Source: Octopus vulgaris
Lineage: Eukaryota
Direction of reading: 5' to 3'
Length of the DNA stretch: 64,000 bases
Assembly (NCBI GenBank): GCA_951406725.2
Contig: OX597826.1
Location: forward strand, 33,294,001 to 33,358,000
The position numbers and the translations under genes are program-made. The notes under the pieces were generated by a model that was not told where the DNA came from, did no database searches, and saw only the letters and a list, made by a program, of their open reading frames with translations. This document shows positions 1 through 64,000 of this stretch, in pieces (positions within the stretch are counted from its first letter, which is position 1; every line of letters starts with the position of its first letter).

Positions 1-241
1 GCTTTTACGTGCCACCGACATGGTTGTCAGACAGAGCTGGCAAACGGCCACGAGCGGACGGTGCTTTTATGTGTCACCGGCACGGGGGCCAGCCGAGGCT
101 GGCAACGGACACGAACGGATGGTGCTTTTATGTGCCACGGACACGGGGCCAGACAGAGCTGGCAAACGGCCACGAACGGATGGTGCTTTTACGTGCCACC
201 GACACGAGGCCAGACAGAGCTGGCAAACGACCACGAACGGA
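1..241 (-). mobile_element. ~4 units of the ~61-bp RTE 3'-UTR tandem repeat (5'-truncated RTE copy running off the window start)
   Basis: Units GGTGCTTTTACGTGCCACCGACACGGGGCCAGACAGAGCTGGCAAACGGCCACGAACGGAT match the array at 62001-62711 that lies downstream of the RTE ORF; ends abruptly in (TA)n. Confidence 0.85.
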
Positions 242-793
242 CATATATCTATATAAGCATATATATATAGATATACATATATATATATGTGTGTATATAT
301 ACATATATATATAGTGTATATGTATATATATATATATATATATTGGTACAGGCAAATATAGGTGATTAAGAATGTTTCTTGACTGTATCCTTGTTTTATG
401 GTATCATGTGAGGGCATGTGCCACAGTATAATACATGTACACACACTGATACACACACGTGTGAACACATACAGACTCATGCAAAGACATCTCCTACCAC
501 CTGCACACATGTATGTATGTAGGTATAAGAGTTTATCTCTATAGATTTGTTTATAAAATTCAGAGCCAGCACACCAAGCTATGCTCATATAAACAATGTG
601 ATTGAAGGTAAAAAAAAAGATAATAGGTGTATGGGTGTATATACATATTTCAACAGTTCTTGCCCTTTCATCAGCACCATATCTAGCCCATCAACCATGA
701 ATGCATTGCTTAAATGCCCTCTAAGTAATATAGATACATACACACACACATACACACTCACACACACACATGCCCATGCACATACATATATAT

Positions 794-876
<83 letters not shown>

Positions 877-1015
877 TAAACATATATATATATATTTATA
901 AAAGCAATTAAGATTCAAGTAAATTCCAGTGAATTTACTTGAATGTGGTACTTAACTTAGATGCACCAGAAAAACTATATGGTGTTAACCATACAGTAAT
1001 GTGGGGTGATTATAA

Positions 1016-1419
1016 ACGAGAAAGAAGCAACAAGAATGGATTAGTTTTTAGTACAATTGTTTCATACAAAGACAGGCTTTATTACAAGTTGCAAAAATTG
1101 CAGCAGATAAAAGTGTCCTGTACTTATCAGCTAAAATACATATGAGTTCTCCAAACATCTTAGTGGGTGAGGTTATACTCATGAAATATTGGAGATAATT
1201 TCATTAAAGGCAGATATAGGTTGCAAACAGATTTCCAAAGTTCCTTAATGATGATGCACAGTCTTATCACAGAAAGAACTCATATGGAGAACTCATATGT
1301 ATTTTAGCTGATGAGTACAGGACACTTTTATCTGCTGCAATTTTGCAACTTGTAATAAAGCCTGTCTTTGTATGAAACAATTGTACTAAAAACTAATCAA
1401 TTCTTGTTGCTTCTTTCTC

Positions 1420-1421
<2 letters not shown>
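1016..1421. mobile_element. Palindromic non-autonomous element (PLE-type), arms ~1016-1153 and ~1285-1421
   Basis: ~137-bp near-perfect inverted arms; (TA)n on the right; a remnant of the same terminus at ~32190-32225. Confidence 0.8.
1302..1391 (+). ncRNA. Type-I hammerhead ribozyme, canonical core, long stem II
   Basis: TTTTAG-CTGATGA-GTACA...TGTAT-GAAAC-AATT-GTA-CTAAAA: stem I TTTTAG/CTAAAA, palindromic stem III ACAATTGT, GUA cleavage triplet. Confidence 0.8.
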
Positions 1422-1460
<39 letters not shown>

Positions 1461-1873
1461 TACACACACACATGCATATACACACACAACGAATTTCCCT
1501 CAGTCTCTGCCCACCTAAACCACTCAAGAGGCTGTGGTCTTTCAACAGGATTGAACCCAGAACAGTGTGGTCGAGATGCAAGAGGATACACTCTGATATT
1601 TGTTCTAGTGCTTGGTGCTGTAAGCTGAAACCCATCTGAGGTTTACTTCTTTCGTTTTGGTGAGTGGCGGGGATGCGAGTTTGGCGATTATAATGAACCT
1701 CAGTCAAGAATGCTGGATTAGCTGCCACGTGGTATTTGCTGTTGGTGTTGGTTGTGCTTTGAGTTCCAATTCCAGCAAGGTCAAATTTAACTTTTATTTT
1801 CTGGAAACAGAGGAATGAAATAAAAGGAACCAATCTAGAACAATTGGTTGGCCAAGTTGTAAGATCGACGCCA

Positions 1874-2980
1874 TTACACCACCATCACCATCATCATCAT
1901 TGTCATCCTCATCATCGTTTTCATCATCATCATAGCCATCATCGTTGTCTTCATTCTCGTCATCCTCCTCATCAGTAGCACTGTCATTATCATCATCACC
2001 ACCCTCAGCACCATGACAAGGATCTTTATCATCATCATCACCATCACCATCATCATGATCTTCATGATCTTCATCATCATCACCACCACCACCACCACCA
2101 CCACCACCACCACCACCACCACCACCACCACCACCACTACCATCACCATAATCATGATCCTCATCATTTTCATTATCAACACTATAACCATTATCATGAT
2201 GATCATCATCATCATTATCATCATCATCACCATTAAATAGACAGCTATATACACCATAGTTATTTCCTCCTCCTCGTCATCATCACCAATGCCATTGTTA
2301 CAATTACTGACATCAACATCAACATCAATACCATCGTCACCATCATCGTCACAATGACAACCAATATAACTTAGTCAACCGGTGCAGTGTCATCAAACAC
2401 AATGAAACTCCGTGTCATGCCAAAAAGCCTCTCCTCTCTACCTTGTACACCACACCGCACTAAATGCAGCAACTGCAGCAGCTGTGTTGTTGCTGGCGGT
2501 GGCGGCAGGGGCGGTGGTGGTGGCAGTGGTGGTGGCGGTGGTGGCGATGAATTGATGGTGGGGGTGGAGGTGGTGTTGTTGATGGTAATGGTGGTGGTAG
2601 TGTTAGGAATGTCTGGTGATGGTGGTGGTGGTGGTGGTGCTGATAGTAATGATGGAGGTGATGGTGAAGGTGGGGGGGATGATGGTGGTGGTGGTGGTGC
2701 TGATAGTAATGATGGAGGTGATGGTGAAGGTGGGGGGGGGGGTGATGGTGGAGGAGATGGTGGAGGTGGAGGTGATGGTGGAGGTGATTGTGGAGGTGGA
2801 GGTGATGGGGATGGTGGTGGTGGCAGTGACGGTATTGGTGTTGCTGGTAGTTGTCGTGGCATTGTTGCCGGTGATGTTGGTGTTGTCAGTGATGGTGTGT
2901 CGGTGGTGGTGTTTGTGGTGGTTGTAGTTTTATTAATAGTAGTAGTTATTAGTACTAAGGGTGGTAGTGGTGGTGGTGAT
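1874..2980. repeat. Degenerate trinucleotide low-complexity domains, (CAT/CAC)n then (GGT/GAT)n
   Basis: Direct reading; includes a 60-bp direct duplication at ~2620-2740. Confidence 0.95.
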
Positions 2981-3588
2981 GCTGAACGTGTTTTTTTTTT
3001 AAAGTTTCTACTCAATTTGTAGCTGTTTTAGTTTCATTTATTTTTCCTTTCGCTTTCATCTCAAATTGTCATCGATTACTTTTCAAGTTCAATGTTAAAT
3101 GAGCTATTATTAACACGCAAGCATTGTGTGGGTAGGAGTCATGTCGACAGAGATCTGTGAGGGGTGGCATCAAAGTAATTCACATTCACAACCAGCGTTT
3201 ATCAAAGAAGAATGATGATGCCACTACATGGTCACTTGATGTGCTGGAAATCACAGCCAAATCTTTGGAAATCGCAGCCTATTGTCTTAAAATGAGAGCA
3301 AGTTTGGATAATGTGGTCTTAGGGTCTGTGTAGATAGCAAAAACATAAAAATAATGGGTTTGGTTATAGCTGCAATGAATTGGAATCAAAGTCTACTTTG
3401 TCAGAGTTGGCCTGGGGTTAAATGATAAGAACTTAAAAAAAAGACAAATGTAAACAAACTTGAATAAAATTACTAGATGTAGTTGAATAAGGATGCATGT
3501 ATGTATGTGTGGAAGTATGAAGATATGTAAATGTGTGTATACATGTATGTCTGCATGTGTAGTGTGTGTGAACACACATATATCTATA

Positions 3589-3624
<36 letters not shown>

Positions 3625-3684
3625 TGTATGTATGTATGTATGTATGTATGCATGTATGCATGCATGCATGTATGTATACACACG

Positions 3685-4000
3685 TGAAGGTGCAATGGCC
3701 CAGTGGTTAGGGCAGCAGACTCACGGTTGTAGGATCGTGGTATCGATTCCTAGACTGGGTGTACTGTGTGTTGTGAGTGTTTATTGAGCAAAAACACCAA
3801 AAGCTCCACGAGTCTCTGGCAGGGGGTTTTTGGCGATCCCTGCTGTACTCTTTTGCCACAACTTTCTCTCAATCTTTCTTCTGTTGGCCTGCTCGCTTAG
3901 CCAGTGTTGTGGTGTCATTTGACAGCTAAAACAATGCAAAGCGCATTGTGACCATCGATGTGTAGCAACATCTGATAGCCTGGTCGGTCACAGTGATCAC
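3685..4000 (+). mobile_element. tRNA-derived SINE (family C variant)
   Basis: A-box TGGCCCAGTGG, degenerate B-box GTATCGATTCC; body shares AAGCTCCACG and GCCACAACTTTCTCTC with 29048 and 47272. Confidence 0.7.
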
Positions 4001-4034
4001 GGTGATGTATACACACACACACATATACATACAT

Positions 4035-4243
4035 ATGAGGGGATGCAGAAAAGTTCTAGGTTTCAAGTAAAAGAAAATACAGGAGGATCAATTAATTATG
4101 ATTTTATTGAACATAATCACCTCTCAGATTCATGCACTTATTACAGCAATTTTTCTAAGCCCGGTAAAAACTCTGAAGGTTGGGCCTCCAACCAGGTCTT
4201 TTGTGATGCCCTGAAATTCAGGAAATTTTCAGCACCCCCTCAT
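4035..4243. mobile_element. Mariner-derived MITE (~205 bp)
   Basis: TIRs ATGAGGGGATGCAGAAAAGTT / AATTTTCAGCACCCCCTCAT in TA context; opposite-orientation copies at ~37858-38077 and ~50299-50513. Confidence 0.75.
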
Positions 4244-4269
4244 ATATATATACATATATATATATATAT

Positions 4270-4460
4270 AGGGAGAGTTTACAAAAAAAACAAAAGACGA
4301 AGACAGGTGGTGTACAAAACAAGCAGTTGTATTAGTATAATGCTCAGGAATAGAAAAAGTCTTTTACATTTCGAGCCTACACTCTTCTACAGAAAGGGAC
4401 ACAGAAAAAAACAAGGAGAGAAAAAAAATGTGTGTAGTGGCTAACGATCTATCATGGCGA

Positions 4461-4463
<3 letters not shown>
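4270..4463 (-). mobile_element. Short (TA)n-embedded element with an HHR-like fold at 4361-4396
   Basis: Homologous to ~53585-53775; minus strand reads CTTT-CTGTAGA-A-GAGT-GTAG-GCTC-GAAAT-GTA-AAAG. Confidence 0.65.
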
Positions 4464-4514
<51 letters not shown>

Positions 4515-4519
4515 ATCAG

Positions 4520-4720
4520 ATTAAATGAACAAGAACCTGGGACGTTACTTATCTGATTTCTCTCCAACCTTTGCCCTTAATGTTCAGACTTGAGTACCTA
4601 AACTCTTCTTCACCCTACTCAAGAATCTAGTTCCCTTAGAAAAATATTTACTCACAAATCTATAAAATTGACCTACTCTACGACGACCACCACCACCATA
4701 ACATCACTGGAGTTATCCAA
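4520..4720 (+). pseudogene. Degenerate Penelope-like element ORF fragment (RT-endonuclease linker)
   Basis: Translates across breaks as FSPTFALNVQT*VPKLFFTLL...SSLRKIFTHKSIKLTYST, resembling the PLE motif FNPPF...LHKIFNRNTIKVSYS also seen at ~43400-43570. Confidence 0.5.
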
Positions 4721-5325
4721 CAGCTTAACAACAAGAAACTCAAAAATCCACAACCAGCTAACACCCGCCCTAATAACTTAACTCAACATAATCCCTAGCT
4801 CCATACATATAAACCCAAAACACTTCATTTCATGTTGTAGAGCAACATGAAATGAAGTGAAGGGTTTTGCTCAAGAACACAATGCACTGCTCAGTTCTGG
4901 AATTGAATCAACACCTAAACCATTGTGTGTGTGTGTGTGTGTGTGTCTGTCTGTCAGTTTGGCTGTATGTATGTAAAGGAAGAAAAAGCAACATGAATCC
5001 CACAAGTGGTTCGTGTCATAATTGTCTCCTTCCTCACAATTGGTCAAAGTATTAGAAACGAAGCAGAGTAAATTAAATGCTCGTTAGTGTAACATAAGGT
5101 GAAAAGTTGATTGGCGTCATTTTGTTTGTTGCTTATTAATTTATTCATTTGTTATTTCATTTGCATAGCAGTTGTTAGCCAGGAACTGTCATGCTTATTG
5201 CTTTAGTCATTGCCATTATTCACGTTAAGTCAAGTGTGACTTTGGTGCTGGTATCAATATTAGCAAATCTTCTGCTGGTTTGTGTTACAACAATAACGAT
5301 TAATAACTAATATATGCAAAGCAAG

Positions 5326-5483
5326 AAGGCAGTGAGCTGGCAGAACAGTTAGCAAATGAGGGAAAAGGTTGTGCAGCATTTTGTCTGCCTTTACGTCCTG
5401 AGTTCAAATTCCATCGAGGTTGACTTTACTTTTACTCCTTTCAGGGCCATTAAAATAAGAACCAGTCAAGTACTGGGGTCAAT
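5326..5483 (+). mobile_element. tRNA-derived SINE family B
   Basis: AAGGCAGTGAGCTGGCAGAA head, B-box GAGTTCAAATTCC, CCTTTC...GG...AAAATAAG.ACCAG core. Confidence 0.75.
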
Positions 5484-5768
5484 TCTATACTTAAGAGATG
5501 AGGAATTATGTACATTATTTACATTTGACAGATATTTGTCCTCATCTTGTTAGTTGTTAACACGTTTCGACTGATATACCCTCCAGCCTTCATCAGGTGT
5601 CTTGGGGAAATTTCAAACCTGGGTTCTCATTCCTAAGGTATTTTTCGATGTTATTATTATTATTATTATTCAGGTCACTGCCTGGAATCAAACTCAGAAT
5701 CTTGGGATTAGTAATCCGTGCTCTTTACCATTACGCCATATGCCCACGGGCATATGGCATAGTGGTAT
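5484..5768 (-). mobile_element. tRNA-head + (AAT)n + hammerhead element with palindromic head
   Basis: Homologous to 13376-13822 and 6319-6500; HHR-like fold at 5559-5601; head palindrome GCCATATGCCC-AC-GGGCATATGGC. Confidence 0.75.
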
Positions 5769-5775
5769 TTTTCGA

Positions 5776-5819
<44 letters not shown>

Positions 5820-5820
<1 letters not shown>

Positions 5821-6072
5821 CTTCTTCTTTCAAATTTGCTTCCATTTCTTGCCGAGTGTCTTCCCGACTCCTAGGGCAAAGAAACTCATAGTATATATTG
5901 GTAGGCCATTAAACTAAACTCAATAGTTCGTTCATTTTTTTTTTTTAAGTTAAAAAACTATTACTACATGGGTAGTAATAGTTTTCACAGCGACAATGCT
6001 CTTCTCAATACGTGTGATGTACCAGTTAAGACAATCTTTTGCACTTCTTGCAGGGATGGTAAGCCAGGGATC
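5820..6072 (-). mobile_element. R4/Dong-type LINE 3' end inside (TAA)n
   Basis: Minus strand IPGLPSLQEVQKIVLTGTSHVLRRALSL* then 3' UTR; (ATT)n on both sides. Confidence 0.75.
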
Positions 6073-6138
<66 letters not shown>

Positions 6139-6318
6139 GGTCGCTGCTTGGAATCAAACTTGGAATCTTGGGGTTAGAAGCCCATGCTCGGACCCACTAC
6201 ACCAAATTGAAATAATGTAATGTAAATAATGTAAATAATGTAAATAAAAGAAATGATTTTGTGGCGATGTTTTGCTTAGTTTCTATCAAAACACTGTTAC
6301 TGATACAAAATTACTTTC

Positions 6319-6500
6319 AGTTCTATATTTAAGAGATGAGGAATTATTTACATTATTTACATTTGATGGATATTTATCCTCATCTTGTTTGTTGTTAACA
6401 CAACATTTCAGCTGATATACCTTCCAGTCTTCATCAGGTGTCTTGGGGAAATTTCAGACCTGGGTTCTCATTCCTAAGGTATTTTTTGATGTTATTATTA
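6319..6500 (-). mobile_element. Hammerhead-bearing tail of the tRNA-HHR element
   Basis: Near-identical to 5484-5650; ACAC-CTGATGA-A-GACTG...CAGCT-GAAAT-GTT-GTGT at 6398-6441 (minus). Confidence 0.75.
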
Positions 6501-6684
6501 TTATTGTTATTATTATTATAATACTGGAGTCAATGTTATTAATTTAACTTCCCCACCTTGATATTGCTGGCCTTGTGCCAAAATTTGAAATCTGTGTATG
6601 TAAAGAAAGAATCGACAAAAAAAACAAAAACAAAGCATTATAAAATCAGTTGAAATATGTCTGTTGTTTCTGAAAAACCAGTTC

Positions 6685-7078
6685 ACAGTTTCAAATTTTA
6701 GCACAAGACCAGGGATTTTGAAAGGAAGTGGGGTGAGTCAATTACAGTGACCCCCAGCACTTGGCTGGTATTTTATCAGCCCTGAAATAAAATAAAAGGC
6801 AAATTGGACTTTGACAGGATTTGAACCCAAAATATATCGAAACAAAAGAAATACTAATTGTTTTGTCCCATGCTCCAACAACTGTGCTTGCTCACAAGCT
6901 TAATAGGAATAATAAGGGTCTTTTCCAATATAGGCAAAAGGCCTAAAAATTTTGGGGAGGTGGTGGGGATTATTAATTTCATTGGCCCTAGTATTTGACA
7001 GGAATTTATTTCATCAACACAGAAACAATGAAAGGCAAAGTCAACCGAAGTGGAATTTGAAATCAGAATGTAAAAACA
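6685..7078 (-). mobile_element. Two degenerate SINE family B copies
   Basis: Reverse complement of the family B core and B-box (GATTTGAACCC, GAATTTGAAATCAG). Confidence 0.6.
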
Positions 7079-7085
7079 GTTGGCG

Positions 7086-7305
7086 TCATCATCATCATCA
7101 TCATCATCGTGTAACGTCCGCTTTCCATGCTAGCATGAGTTGGACGATTTTGACTGAGGACTGGCGAACCAGATGGCTGCACCAGGCTCCAGTCTTGATT
7201 TGGCAGACTTTCTACAGCTGGATGCCCTTCCTGACACCAACCACTCCAAGAGTGTAGCGGGTGCTTTTTACGTGCCACCCGCATGGGCATGCCATGTCTG
7301 GCATA
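7086..7305 (-). mobile_element. RTE LINE 3' terminal fragment
   Basis: (CAT)n-CGTGTAACGTCCGCTTTCCATGCTAGCATG...GGATGCCCTTCC...GGTGCTTTTTACGTGCCACC matches 61836-62020. Confidence 0.85.
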
Positions 7306-7306
7306 C

Positions 7307-7339
<33 letters not shown>

Positions 7340-7857
7340 GTAATGGTAATGGATATGAGGTAATGGATGCTTGGTACCTACATAAACTGGTAAAAGTAAT
7401 GGATGAAAAGGGGAAGGCAAAAATCCTGTGGGACTTTGACTTCGAGACAGACAAGATGTTAGAACACTGAAGGCCAGACATAGTAACCTTTAGGAGGGAC
7501 AAACAAGTGTGTATGATAATCGATGTGTCAATGCCAGGAGGTCAATATATTATTATGAAGGAGAGAGAAAAGATTGATAAATATGGAGACCTGAGAATTG
7601 AGATCGCCAAGATGTGGCAGTTACAGGAGTCAAACATAAAGGTTATCCCTGTTGTCATCAGAGCATTAGGTTCAATACCATCCAAGCTGAAGAAACATCT
7701 GGAAACATTAGAAATACATTACAATGTAGGTGTATTGCAAGAGTCGGCATTACTTGGAGCTGCATGCATGTTGGGTAAAGTACTGTCTGTCTGAAGTCCT
7801 TGCTGTGATTTGACAAACAGCACAAACCACACGATATTGAATACTGTGAATATTTAA
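7340..7857 (+). mobile_element. R4/Dong-type LINE 3' fragment (restriction-like endonuclease domain), pseudogenised
   Basis: KILWDFDFETDKMLEH*RPDIV...IIDVSMP...EREKIDKYGDL...IPVVIRALG...SALLG (PD..D..E.K.KY motif); one in-frame TGA at 7468-7470; flanked by (AAT)n. Confidence 0.9.
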
Positions 7858-7952
7858 ATAATGATAATAATGATAATGATAATAATAATAATGATGATGA
7901 TGATGATGATGATGTGCAAAGGCAATAATAATAATAATAATAATAATAATAA

Positions 7953-8097
7953 TTTAAAACAAACATAATTTTCGTATGGTTTTTTAGGCATTCACTAGTA
8001 CAACACTAAGTACAAAACCAAATATATGGCACCCTAGGGATAACACCAACACGAACTTCCAACTTGTTGTCTAAATGTAAAGCAAAAAAAAAAAAAT
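7953..8097 (+). mobile_element. Probable further Dong-like 3' UTR fragment
   Basis: Unique ~140 bp ending in poly-A, between two (AAT)n tracts. Confidence 0.4.
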
Positions 8098-9650
8098 AAT
8101 AATAATAACACTAATAATAATAATAGATATAAAAATGGAAAAAAATTAAACAGTATCAGGATCTAGCCAGAGAAGTCTATGGAAAACCAAGATAACAATT
8201 ATTCCTTGAGTAATTGGTGCATTTTGACACAACATCCAAAATGCTATGGATACAGTGGTGCCTTCATCAGTGGATATGATAAGTTTAAATGTTTATGGTG
8301 TTCAGACTTTTGGTATATGGAAACAGTCAGGACAAAAAGAAGAAAAATACACTGAACTTGCTTAGGAGAAAATTTACCATTTTATGTTTGGCTCATTGAA
8401 ATTAATTTAAAATTAACTTAGAGAAATTTTCTGTTCCCAAAATTATTGGAATAAATATTGCACTACACTAATGAAAATATTTTTTTGCGCAGAGTGATTA
8501 GCAGAGAGCTCAATGAAATTGGAGGAAAAAAAACCTGTCTAGTTCGGAGCAATAATATAATGATATATTAGGACAGCCGAAGCCAAGAGACTCTTGAAAA
8601 TAAAAATCGAGACATATCGAAATTTCACTATAATTGCTACGTATTTTATTCCTGTAATTAGCTTTTCTATATATTTGTACATATGTATGTATGTATGCAT
8701 GGATGAATGAATGTATGGACATTCATATAGATGTGTGTGTGTGTGGATATATATATGTATGTATATATGTATGTGTGTGTGTGTGTGTGTGTGTGGATAT
8801 ATATATATATATATATACATACCTATGTGTATGTATGTATGTGTGTAAGTGTATATATATGCATATACTTGTGTGTGTGTGTGTATGTATATATATATAC
8901 ATGTGTTTGTATGTATGTGTGTATGTGTATATATATATATGCATATGTATGTTTGTGTGTGTATATATATACATATGTGTGTATGTATGTATATGTGTGT
9001 ATATGTATATATATGCATATGTATGTGTGTGTACATATACATATGTGTATGTGTGTATATATATGCATATGTATGTGCTTGTATATATATATATGTATGT
9101 GTGTATATATATGCATATGCATGTGTGTGTGTATATACGTATGTATATGTCTATGTATGAATGTGTATATATGTACATATGTGTGTGTGTGTATATAAAA
9201 TGTATGATAAAATTCTGTGTTGATTCATTTGTTTTTTTGTATTTCTTTTATTATTTATTTATTGTTTCTTTCCTTTTATTTTTGGCATTTCTTGACACAT
9301 GTTGTTGTTGTTGCTGCTGTTATTGTTGTTCATGCTACTGCTGTTGCTGCTGCTACTGATCTTATGTCTGTTGTTGCAACAACTGTCATTGTTTTTCGTT
9401 ATATTTGTTGTTTTGATGTTGTTTCATTGATGATCTCAAGTCTGTTGTCATAGCAATTGTTGTTGTTGTTTTTGTTGTTGTTGCTGATTTTTGCCCTATT
9501 TTTTTGTTTTTGTTTTCTCCTGTTTTCGTAGACTCATGAAATGTTTGCTAATACAAAAATAAATATAAAAAATATACATATATACACAAGTCATTTGTTT
9601 GGTAAATTCTTCTGAATGCACCGTTGCTGCTTTTGTTGCTATTATTATTA

Positions 9651-9687
<37 letters not shown>

Positions 9688-9705
9688 TACTACTACTACT
9701 ACTAC

Positions 9706-9760
<55 letters not shown>

Positions 9761-9870
9761 GTTATTATTATTGTTGTTGTTTCCTTTTAGTTTTCTTGTT
9801 GTTACTGTTGTTGTTGTCCTTTTAGTTTTCTTGTTGTTTTGGTGTCTGGCCTGTTTTTCTTGTTTATGCT

Positions 9871-9914
<44 letters not shown>

Positions 9915-10469
9915 TATTGTTATTGTTGTTGTTCTTGGATAAATATATTGAAAAGCCAAAAGGAGAAAAAAAAAAGAACACTATTTGGTAATTCTTCTTG
10001 TTTCTTCTGCCCTTATTTCTTTCTTTATTTGTTTATTTATTGGTCTGTTTCGGTTTGGTTTCATTATAGTAATGGCCATGTTCGGTAAGACAAGAAGAAT
10101 TGGTACTTTGTCTGAGAGAAGAGTAAATCTAGCAGAACTTTACATAATGGCGCTAAAATGCACACAGCGGTAGTACCATCATCATTAAAGTAGTAACGGT
10201 TGTGTGAGTAAAAGAATCAGAACTGGTACTGTTGTAATACAGTTCTCTGATTTAAGAGAAAATTCTTGCAGAATTTTTAAGTGATGGCATTAACACACAC
10301 ACACAACAGTAGTGCTGTTGACATCAATAAATCCACCAGCCTCCTGAGGACACTTTTAACTATGTAGTGCCCCACTTCATTATAGAAAATTTGAATGCAT
10401 ACAAAATCTGATCAAAATGTATTGGGATTATTGCTATGGTAACAGAGCTAAAGTGCACAGAGAGAAGCG

Positions 10470-10949
10470 ACTTGGCATAGATTGATCTTGAGCTCTGTTT
10501 CGCATGCTCACTTAGTTATAATATTCTTGCTTGCCAGCATCACCTTACTGGCACTTGTGTCCATGCTAGTAGGATGCCAAGAGCACCATCCGAGCGTGAT
10601 CATTGCCAGAGCAGCCAACTGGCTTCCATGCCAGTGGCACGTAAAGGGGCACCATTCGAGTGTGATCGTTACCAAAGTCACCTTACTGGCACCTGTGCTG
10701 GGGGCATGTGTAAAAGGATTCGAGCGAGGTCATTGCCTTTACCGCCTGACTGGCCCCCGTGCTGGTGGCATGTAAAAAGCACCCACTACACCCTCGGAGT
10801 GGTTGGCGTTAGGAAGGGCATTCAGCTGTAGAAACTCTGCCAAATCAAGATTGGAGCCTGGTGCAGCCATCTGGTTCGCCAGCCCTCAGTCAAAATCGTC
10901 CAACCCATGCTAGCATGGAAAGCGGACGTTAAACAATGATGATGATGAT
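10470..10949 (+). mobile_element. RTE LINE 3' UTR with ~4 diverged hairpin-repeat units and (GAT)n tail
   Basis: GCCA...CTGGC...GCACGTAAA..GCACC units, then GAGTGGTTGGCGTTAGGAAGGGCAT...CCAACCCATGCTAGCATGGAAAGCGGACGTTAAAC(GAT)n. Confidence 0.85.
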
Positions 10950-10959
10950 CTGTTGGTGA

Positions 10960-11350
10960 TAGCAATGCTTGGAGGTAAAGTGTGTAGAGTGTGGTTGTCT
11001 CAAAAAGAAGATTGGATTTCAGTTTTGCTGGGTCACCTTAATTGTATTGAGGAATATGAAAATTTCCGAAAATGGCCATCACAGGTGATGAATCATGGCT
11101 CTATGGCTATGACCCTGAAACCAAGGCAAAAAAATCAAGTCTTGCTTTGATGGAACAGGATTTCAAGATGTTGGGGATATCCAAGAGATTGTGACACGGC
11201 AGCTGCCTGTTATTCCAAAGAAAGCCGTTCCAGGAATGCTGCCATCAGTGGAAGCAATAGAAGGGGACGACTTTGAAGGAAATTATATGTCAAGCTGATA
11301 TGTGTTATAGTTTCTTTCTTCTAGCACCAATTCTGATATGCTTTTGAGAA
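10960..11350 (+). mobile_element. Internally deleted mariner transposase relic
   Basis: MAITGDESWLYGYDPETK (mariner TGDETW..YDPETK motif), then GFQDVGDIQEIVTRQL..IPK and EGDDFEG C-terminal motif. Confidence 0.8.
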
Positions 11351-11939
11351 GACCTCATACGTGTGTGTGTGAGTGTGTGTGTTTATATGTATGAGTTTAC
11401 ATGCGTGTGTCTGAGTATTTGTGTGCTTACATATATGTTTGTACTTCATTACATGACTATGCAATGTTTTTGCATGACTATGTGTGTGTGTGTATGTGCT
11501 ACTGTGTGTTGCTGTGTGTCACTGTGTGTGTGTGTGTGTTAGTGGGTGTCTATGTTTTGCATGTGTGAGTGTTTGCATGTATGTGTGAGTATGTATCCTT
11601 GCATGTGTGGATGTGAATATGTCTGTATGTTTTTGTGCCTGTATGTGTGTGTCTGCTTGGTTGCATATGTGTGTATGTGGATGTATACGTCTATGTGAGT
11701 AAGTGTGCATATGTGCATGTTTGTGTGTATGTGTATATGTATTTAGAGCATTTTTGTTTATGGGCTTGTCTCTATGTGTGTCTGTGTGGCTTTGTATGTG
11801 AGCATGTGCAAGTGTTTGCATGTGCATATTTCTATGTATGTGTGTGTTTGTGTGTGTATGTGTTTGTATCCCTGGAGATGTCTAAGCTTGGCTTCAAAGG
11901 AATGGGTGAGGAATCATTTTATGTATGCTTCCACCAAAA

Positions 11940-12055
11940 ATACTACCACTATCACCATCACTATCATCATCATCATCATTACCACCATCAACACTATCGT
12001 CATCATCATCGTCATCATCATCAATAACATCGTCACCACCATTGTCACCACCAAA

Positions 12056-12086
<31 letters not shown>

Positions 12087-12335
12087 TCATCACCACCATC
12101 ACCATTCTCCTCCTCATCATCATTACCATCACCATCATCACTCCTACCATCACCACCACCACCACCACCACCATCACCACCATCACCACCACCACCACCG
12201 CAACCACCACCACCATCATCGTCATCATTGCCATCATAGTCATCACTGTCCCTGCCATCAACATCCTCATCTTCACCTCCACCATAGTAGTCATTATTCT
12301 CAACATCATTATCGTTATTGCCAACATCATCATTT
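11940..12335. repeat. (CAT/CAC)n low-complexity tract
   Basis: Direct reading. Confidence 0.95.
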
Positions 12336-12514
12336 TTACATCCGCTTTCCACTGTTACCAGCTGTTAGACGGGTCATCACAATCCAAATTGTTTCTTAAT
12401 AGAAGGTCACCATTGGTGTTTCTATGTGATATTTTGGTTTAGTTACTATGGTTACACACCCTCTAAATTTGTGTTTGCATGTATCATTTTGACTTTGCCT
12501 AGACAACCCTTATT

Positions 12515-12888
12515 TCATCATCATCATCATTATTTAACTCCCGTTGTCCATGCTGGCATGGGTTGGACGGTTTGACTAGGGCTGACACACTGGAAAGCTA
12601 CACCAGATTCCAGTCTGATTCAGCATGGTTTTCTACTGCTGGATGCCCTTCCTAATACCAACCACTCAGAGAGTGTAATGGGTGCATTTATGTGCCACCA
12701 GCATGAGTGCCATTTGCATGATACTGGGGTGCTTTTACATGCCATTAGCATGGGTGCCAATTTGTGTGACACTGGTATCTGCCACAACTGCTATTTTGCT
12801 TGGCTTGATGGGTCTTCTCAAGCATGACATAATGCCAAAGGTTTTGGTCATTACCTCCCTGAGGCCCAATGCTCAAAAGGAACTCAGC

Positions 12889-12890
<2 letters not shown>
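12515..12890 (-). mobile_element. Older RTE 3' fragment
   Basis: (CAT)n, CCATGCTGGCATGGGTTGGACGG, CTGGATGCCCTTCCTAA, GGTGCTTTTACATGCCA. Confidence 0.75.
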
Positions 12891-12962
<72 letters not shown>

Positions 12963-13137
12963 GATTAAATTTACTCCAGTGAATAACTGGTACTTATTTT
13001 ATCGGTCTTGAAAAGACCGTGGTGGAATTTAAATACAGAACATAAAGTCAGACAAAATGTCGTTAACAATTTTCCCCAATGTGCTTACAATTCTGCTAGC
13101 TCACTATCTTCCATATTTTCTGTAAAGTATATTGATA

Positions 13138-13343
13138 ATAAAGTGATGGTTTGTTGCCAACTTAATGTGGCAGTCCCAGGAAAGGGAAGAATGCTACTGT
13201 TATTTAGCCCCAAGAAACACAGTTTCTAGAATGCTTGTGTCAAATAGCCAACTAGAAACGGTGTTTCTTGAGGCTAAACAACAGTAGCATTCTTCTCTTT
13301 CCTGGCACTGTCACATTAAGTTGGCAACAAACCATCACTTTAT
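13138..13343. repeat. Inverted repeat, 92-bp arms (13138-13229 / 13252-13343)
   Basis: ATAAAGTGATGGTTTGTTGCCAACTTAATGTG...TTTCTAG against its reverse complement, ~22-nt spacer. Confidence 0.9.
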
Positions 13344-13375
13344 CATGATGCTACTGTATAAGTCTCTCTGAGACA

Positions 13376-13648
13376 CAGTTCTATATTTAATAACTGTGTC
13401 TTAACCACTATGCCATATGCCCATGGGCATCTGGTGTAGTGGTTAAGAACACAGGCTACTAACACCAAGATTCCGAGTTCGATTCCAGACAGTGACCTGA
13501 ATAATAATAACAATAATAATAATCAACATCATCATCATCATCATCATCGTTTAACGTCCGCTTTCCATGCTAGCATGGGTTGGATGGTTCGACTGGGGTC
13601 TGGGAAGCCAGGAGTCTGCACCAGGCCCAAATAATAATGATAATAATC

Positions 13649-13681
<33 letters not shown>

Positions 13682-13822
13682 TCGAAAATATCTTAGGAAT
13701 GAGAACCCAGGTTCGAAATTTCCCCAAGATACCTGATGAAGGCTGGAGGGTATATCAGCCAAAAATTGTGTTAACAAACAAGATGAGGACAAATATCTGT
13801 CAAATGTAAATAATGTAAATAA
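13376..13822 (+). mobile_element. tRNA-head + (AAT)n + hammerhead element with 13-bp TSD; nested RTE 3' end at ~13527-13630
   Basis: TSD TCTCTCTGAGACA at 13363-13375 and 13823-13835; A-box TGGTGTAGTGG, B-box GAGTTCGATTCC; CTGATGA at 13733. Confidence 0.8.
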
Positions 13823-14001
13823 TCTCTCTGAGACATTTAGAAATGCAGTATTTCTAATATTGACAATAACTGATATAAAATAATTCTTTTTAATTTTAGC
13901 TAGAGCTGCATAATTTTTGTATTACTAATTACTTTATAAAGTTGTAGAGGGTGCATTCTCTTGTGGCATTATAGTATTAGAAATATTAATAAATTAAAAT
14001 G

Positions 14002-14185
14002 AGCTTTACATATCACAGCTAAGCAGAGGTTTATTACAAGTTTAAATCAAGCTTACATTTCACAGCTTAGGTGGGATTTATTACGTGTTTAAATGTGGCC
14101 TACATCTCACAGCTAACTAGGGATCGATTACCCAGTTGAAACGGGCCTATATTTCATATCTGGCCCTGGTTTATTACGTGTCTTG
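14002..14185. repeat. Degenerate ~47-bp minisatellite, ~4 units
   Basis: Recurring GC(T/C)TACAT.TCACAGCT...TTTATTAC..GTTTAAA. Confidence 0.65.
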
Positions 14186-14395
14186 CATAAGTGTTTGTGT
14201 GTGTGTGTGTGTTTGAGTTTGTGTGTGTATGTGTGTGTGTTTGAGTTTGTGTGTGTGTATGTATGTTTGTAAATAATGTAACAATAGTTTAATACTAAAT
14301 AGTTTACAGAGAAAAGCAAGTTAGAGACTGGCATTGATTTTAATTGTTATCATTATTGATGTTGTCGCTGCTGCTGATTGTCTTAACAAGCCAGC

Positions 14396-14555
14396 GATGA
14401 TGATGATAGTGGTGGTGGTGGCGGAGATGATGGTGGCGATGGTGGTGGTGGTGGTGGTTGCTTGTTGTTGCTAGGCTACTCATTATTTCCTTCCAAATCA
14501 GTCCCAATTAAGAAGCAAACACTCCTGAGGTTAAAAGTTATTATCTCTGATTGTG

Positions 14556-14604
<49 letters not shown>

Positions 14605-14861
14605 AATGATGGCGATGATGGTGGTGATGCTGTGGACAATGGCGATGGTGGTGATGGGGGGTGATGGAGGTGACGGCAATATAGATGACAACGAGAACGA
14701 TGATGATGGTGATGCTAATGATGATGATGACGATACCAATGACAATGATTATGATGACAGCAAAGATGATGACAACGTCGATGATGATGACAATGATGAC
14801 GACAATGATGAGGATGACAGTGACAATGATTATGATGATGATAATGATGACGACAACGACA

Positions 14862-14898
<37 letters not shown>

Positions 14899-15120
14899 CA
14901 ATGATGATGACGATGAGCGACAATGACAGAGATGATGGCTGATGACGACAGCGAGGACAGTGATAAATTATGATGGTTATGGTAGTTGTGTTAGTGGTAG
15001 TGTTGGTGATAATCACAACAGATGATGATGCTGATGATGATGGTGAGAACAAGGAAGAGGAAGAGTATGGAGGAGTGGACGATGGTGGTGGTTGTAGTTC
15101 TTATTGCTAGTGGTGGTGTT
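14396..15120. repeat. (GAT/GAC/GGT)n low-complexity tract
   Basis: Direct reading. Confidence 0.95.
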
Positions 15121-15531
15121 GACAAATACATAATCTAATCACCACCCCCACCGCTCCATCCACCCCGCACCCCCCGCCTCCACAGGCCACTTCCTCCACC
15201 CACCGTTACATCATAATCATTGCCAGATTGATGCACATCGAATGCAATAAATCGGGAGGTTGTTACACATCTCGATGATGATGATGATGATAACGTTGGT
15301 TGTCATGGTGTTTATTTCTTTTTCCACCGTTTGTTATTGATTGTCTGGGGACCATACTCCCGTCTCAGCCCTGCCTGAACACCACCACCTCCCAGTCTGA
15401 CTCAGCTGGTCAGTGACTCCACTGGTTCACACCTGAAATCAACACCTGTTCTGTGTGTGTCCATTGAATGATTGTGTGTAGGTGTGTGTGTGTGTGTATG
15501 TGGCAATGGCTATTGTATACGTTTATGTGTC

Positions 15532-15564
<33 letters not shown>

Positions 15565-16065
15565 GTGTATGTATGTGTGTGTATGTATGTGTGTGTGTGT
15601 GTGTTTGTGTGTGTTATGGCAGCCACAAGTAACACAGAGACACAGCTCTCCTGTTCCTTCCACCTCTTAATAGCATTATCTTCTTCTCCTCCCTCCACTT
15701 GTAGCTAACACTAATGCATCAAACTCTCTCTCTCTCTCTCTCTCTCTCTTCCTCTCTCTCTCTCTCTCTCTCTCCCTTTATATTCATTCTATCTCGCTCC
15801 ACTTTATTACTCACACACATTATCATTCCTTAACCACATCCACCCTTCTGAGACCCCACCTCCCTCCTTCGCCTGTTTTTTTCATTTTGCACGTGGGTGG
15901 GGGATAACTGTTGGTAGTGATTATACACACATACACACATTATATATGTACACACACATGCGCATATACACACATACATACACATATATATATACATACA
16001 TTATATATATATGTGTGTGTGTGTGTGTATGTTTGTGTGTGTGTGTGTGTGTGTGTATACATTTA

Positions 16066-16500
16066 AGGCGCAAGAGTGGCTGTGTAGCAAGAAGCTTGCT
16101 TACCAACCACTTGGTTCCGGGTTCAGCCCCACTGCATGGCACCTTGGACAAGTATCTTCTACTATAGTTTTGGGCCGACCAAAGCCTTGTGAGTGGATTT
16201 GGTTGATGGAATCTGAAAGAAGCCTGTCGTGTATATACATATATATATATATATATAAATAATTATGTATGTATGTGTGTGTGTGTGTGTGTTATTTGTG
16301 TCTGTGTTTGTCCTTGCCACCATCGCTTGACAACCGATGTTGGTGTGTTTACTTCGCTGTAATTTAGCAGTCCGGCAAAAGAGAACGATAGAATAATTAC
16401 TAGGCTTACAAAAAAGTCCTGGGGTCAATTTATTCAACTAAAGGTGGTGCTCCAGCATGGCCGCAGTCAAATGACTGAAACAAGTAAAAGAATAAATGAA
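16066..16500 (+). mobile_element. tRNA-derived SINE family A with internal (TA)/(TG) microsatellite
   Basis: TGGCTGTGT.G A-box, GGTTCAG.CCC B-box, CACCTTGG.CAAGT core, tail CTCCAGCATGGCCGCAGTCAAATGACTGAAACAAGTAAAAGA. Confidence 0.85.
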
Positions 16501-17709
16501 TATATATATACATATATATATGCACACACATGCACATACACACACACACGCACACACATATATATATACATACATTATACCTTTATATATATATATGATA
16601 GATTTATATACACACACACGCACACATATTCACACGCATACACACACAGCTTCAGTAGCTTTCTCCCTTATGATCCCCTCACCCTGTTAGACAAATTCTC
16701 ATCAATACCCTGTCTTCACCTTGTTGTATACCCCACTCCACCTATCCTTGTTTTCTCTCACCCACCACCCATCACCGGTTTCTGTCACTCCCACCTCTTC
16801 CAGTAACACACCCCTACCTCCACCTCCTGTCCTCTATCCATTGTGGTCGCAGTCTCCCCCACCCTACTGCTTGCCACCCCATCCATCCCCACCCCCACGC
16901 CCACCCACGCCACCCAGGGTAAACTCAGGTAATCATTCACCTAATCCATGCACTGACATTGTATAAACACTAGCAACCCAAACAGGTGTCCTCACTTCCT
17001 GTCACAACTGCTTTTACCTGAATGTGCACATGTGCGTGTGTGTGTGTGTGTGTGCGTGTGTTTGTGTGTGTGTTTGTGTGTGTGTATTGTTGTGTATTTG
17101 TTGATGCGTATAGACTTACGTTGAAGCGTATCAGCACCCATGTAGATGTGTGTATGTGCGCATATATCGCATGTGCGTGTGTGTCAATGTTGTGTGTGTG
17201 TGTGCATATATCATATGTGTGCGTGTGTTTGAGTATTTGCTTTGATGTGTGTGTGCATGTGTGTCTGTGTGCGTATTAATGTGTATTTGTGCAAGCATCA
17301 GTGAGTGTATCTGTTGATGCGTGTACACTTACATTGATGCGTATCATTGATGTGTATGCGTGCATGTATCGTGTGTACGTGTGAGTGTGTGTGTGTGAGT
17401 AAATGAGTTGGTGCATGTGAGTGTGTATGTGCTAGTATCAACAAGTGTGTATGCATGTGTGTGTGACTATATGAGTTGATGCATGTGTGTATGTACATGT
17501 GTGTGCATGTGTGCGTTTGTGTGTGTCTTCATATGCATGTGTGTGTGCATGTGTGTGTGTGGAAGTGTTTATGCATGTGTGGATGTGTATGAGTGTATAT
17601 GTGAATAAGTGTGGAGTCATCGTACTGTATGTGTATATCTGAATATGTGTGTATAACAACAACAACAACACATCAGTCCTACCCTCTTCTATTGTTTTTG
17701 TATAATATG

Positions 17710-17942
17710 CTTATTTCTTTATTGCCAACAAAGGGTTAAACATAGAGGGGACAAACAAGGACAGACAAAGGGATTAAGTCGGTTACATTGACCCCGGTGC
17801 ATAACTGGTACTTATTTAATCAACCTTGAAAGGATGAAAGGCAATGTCGACCTTGGCTGAATTTGAACTCAGGATGTAGTGGCAGATGAAATACAGCTAA
17901 GCATTTCACCCAGCATGCTAATGATTCTGCCAGCTCACTGTC
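17710..17942 (-). mobile_element. SINE family B, full length
   Basis: Reverse complement of 23270-23497 and 35645-35878. Confidence 0.85.
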
Positions 17943-18099
17943 CTTGTTTTGTATAATATATTGAGTATATACGCAGTGGGTAGGCCAAACCGTTATCATG
18001 CCAGGCAAAATATGCAGCAGCACTTTGTCCATATATGTATATATACATATGTATACATATATATATGCATATATATATGTATATGTATGTATATATATG

Positions 18100-18138
<39 letters not shown>

Positions 18139-18178
18139 GTATGTATATATATATGTGTTATATATATATTATATATGT

Positions 18179-18775
18179 ATATACTTTATCAATAAAGCTG
18201 GAAAGACATCGCAAAAATTGTTACTCAGAGTTTCATGTTCCTGTTTGTTGGACAGTTTTGGTTGAGAATAGAACAAAAATAAGGTTACATGTACAATTGC
18301 AGCGTGGAAGGTGTTTATAAGCCATTTAAGAAACACACAAAAGCCGTTCGATTCACTTCAACATTTAAGTTTAATTTGTCAAAATATTTTCGTCGCTATA
18401 AGACCGCGACCTGTTCACTGACAAAAATCCGTGCTGCATCTCTTGCTATGCAGGTACATCTCCATAAAAGGTTACATGCATAAATATACAATTACATTGA
18501 TAAATACACATTTGAAATTGGTTTTGTTTCATTGGTCCTTTCAACTGACAGTCTTTTCAATAACTGGTTATATGAAATTAAAATTACGATTTAAATTATA
18601 TTATTTTAAATCATGATAATTTTTTTGTTGTATTCTCAACGAAAACTGTCTGTTACTCTGAGTAACAGCTTTTGTGAAGTCTTTGCAGCTTTATTAACAA
18701 AGTATATTTCCCTACCTCCGGTATTCAAGTACTATTTCTCTCACATTGCTTGACATTCATGTGCTTACTCTGGTA
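18179..18775. mobile_element. Degenerate inverted-repeat element with a nested second element (~18292-18467)
   Basis: Arms 18179-18231 / 18655-18707 and inner arms ~18254-18280 / 18621-18650; nested part matches 61091-61230. Confidence 0.7.
18375..18425 (-). ncRNA. Minimal type-I hammerhead-like ribozyme, G3-C8 core variant
   Basis: TTTGTCA-GTGAACA-G-GTCGC-GGTCTTATA-GCGAC-GAAAA-TA-TTT-TGACAAA. Confidence 0.65.
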
Positions 18776-18954
18776 TATATATATATGTGTGTATTTATAT
18801 ACATATATTAATGTTTGATCTGTTATGAGATTTTTAGAATAATAATTATAAGATATTAATTTCTATGTAGTTATTATAGATAATATCTTTTCCCTATTGA
18901 TTGAATAACTAAATAGCAGTTTGTCTCTAATTTCTGTTTATATATATAAATATA

Positions 18955-19014
<60 letters not shown>

Positions 19015-19042
19015 CATATATATATATACATATACACTCACA

Positions 19043-19081
<39 letters not shown>

Positions 19082-19084
<3 letters not shown>

Positions 19085-19257
19085 AATGTCAAATGATGAA
19101 AATTATTGCTCAGCACTGCATTGGTGGGTAGAATGTGTGTATTAAGGCTACCATTGGTTTCATATTTAGGAAAATTTGAAAAATATCTTAATATCTCAAC
19201 AATTTTTCAAGCTGATCACACAGAGGAATGGTGTTCATCTCCATTTTGGATAAAAGA
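19082..19257. repeat. Dispersed repeat, second copy at ~21549-21724
   Basis: Shared GTAAATGTCAAA...ATTAAGGCTACCATT.GTTTCAT...ACAATTTTTCAAGC...GAGGAATG.TGTT...TTTGGAT. Confidence 0.7.
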
Positions 19258-20354
19258 CACACACACACACACGTGTGTGTGTGTGTGTGTGTGTGTGTAT
19301 GCATGTAGGCACTTTTGAGTTGAAGTTACAGCAATACAATAATCTTCACGGTGATTTATTGAAATAATAGAAAAACTCTTTTGACCTGTTGATTGATTTC
19401 AAGAGTTTGTCTTATTTCTGCTTCTCTTTTATTCTCTTAATCATTGCAGACAAAAACGAACTGGAAATATTATTACATTGTTCTAGATATTCTTTAATGT
19501 TCTGAGTGCTATCCAAAGCGGAATTTACATTAAGCTTTTTGGATGCAGCAGACAAGCAAAAAGAGTTAATGTTTTTACTGGAAATGAAGTTAGTTTTAAT
19601 TTACAATACCTCAACTGTAGTTCTTGCCCAAATTCAATTTCCTACATCTAATGGATGTGTAAACATATCTGCAGTATATATCTTGCATTGAAAGATTACC
19701 TCACACCCTATAATGGCATATAATTGTATTCTTTTGCACAATTTTCTAAATCGAATGTATCTGAGAAAGATTTTCAGAAAATGACTTTTAGCGAAACATT
19801 TGATATTGTAAAAGCTTTAAACAGCAATGTGAGTTTCGTTAATGTAATCATTACGCCTATTATGTAATGTCCTTCAGCGTTCTTGATAACACATTACAGC
19901 AAGACAGCCGTTTGAATTATTTGTGTTCTTGCACTGACCCCGGTTCGTTGTAAAATGCCATTTCAAATCAGTTACCCAAATCCATTTGGAATCTGTCTCA
20001 TGTTTGTCTTTTAAACCAACATCATCGCTGAACAACCAAAAATCAGGAGATTTAAATTGGACGTTCAACGTTTAACAAATACAGTTATGTATTTCTGTAG
20101 CTTGCCTTTCATGTTAGTTCAAAGCAACCATTAGCATACTAAGCAATTTAATTATGTAACATCATTGAGTGGTTTAATTAGATCTCTGTGGAGCAAGCAA
20201 GCTATATGAATATTCTATCCAAGAGAAGCTCTCTCTCTCTCTGTTTCTCTCTCTCTTTCCTTCTTTCTTATTACTAACTGCTACAAGAACTGGAGATGAA
20301 AACAAGCCCAGTGGACAATCCTTGTGATCCATGAAAGAACCGGAAGTAGTACAA

Positions 20355-20780
20355 GTGCAGGCATGTGGTAACAAGTTTGCTTCCCAGCCACATGATTCTG
20401 GGTTCAATCCCACGGTGTGATACCATAGACAAATTTCTCCTACTATAGCCTGTGGCTGACCAAAGCCTTGTGAGTGGATTTATTAAGCTGAATCTGAAAG
20501 AAGCCTGTTGTCTATGTGTGTGTGTGTTTATGTGTGTGCGTGTGAGTGTCTATGTGTGTGTGTGTATTTGTGCCTGCTTGCCTCTACCACTGCTTGACAA
20601 CCGGCGTTGGTGTGTTTACATCCCCATAACTTAGTGGCTCAGCAAAGGAGACCAGTAGAATGAGTACCAGGTTAAAAGAAAAAAGAGTACTGGGGTTGGA
20701 TCATTCAACTAAAAGTTCTTCAAGGTGGTGCCCCAGCATGGCCACAGTCTAATGACTGAAACAAGTAGAAAATAAAAGAT
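20355..20780 (+). mobile_element. SINE family A
   Basis: Same head, internal microsatellite and tail as 16066. Confidence 0.8.
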
Positions 20781-22119
20781 TAAAGATTAAAGTGTTATCA
20801 ACTGAGGTTTGGTGGAATTCTTAGGGTGTCGGACAAAACTCCTTAAAGTGATTGGTTTGTTTCTTTCTGAAACGGGTTCAAATCCTACCAAAGACAGTTT
20901 CTTTTTCTCCTTTCCGTGTCCTTAAAATGAAGAAATAGACCGTGGTGGAATGGAGAGGCAGAATGTTTTGAAAGTCAGATGAGGTACATTGAGGTACTTG
21001 TTTTGCTTTGGTCTAAATTGAGCTCAAAGCCCTGGTAGCACAGAAAATGTGCCCAGTACCTGCTGTAAAGGGCTTGGCAGTAAGATGTTAAATGATGACG
21101 ATGATGACTAAGGTGACAGCAGTAGCAGTGGTGGTAGTGGTGGTGGCGGTGGCACCAGCAACAATGGCATATATACTCCTCTTCCTCTTCCTCTTCATCA
21201 TCAATTAATGTCTGTGCTCCTGACAGGATCTGACGGGTCCAAGAACAACATCATGCTCTAGGTCCCGCTTTGGCAGGGTTTCTATGAGTCAATGCCCTTC
21301 CTAGCATTTAACCAGTTTACAGCATGTACTGGGTACATTTTCCATATCAACAGCACTTGTGAGACCACCATGCAGTTTGCAAGACTATGAACCCCAGGGT
21401 AGGACAGGGACAATTTTTTGTAAGGAAATCAACAGTAAAAGATGGATGAAAGTGTGAGAGAAGGGGCCAAAGCAGAACAGACTTCTTATTGTAGAAGATT
21501 TTACATACATCCACACAATGATATATCTACACACACACACATACACACGTAAATGTCAAACAATGGGAACCCATGCACAACACAGCATTGGTAGTTAAAG
21601 TTTCTTTATTTGTGCATTAAGGCTACCATTAGTTTCATGTAAAGAAAAACAGCTTAATATCATAACAATTTTTCAAGCCAGTCACATTGAGGAATGATGT
21701 TTGTTTTCATTTTGGATGAAAAGAAAAAAAAAAAATATATATATATATACAGGCATGTCTCAAATTTCATCGATAATTGATTCCAAGATATGTGATTTAA
21801 CTCAAAAAATGGCATAAGACGGAAAACTGCTTTAAAACATTATTATCTTGTATCTGTTTTAATAATCACTTGTATATATTTTCACATGTGTTTCAGTTGA
21901 TTTGCCACTTTGGTATTGGTTTTTAGATGTTTATTTTAATTTTTATACTTTTAAAATATTCACTGCGACTGACATAATGTTGGATAAATTGACTGAAGCT
22001 GAGAATATTTTTCCATTAATTTCTTTCAAAAAATACAATGGAGAATCAATAAAAATGTAACTCGAAACAATATAAGCTGAGCTTTGCCTGTGTATATTGT
22101 TCCTGATATTTGTGTATGT

Positions 22120-22345
22120 AAGGGTAGCCAACTGGCAGAACCCTTAGCAACCATTAACATTCTAAGCAAAATGCTTAGTGGCATATCGTCTGTCTTTACC
22201 TTCTGAGTTCAAATTCCACCAAGGACAAATGTGTCTTTTATCCTTTTGAGGTTGATAAAATAAGTACCAGATGTATACTGGGGTCAATGTTATTGGTTTA
22301 CCCACCACTCCAAAAATTGCTGGCCTTGTTTCAAAGTCTGAAGCT
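22120..22345 (+). mobile_element. SINE family B
   Basis: CTGGCAGAA head, GAGTTCAAATTCC, GATAAAATAAGTACCAG core. Confidence 0.8.
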
Positions 22346-22574
22346 GATATTTGTGAGTCTGTGTATTTTAGAGCTTGTAACATAGGTTTCAAAAGATAGC
22401 TGTAGGTGTGGCTGTGGGGTAAGAAGCTTGCTTCCTAACCACATGGTTCTGGGTTCAGTCCCACTGCATGGCACTTTGGGCATGTGTCTTCTACTATAGC
22501 TTTGGGCCAACCAAAGCCTTGTGAATGGATTTGGTAGATGGAAACTAAAAGAAGCCCATCATATATATTTATAT

Positions 22575-23077
<503 letters not shown>

Positions 23078-23100
23078 ACTCTTTTATAAATCCTTTAGAT

Positions 23101-23186
23101 TAACTCTGATGAGAGAAATATAGATGATTGTTATGGTAGGAATTAATTCGCCCATACCATCCTATATCTTCTCGAAATGGTCATTA
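23101..23186 (+). ncRNA. Hammerhead ribozyme-like fold with extended stem II and a weak stem I
   Basis: TAACT-CTGATGA-GAGAAATATAG...CTATATCTTCTC-GAAAT-G-GTC-ATTA, just after (TA)n. Confidence 0.6.
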
Positions 23187-23269
23187 GACTTTGCACCTGC
23201 TCAAGATTCCCTTTAAAATCATTTTATACCAACTTTCTCATCTATTTGAATTTCCACTATATCCTCATT

Positions 23270-23497
23270 AAAGGCAGCGAGCTGTCAGAATCGTTAGCAC
23301 ACCAGGCAAAATGCCTAGTGGTATTTCATCTGCCGCTACGTTCTGGGTTCAAATTCCACTGAGGTTGACTTTGCCTTTCATCCTTTCGGAGTCGATTAAA
23401 TAAGTACCAGTTAAGCACTGAGGTCGATGTAATTGACTTAATCCGTTTGTCCTTGTTTGTCCCCTCTATGTTTAGCTCCCTGTGGGCAATAAAGAAT
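23270..23497 (+). mobile_element. SINE family B, full length
   Basis: B-box GGGTTCAAATTCC; core GCCTTTCATCCTTTCGGAGTCGATTAAATAAGTACCAG (resembles the MetaSINE/Sauria-type central domain, from memory). Confidence 0.85.
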
Positions 23498-25159
23498 TAC
23501 ATATCCTCATTGATTTTAACACGGTCATACAACCTCACAAGTACATTTATGTATACTTATATATTCATATATATTTATATTATATCTTGTGTATATGAAT
23601 GTACAAATATAATACTGTGGGGCATTCCAATGCTTTGAAATATATTGAGTGAATACGAACACTGACCTTTCAAACTTATTCTCTCTTTCCTGATTTTATA
23701 TATGTATATAATTCATGTGTCTTTGTGTCTGTGTTCCCCACCCCTATCCCACCCCAACACCGGTGTTGGTGTGTTTATGTCTCTGTAGCCTAGCAGTTCA
23801 GCAAAAGAGACTGATAGAATAAGTACTAGGCTTAAGAAATAAGTTCTGAGGTTGATTTGTTCTAGTAAAACCCTTCAAGGCGATGCTCCAGCATGGCCGC
23901 AGTTAAATGACAGAAACAAGTAAAAGAATAATTTTATACATGATGTTGGTTTCAAATTTTGGCACAAGGCCAGAAATTTTAGGGGAGAAGGTAAATTGAT
24001 TTCATGAACCCCACTGCATTACTGGCACTTTATTTCATCGACTTCTATAAGGTTGAAAGGTAAAGTCAGCCTTGACAGAATTTGAACACAGAACGCAAAG
24101 ATTGATGAAGTGCTGTCAAACGTTTTGCCCAACATGCTAAGGGCTCTACCACCTCACTACCCTGGTGCTATACATGATATCAAAATGGTTAAACAAAAGT
24201 TTGAGTAGTTTCTTTGAATTTCTATGTTTAAAAGTGTCTAAATAAAGAATTTCAATTTTGAATGAATTTTATTTTTGTTTGTCTGAAGTTAATTGAATCT
24301 GTGACAACTTGTTAATGTGACACTGACCACTTGATAAATACTTTCTTGTCAGGAATTAACGCAAAAACAATTATTCTCAAATTTTCTTAGAATTCTATTA
24401 GTGGTCCGTTGTTTAGAAGATTTTGAGATTTGGTAAAAACAGATTAGAATTAATTAAAAAGAAAACTTGAATATTTTATATTTGTGATATCAATTAGCAA
24501 TTTTGTTAAGTTGAAGACTTAATTTTGAAGTTGTTTTTCTGGAATTTTGATCTGGAACTTTACACTGAGACTGATATTGAAGTACTTTGGAAGGGATATA
24601 CTACCATTAAAACATACATTGAGTTCATTCTAATTTTAATTATGTTGACAAATTAGTTAAGAATATAGGTAAACCTGAAGTGAGCTATAATCAGTGTGTG
24701 TGCTTATATGCAGTGTGACTGTCCCAAAGTACATCACTCCTATTTTAAAATTTGAACTTTATTACTGAGTCAATGGCTGTCACACTAAAAGATTACAAAT
24801 TATAAATTATATTGAAGACTGAATCAGGCCTGGCAGATTTACCATCAGAAGGAGCATTCTTCTTTTTAATTAACGGAATTTCTATTTGTAAAATTATGCT
24901 TCCTAACCACACGGTTTTGGTTTCAGTCCCACTATTTGGCACTCTGGACAGGCATTTTCGATTTAGCCCCAGGCAGACCAAAGCTTTATGAATGAATATT
25001 GTTCACAAAAAGTTAAAAGAACTTGTCATATATATTATGTCGCTAAAATAAGTACTAGGCTTACAAAGAATAAGTCCTGGGGTCGATTTGCTTGACTAAA
25101 GGCGGTGCTCCAGCATGGCCACAGTCAAATGACTGAAACAAGTAAAAGAGTAAAAGAGC

Positions 25160-25194
<35 letters not shown>

Positions 25195-25202
25195 TATATA
25201 TA

Positions 25203-25610
25203 TACTCTTTTACTTGTTTCAGTCATTTGACTGTGGTCATGCTGGAGCACCGCCTTTTGTTGAGCAAATCAACCCCAGGACTTATTCTTTGGAAGCCTAG
25301 TACTTATTCTATCAGTTTCTTTTGCCAAACTGCTAAGTTACAGAGACGTAAACACACAGCATCGGTTGTCAAGTGATGTTGGTGGGGACAAACACAGACA
25401 CATAAACATATACACATACACATACATATATAAACATATATATATATACATATATATGATGGACTTTCAGTTTCCGCCTACCAAATCCACTCATAAGACT
25501 TTGGTAGGCTCGAGGCTATAGTAGAAGAAACTTGCCCAAGGTGCCACACAGTGGGATTGAGCCTGAAACCATGTGGTTCATAAGCAAGCTACTTACCACA
25601 CAGCCACTCC
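25203..25610 (-). mobile_element. SINE family A, tail-to-tail with a deleted plus-strand copy at ~24895-25160
   Basis: Family A head and tail motifs. Confidence 0.85.
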
Positions 25611-25679
25611 ATGTGTGTATGTATGTGTGTGTGTATGTATGTATATCTGTACATGTGTATATGTGAGTGTGTTAATGGT

Positions 25680-26500
25680 TGTGTCGCCTGGCCTAAATAT
25701 ATCCCATGAGAGTTGTCAATGAGTTTCACTGTCTAAGAAGCAGTGTCATTTATTTCCAGTATTATGCAAAACATGTCTGGCCATGGGAAAACTTTACTTT
25801 GGATGGACATAGACATGGTTTAGTAACAAGAAGGGCATCCAGCTGGGCAAATATCTGCTGCCTCAATAAGCTCCATCCGACCTCTGCAAACATGGAGAAG
25901 AGGACTTTAAGTGATGATGATTATGATGACGATGATGATGTTTGTGATGATGGTGATGATGGTGATGATGATGATGATGATGGTGTTGATGATGATAAAG
26001 ATGATGATGATGTTCCTGATGATGGTGATGATGATAATGATGATGATGATAATGATGATGATGTTCCTGATGATGGTGATGATGATGATGATGATAATGA
26101 TGATGATGGTGGTGATGATGGTGATGATGACGATGATGGTGCTGATGATGATGATGATGATGGTGATGATGACAGAGATAATGATGGTGATGATGATGAT
26201 GATGGTGTTGATGAAGTTCCTGATGATGGTGATGATGACAGTGATGATGATGATGATAATGATGTTCGTAATGATGATGATGATGATGATGGTTATGATG
26301 ATAATGATGTTCGTGATGATAATGAAGTTCGTGATGACAATGATGTTCGTGATGACGGTGATGATGATGTTGATAATGACAATGATAATGATGGTGTTGA
26401 TGATGATGATGATGATGATAATGATGTTCATGATGACGGTGATAATGATGGTGATGATGACGATGATGGGCATGATGATGCTGCTACCACTGACGATGAA
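25680..26500 (+). repeat. RTE-tailed SINE 3' part followed by a ~590-bp degenerate (GAT)n expansion
   Basis: AAGAAGGGCATCCAGC...AACATGGAGAAGAGGAC then GAT-based repeats with recurring GATGTTC(C/G)TGAT units. Confidence 0.75.
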
Positions 26501-27584
26501 ATGCAAAATTGATCTCCACAAAGTTTGAAAACAGAGAACAAAGAACAAATAAACACCTGAGCTAACGCCCTAAAATTTCAATTAATTTACAGGCCACTGA
26601 GAAAGGTATTTCATTTATCAACCACTAAAATGCTGGGATTCAAAAAATGTGTCTCTGCAAGATTTGAACTCATAAAGCAAAGAACTGGCACCAATTCTGC
26701 CAGGTATTCTGTTCGGTGCCGAAATAACTTTACCAATTCTCTGTCGTTTGTCACATCAGAACATTGTAATCAGTTGGCATTTCTTGTTAATCTGCTTAAC
26801 TCATAAGATTTTGTTTCTTTTAACACAATTTTATTTGTATGAGAAACCATTCCATAGAATTGTCGAATAGCGCGAATAACAATAAATACGTTGAGATAAG
26901 CTTGTGCAATGACAAGTGAATATAATAAATCATTTTATTGGAACCGTTCATGGTGATAACATACCATGCACCATATATTTCAATAAGATATATTTTTAAC
27001 AATGCTTATAAATAAATAAAAAAATAAATAATTTCAACAACAGCAATAATAATAATGACAAGGGTAGTGGGTATTTCTGAATTCTGACAAAAATCTCTGA
27101 TAATCTGATAATCTCTAAAGGTACTTACAAATCTATTATAAAAAGAAACATGAACACCTTTGTAAAGTATGATTGCAAGATGACTTTTCCTTTTTTTAAG
27201 GAACAATTAAAAGTGCCAGGTATGGTTGTGTGGTTAAGGGGTTTGTTTCACAACCGGGTGATTTTAGGTTCAGTCCAATTGCATGGCACCTTGGGCAAAT
27301 GACTCTTACTATAGCCCTGGGCCAGCCAAAAGCCTTGTAAGGGAATTAGAAATTAGTAGGTGGAAACTGAAAGAAGCATGTATTTTGGTGGCTATTTAAA
27401 TGATTTGTTAGTGGGTGGTTAATGAGTTGGATCTGGCACTGAAGAAAGGGCAAGAACTTCTGAAATATGTATCTACACCCATTATCTATTTTTCTATCTT
27501 TGATTGCATATTTACATAGACGTATTCAAATATGAAATATATTTTTCAATGCTGGCTCTAATTTTTACAGAAAATCTGAAGAGA

Positions 27585-27757
27585 TAGGCGTAGGAGTGGC
27601 TGAGTGGTAAGTAGCTTGCTTATGAACTACATGGTTCTGGGTTCAGTCCCACTGCGTGGCACCTTGGTTAAGAGTCTTCTACTATAGCCTCGGGCCAACA
27701 AAAGCCTTGTGAGTGAGTTTGGTAGATGGAAACTGAAAGAAGCCTGTCGTATATATG

Positions 27758-27815
<58 letters not shown>

Positions 27816-28045
27816 GTGTATGTGTGTGTATATGTTTGTGTGTCTGTGTTTGTCCCCCCAACACTGCTTGACAACCGATGCTGGTGTGTTTACGTCCCCG
27901 TAACTTAGCGGTTCAGCAAAAGAGACTGATAGAATAAGTACTAGGCTTACAAAGAATAAGTCCTTGGGTCAATTTGCTTGACAAAAGGCAATGCTCTAGC
28001 ATGGCCACAGTCAAATGGCTGAAACAAGTAAAAGAGTAAAAGAAA
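27585..28045 (+). mobile_element. SINE family A
   Basis: GGCGTAGGAGTGGCTGAGTGGTAAG head through GAAACAAGTAAAAGAGTAAAAG tail. Confidence 0.88.
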
Positions 28046-28060
28046 CAACTTCATCATCAG

Positions 28061-28113
<53 letters not shown>

Positions 28114-28354
28114 CTTAACATCTATGTTCCAAGGGTTCAACAGACTGACAAGAGTCAAGGACTGCCCTGGGCAGCACATACTCCAGCCATGCCACTACAA
28201 CAAAATTCAACTCTTGTTACTCAGCAGGTTTTCATTTGAAGCATGCAAATAGTTGATATTAGAAAGAGAACCCAACAGTAGAAACCATGCCATGTAAAAT
28301 GTAGAAGTGCAATTGTGGTCACCTGCTCAAATACTGGGAAATAAATTGATAAAA

Positions 28355-28704
28355 TTGGTTTCAAATTTTGGCACAAGGCCAGTAATTTGGAGGAGTGGGT
28401 GAGTCGATTAAATCAACCCCAGTACTCAACTGGTACTTATTTTATTGACTCCCAAAAGGATAAAAGGCTAAGTTGACCTAGGTGGAATTTGAACTCAGAA
28501 TGTAAACATGGTGCAGGAGTGGCTGTGTGGTAAGTAGCTTGCTTACCAACCACATGGTTCTGTTTTCTGTCCCACTGTGTGACACCTTGGGCAAGTGTCT
28601 TCTACTATAGCCTTGGGCCAACCAAAGCCTTGTGAGTGAATTTGGTAGACAGAAACTGAAAGAAGCCCATCATATATAAATTACATATATGTGTGTGTGT
28701 GTGT

Positions 28705-28771
<67 letters not shown>

Positions 28772-29027
28772 TGTGTGTGTGTGTGTTTGTGCCCCCACCA
28801 TCACTTGACAACTGACGATGGTACATTTATGTTGCTGTAACCTAGCAGAATAAGTACTAGGCTCACAAAGAATAAATCCTGGCATCAATGTGCTCAACTA
28901 AAGGCGGTGCTCCAGCATGGCCACAGTCAAAATAACTGAAACAAGTAAAAGAATAAAAGAACAAAATGGCAAAATGCCGCTAAGCATTTTCCCCAGAATG
29001 CTAACGATTCTGCCAGTTCACAGCCTT
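28355..29027. mobile_element. SINE A (+, 28510-28960) nested inside SINE B (-)
   Basis: SINE B halves 28355-28509 and 28961-29027 flank a complete SINE A. Confidence 0.8.
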
Positions 29028-29047
29028 ACATAGATTGCTAATAATGT

Positions 29048-29345
29048 GTGGAGGCACATGGCCTAGTGGTTAGAGCAGCGAACTCGCGGTTGAGGAATCA
29101 CGGATTCAAATCTCAGACCGGGCAATGTGTGTGTTTATGACAGAAACATCTAAGCTCCACGCAGCTCCGGCAGAAGGTAATGGTGATCTTCTGCTTACTC
29201 TTTCGCCACAACTTTCTCTCACTCTTTCCTCCTGCATCTTGCAGCTCACCTGCGATGGACCGGCGTCCCATCCAGGTGGGAACCTATACACCAAGAAACC
29301 GGCCCTTATGAGCCAGGCATGGCTCGAGAAGGAACAAACAACAAA
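29048..29345 (+). mobile_element. tRNA(Arg-like)-derived SINE family C with 10-bp TSD
   Basis: A-box TGGCCTAGTGG, B-box GATTCAAATC, (AAC) tail; TSD CTAATAATGT at 29038-29047 and 29346-29355. Confidence 0.85.
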
Positions 29346-30335
29346 CTAATAATGTATTGTTACCAAAGTCATGGAGTATTTATGATATTTGTCTGTTATG
29401 CCTTTTGATATTGGGAAATATACAGATAATACTTAATCGGAGTCCTGTAGATTTTATAATATTATTCTGTTCATCATAATGCTATGTGTTTAATTATTGT
29501 GTTTTGAAGAACATTTATTATGAAATGTAACTAAAGACATAAATTGCAATATCTAAAGTTCAAGTGTTAGGCTTTAAATAGCCTTAACTATGGAACATCA
29601 AATGCAATCAAAATTTTTAAGAGAAGCGTTGAAATTTTAATGTTATATATAAAATAGCTCTATGTATTGAATAAAATATCAAAAGCTTAATGGAAATGGA
29701 TAGCTTAAATAGGTACAAGAGTTACAAATTTAATAACCTTAATTAAGGAACATAATCAAAGACATAATGAACATGTTTAACATAATGAAACACTTCTACA
29801 ACTAAGGTTTATATTTTTATGCTTCAAGGCAAAATAAAGAATGTTCTGGAAATATGGAATTTCCGGGGGTCCTGCTAATTGCTTTAAATCTGGCAATTTA
29901 CACATTTAGAATCAGTTTAACTCTTTGAAAATTTATTTGGAAAAGAATGACAGAACCAAATAGAAATCTACAAGGATTTCACTCAGCCAAAATTGTAAGT
30001 CTGGGAAAACAGATCTATAGACATGTTTTGGATGTGAAACCAGAAGAAAAAAAAAAGAAGAATTGTTGTTTATTTTATCAAGGGGAGTATTATATTCCCC
30101 TAAGGATTCCATCGACAGAACGCACTGGAACTGAAGACTTCATAAAAAAAATTCTATAATATGGTACAGTTCTTTTCTGTGCATGATGAAGTGAGGAATG
30201 GCTTGGTTCTGAAGGGAATAGATGAGAAGTAAGTGCCAATGCTAGTTTGATAAATGGTAAAAGATTTCTGATTTGGCATTCAAGGTCTCGTTTGAAGATA
30301 CAATTTCAAGATGGCCTGTAACTCAATGTGTGTGC

Positions 30336-30386
<51 letters not shown>

Positions 30387-30542
30387 TGCATGTGTATATA
30401 TGTGTACGTGGATGTCTGCATATGTGTATGTACAAGTTTCCATGTGTTTATGTGCATTGGCAGGTATTTTCTTAGTGTGTAATTGTGTGCTTTGGATGAA
30501 AGGAGTGAAGAAGTAGGAGTAGAGACAGATAAAAAAATATCT

Positions 30543-30574
<32 letters not shown>

Positions 30575-31145
30575 TAAAAAGAATTAGAGAGAGAGAGGAG
30601 TGAGTGAGAGAGTGAGAGTGAAACAGAGAGAAAGATAGAATAGAAAGTGGAAGGAAAAGAGGAAATAAGAAAGGTTAGATGAGTTATGTAAAAGAAAGAT
30701 GTTGGATGAGGAAGTGCTAAATGCCAAGAAATATAAAGTTAATAATGGTTGTAGTTATAGGTGTTATGGGAGGTTGCTGGAGACAGATCTTCTGCTGAAT
30801 CCTTACATCTCCCAGTTCCTCTGACACCAAATCCCCTGAACGAAAACAATTAGTCTTTGTCAGTTAATATAACCAAGGGACATGACATTAGTATACAAGT
30901 CAGAGTATTGTAAACACCAAAAATGTATATTAAATGCAGCATAGCAGTTTGGTAAGGGAAGGATGTCTTTGCGTGGTAAAATATTAAATCTAAGAGGATA
31001 ACAGTTCCTGGAGGGATTGCAGAGATCTGGTTTCAAATTGAACTAAATTTTAGAATGTAAAAGCTTGTAGATGAAAATCTAAGTATGAACATGTATTTAC
31101 TTATTACTCAATAATTTCTCATTTTAGTTTTAAATGTAAACAAAC

Positions 31146-31535
31146 AGGCTGCAGTGTGGTAAAAAGCTTGCTTTGCAACGACATAATTCTGGGTTCAGTC
31201 CCACTGTGTGATACCTTGGGCAAGTGTCTTCTACTATAGCCTTAGGTTGAATGAAGCCTTGTAAGTTTATTTGGAAGGCGCAAACTGTTGTGTGTGCGCC
31301 TTTGTGACTGGATTTGTCTCCTACCACTGCTTGACAACCAGTATTGGTTTGTTTATGTTTCTGCAGCTTGTGGTTCAGCAAAAAAAAAAAAAGCCTGAAA
31401 GCATAACTACCAGAATTAAATAAAAAAAAAAAAAAAGAAAATGCACTGGGGTTGATTTATTCGACTAAAAATGCTTCAAGTTGGTGCTCCAGCATGACCG
31501 CAGTCAATTGACTTGAACAAGTGAAGAACAAAAGA
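31146..31535 (+). mobile_element. SINE family A (older)
   Basis: Family A motifs. Confidence 0.75.
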
Positions 31536-31865
31536 TACGTAAACACACACTTGCACACTTACACACAGAGACATACAATGAAGAACGATTGAGTATTATA
31601 CATCTCAAGGCATAAAAATAGTTTTATAGTCAAAACTTGTTTGAAATTTTTTTTATATCTGTGTCATTTTATCGTCAAATATCTGTGAAATATTTTTTAA
31701 TAATCATGTTTGGCTGATTTCTGGCTTTCTTAGTCAAAATAGAAAACATGAAGAATTATTCCCACTATAGTCATGGAATTTCAGAAAGTATAGGCTAAAT
31801 GGTAAAACAAATATGAATACATACATATACACACATTTATATATGTGTGTGCATATGTATGTGTG

Positions 31866-31959
<94 letters not shown>

Positions 31960-31960
<1 letters not shown>

Positions 31961-32141
31961 GTCGGCGTTAGGAAGGGCATCTAGCCGGAGTGGTTGGCGT
32001 TAGGAAGGGCATCCAGCCGTAGAAACACTGCCAGATCTGACTGGGCCTGATGAAGCCTTCTGGCTTCACAGACCCCAGTTGAACGTCCAACCCATGCTAG
32101 CATGGAAAACGGACGCTAAACGATGATGATGATGATGATGA

Positions 32142-32143
<2 letters not shown>
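31960..32143 (+). mobile_element. RTE 3' end inserted in (TA)n, with a short 5' duplication
   Basis: GGCGTTAGGAAGGGCATC twice, then CCAACCCATGCTAGCATGGAAAACGGACGCTAAAC(GAT)n. Confidence 0.85.
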
Positions 32144-32182
<39 letters not shown>

Positions 32183-32224
32183 TATATATACTAAAAACTA
32201 ATCCATTCTTGTTGCTTCTTTCTC

Positions 32225-32316
<92 letters not shown>

Positions 32317-33644
32317 CAGTGAGCTGGCAGAAACATTAGCACACAAAATGCTTAGTGCTATTTTGTCTGTAAGAGCAAACTAAGATACATATCACTGTTG
32401 TCATCATCATCATCGTCGTCGTCGTCATCATGATGTAGTTAGCATAATTGTCAGCATCTATTTTCCATGCTGGATGCTCTTGCTGTCACCAATCCTGAAC
32501 TTCTTTTTCCAAGCAAAACAATATTTCCCCATCACAAGACATGTTTTCATGGAAGATTGGGAGTGAATAACACACTGCTTGCATGACAGTGACACTCATT
32601 TACAACTAATACTTTATGCCAATATAACGAGGCACAAACACACACACAACACACACACACACGCACAACACACAATACATACTCACATTCATGCATACAC
32701 ACATAGAGGCATACATTCTATGTTTTACTTCCTTCACTCATTGGACTGTGGCCTTCATGGGGTACTGCCGTGATGGGTTTAGTCAAGCAAATTGACTAAA
32801 CACACACATATATACATATACATGGCCATATATGTACACACATACACACCCACATATACACGCGCACACACACACACACACACTCACAAATACATATACA
32901 CACATGATCGGCTTCTACACAGTTTCTGTCTACCAAATTTACTCACAGTGTGTTATTCAGTCAGTAAGAGACACTTGCTCAAGATTCACAGCAATGGAAC
33001 TGATCCTGAAACCCCATGGTTGGGAAGAAAAATTCTTAACCACGACAGTAATGCAAAGACAAATAGATAAACTGATAAAAAGAGAATAGGAGAGGGTAAG
33101 AGAAAAATCAATTGACTCCTGTGCTTGAAATGATACTGTATTTATCGACCCAGAAACAATAAAAGGCAAAACTGACCTTTGTGTGATTCAAACACAGAGT
33201 GCGAGAACAAGTGCTATAATGCATTCCATGTGAGGCTCTGATGCCTTTACCAGTTTGCCATTTGGTAGAAGCTTTATACAATATTAAATATATTGGTAGT
33301 AGCAGAGGAGCAATAAAAAGTCTGTATTCTGAGAAGTTAAATATAAACTTGTTGATAAAGGAATTTTTGTCAATTTTTTTTCTATTTTTCCTTCATAGTG
33401 ACTTCCATTTTTGTTCTGGTGGTGCTGGTGGTGGGACAAATATTTTAGTTTTCTTTCATAATTTATTTAAAAAATTTTCTCACTTTTAGCATAGGTGTAA
33501 AAAGTAATTTGATGTCTGTTGCGTATATACATAAAACACATATATAGAAAAGCAATGACTTTGCTTACATGTATATATACATACTTAAACACACATACAC
33601 ACACACATATGCATATGTATATACTTATATATATATATATATAT

Positions 33645-33802
33645 ATATACATACATACATCATCATCATAATATACAGATATACATGGTCACATGTATAT
33701 ATGTATATATATATATTAATATATATATATACATACATACATCATCATCATAATATACAGATATACATGGTCACATGTATATATGTATATATATATTAAT
33801 AT
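33645..33802. repeat. Two-copy tandem duplication (~78 bp)
   Basis: CATACATACATCATCATCATAATATACAGATATACATGGTCACATGTATATATG repeated. Confidence 0.9.
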
Positions 33803-33836
33803 TATAAATAAATAAATATATATTTATAAAAATGAA

Positions 33837-33884
<48 letters not shown>

Positions 33885-34093
33885 TATGTGAGTATATATA
33901 TCTATTTATATATGTATGTATATATATTTATATATGCATATATATATATATGTGCATGTAAATGTGTGTGTATATGTGTGTGTACATATACATACTTACA
34001 TGCATACATACATACATACATACATACATACATACATACATACATACATACATACAAGCATATATATATATATATATAAATTTATACATATGT

Positions 34094-34135
<42 letters not shown>

Positions 34136-34639
34136 GACAGCTTTAAACTTTTTAAATTTTTTGCAGCTTAAATTCTTACCTATGCTGGAGGTAACCTATT
34201 GATTGCTTCACAATTCACTTTGTATGGTTTATAAATAAATACACACATACCTATACATATATGTGTATATAAACATGTGTTGTGTGCATGTGTGGCTTAT
34301 GAAAAACACGACTATGTTCCAGCTTCATATTTTTATTAAAGATATTTTGTATTTTTGCATAAATATTTTGCAGTTTTGTTGGAACAATATGTATAATCCA
34401 TAATCAAAGTTTCTAGACTTTCTCCGACTTATTATCAGGATAGTAATTGTATTTTTAATAAAACATACATTCAACCTATTTGAGCCTCTCACTGCCCAGT
34501 TTAAGATTAACAATTGCTTTCTCTTTTCCTTCTGTCATGACTTTTGTTTTATGGTTTATATGATGGCTTCTCAACTCTGTTTAACATTTCTAGCAGTCTG
34601 GCTTCAGTTTTGGCAAGTATAAGTTAGTCTCTGAACAAA

Positions 34640-34935
34640 TTTGAACAGATGAATGAATGGTAGAAGATGACAATCACTGAACATTGTGAAAAAATGAAAA
34701 GCTCTATTATGGCCACATTCGAAGAAGCAGAAGTTTGGAAAACTTTACCTTGAAAGGAAGATTAGAAGGTAAGAAAATCAAGAGGCAGGCAAAGAATGCA
34801 GTGGATGGACAATATCATGAATTGGTTGGATGAAAGTGGAAAAGACAGCAGCTGGAGAACTTGCGCTTGATGGGCAAAGACCTTCATTGCAGTGTCATTA
34901 ATGTGCCACAGGCATATGGCAGATGACAACGACAA
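34640..34935 (+). mobile_element. Old RTE/BovB-type LINE C-terminal fragment
   Basis: YYGHIRRSRSLENFTLKGRLEG..(frameshift)..KSRGRQRMQWMDNIMNW. Confidence 0.75.
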
Positions 34936-35015
34936 TATAGAAAAGCCTTTCTCCATGTATAGAAATATATATATATATACACGTCTGTCTGTGTGCATAT
35001 ATATAAATATGTGCA

Positions 35016-35080
<65 letters not shown>

Positions 35081-35124
35081 GTATATCTATCTATCTGTCT
35101 ATTTATCTATCTGTCTGTCTGTCT

Positions 35125-35581
35125 GTCAGTTTTAGTCATTAGACTGTGGCCATGCTGGGGCACTGCCTTGAATTCTTAGTCAAATCAGTCAACCCCAGGT
35201 ACTTATTTTTTAAGCCTGGCACGTATTTTATCAGTCTCCTTTGCTGAACCACTAAGCTAAGGGGAAGTAAACACACCAACACCGGTTGTCAAGTGGTGAT
35301 GGGAGGAGGACAAACAGACAAACTCACATAGATAAATATAAATATATATATGATGGGATTTTTTCAGTTTCTATCTACCAAATCCACTCACAAACCTATA
35401 GTAGATGACACTTGCTCATGGTGCCACATAGTTGGACTGAACCCAGAACTCTGTGGCTGGGAAGCAAGCTTCTTACCACACAACCACTCCTGCACCTATA
35501 TATATACACATATACCTACAAATGTGTTTGCATATATATATAAATATGCATATGTATATGTAGATATGTATGTAATGCATA

Positions 35582-35640
<59 letters not shown>

Positions 35641-35878
35641 TGTTGGCGAGCTGGCAGAATCGTTAGCATGCCAGTCAGAATGCTTATTAGTATTTCATCT
35701 GCCGCTATGTTCTGTGTTTAAATTCTGCTGAGGTCGACTTTGCCTTTCATCCATTTGGGGTCGATTAAATAAGTACCAGTTACGCACTGGGGTCGATATA
35801 ATCAACTTAATCCATTTGTATGTCCTTCTTTCTCCTCTCTGTGTTTAGCTCCTTGTGGGTAGTAAAGAAATAGGTACT
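35125..35878. mobile_element. SINE A (-, 35125-35495) and SINE B (+, 35645-35878)
   Basis: Family motifs. Confidence 0.8.
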
Positions 35879-37857
35879 AGTATTATTATAGTTGTTGGAG
35901 TTGGTTGTACTCATTGCTGTTGCAGTGTTGCCATTGTTGATATTGTTGCAAAACGTGCACAGATGTGCACGCAAACACGTGCATTGCTTAGCAGGGAAGA
36001 TGTTTACAATTACCATCTAATGTTCTTCTCTCTTTCCAAGCAGACCCACAGACCCTGAAAAAAATATATAATTAAAAAAAAGGCCAAAAAATAAAATAAC
36101 ATTACAGAAATGGAAGCTAAACGAAACTGCATCTAACCAAACCATAAAATAAACAAATAGACAAACAAATAAATCACTCAACTCAGAAATAAAAACAAAT
36201 CGCTCTTTCTTCACCTCATCTCATTCACCTTCACCTCACTTCATCAATTAAAATTGAGATTAATTAAAGGGAGCTTTTAGTTTCTGCTGTTGTCAGCTGG
36301 TTTCAAACAAAGGCTTTGTGATGGAAACTTTGTCGGTGCAATCAGTCGCCACAGCCAAACTCCGTGAACATAGAGACTATTTGTTGCCGAGCATATGTTT
36401 CTGGTTTTTAATTGTTTCATAATGCATGTTCCATATTGGTCCTCACTTGCCACTACTGCTACTACTACTACTACTACTACTACTGCTGCTGGGCACCCCT
36501 CCCACCACCCCGGTCTGCTGCTCTACGGCTGGCTGTGAGTTATAATAATGATTGCTTCACATCATCACGGGTTTACTTATTAATTTTTTTAATTTTCTTT
36601 CTTATTTTCTTTTTTTTTTGCACCCCATTAAAGAATATCAATACCCTTTACTATTGTTATTATAACTTTCGACATGCACCACTTAACAACGGTTGAGAGG
36701 GTTTCAAGTCTTTGTGCAAACTCCTCCTCCCAATCCTCCCCTTCCGCCCTGCTTCCCCTCCTCCTCCTTATATAATTTTATTCTTTTGTTATTTTTTGCA
36801 TTTGTTTTCCTGGTGTATTGTTGTCGGTTGTGGTTTATTCTCCTTGTTGTTGTTACCGTTGTTGTTGTTGTTGTTGTTGTTGTTAGTAGTAGTAGTGATC
36901 GTATGGTCCTCAATGGTATCGATGTTGTTGTTGCTGTTGTTGTTGCTGTCGTAGTTGATGGTGATATTCGTGACAGTAATGTTGCTGGCAATAATACTGT
37001 TGTAAGTGTTGTTGTTGTAGGTGCTGGTGATATCGCTGCTGATGTTGGTGATGCTGGTGGCGATGGTAGTGATGTTGTTGTTGGTGGTTGTGGTGAGGTG
37101 AAGTGGGAGGAAGATACTAGACGAAGGAGACTTTGTATTGTTTATTAAAATGTTAATTGTTTTCTTTTCTGTTGTCATATAAAAGGAAATGTGCCTATGT
37201 GTATATATACATCAGCATCTGTGTTCTTATATGTGTATGTATGCATGCATGTATGTATGTATGTATGTATGTATGTATGTATGTATGTATGTATGTATGT
37301 ATGTATATATGTTTGTATATATATGGATGGGTGGATGTATATATTTGTGGTTGTGTGTGCACATGGACATATGTGGTTTAGTGGTTAGGGGTGTTGCAGT
37401 AACGGTTGTAAGATTGTGGTTTCAATTCCTGGACTGGGTTTTGCATTGTTCTTGAGCAAAACACTTTCAAATTGCTCCATTCTACTCAGCTGGCAAATGT
37501 GTGTATTCCTGAAATGGACTAGTGTCCCATCCAGGTGGAATATATACACCACTGATTTCAAGAAACCAATCTTAAGAGATTGGGGCTCTTGAAGGACCTT
37601 TGATTCCCACTTTGTTTCTGTGTGTGTATATACATACATTAGTATTTGTGTTTTTACATATCTGTCTGTATGTGTGTGTGTGTGTGTGGGGGAGATACAT
37701 ATATCTGTACTTGTGTTTGTATACATGTGTATGTACATATGTGTGTAACAGTATGTTGGTATGTACAACTGTGTGTGTGTGTGTGTGTCTGTGTGTGCAT
37801 GTGGCTGTGTGTATATGTGTGTAAATACATACATCTACATTGCTTGTGTGTATACAA

Positions 37858-38077
37858 ACGAGGGGGTGGTGAACAGTTCCTAGCTTTAAAGGTATTGCAA
37901 AAGACCAGGCTGGAGACACAACCTTCCAGGTTCTTTTATAGGACTTAGAAAAAGTGGAGGACCACAGCAATAAGTGTGTGAATCTGAGACAGGGATATGT
38001 TGAATAAAATCAAAATTAATTGATCCTCCTGGATTTTCTTTTACCCAAAGCCTGGAACTTTTCAGCACCCCTTGTAT
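37858..38077. mobile_element. Mariner-derived MITE
   Basis: ACGAGGGGGTGGTGAACAGTTCC / GGAACTTTTCAGCACCCCTTGT TIRs; homologous to 4035 and 50299. Confidence 0.75.
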
Positions 38078-38155
38078 GCATTGATGTGTATATGCATGTG
38101 TTGGTTGTTGGTGGGTAGATGAACCAGGAGTGTATGTATGTGGATGTGTGTGTAA

Positions 38156-38188
<33 letters not shown>

Positions 38189-38195
<7 letters not shown>

Positions 38196-38246
38196 TTATA
38201 ATTAGGGCTTAGCAAAGATTTGCTGAGCCCTAATTATAAAATATTA
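38189..38246. repeat. Near-perfect palindrome, 28-bp arms
   Basis: TAATATTTTATAATTAGGGCTTAGCAAA-GA-TTTGCTGAGCCCTAATTATAAAATATTA. Confidence 0.95.
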
Positions 38247-38469
38247 GTTAAATTTACCGAGAAATGGTCCCGTTTCATGCCAAATTCTACTTGGTGAAAT
38301 TATTGATTACTAGTTAATTAATTAATTTTACCCTTTGTTATTATATATCTAAATATATATATATACTTATGTATATATGTATATATATGTATATATATAC
38401 ATATATATATATGTATATATATATGAATATATATATGTATATATATGTATATATATATATGTGTATATA

Positions 38470-38557
<88 letters not shown>

Positions 38558-38762
38558 TATGTAAGTGTAACTCAAGAAGATGGTATGAACAAGCTTTGAT
38601 CCAAATTACGATTGTTTCTGTGAAATAACATCAGGTGGTAATTCCTGAATGTTTCACATATCATACACATTCTTGCATTAATATTATCCAACATATATGT
38701 ACAGTTTGATGTTGTAAACAGGAAAAATTGAACTCAAAACATGTGTGTGTGTGTGTGTGCAC

Positions 38763-38804
<42 letters not shown>

Positions 38805-38837
38805 TAATCAAAATAAAAACATGATGCCAAGGATTCA

Positions 38838-38915
38838 GCGGTACATATGTTTCAGGCCTTTATTAGACGGATTTATAACAATGCATAATGTATGTCTGTG
38901 GCCTTCTTCAGCCGC
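38838..38915 (-). ncRNA. Type-I hammerhead ribozyme, canonical core
   Basis: GCGG-CTGAAGA-AGGCC...GGCCT-GAAAC-ATAT-GTA-CCGC. Confidence 0.8.
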
Positions 38916-40339
38916 GCACAACAACTTCCACAAGGACATGTATTACATCAAAAATTCTTGGTTGGGGATGCAAATCCTCTCATTCGCGTACGACATAATG
39001 CGGCAACAGCATAAAAATGAAGTGTCCATCTCGTTCTTCTCTCAATGTAGAATGAGAAAATTTGGATGTTGAAGTAATGTAGATTAATTAATAAATAAAT
39101 AAATATATACATATATAAATATATAAATGCAGACAGACGTGAAGGAACCTGGTAATAAGAGTAAGTAGAGATAAAGGTGGAGGGGCGAGAATTCAGGACG
39201 AAGGATAAAAAATATATAAAAAGTGTAAGTATAGAAAAATATAAAAATGTAGAGTATAAAGATATAAAGAGATATATATATGCGCATGTGTGTATGTGTA
39301 TATGTGTATCTGTATAGGTTTACACGTGAGTACGTATGTATGTTTATATGCTTGTGGCTGGGTATGCGTGCATATATGTGCGCGTGTATATGGGTGTATG
39401 TATCCATGCGGGTACGTATGTACAAGATGACCACTTAATACGTTACGAAGAACTAGAGGAACTAGATAAGCTGCTCAACAACTCTGATTTACAATACACT
39501 AAGTCCCCAGACGCCCCTGTTGATTTATGACACCCAAGACTTCTACAACCAGAATTTGTCATTTCCCTGACCACCATCAGTAAATGTGTTTACTGTGAAA
39601 ATCCTTAAATATATAGCCTGTACAGAGAGTTATTCGTCGGAGAGCAGTGCTTACCATGCGTTGATAATAGGCAAATACCTTGAAACCTGGTCCGTATGTA
39701 GCATCCGCGTCTTCTGGGAATGATCTCCCTTTGCAGGCTAGAGGACACTGAGATGGTGTCAACCCTCCTGGTGACGTTGATGATCGCCTGGGGTTAAATG
39801 CATCAGTAACACCCCCACCGCCCTGCCCTGTCCCTAGCCACATTCAGATGGCTGATGCCCCTTATGTTACTATATATCCCTTATCCTTATATTCTTTTAC
39901 ATTTTTTATTATTTTTATTTCTATTTTTATTTTTATAACTTTATACCTTTATATTCATTTATATTTTTTTATATTTTTTATATCTCTTTATATCTTTATA
40001 CTCTACAATTTTATATTTTTCTATACTTACACTTTTTATATATTTTTTATCCTTCGTCCTGAATTCTCGCCCCTCCACCTTTATCTCTATTTACTCTTAT
40101 TACCAGGTTCCTTCACGTCTGTCTGCATTTATTTATTTATATATGTATATATTTATTTATTTATTAATTTATCTACATTACTTCAACATCCAAATTTCCT
40201 CATTCTACATTGAGAGAAGAACGAGATGGACACTTCATTTTTATGCTGTTGCTGCATTATGTCGTACGCGAATGAGAGGATTTGCATCCCCAACCAAGAA
40301 TTTTTGATGTAATACATGTCCTTGTGGAAGTTGTTGTGC

Positions 40340-40417
40340 GCGGCTGAAGAAGGCCACAGACATACATTATGCATTGTTATAAATCCGTCTAATAAAGGCC
40401 CGAAACATATGTACCGC
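40340..40417 (+). ncRNA. Type-I hammerhead ribozyme (mirror copy)
   Basis: GCGG-CTGAAGA-AGGCC...GGCCC-GAAAC-ATAT-GTA-CCGC. Confidence 0.72.
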
Positions 40418-40531
40418 TGAATCCTTGGCATCATGTTTTTATTTTGATTAATTTACTCCACCACCTACACCACCAAACGGTATATACAGGTGCTTACAAT
40501 TATCAAGTACTCACCCCGAATTTCTGTACTC

Positions 40532-40582
<51 letters not shown>

Positions 40583-42599
40583 CACACATATATATATGAG
40601 TAACAAAGATGTACAGGTGTTAATACATTGCAGCCGTTTCAAGTGGTTCCTTTGATTAATGAAAACATTACCTCATTTGAAAGAAATTGTTCTCAACTGA
40701 TGACTACATAGACTTCATAAATAAAGGATATAACCATTTTTGAAACATATTTACATCAATAATGGAACTCAAAATATTTACATTGTTTCTTTTGTCATAT
40801 CTGTTTTTGAATGAGTTTAGAAAACAATGCTTGTCAATCCTACTATAATATAGAGAGTGGCAGAGGAAATGGTAGAGGTCAGGATAAAGAGAGTGGTGAC
40901 CTAGTTACTTATATTTAGAAGACTTTATGTAGAATGTAGTCTTCAACCATTTAGAATTAAATCCATGGGGAGTTGTCAACTGCATTCTAGTTAATAGAGA
41001 TAAATCAATTAATGTCAGACAATTTACTAGACACTCAATGTACTGGAACCATATTTCTAGCTTTATCTACATGAGAGGGTAGGTTGTAGGGTTAGTAGTA
41101 AAAGAATGTCTGATGGGAAAGGGGTGATAAGTGGAAGGAAGAAGGATAAGGGTGGTCAATACTTATTTAGATTATTAAATTAAAGAGGAATATAGTGAAA
41201 ACCAAAAGAGATAAGTAATATAAACTTTCGGGGTGGAAATTAGGATTGAAGGATATGGGAAATAGTAATTTATAACTTAGGAAATTTATAATATTGAATT
41301 GAGAAAATTTAAATCAATATATAGAAGAAGGACAATAATGAAATTTAAAACCTAATAATGGGGTACTTTAATATACACGAAAAACTATTAAAACCTTTCC
41401 TAAACACAGTGTTTAGATGATTATGATAAAAACATTTTATAATGAATGTATAATGGAATTAAAATATCATATGAATAGAAATACAGAGTATATTTTAAAC
41501 CGATATAAGAACTAAATTCTTTGTGACAGGTGGATAAAAATAAGATATCAGAAAAGATGATATCCAGTATATAGGCTAATTGAATTAGAGGTATACTAAA
41601 TGTATGAGGGAGTACATTTAGATACAATACTTAAACCAATTTGGGAATGTAAACATTTGATGAATATTGTATGATTTAAAAGTATACTAAAATAAGGATT
41701 CCAATATCTCGTAAATTATATGAAAAAGATCTTATAAATTGTCAAAAAAATTATAAATTATACACATTAAGAAAGTATATGAAAGGATATACAAATCTAT
41801 AAAAATATCAAATATAAATATAAAAAATTATAAAACATAGTGTGTAATTACAAATATAAAAAATATAATATAATACAGGACTTAGAAAAAGTGAAGGACA
41901 AATATGAAAAATATAAATTAATACAGTGAGTTTTATGAAAAGAAATTATAAACTGCCAAACTCTTTATAAGCCATAGAAGCTACACAAATGTATAAGAGG
42001 GTATATAAATAAATAAAAATTTAATAATAAAGAATTTTATAAAATATTTCTGTATAGAATGATATAAAAGTATGAGAGACATAAATTAGGATAAAATAAA
42101 ATAAAATAATGTTTATTTTATAAATTATAGTATAAATTATATTAGTATATTGAAAAGAATTCTTAGATATGTTATTATTATTAATACAATATGAAATAAA
42201 AATAAAAGTAAAAAAAAGATACCTTTGGAAATGGGTTTATAGAATATTTCTAAAATACATCAAAGACACTGATCTAGGTAGAATAATAACAGATCTTAAG
42301 GGGTATATCATATACTTAGGGGTGGTGCAAGATTTAGTAATCCATTGTAAAATTTGTTATACAAACTGTGAGAGAAGAGAGAGAATCCCAATACTGAATG
42401 GGTAAATATATAATTTACTTATTGAATGATTACAGATCAAAGGGGTTAAGGGTTATTAAAAAGCAATAATACATAGATTTCAAGATAATAGAGAGTATGC
42501 TATGAATGATATAACACCCTGGATAACTCGTGCTACCAAATTATAGCATGATATACTTATTATTAACTGCTTCTAAAGTATTTAAAGGTATGGGTAATC

Positions 42600-44010
42600 C
42601 TATGAACACACGACACTCTAAGATCTAATTTATTATTAATTAGGTTTTGTTTATCTCTATATTTGAATATTTAATATATCTCCATACAACATAGTTCATA
42701 TCCATTTTGGTTATTTATGTATGGCCGAGCTCTATGGACTTTATCCCATTTTAGGTTGAATTTAATATTTCTATCTTTGATTTTCATAGATAACGAGGTA
42801 CTGCTGGCTTTATGTCTAAGTCTAAAGGATGATAAATAATTATTCAAGCATTTTTTCATATTTACAGAGCACCCAGTGTAAATGAAGTTATTAGTTTCTA
42901 TCATTACTGTATATTAATATATAACATTTCCTGCTAAACATTGACCTAATAATGGGCATTGAAATCTTTCCCTACAATTGCAGCTTTGATTATTATTATT
43001 ATTAACATTACTTATCCTATTATTAATATTTATAGCATTGTCATTCAAGGTACTCCTCAAAATCATAGAAGTGTTATCAAGTGTTATATCATGATTATTC
43101 AAATTAATATAATAGGTATTATTACTTATATTTATATTAACCCTATTGCCATGGATTATATCATTAGATGTTATGCCATCAACCTATAATGGCTGCATTT
43201 GAGATACTTGGTGTTTCATCTGTGGTTTATTGGCTCCGTTAGTATTAGCTAAGCTGACTTGTATTGTTACTAGCTGGGAGTGATATCATTGATTCTTACA
43301 TACCCACTATTATTGGAATTATTATTAGGGGTTAATCCACTATTACCATTATCATTATCAATCTCACGAGCTAAGTTTATATTTTTTCATGTCCAAGCAG
43401 GCTACAATCGTACCTAGATTTGGAAGGGTGGAATATGAGATTCTGATTCTCCTACGGGAGAAGAGTTTGTTATACTTATATGAAGCTGGGAAGTTTTGCT
43501 CCAAAATCACCATAAATTTATTATATATATTAGTAGAGATTGCGCAGTTGAAAGGAATGTCATACCAGACAATGTTATTATTCTTAGTATTCTTATGTTT
43601 ATGAAAACGGATCCTATCAGTCCCTCTGCTATCTCTCAAACCTCTAGTTAGATTATTAATTATGTTATCATTATCGGTATTTATATTATTATTAAAATTG
43701 GCTCCATTTTTCTCATTCTTATCATTGCTGTTATTATACCAGCTAGATATTTTACCATCCATAGCTTCTATTTTATTGTTGTTATACGTCTTTACTTTAA
43801 TAGGAATATTATGGGCAATTCTTGTAGATCTATATGTTAGATTAGATGAACTAACTGGCCTTTTACACAATTTCATTTTCTTTATTGCGTTTAGTTGGTA
43901 TCAAACTTTCTGAATTAAGGAATGCAATCTCCAGATTGTATCCCACCTTAGATAGAGCAGAGTTATAGAAGTGGGAATATGAGTTAAATATATCAATAAT
44001 AATAGTGTGA
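42600..44010 (-). pseudogene. Penelope-like retroelement ORF remnant: RT C-terminal linker, Cys cluster and GIY-YIG endonuclease; AT-rich 3' region probably extends to ~40580
   Basis: NIVWYDIPFNCAISTNIYNKF...NFPASYKYNKLFSRRRIRISYSTLPNL; CNCRERFQCPLLGQCLAGNVIY*YTV...IYTGCS; YLSSFR..STSLS; LKWDKVHRARPY...LCCME; stops and frameshifts. Confidence 0.85.
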
Positions 44011-44304
44011 TTCTACTCGAAATACCTTTTACTAATGATTTTAATACATTTGGGGATGATTAGAGGATCTGTTCACATACTTAGTAACCTCGTCTGGTAA
44101 TATAAACCAGAGTGAAGATCTGGAGGTGGCTAAGTTCTAATTTGAACCACTTTAAAACATAAAGAGGCAGTTTCTAGCAGATTGAATTCTCTTTTGGGCT
44201 GGATAATATGGAATAAATAATAATCGGTTAAAACCAAACTAGGTCCTTAATATTATTTTGCTGTGTAACACTTTAACTGAAAAGTGCATATGAGGTGTTT
44301 TTTC

Positions 44305-44728
44305 TTCTTTTATTTATTTCAGTCATTTGACTGCAGCCATGCTGGAGCACCATATTTAGTTGAGTAAATTGACCCCAGGACTTATTCTTTGTAAGTCTAG
44401 TACTTATTCTATCAGTCTCTCTTGCCGAACCGCTAAGTGACGGGGATGTAAACAAGTTGTCAAGCGATGTTAGGCAAACAAACACAGACACATGCACACA
44501 CAAACATATATACATATACATGCATACATATATACATACATATAAATATATATATATATATACATACGACAGGCTTCTTTCAGTTTCTGTCAACCAAATC
44601 CACTCACAAGGCTTTGGTTGGCTTGAGGCTATAGTAGAAGACACTTGCCCAAGATGCCATGCAGTAAGACAGAAGCCGGAACCATGTGGTTGGTAAGCAA
44701 GCTGCTTACCACACAGCCACCCCTGCAC
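44305..44728 (-). mobile_element. SINE family A
   Basis: Family A motifs. Confidence 0.85.
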
Positions 44729-44854
44729 CACAGTTCTCTTATATTCTAGACGTTATGTATGTACAGAATGTACATACATGCATATTTCTCTCTGTTTCAC
44801 TGTTTCTATGTCTGTCTGTCTGCCTGTCGGTCGGTCTGTCTGTCTATCTATGTA

Positions 44855-45078
44855 CAGTCATCCCTCAACTATCGTGGATGTTACATTCCAGAACACCCCA
44901 TGATAGGTTAAAATCCGCAAAGTAGAAATAGCACTGTACTGCCTATTTTTTAAAAATTATTTTTATAATTTGTATATATTTATTTTATTATAAATGCAAA
45001 ACAACACCACAGAGGAATCGACGTAAGCTTAAATATTAAACTGCGATAGGTGAATCTCAATATGGCGGGGGATTACTG
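44855..45078. mobile_element. pogo/Tigger-like MITE
   Basis: TA-CAGTCATCCCTC...GGGGGATTACTG-TA: imperfect TIRs, TA TSD, internal repeated GATAGGT.AA motif. Confidence 0.7.
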
Positions 45079-45644
45079 TATATATATATGTGTGTATCTA
45101 TTTATCTATCTATCTGCGTGTTTATTTATCAATCTATCTATTTGTGTGTGTGTGTGTATGTGTGTGTGTGTGTGTGTGCATATGCATGTGCATGTGCGTG
45201 CACATAGATTTTGGCATTGCTAGATTCTCTAGAACGACCTAAGGCACCAACTTTTGTGCTTCAGTTTATCAGCGCAGTCATTCATCCATCCATCCATCCA
45301 TCAATCCATCCAACAATCCACCCATCCACCCAAGCACCCTGACATCCATTCCACCTGGTTGCCAAGCAACAATCAAACCATCACATTACTACTACACTGA
45401 CCAAGGTAGTCACCACTTTATACAGTGTTAGATACTCTTAAAAGCAAATGAATGGCTGGGAAGCAAATCAAATCAGAGAAGCTTCTAGAAGAGATGGAAT
45501 TCTGCAAGCCTCATCGTTAAGTGTTATTGGAATCCTGTGAGAGTTGATGCATATCGATAAGTCTTTTGCTAAAATCAGTTTAATGTTGGTGTGAGAGAGA
45601 CACAGAATGCCATTTAAGAAGGTTACCGATTTTAAACACCTTAA

Positions 45645-46125
45645 CACCATAATCAACACCACCATCACCACTATCACCACCACTACCATCACCGCTGCTG
45701 CCACTGCCGCCACCACAACCATTGCCACCCTCACCACCACCATCACCACCACTACCATCACCGCTGCCACCACTGCCACTGCCATTGCCACCATCACCAC
45801 CACTGGTACCGTCACCCCTGCTGCCACTGCCGCCACCACAACCATTGCCACCATCACCATCACCACCACCACCACCACCACCACCACCAAACCACCACCA
45901 TCACCACCATTACCACCACCATCACCAACACCATCACCACCACTGCCATTACTATCATCATCACTACCACCATCACCACCACCACCACCACCACCACATC
46001 ACCATCATCACCAGCATCACCACCACCACTGCTACAGCCAGCAACTTGCTTTCCAGACCACCACCATCCCCACTACTACTACTAATACTACTACTACTAT
46101 TACTACTACCACCACCACCACCACC

Positions 46126-46187
<62 letters not shown>

Positions 46188-47230
46188 AATCTTTATCAGT
46201 ACCAACACATCGTTGTCAACACCACCTCCTGTTAGCACCACCTCTACAGCTCTTGGCACCCTCACCCTCACCACTACCACCCTCACCATTATCGCACTAT
46301 CTCCAATACTACCACTTACATTACTTTATTGCTGATACCATTTAAAGCACTGGCGATAGCCTCACCACCACCACTGCTTTGTTGACTCCCCGTAATTATG
46401 TTATCTCAGACACTTCCTCCATCCCCGGTATCATCATCACCCCCATCATCATTGTCATCATCATCATTGTTGTCAGCATCATCATCATCATCATTATTAT
46501 TTCTATTATTTACACTACCTCCAACACTACGATGTTCGCCACTGTTGTCAGCACAACCAGCCATCACCAATCAGCAGTACCACCACCACCACCACCATCA
46601 ATATCATCACTATCATCATCATCATCATCATCATAATCATCATTGTCATTGTCATCGTCTACATTGTCCTCCTCATCATCATCAATATCATCAACATAAT
46701 TATCATCATAGTCCCTCTCCTCTTCCTCCACAACTTCATCATCATCACCACCACCACCACCACCACCACCATCATCATTCTCCTCCTCATCATCATCATC
46801 AACATGAAACCTCGTCATGATCCTCATCCGCACCCCCGCCTCCACCTAGCACGCACTCCACTGACACCATCTCCGCTAATGCCGCTAATTACATGATCAA
46901 TGTTACTCACCACAACAATCACCACCACCACCACAACCACCACCATCATCACCATCACCATCATTGTTACCATCATCGTAATCATCATCATCATCATCGT
47001 CATCATCATTGTTATTGTAATTACATTCCCCACTGTTGTTGTGACTAAAAATGATACCATCACGAATGGTATAAGGAAAGTACTCTCTGCACCATTACTG
47101 CTGCAAACAGCATCAGCATCATCGTCATCAACACCATCATCATCGTCATAATACACTACCACCAACACCATGCCCATCACAACAACGGTGATGACCGCCA
47201 CCACTGCCACCATCAACACCACCACCATAT
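45645..47230. repeat. ~1.6-kb (CAC/CAT/TAC)n low-complexity domain
   Basis: Direct reading; local higher-order duplications at ~45660-45860. Confidence 0.95.
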
Positions 47231-47271
47231 TTTCCTTCAATCTCAAATAATGTTTCCCAAATAATAAGTAA

Positions 47272-47588
47272 TGTGGAGGCACATGGCCTAGTGGTTAGAG
47301 CAGTGAGCTTGTGGTTGAGGGATCATAGGTTCGAATTTCACACCGGGCAAAGTGTGTAGTTAGAGCGAAACACCTAAGCTCCACGTGGCTCCAGCAGAAG
47401 GTAATGGCGAACGTCTGCTGATTCTTTTGCCACAACTTTCCCTCACTCTTTCCTCCTGCATCTAGCAGCTCACCTGTGATGCACCAGTGTCCCATCCAGG
47501 TGGGAACCCTTATACCAATGAAACTGGGGAAACCGGCCCTTATGAACCAGGCCTGGCTCAAGAAGGAACAAACAACAACAGCAACAAC
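47272..47588 (+). mobile_element. SINE family C
   Basis: Homologous to 29048-29345; B-box GGTTCGAATT; flanking AAATAATAAG duplication. Confidence 0.85.
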
Positions 47589-47649
47589 AAATAATAAGCA
47601 GTATTATATACATAAACAGTTCAATCATATTTGTGTTTATACATACATA

Positions 47650-47688
<39 letters not shown>

Positions 47689-48214
47689 CCTTTCAAAATT
47701 TCTCCCAAGCATTACCTATTACAATTCATCTTGGCCCAATGGCCCTAAACATCTGTCTTTGTCAATTGTTTCTCTGGTCTCATTTGTTTGTTCGAAGCCC
47801 TAACTCTCCACAGATTTTATATTTTTAAAAATTTCTGGATTTTGATTTGATTTTGATTTTTCCAGTTTCAGCTAATGAGCTGTGGCCATGCTGGGGCACC
47901 GCCATTTAAATGATGCTGCAGTCTTATGAAGTTTTCCTGTCTTGTTGTCAAAAGCACAAAACAAGTAAAACTAAATAGTCGACAACTGAAGAGAAGTTAG
48001 ACTTCTTTTGGTATTTTGTCCCGTACTTGTCTCTTGTTATGTGTTTACCTATTTTTGACTCATTGGTGATGTCCTGTACTTAATGTGTATTTTTTCGTTT
48101 TAATTTAATAAGTGAATGCCATGCAACCTTTGTCAGTGATAGATGGATAGATATAGGTATAGATATATATTATGGTAGGTTTCAGCAAATGGATGTTGGC
48201 TCATTAAGTTGGCT

Positions 48215-48665
48215 TTTAGGTGTGGCTGTGTGGTAAGAAGTTTGCTTACCAACCTTTTGGTTCCAGGTTCAGTTCCAATGCATGACACCTTGGGCAAGTA
48301 TCTTCTACTATATCCATGGGCCAATCAAAGCCTTATGAGTGGATTTGGTAGATGGAAACTGAAAGAAGCCTGTAGTATATATGTATGTGTGTGCATATGT
48401 ATGAGTTTGTGTATGTGTGGTTGTTTGCATGTGTTTGTGTGTGTGCAAGTATGTGTGTTTTTGTATCTATGTTTCTCCCTCCGCCACCACCACCACCACC
48501 TGATGACTGGTGTTGGTTTGTTTATGTCTCTGTAATATGAGTGCTTCAGCAAAAAGAGACTGATAATGTAAGTATTGCAGTAGATCGGTTTGACTAGAAG
48601 CCTTCAAGGTGGTGCCCCAGAATGGCCACAGTGCAGTGACTGAAACAAGTAAAAGGTAGAAAAGG
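48215..48665 (+). mobile_element. SINE family A
   Basis: Family A motifs. Confidence 0.8.
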
Positions 48666-48788
48666 AACTACATATACATACATATACATGCATACATACA
48701 TACAAACGCACACACACACACACATATATATACATACATCCATACACACACATACATACATATATACATACACACATACATACATACA

Positions 48789-48824
<36 letters not shown>

Positions 48825-48909
48825 TATATAAATACATACATATATATATAAATACATACATATATATATAAATACATACACACACACACACATATATATA
48901 TACATACAT

Positions 48910-48950
<41 letters not shown>

Positions 48951-49078
48951 AATATACATAATACGTGCATATATATATATATATATATACATTTATTTAT
49001 CTGAATATAGCCTTCTGGCTCACCAGTCCTCAGTCAAACCGTCCAACCCCTGCCAGCATGGAAAGCAGATGTTTAAAC

Positions 49079-49113
<35 letters not shown>

Positions 49114-49549
49114 GTGTATATATATGTATAGATAGATAGATATAGATATATACATGCACCTATATATATGCATATTTACAAACAAATATATATTTGCATG
49201 TCTCGTGTTGAGCAACATGTATTCTGTCAGTTCTATCAAGCCAACAGTTCTATCAAGTGGGTGTATGTGCACATACATATGAGTGTGTGTGTGTGTGAGT
49301 ATGTATGTGTGTGTGTATGTGTGTATGTATGCGTGTGTGTTTGTTTCCACATATCTATATACATATGTATACACAATCACTCCAATGCTGTCCAGCCATA
49401 CATCCAATCTACACCCACAGATGTAGATAAGCAAATGCAGCAAAAACTGATGTAATGTCTTCTCCAACCCCACCACCACCACCACCACCACCACCACCAC
49501 CACCTCCGCTGGCTCTATAAATTTTATAACCAGCATCATCACTACTATC

Positions 49550-49659
<110 letters not shown>

Positions 49660-50298
49660 TATACATATGTATATGTATATATATATATATATATATATAC
49701 GTGTGTGTAGGTGTGTTTGTTTTGTATATGCATACGTTTGTTCTTCGTATCACCAAACTTCATCAGTAATTTCTGATTTCCATATGTACTTCAGTAACTG
49801 ATCCATCCACTTAGTGTAGGAAATACTTGGTTCTTATTCTCTGTATGAGGAGGCTTCATATCTTTTCATCTATTTATTTATAGTTATATATACACTCATA
49901 CACACACATGTTATTCTTATGTATACGTTTGCATGTATATATATTCATGTGAAAGTTGGTATATGATATAATAAAATATATAGTATATTGTATTTAATTA
50001 AATATTTAATAGATGAATAATATATATATTTAGATAGATACGAAGATATAAGATAACAGAGGAATGATTATATATATACGAATATATGAATCCGATAAAA
50101 AAGTGTAAATACGAAATATGCAATTATGAATATATGAATGATGGAATGAAGGCTATATATTCATGTGGGATAATCTTGGTGATGTATCTATCCATATATA
50201 TCAGGCACATGTTTATATATACATATATATATATATATCATATATGTACTTACATGCATAGATGCATACATGTATACTTACACGCAGACATTTATATA

Positions 50299-50513
50299 TA
50301 TGACGGGGTGCTGAAAAGTCCCTGACTTTAAAAGGCTTGGTTGGAGGCCCAGCATTCCCTGTTCTTTTACAGGGCCTAGAAAAAATGAAGGACCACTGCA
50401 ATAAGTGTGTGAATCTGAGAGGAGAATATGTTAAATAAAATCATAATTAACTGACCTGCTTGTATTTCACTTCTTTTTTAGCCGAAGGCAGGGAATTCTC
50501 AGAAGCCCCTCAT
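50299..50513. mobile_element. Mariner-derived MITE
   Basis: Homologous to 4035 and 37858; internal NKCVNLRGEYVK resembles a mariner C-terminus. Confidence 0.7.
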
Positions 50514-50649
50514 ACAGACACAAACACACATATATGTGTATCTATATGTATGTATACATACATATATACATGTATATATATATTATGCATATATATACAT
50601 GCATACACACACTCACACACATACGTGTGTTAGCATGTATAGGACATAT

Positions 50650-51075
50650 AAGGGCCAGATTAAGACCCATCAAGGCCATAGGTACTTAAAAGATTTTGTT
50701 ACCCCCACAAAAGATTATGTAATTCAAAATATAAACAATAACAAACCATAAAATAAATTTTTATTTTTCAAAACGAAACAAAATAGTAAGAGGCAAAATA
50801 ATGTTTATTTTTGTATATTTCCACTTTATTTAGATTTGAAAAGTTTCCTCTGACTTTTTTGAATTGCAAAGTCTTTGATCAGATCCTCAGGATTAATGTT
50901 AGGTAACACATCTGTATCAATACTTAGTAGAGATAAAGGCATCCCGAATATTATTTTAGCAAGTTCAAAGTAGTTTCTTTTGTGCCATAAACCATTTACC
51001 ATTTCTGTGGTGCCCCCTCCTTCCCTTGATGCCCTTAGCATGTACTTATTTTGCTTAATGGTTAATCAAGCACTG
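50650..51075 (-). mobile_element. Non-autonomous hAT transposon with 8-bp TSD
   Basis: TSD GGACATAT at 50642-50649 and 51076-51083; TIR AAGGGCCAGATTAA / TTAATCAAGCACTG; LSLLSIDTDVLPNINPEDLIKDFAIQKSQRK resembles the end of a hAT dimerisation domain. Confidence 0.82.
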
Positions 51076-51141
51076 GGACATATATATGATTTGCATGGAC
51101 ATGCTTGCATATGTGTGTATGTGTGTATATGTGTGTGTGTT

Positions 51142-51335
51142 ATCATCATCATCATCATCGTTTAATGTCCATTTTCCATGCTACCATGTGTTGGATGGTT
51201 AGACCGGAGTCTGGGGAGCTAGGAGGCTGCACCAGGCTCCAGTCTGATCTGGTAGTGTTTCAAAAGCTGGATACCCTTCCTAAGGTCAACCACTCTATGA
51301 GTGTAGTGGGTGCTTTTTATGTGCCAGCGGCACGG
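51142..51335 (-). mobile_element. RTE 3' terminal fragment
   Basis: Matches 61836-62020; a shorter plus-strand copy lies at ~49008-49110. Confidence 0.8.
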
Positions 51336-51363
51336 ATATATATATGTATGTATGTATATATAA

Positions 51364-51399
<36 letters not shown>

Positions 51400-51404
51400 T
51401 TGTA

Positions 51405-51890
51405 TTATAGCTGTGACTGTATGTGGTAAGAAATTTACTTCTCAATCACATGGTTCCAGGCTCAATCCCACTGCATGGCACCTTGGGCAAATGTCTTCTG
51501 CTATAACACTGATCATATCAATGCAGCTTGTGTAGATTTAGTTGATGGAAAAAGAAAGAACCCTATTGTGTATATATTTGTGTATATATGTGTATGTGAG
51601 TGTGTATATCTATGTGTGTATGTGTGTGAGTGTGTGCATGTTTATGTCTCCTTCTCTTAACATTGGATGATAGTTGTAAATGAGTGTCACTGTCATACAA
51701 GCAGTGTCATTCATTTCCAATCTTCTGCAAAAACATGTCTGGCCGTTGGGAGATATTTCTGTGCTTGGAAATTGGTGATGGCTGACTACAAGAAGGGCAT
51801 CCAGCAATGGAAAATCTGCCTCTAAAAGCTTCATTAAGCACACATAAGGATAGAAAAGTGGATGCTATGATGATGATGATGATGATGATA
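51405..51890 (+). mobile_element. SINE with family A head and RTE-like tail
   Basis: CACTGCATGGCACCTTGGGCAAATGTCTTC head; tail AAGAAGGGCATCCAGC...GAAAAGTGGATG(GAT)n. Confidence 0.65.
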
Positions 51891-51891
51891 T

Positions 51892-52750
51892 GCAGGGTGT
51901 TCTGGTAAAATTTGTCAGTTTACATGAAAGGAAAAGAAAATACAATATGCCATCCAAAAATGAAGGTTTTTTTTTTTTTAAATCAAAAACTATCAATCAA
52001 ATTATGGTTGGAAGATAACAGTCCACTGAAAGTAGCTGCTTTCAACATCTCACATGGCCTCAAGATGGCCCGCAGAAGCTGAGAAGATCTTCGAATACTT
52101 CCTTAATCTTGGCCAGCAGACTTGGCCTTTGGTGATGCAGGGAGAGTGATTGCTGTCTTTCTCATCTGTGCCCCTCACATATTGATCCATGGGAATACAA
52201 TCAGGGAAACCAGGAAGCCAGAAACTAGGGCTGGTGAACTGATAGAAATTCTCCGACAACTATTTCTGGCTCATTCTGTAGTTATTGCAAGAAACTGAAT
52301 CCTGCTGCCACACATATGACCTTTCAGCAGCAACGCTCTCCAGTCAGATATTGACCACAATCTCCAGCAGCTTCACAGAGAAGTCTGAAATGAGCCTAAG
52401 GCCCTGTTCAAAGACCTGACGAAGAATGAGATCACCCTTACATGAGTCACCCCCAAAGGCTATCATAGTTTGGGGGAACTTGGTTTCCATGATGTCCATG
52501 TCATGTCTTACAACCTTCATTGTTTTTACAGAGCATTGAGCAATAGTCAAGATGTGGGAATTTTCATACCCAGCATCAATCCTTATGATACAGGTAACTC
52601 TTTCTCAATATTCAGATGGCTTCCAGTTCTTCATACCATCTAGCTTTCTATCAACTTTAAGCTTCATGCTCTCCAACACTGTTGACTGTTCACTAATACA
52701 TCAAGCTGTCCCTGCAAAAAGGACACATAAAAATCATCAAATTTAGCCTG
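51892..52750 (-). pseudogene. Tc1/mariner-superfamily (maT/DD37D-like) transposase relic
   Basis: ETKFPQTMIAFG..SCKGD; SYVWQQDS; LSENFYQFTSPSFWLPGFPDCIPMDQYVRG (degenerate WPPNSPDCNPMDY); terminal CAGGGTG. Confidence 0.8.
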
Positions 52751-52788
52751 TGAACACTTGCCTATACACACACATATATACTTATATA

Positions 52789-52833
<45 letters not shown>

Positions 52834-53435
52834 GTATGTGTGTGTGTGTGTTCTGGGTTTGTGTGAATATACATATAAATTTATATCAGCGTTTATATAT
52901 GAATATATGATTAATATCTATCTATCTACACATATATACATACATGAGTATATGTGTGCGTGTATGTATATATCTATATATAGAGAGATTGTATTTTCCT
53001 TGATAGTCGTCCATTTACTAGTAAATGCCTATTTATTTATTCATATATTCATATCATATACTTAAGTATTTAAATAGCCACTTTCAGCTCAATGCCAGCT
53101 TAGTCATATATATTTCACTATATAACTTTTACTCACTCTGATTCTATCTTCACATGCATATATGTAAGTGTGTGTGTTTGTGTGTGTGCACATACACATG
53201 TGTGTGTGAGTGTGGACCGTTCTATCTATATTTCTATCAGTTTTTATATCTATGTTTCTATCTATAATTCTATCAGCACTCGCTTAGTCATAGTAGTATA
53301 CATTTAAACCATTCCAATTTCCATTTTTGTATTGGTTAGTCAGAGGCTGGAATCAGTGTCTACCTCATTTATCTGGGTCTGTATATCTCGTAGCAATGAA
53401 TATATATATATCATATAAATGTTTATATAATATAG

Positions 53436-53484
<49 letters not shown>

Positions 53485-53536
53485 TATATATATATATATA
53501 TATATACCTACATATATAGATATGTGTGTATGTATA

Positions 53537-53569
<33 letters not shown>

Positions 53570-53675
53570 ACATACATATATGTAGTTCAAATTTATAAAA
53601 AAAACAAAAGACAAAGACAGGTGTAGGAACAACAACCAAATGTATTAGTTTGACGCTTGAGAGAAATGGAAAAAT

Positions 53676-53711
53676 CTTTTACGTTTCGAGCCTATGCTCT
53701 TCAACAGAAAG
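53676..53711 (-). ncRNA. Minimal hammerhead-like fold with U at core position 6
   Basis: CTTT-CTGTTGA-A-GAGC-ATAG-GCTC-GAAAC-GTA-AAAG. Confidence 0.55.
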
Positions 53712-53804
53712 GAATGAGAAAATAAACAGAGAGAGAATAAAAAAAAATTTGTAGATTTCAGCGGTCGAGCATGGGAAATATATATATATATGTATGTATG
53801 CATG

Positions 53805-54221
53805 TATTCTTTTATTCATTTCAGTCTTTTGACTGTGGCCATGCTGGAGCACCGCCTTTAGTCCAACAAATCGACCACAGGACTTATTCTTTGCAAGCCT
53901 AGTACTTATTCTATTATTCTCTTTTGCCAAACGGCTAGGTTACAGGAACATAAACACACCAGCATCGGTTATCAAGTGATGTTGGGGGGGACAAATACAG
54001 ACACACAAACATACACACATGCATACACACACACTCACACACACACAAACATATATATACGACAGGCTTCTTTCAGTTTCCATCTACCAAATCCACTCAC
54101 AAGGCTTTGGTCAGCCAGAGGCTATAGTAGAAGACACTTGCCCAAGGTGCCATGCAGTGGGACTGAACCCAGAACCATGTGGTTGGTAAGCAAAGTACTT
54201 ACCACACAGCCACTCCTGCGC
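53805..54221 (-). mobile_element. SINE family A
   Basis: Family A motifs. Confidence 0.87.
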
Positions 54222-54877
54222 TTATTGATTTTATCTAACAGCAAAATATATAATATATATATATAAATATATATAATATCTATATATATAATATATATAC
54301 ATATAATATGTATTTATAATATATATACATATATGTATACACATATATACACACACACACATACATACATATACACACATACATGCACACACATAATATA
54401 TTTACACACACTTCATCATCTTCATCGTTGTCATCATCACTGTGTGAGGCATTTTAAGGTGCTTGTTTTTCTAAGCTTGCATTGGCCAGAAAGAGTTTAC
54501 TGAGGCAGGTTTTCTATGGCCTGATGCCTTTCCTCCCACCAACCCACTCACCTGTTTCATCGTGGTCTGGCATATTTTCAGTTTGCCAGTAAACAACACC
54601 AGTTGCATATTGGTGATTCATTTTTCATGACTTGCTGTGTGATGTCAATAATGGATATACATGTATACATGCGTGTGTGTCTGTGTATACATATATGATG
54701 GACTTCATTCAGTTTCCACCTGCCAAATCCACTCACTTGGTTTTACTTGGCCTGAGGCTGTGGCTGACACTTGCTCAAGGTACCACAGAGTGGAACGGAA
54801 CATGAAACCATATAATTAGGAAGCAACCACACAGCCATACTAGCATATATTTATGTGTGTGTGTGTGCGTGTGTGTG

Positions 54878-54909
<32 letters not shown>

Positions 54910-54920
54910 CATAAACAAAA

Positions 54921-55272
54921 TAAGGGGTAAAGTGTAAAGAACCCCTTCGGTCATAAATGACCATGGGTTTGCCCATAGAAAGTTCCCCTCTGAGGTACAA
55001 GACCGGGCAAGTTTATTCATGGAAGACCAACAATCGCCCATGCATACCAGCCTCCCCTCTCCACACCACTGATGTCATACAAGGGAAAGCAAAGGGGCTG
55101 ATACAGCTTGGTGCCAGTGATGTTGCAACTCATTTCTACAGCTGAGTTAACTGGAGCAACATGAAATAAAGTGTCTTGCTAAATAACACAACACACAGCC
55201 CAGCCCAAGAATTGAACTTACAACCTCATATCTGTAAGTCCAATGTTCTAACCACTGAGCTACGAACCTTCA
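54921..55272 (-). mobile_element. tRNA-derived SINE family E
   Basis: Minus strand TAGCTCAGTGGTTAGA A-box, AGTTCAATTC B-box, AGCAAGACACTTTATTTCATGTTGCTC core (fragments also near 4815-4920 and 37370-37500). Confidence 0.7.
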
Positions 55273-56689
55273 CTGTTGATAAAATATAGAAAGCATATTT
55301 GGTATTTTAAGGTTTATAAAACATACACATGTTTTGGTAAGTCTACTGACAATATTACACTGTTTACATTCTTCAAGCTGCCACAACAAAGACCTTTCAC
55401 AATGCCCAACACCAGGAATATGTGACCCCTATTAACTTTGATGGAAACTCAATTTCATGATGTATCTCTCGTCAAAAGCTTAGCAGTTCCTTAAATAATG
55501 ATCAATGAAATAAGGTCCAGTCCAAACTACATATTTCTAATTGATCATGGTAAAGCAAATTCCTTATAGGCACTGATTTAACATATTAGCCATCCAGTAA
55601 TTGAGACTTCTAGAAGGGTAGAAGAGTACAGATATTTGTCCCGATAGAATAAAGAAAATATCTGAAACGGCGATGGTTTTTGTGTCCATTGGCCAATAGC
55701 CAAGAGGAACAGACGGTATGCTGCCTGAATGGTAAGGTGCCATTTTAGAAAATGGCAGAAATCTACGTTAATCCAGTTACTGTGATATTCTTGAAAGTGT
55801 AATAAAAGATTAATTGCTGTGTGATTAGCAGGCAAGGTGTCTAATAGCCACTAACACCATAGCAGATCAATAACCCGAGAGACTTCGAGGCCACAGCTTG
55901 GCTTTTTAGACTCATAATTCATTCAAGCTGAAAACTGTAATTCATTACATAATGTACATATGCGCCATCTAACGAGGCACTGATGTAGTTACAAGTCCAA
56001 AATTAATTGAAGTATTTGTTTATATATCTGCTTATGATGCTGGAAGCAATGATGCCTAAACATCATTTTATCTAATACCAAAGATACCTTTAGAATACAC
56101 AGACACACAAAGATATACATAGACGCATACACACACACACATGCATACACACACACATACATAAGCATACAGTCTTAAAAGTAGAACGTTATGGCTTAAC
56201 ATAACAGCAATTTGGAAACTCTATCTATTTGCTGTGAAGCCAACACAGTTATTGATTTTATCTAATAGCAAAATGAAGTTCGCTTTGAGCCATGAAGAAG
56301 TCAAAATATTCGGAAAAGATCGGCAAATACAATATGGAAGCCAATAGCATCATTTGATTTTCTTAATTTGTGCTTTTTTATTATTTCTTTTTTATTTATA
56401 TATTTATTTATTATTGGATTTCTTCTTCATATGTTTGTGAATGGAATGAAAAACATGTAAAGTTTATTTTTGCATCCTATCCTATTAATTTCTTACCTAT
56501 GGAGGAGACCATAGATTTATAGGGAAGTGAAAATAACAGATTGTGATATTCCTTGCTGTTTGAGATGGAAATGAAAAAGCTACAAACACAGAGCAGAGCC
56601 AAGCTGTGCGTTATTTGCTGTAACATTTCTCTCCCTCTTTGTAATATCCTATTAAAAGGGGTTTCTTAGAATTTATTTAAAATATTCTT

Positions 56690-57139
56690 TCTAGTTTTGT
56701 CACAAGGTCAGCAGTTGAGGAGAGGGGTAAATTGATTCCATTGACTCCCAGAGATTAACTACTACTTTATTTTATTGGCCCTGGATGGATAGAAAGCAAA
56801 GTTGACCTCAGCAGAATTTAAACTCAAAACAAAAGAAATGGAAGAAATACCACAAAGCATTTGTCCGAAGCACATTTGGTTCTGTCAGCTCACTGTTTTG
56901 AAATCATTTGAAATATAGAATTCTTTGTTCTCTTTACCATATTCTTTTCTACTCTAGGCCTGAAATGTTTTTGGGGAAGGGGCCAGTTGATTAGATCGAC
57001 CTCAGTATGCAACTGGTACTTAATTTAATGACTCTGATAAAATAAGTACCTCAGTGGAATTTGAACTCAGAGCCTGATGACGGATGTAATACAGTTAAGT
57101 ATTTCACCTGGCATGTTAACGATTCTGCCAGCTCACTGC

Positions 57140-57210
<71 letters not shown>

Positions 57211-57646
57211 CACAGATAGAGAAATTAAGGCCAACAGACCAGATATAGTTGTCAGAGATCATGAAGAAAAAAATGCTTTCTAATTGATGTATCAATACCG
57301 GCAGATGACAACGTGTCTCTAAAAGAAATGGAGAAACTCTCAAAATACAAAGACCTGGAAATAGAGGTAACTAGAATGTGGAATCTGAAAACAGAAACAA
57401 TTCCTATCATAGTAGGTGCATTAGGCATGATAAAAAAATATTCAGATAAATACATAACAAAAACACCAGGACTTACAAACACATATAACATACAGAAAAT
57501 TGCACTACTAGGCACTGCACACATCCTACGCAGAACACTTTCCATACAATAACCATCAGAGCATCACAACAAATCACAGCACATACCCAAGGCACACAGA
57601 GCTGCACTCGGTAGTGAAGTGAAAGCACGCTATAAAAATAAAACTA

Positions 57647-57712
<66 letters not shown>

Positions 57713-58700
57713 CTTTTCTACTCTAGGCAGAAGGCCCGACATGTTTTTGGAGAAGGTGACAGTCGATTAGATCGACCCCAGTATGCAACAGGCACTTAAT
57801 TTATCAACCCTGGAAGGATGAAAGGCAAATTCGACCTCGGCAGAATTTGAACTCAGAACGTAAAGCCAGGCAAAATACCACTACGCATTTCGCCCAGCAT
57901 GCTAATGTTTCTGCCTGCTTGCCACCTTTCTCTTGACCATATTGAAACTGAATGGCTAAGCACCAGAAATTAGAACCAAAAATAAATAAATAAAACAAAT
58001 AAATTATGTAAGTCCACCTTGAGCTAAAGAAGATACAATTTGAATTGTTAGAAATAGTCTTTGAGTAAATACCATGAAGTAAAATATTTTTCTGAATGTT
58101 CACAATATTATTTCTTGAATCAAATTCTACCAGGGTTGACTTTGCCTGTCATTCTTTCGGGGTCGATAAATTAAGTACTAGTTGTGCACTGGCATTGATC
58201 TAATCGACTGGCTCCTTCCCAAAAAATTTCGGGCCTTGTGCCTAGAGTAGAAGAGAATATTATTTCTTGAATACTTCCACATGTCTTGTGAAATATTTGA
58301 CACATTCTACTATAAATTCAAGAACTCAAATAGCATAATAATTCTTAAAGTTTAGTGAATAAATATAAAAGAAGTGACAGGGGCAAAATCATTAAGGGAT
58401 TCATTCACCTCAAACTGTGTCAGGGTTTTACTTTTAGAGGGTGTCTATGGTGGAGTCTGAATTTTAAAAGACCTAATACATGCTGTTACAAGGAACTGTA
58501 ACAACTGACATAACCAGAAGCTAACAAATGGTTTAAAATTTTGGCACAAGGCCAGCAATTTGGGGGAAGAGGAAAGTCGATTAAATCCACCCCAGTGCAT
58601 AACAGGTACTTATTTTATTGATTCCAAAAGAATAAAAGACATTGTCTTTACTTTAGGGGAATTTAAACTCAGAATATAAAGAAATATGAGAGATGCCGTA
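56690..58700. mobile_element. Cluster of SINE family B copies (~56690-56895, 56945-57140, 57712-57928, 58120-58258, 58528-58700)
   Basis: Repeated family B core, B-box and GGCCTTGTGCC tail. Confidence 0.75.
57209..57650 (+). mobile_element. R4/Dong-type LINE 3' fragment inside (TAA)n
   Basis: TDREIKANRPDIVV...(frameshift in poly-A)...CFLIDVSIP...KEMEKLSKYKDL...IPIIVGALG...QKIALLGTAHILRRTLS*; long (AAT)n on both sides. Confidence 0.9.
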
Positions 58701-60029
58701 AAACATTCTGGGATCATTGTGGTTTGAATAGCTCTCTCCAATTCTGTTCTAGTTGCTTTCAAATTTGGTACATGGATTAAATTTTGTATGTTAATTATGA
58801 AAATGAAAATTATTTTCCCTATAAATTTATACTTAAAAAGTTATTAACCTTTAAAGTTTACAAAATTTGGAATTTTAGCCAATCAGAAGCGAGTATTTTA
58901 CCCATCACCGTGAAGTTCCGTTAGCATAGTAAACAAAGAGCTCTTTTTCCATAGCAACCAAGAAGTGTAACCACCATGTGTTCCATAACTGTTTGCAAAG
59001 AACTCTGTTTCCATAGTAACCAATGATGCTGCATATGTGCACAAGTATTTAATTTCCTTATGCATATGTTTTAATGCTTTCCACAGTTATTTCTAAAGTT
59101 TTGACATCCCAGCACCCCCACCCACCCATTTCTCTTTACTGTGACAGATGATGGAAGAGGCAGCAAGTGTACTGTTTTCTGATTGGCTGAAAGTTCTGAA
59201 AATCGTCAGTCTTTGAACACCTGTAACATTTTCGCAGTATTTTTCTGGAATAAAGACTAACAAAATCAGATTTCAGTGTCACAAATCATATCTTTTTGCT
59301 ATATTAAAAACATTTTTGAAGATTTCGACATGCAGTGCTTCAAACCAGAAAGATCCGGATTTTTCCCAACATACTAAAGATTCTGGCAGCTCTCCATCTT
59401 TCAGGCAACCACTTAATGTTACCCACTTAAATATCTTCCAACAGATTCATCATACAATTAAAGCCCACAGTTCTAATAGTTCTCATGCCGCTCTTTTTGG
59501 GCAGAACAATCAAAGGACAATGCCAACAATAGCTGATGATAGTTTCACAGATTATTTAGCCACCAACATAACCCATTCTTCATCGAAGCGATTTATTTAT
59601 ATGATATTTGATATCAATAAAACTGCATCCCACGTGAGAACCTTCAATTTAGAGTGCACACAAATGGCCTACCTCCATCTATTATCTGTTGAATCTGAAG
59701 CTACCATTGGAGGATTTCTTCTGACAAGATCCTCCCTATTTCATATTTTATCAATTGTGGAATGTCTTACGTTTTTATTGTCTTTCATTCTATTCCTTCC
59801 TACCATTATTAATTTATTTGCTGTCATTTTTAATACCACACAATCCAACACATAAAAATACCACCTGCTAATATTGATTTATATATATTTATAGGATTTA
59901 TAGGTAAGGGATAATAAAACAAATGGTCTACACATGGTAGCTTACTGGTAAAGCACAGTCACTTTCACAGTGATTGTTATGTATATTCCATCTTTCGTCT
60001 TTCAATTGCCATATATAGATAGATATATC

Positions 60030-60077
<48 letters not shown>

Positions 60078-60089
60078 CATATATATACA

Positions 60090-60118
<29 letters not shown>

Positions 60119-60121
<3 letters not shown>

Positions 60122-61041
60122 ATAGAAATATTAAAATAACTAAGTCTCTCTAAAAGAGAACAGCGGCAGCGTTCCCGGAAAATAATAGTTATCGCCATAC
60201 TAATATGGCATTCTTATAAAAATAAGAAAAAAGCTGTCCGCTTATTAGCTCCATGAGGCCATCACCTTAAGTTAGCTATTTGATACACAAACTGTATCCA
60301 TATAACCTTCGAACAAGGGAGGTCAGTCGCTCCACACTACTTGACCGGCAGCTACAGACGCGTTTCGGGGTATTGCCCCTTTTCAATGCAGCGTAGCCAG
60401 CCAGTAGGTGTCGCTTCCGACAATCTCTGTTCGATGGTTTTATTTACCTAGTTTCGGTGGAATACATCCACTTGTTTTCAATAATAGAAATATTAAAATA
60501 ACTAAGTCTCTCTAAAAGAGAACAGCGGCAGCGTTCCCGGAAAATAATAGTTATCGCCATACTAATATGGCATTCTTATAAAAATAAGAAAAAAGCTGTC
60601 CGCTTATTAGCTCCATGAGGCTAATAAGCGGACAGCTTTTTTCTTATTTTTATAAGAATGCCATATTAGTATGGCGATAACTATTATTTTCCGGGAACGC
60701 TGCTGCTGTTCTCTTTTAGAGAGACTTAGTTATTTTAATATTTCTATTATTGAAAACAAGTGGATGTATTCCACCGAAACTAGGTAAATAAAACCATCGA
60801 ACAGAGATTGTCGGAAGCGACACCTACTGGCTGGCTACGCTGCATTGAAAAGGGCCAATACCCCGAAACGCGTCTGTAGCTGCCGGTCAAGTAGTGTGGA
60901 GCGACTGACCTCCCTTGTTCGAAGGTTATATGGATACAGTTTGTGTATCAAATAGCTAACTTAAGGCGATGGCCTCATGGAGCTAATAAGCGGACAGCTT
61001 TTGTCTTATTTTTATAAGAATGCCATATTAGTATGGCGATA

Positions 61042-61052
<11 letters not shown>
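60119..61052. mobile_element. Tandem + inverted PLE-type element: 362-bp period, 433-bp arms 60179-60611 / 60620-61052
   Basis: Unit start repeats at 60119 and 60481; fold-back with 8-nt loop; (TA)n flanks. Confidence 0.9.
60351..60392 (-). ncRNA. Minimal type-I hammerhead ribozyme, U3-A8 core variant
   Basis: GCTGCA-TTGAAAA-GGGG-CAATA-CCCC-GAAAC-GC-GTC-TGTAGC; mirror copy at 60839-60880 (+). Confidence 0.78.
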
Positions 61053-61090
<38 letters not shown>

Positions 61091-61091
<1 letters not shown>

Positions 61092-61426
61092 CAATTGCAG
61101 CGTGGAAGGTGTTTATGAGCCATTTAAGAAACACACAAAAGCCGTTCGATTCACTTCAACATTTGAGTTTAATTTGTCAAAATATTTTCGTCGCTAAAAT
61201 CCGCGACCTGTTCACTGACAAAAATCTGTGCTGCCGGATTTTTGTCAGTGAACAGGTCGCGGATTTTAGCGAGAAAATATTTTGACAAATTAAACTTAAA
61301 TGTTGAAGTGAATCGAACGGCTTTTGTGTGTTTCTTAAATGGCTCATAAACACCTTCCACGCTGCAATTGTTTTCATTACAGCACACGATCTCAGATCAG
61401 ATTACTTGCTATGCGAGTACATCTCC

Positions 61427-61428
<2 letters not shown>
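61091..61428. mobile_element. Palindromic element, ~137-bp arms spanning 61091-61371, plus a one-sided tail; (TA)n flanks
   Basis: Direct reading; same family as 18292-18467. Confidence 0.88.
61173..61222 (-). ncRNA. Minimal hammerhead-like ribozyme, G3-C8 variant
   Basis: TTTGTCA-GTGAACA-G-GTCGC-GGATTTTA-GCGAC-GAAAA-TA-TTT-TGACAAA; the mirror copy at 61241-61289 lacks one C. Confidence 0.65.
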
Positions 61429-61489
<61 letters not shown>

Positions 61490-61518
61490 CTAATAGTGAG
61501 GGGTCAGCAAAAGAGATG

Positions 61519-61585
<67 letters not shown>

Positions 61586-62000
61586 TATATACTAGAAAAA
61601 TGGTCAAATTTTCCACAAGAATTTAGTTCAATTTGAAAACTCCACTAGAATGGACGAAAGCGCTAATACATGATATATGATATATGATATATAATGTATA
61701 AAAACATGTAATATACAAATAAATATCTGTAAATATAAAACCATCCGAATTTCTGAGTACCTTATTTCTTCTAATATAAAATACCTGCACATCATCTCCA
61801 AACCTTCTAATACATATATATATATATATATATATCATCATCCTCATCATCCTTTTAGCGTCCGTTCTCCATGCTAGCATGGGTTGGACGGTTCAACTGG
61901 GGTCTGTGAAGCTTGAAGGCTTCATCAGGCCCAGTCAGATCTGGCAGTGTTTCTACGGCTGGATGCCCTTCCTAACGCCAACCACTCCGTGAGTGTAGTG

Positions 62001-62711
62001 GGTGCTTTTTACGTGCCACCCGCACAGGTGCCAGACAGAGCTGGCAAACGGCCACGAACGGATGGTGCTTTTACGTGTCACCGGCACGGGGCCAGGCGAG
62101 GCTGGCAACGGACATGAACGGATGGTGCTTTTACGTGCCACCAACACGGGGGCCAGACAGAGCTGGCAAACGGCCATGAAACGGATGGTGCTTTTACGTG
62201 TCACCAGCACGGGGGCCAGGCGAGGCTGGCAACGGACACGAACGGATGGTGCTTTTACATGCCAACGACACGGGGGGCCAGACAGGGCTGGCAAACGGCC
62301 ACGAACGGATGGTGCTTTTACGTGTCACCGGCACGGGGGCCAGGCCAGGCTGGCAACGGACACGAATGGATGGTGCTTTTACATGTCACCGACATGGGGG
62401 CCAGACAGGGCTGGCAAACGGCCACGAACGGATGATGCTTTTACATGTCACCAACATGGGGGCCAGACAGGGCTGGCAAACGGCCACGAACGGATGGTGC
62501 TTTTACGTGTCACCGGCACGGGGGCCAGACAGAGCTGGCAAACGGCCACAAACGGATGGTGCTTTTACGTGTCACCGGCACGGGGGCCAGGCCAGGCTGG
62601 CAACGAACACAAACGGCTGGTGCTTTTACGTGCCACCGACACGGGGGCCAGACAGGGCTGGCAAACGGCTACGAACGGATGGTGCTTTTATGTGTCACCT
62701 GCACGGGGGCC
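62001..62711 (-). repeat. Tandem array of ~11.5 x 60-63-bp units in the RTE 3' UTR
   Basis: Units start at about 62001, 62064, 62124, 62187, 62248, 62311, 62372, 62434, 62496, 62558, 62619, 62681. Confidence 0.95.
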
Positions 62712-62759
62712 CTGATGTTGATCGACCTCAATTTGGTTTGATTTTGATTTTGACTGTTC

Positions 62760-64000
62760 TCACTGGTCTTGCCGGGTTTTCTCACGCACAGCAAACTTCC
62801 AAAGGTCTCGGTCACTGGTCATTTCCTTGGTGAGACCTAAAGTTCGAAGGTCGTGCTTCACCGCCTCGACCCAGGTTTTCCTGGGTCTACCTCTTCCACA
62901 GGTCCCCTCAACTGCCAGGGTGTGGCACTTTCGCACACAACTATCTTCAACCATTCTCATCACATGACCATACCAGCGCATACGTCTCTCTTGCACACAA
63001 CAACTGATGCTTCTTAGGTTCAACTTTTCTCTCAAGGTACTTACACTCTGTCGATTATGAACACTGATGTTACACATCCATCGGAGCATACTAGCTTCAT
63101 TTCTTGCGAGCTTACGCAAATCCTCAGCAGTCACAGCCCAAGTTTCACTACCATGTAGCATGGCTGTACGTACACATGCATCATACAGTCTGCCTTTTAC
63201 TTTGAGCGAGAGGCCTTTTGTCACCAGCAGGGGTAAGAGCTCTCTAAACTTTGCCCAGGCTATTCTTACTCTAGCAGTTATACTTTCAGCGCACCCGCCC
63301 CCGCTACTGACTTGGTCACCTAGGTAACGGAAACTATCAACTACTTCTAGCTTTTCTCCCTGGAAAGTGACGGAAGTTGGTCTCAGAGCATTTTCAGTGT
63401 TTATTGTTCCTGAGCATCTGCCACATACAAAAAACATCTTCCTAGTTAGCCTTCCTTTGACATTGCTGCACCTCTTATGTGTCCATAGCTTACACTTGGT
63501 GCATCTTATAGAGTTTCTACCTACACCTTTTCTACAGATCGAGCAGAGCCATCTACCTGAAGGCGTTTGTGATTGGTCTACCTTCCTACTTATTAGGACT
63601 TTGGTTTTGGCTAGGTTGATTCTAAGGCCCTTCGATTCTAAACCTTATTTCCATACCTGAAACTTCTCCTCTAGTTCTGATAGAGACTCAGCAATTAGAG
63701 CAAGGTCATCAGCATAGAGGAGCTCCCAGGGGCATCCTGTCTTGAATTCCTCCGTTATTGCCTGGAGGACTATGATAAATAGGAGGGGACTGAGGACTGA
63801 ACCTTGGTGGACCCCAACCTCTACCCTGAATTCTTCACTGTACTCGGTGCCAACCCTCACCTTACTAGCAGCGTCTCTGTACATGGCTTGTACAGCTTTC
63901 ACTAACCATTCATCTATCCCTAGTTTCCTCATTGACCACCAGATGAGGGATCGGGGGACCCTGTCAAAGGCTTTCTCCATATCAACAAAAGCCAGGTATA
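62760..64000 (-). pseudogene. RTE reverse transcriptase C-terminal half with inserted PHD-type finger; one nonsense codon
   Basis: EKAFDRVP, GVHQGSVLSPLLF, LLYADD, FRYLG, RWYGHV, RGRPRKTW; same frame throughout with a single TAA at 63645-63647. Confidence 0.93.

Follow-up and report, generated by a model that had tools for sequence, protein, structure and literature searches.

Covariation of the hammerhead 3-8 pair between families of Penelope-type elements in Octopus vulgaris, with a candidate natural G3-C8 variant

Hammerhead motifs in known mobile elements

The tertiary pair between positions 3 and 8 of the hammerhead core, C3-G8 in the consensus, has been settled by structure and by engineered swaps.

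Minimal type I hammerheads were described in the pseudo-LTRs of metazoan Penelope-like elements by Cervera and de la Pena in 2014 (PMC4209133). The motifs considered here lie in a 64,000-nucleotide stretch of Octopus vulgaris contig OX597826.1, referred to throughout as the window, and share with those hammerheads the type I topology, a U-rich 5' flank, an extra base between A9 and G10.1, the G10.1-C11.1 pair, a palindromic helix III, a position in terminal repeats and an arrangement as inverted motif pairs. The same paper reports a U3-A8 family in Schistosoma mansoni, with ~1,300 matches, and a UUGAAGA core is present in its alignment, while natural U3-A8 covariation was reported by Perreault et al. 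in 2011 (PMC3088659). U3-A8 in such elements is already published and is not new. What sets the window apart from the 2014 hammerheads is a G3-C8 core, accompanied by a bulged G where the published consensus has H. G3 is absent from the representative rows covered of Fig. S3 of PMC4209133 (whose legend gives 56), and the core-variant section of PMC3088659, which describes natural U3-A8 as found here, does not name a natural G3-C8.

The PAc Poseidon element of Anolis (PMC11167929) resembles the octopus elements in having a hammerhead near the ORF start, AT-rich targets and an uncut RNA template. Its tail is the segment between two reverse transcriptase (RT) start sites inside the ORF, an arrangement that the 3' ends of the G3-C8 copies match. 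In the Anolis Penelope system, insertion in vitro is independent of cleavage, and an engineered C3G/G8C change partly rescues cleavage of the hammerhead (PMC11167929). G3-C8 is thus an engineered control in PAc, whereas here it would be the natural state of a whole family.

Two further kinds of element provide points of comparison. Metazoan non-LTR retrozymes, which have been linked to Penelope-like elements, are built from non-coding tandem units, 150-450 nt long, each with a single type I hammerhead, as is one family in the window (PMC7229834; bioRxiv 10.64898/2026.07.22.740005); this family, with a 362-nt unit, differs from the published retrozymes in its U3-A8 core, inverted arm pairs and 60-nt tail, and it is known here from DNA copies and contigs. 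Penelope-like elements of the EN+ type form partial tandem and inverted 5'-truncated copies, with an optional tail and (TA)n targets (PMC8557442).

Natural G3-C8 was not found in the literature searched, a partial coverage that does not establish its absence from print. A scan of viral contigs gave at least 121 G3-C8 loci, 23 of which have a stem II among those listed, and none is a convincing full hammerhead. Fixation of G3-C8 in an autonomous Penelope-like lineage would accordingly appear to be a new variant, carried by elements that are themselves of well-known kinds.

Hammerheads and insertions of the window

The host genome is 2.8 Gb in size and rich in microsatellites. Our descriptor required stems I and II, GAA and a helix III complementary to itself, with no constraint on positions 3, 7, 8 and 17. 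Applied to the window and 60 evenly spaced 10-kb loci (664 kb together), it returned 22 matches, seven of them inside the window, against none in the reversed sequence. Nineteen of the 22 are Watson-Crick at 3-8, the states being 10 C3-G8, 6 U3-A8, 3 G3-C8, 1 C3·A8 and 2 A3·A8. A larger set, drawn from 1.96 Mb of loci that were partly targeted, holds 130 matches against 0 in the control. No hammerhead family appears among the 150 of 246 Rfam matches listed, and the Rfam miRNA matches in the window are microsatellite or hairpin artefacts.

The cores singled out by the initial annotation are present at 60351-60392 (-) and 60839-60880 (+), with U3-A8, and at 61173-61222 (-) and 18375-18425 (-), with G3-C8. 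At these four sites U4 G5 A6, A9, G12 A13 A14, A15.1-U16.1 and H17 are all present; the consensus C3-G8 is absent, replaced by U3-A8 or G3-C8 with Watson-Crick geometry kept. Minimum free energy (MFE) folds place stems I and II on either side of the core at both kinds of site, with fold z-scores of -2.5 and -1.5 for G3-C8 and of -2.0 and -0.9 for U3-A8, and helix III is a very short palindrome of the dimer type (AAUAUU and ACGCGU, respectively). The two U3-A8 sites come from one insertion, as its two arms, and both G3-C8 sites from one family, so the number of independent events in the window is smaller than the number of sites.

The C3-G8 cores reported at 1308 and 40344 likewise fall within hammerheads, both with a long stem II: 1302-1391 (+), whose inverted partner at 1046-1136 (-) is C3·A8, and 40340-40417 (+), which has a mismatch at the base of stem II and an inverted partner at 38838-38915 (-). 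The statement that every core sits in a full frame of stems I, II and III applies to the four U3-A8 and G3-C8 sites above and fails at two others. The motif at 23106-23180 (+) is degenerate, a C3-G8 core and long stem II without palindromic helix III or stem I, and the hammerhead-like U3-A8 motif of a third family at 61633-61665 (+) has a stem I of only 2 bp, a mismatch at the base of stem II and a fold z of +0.34. Elsewhere in the window, GC-rich tandem units of ~50-60 nt at 1-241 and ~61960-62830 are part of a common repeat, and 62763-63644 (-) is a LINE-like frame of 294 codons with a PHD-finger match (E 8e-5) below the cut-off.

The U3-A8 hammerheads belong to a single insertion, 60119-61052, made of two inverted arms with 99% complementarity over 433 nt, a 362-nt period and flanking (TA)n. 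The left arm (60119-60621, -) contains 1.4 monomers, unit positions 222-362 followed by 1-362, and at its end extends 60 nt beyond the right arm as a tail. The right arm (60614-61052, +) contains 1.2 monomers and ends at unit position 302; both abut (TA)n. The left hammerhead pairs U3 (60386) with A8 (60381), with a predicted cut 3' of C17 (60357), and the right one U3 (60845) with A8 (60850), with a predicted cut 3' of C17 (60874). Both have a stem I of 6 bp plus a distal stem, a stem II of 3 or 4 bp (a G-to-C change at 60855 cuts it to 3 bp in the right copy), helix III ACGCGU and C17.

The motif occurs once per 362-nt unit. Genome-wide, its pattern has 1,085 matches against 0 in the control, many of them 362 nt apart, and 99 of the first 100 are U3-A8; the best genomic copies are 99% identical. 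Judged from these copies, the tandem family is young and retrozyme-like, its unit being non-coding, within the 150-450 nt range of non-LTR retrozymes and supplied with one hammerhead. Across 32 loci, some overlapping, arms end at unit position ~300 or ~360 and in most cases exceed one monomer, which suggests a circular or multimeric template. Contigs show head-to-tail joints of the unit, and the genomic tandems carry such joints too. These features fit a non-LTR retrozyme copied by a Penelope-type RT. U3-A8 is retained in relatives with altered stems, one with 86% identity (L186) and one in which stems I, II and III all carry paired changes (L261); an old copy (L130) is U3·G8.

The G3-C8 motifs belong to a neighbouring 5'-truncated Penelope-like insertion, 61090-61429. 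Its left arm (61090-61234, -) is a terminal repeat without tail that abuts (TA)n and carries the minimal type I hammerhead at 61173-61222, with G3 at 61215, C8 at 61210, a bulged G and a predicted cut 3' of U17 (61180). The right arm (61241-61429, +) is a terminal repeat plus a tail of 55-58 nt. It contains a second hammerhead copy at 61241-61289 (+), with G3 at 61248 and C8 at 61253, in which a one-base deletion removes C11.1; the initial annotation had overlooked this copy, as well as the nature of the motifs as Penelope-type terminal repeats. Another terminal-repeat copy, 18293-18441 (-), contains the hammerhead at 18375-18425, with G3 at 18418 and C8 at 18413. The hammerheads at 61173-61222 and 18375-18425 have a stem I of 7 bp, one bulged G, a stem II of 5 bp, helix III AAUAUU and U17. 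With positions 3 and 8 left free, the family pattern has 7,447 matches in the genome against 2 in the control, and 92 of the first 100 are G3-C8. Standard CUGANGA descriptors do miss these variants, as had been predicted, at a cost of ~7,400 plus 2,500 motif copies in the genome.

Traced through the sequence upstream, the parent element has an ORF with a terminal GIY-YIG domain, whose stop codon lies ~1.1 kb 5' of the motif. In a tandem copy (L282), the motif stands ~55 nt ahead of a start codon from which the frame runs into the same protein; this order of motif, start codon and open frame places the motif in a 5' UTR and makes the tail the start of the ORF. In the window, 61339-61428 (+), which includes the tail, corresponds to the first 30 codons of the RT/GIY-YIG ORF.

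The ORF region was scored at 40 genomic places with 93-100% identity, and the longest open frame has 1,025 codons (L279), of which the first ~30 derive from an inversion junction. A 530-aa piece matches the Pfam GIY-YIG domain (PF01541, E 9e-5) and gave no RVT_1 match. A YVDD motif is present in the ORF sequence, which has 251 homologues at E<=1e-20; homologues are named as RT-domain proteins, and the best named match is an octopus protein. The family thus has the single ORF with RT and C-terminal GIY-YIG of EN+ elements, a hammerhead within the terminal repeat, and their partial tandem and inverted 5'-truncated copies, optional tail and (TA)n targets. Six long-ORF loci have 10 adjacent motifs, every one of them G3-C8. 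On sequence grounds, the G3-C8 motif is the hammerhead in the terminal repeats of a Penelope-like element that is autonomous. In contigs from four runs, assigned to organisms A-D that may not be four species, variants of position 3 or 8 stay below 3%, contigs being prone to drop rare variants.

Two other accounts of this motif were ruled out. The 283-bp palindrome at 61090-61372 is not a MITE, since its junctions vary between copies, its arms are unequal in length and the repeat unit runs on into the RT ORF. Coding constraint does not explain the core, given that the reading frame of the ATG just upstream closes within ~22 codons and that the ORF begins only after the motif. As separate observations, a different RT/GIY-YIG fragment is joined before the 3' region of the G3-C8 element at L183:3163-4971, with the break inside the endonuclease, likely a template switch between two Penelope-like families. 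The fragment resembles another Penelope-like element with GIY-YIG at L121:4560-6182 (-), which ends in (TA)n and has a decayed C3-G8 hammerhead ~430 nt behind its stop codon.

Positions 3 and 8 within and between families

We tallied the majority state at 3-8 for each of 19 families in 1.96 Mb of fetched loci. C-G is the majority in 14, U-A in four (one of them, L294, a 1:1 tie of two copies) and G-C in one. Fisher's exact test gives p 9e-5, or 5e-3 after relatives are merged and a counter-example is added, values that are descriptive because the families share ancestry. In this comparison of sequences, covariation between families holds. Within families there is none: positions 3 and 8 decay independently. 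Such decay is expected of dead copies, so that the tabulation over all genomic copies proposed in the initial annotation tests little, and the unit to be compared is the family master.

Among 79 double-changed matches, C3-G8 accounts for 19; twelve of these were compared, and none belongs to the G3-C8 family. The fourth Watson-Crick state, A3-U8, has eight matches, as two transitions would give; the two copies fetched (L152, L153) come from different subfamilies, and these copies are likely to be independent double transitions. Within the G3-C8 family, changes at the subfamily level fall in loop II (4/8 sites) and the flanks, with 0/22 in the 3' half of the motif. Since most of the compared copies were selected by a core pattern, the conservation of the 5' half cannot count as independent evidence.

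An older family with 250 matches is related to the G3-C8 family, having an identical stem I, the bulged G and the same loop positions. Its first 100 matches include 80 C3-G8 and 0 G3-C8, and stem II differs by a compensated change, GUCAC/GUGAC in the C3-G8 family versus GUCGC/GCGAC in the G3-C8 family. Outside the motif, the C3-G8 family shows modest homology (z>=3 in 5/12 copies tested), and a second older family has no copy with z>=3 there. A divergent relative (L162) already has C8. Among the families compared, G3-C8 is, as far as these sequences tell, a single event.

The family of the motif at 61633, with 1,406 matches, is mostly U3-A8, and its stem I is 2 bp in all four contexts seen. 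It includes a U3·G8 subfamily amplified to ~100 copies, which accounts for 90 of the first 100 non-A8 matches (116 in all), with C3-G8 in 3 of that first 100. This subfamily is possibly a natural wobble intermediate. In a separate common repeat (L255, ~930-970), the core reads CCGACGA while stem II and GAAACGU are preserved, which may reflect a U4C variant or decay.

RNA template and the role of the core

The U3-A8 and G3-C8 insertions of the window are built alike, with two inverted arms in (TA)n and 3' ends at two fixed points ~60 nt apart. For the G3-C8 family we aligned 56 arms, 40 of which had been chosen for having the core. Their 3' ends are bimodal (23/56 and 32/56, in groups ~58 nt apart), and their 5' ends lie 51-62 nt (25 arms) or 41-44 nt (12 arms) before the predicted cut. 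A single arm of the 56, 40 of them core-selected, starts at the cut itself. We infer that the genomic copies of this family come from uncut RNA, and with insertions copied in that way, mobility is no proof of catalysis.

The 5' ends also cluster at AGATG, ~57 nt before the predicted cut (L282:4690-4760 and other copies), and the sequence upstream of AGATG resembles a branch point plus YAG acceptor (423 exact matches). An extra G stands ahead of AGATG in 15 of 22 such copies, where the element itself has C or T (49/49); this G is possibly a copied cap, in which case AGATG would mark a start site.

In our view, U3-A8 and G3-C8 probably both retain the 3-8 pair of the active site and support slow cutting, either as dimers or with the assistance of a protein. 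The two cores would be compensatory swaps that preserve the tertiary pair at the ends of Penelope-type elements. The palindromic helix III would make monomers poor cutters, and dimerisation through it, or a protein of the element, would assist slow self-cleavage. The RT of the element would start at two internal RNA sites, producing the two arms, and the template of the 362-nt family would be a circular or multimeric RNA, such as an active ribozyme would generate. The G3-C8 lineage would have a single origin in a C3-G8 ancestor that carried U17, so that G3 could form only a wobble with position 17 and would not be trapped in a Watson-Crick pair; U17 may thus have permitted the swap. For engineered G3-C8, higher activity with G17 than with C17 is reported in PMC3884650 (as data not shown), in line with a 3-17 trap. 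In the MFE fold, G3 and U17 form an additional, eighth pair of stem I, and this pair, the U3·G8 subfamily, the U3·G8 state of the old copy L130 and the single origin of G3-C8 count against our reading, as do the modest homology of the related C3-G8 family, the single arm that starts at the cut and the cleavage-independent insertion of the published Penelope system.

The argument of the initial annotation, that different Watson-Crick pairs in separate families point to selection for catalysis, is partly borne out, by the covariation between families, and weakened by the single G3-C8 event. Strict selection is further opposed by the motifs at 61633 and 23106, which have no full stem I, by the amplification of U3·G8 and by copying from uncut RNA.

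These same facts would be explained if G3-C8 were a dead or near-dead relic, two drift changes that match by luck, with only U3-A8 functional and reached by two transitions through a U·G wobble. A single event, copies from uncut RNA and an amplified subfamily with a mismatch are what such a relic would leave; insertion in vitro that does not depend on cleavage (PMC11167929) and a bulged G in place of the published H (PMC4209133) agree with it. We nevertheless find this unlikely, because loop II and the flanks have changed whereas the rest of the core, all three helices and the palindrome of helix III have stayed intact, because independent decay predicts G3-C8 in ~0.1% of C3-G8-family copies, whose first 100 contain none, and because L162 shows C8 in a divergent relative.

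Less likely still is conservation of the fold for a function other than catalysis (protein binding, RT loading or translation control in the 5' UTR), with the swap damping cutting so that capped mRNA survives and G3·U17 extending stem I: the motif's place downstream of the inferred transcript start and upstream of the ORF, the G3-U17 pair of the MFE fold and the cap-like extra G would suit it, but a Watson-Crick 3-8 pair is expected only under selection on the active-site fold, one change would silence the motif more simply, and the extra G may come from the partner arm in inversions (5/10 in non-inverted copies, p 0.02).

Returning to slow cleavage by cores that keep the 3-8 pair, a more specific form of this reading is possible, if on balance doubtful. 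An active G3-C8 may have become fixed in a recently mobile, autonomous lineage of Penelope-like elements, reached from C3-G8 by way of an inactive intermediate and permitted by U17, with C-G, U-A, U·G and G-C each present in hundreds to thousands of copies in a single animal genome and a slow core sparing the capped, uncut transcript to serve as both mRNA and template.

A natural swap by transversion, if true, would be comparative proof of the 3-8 pair; U3-A8, for which two easy transitions suffice, falls short of full proof of this kind. It would speak as well to whether selection maintains cutting by the hammerheads of Penelope-like elements: the passage of a lineage through an inactive intermediate to a restored pair suggests that it does.
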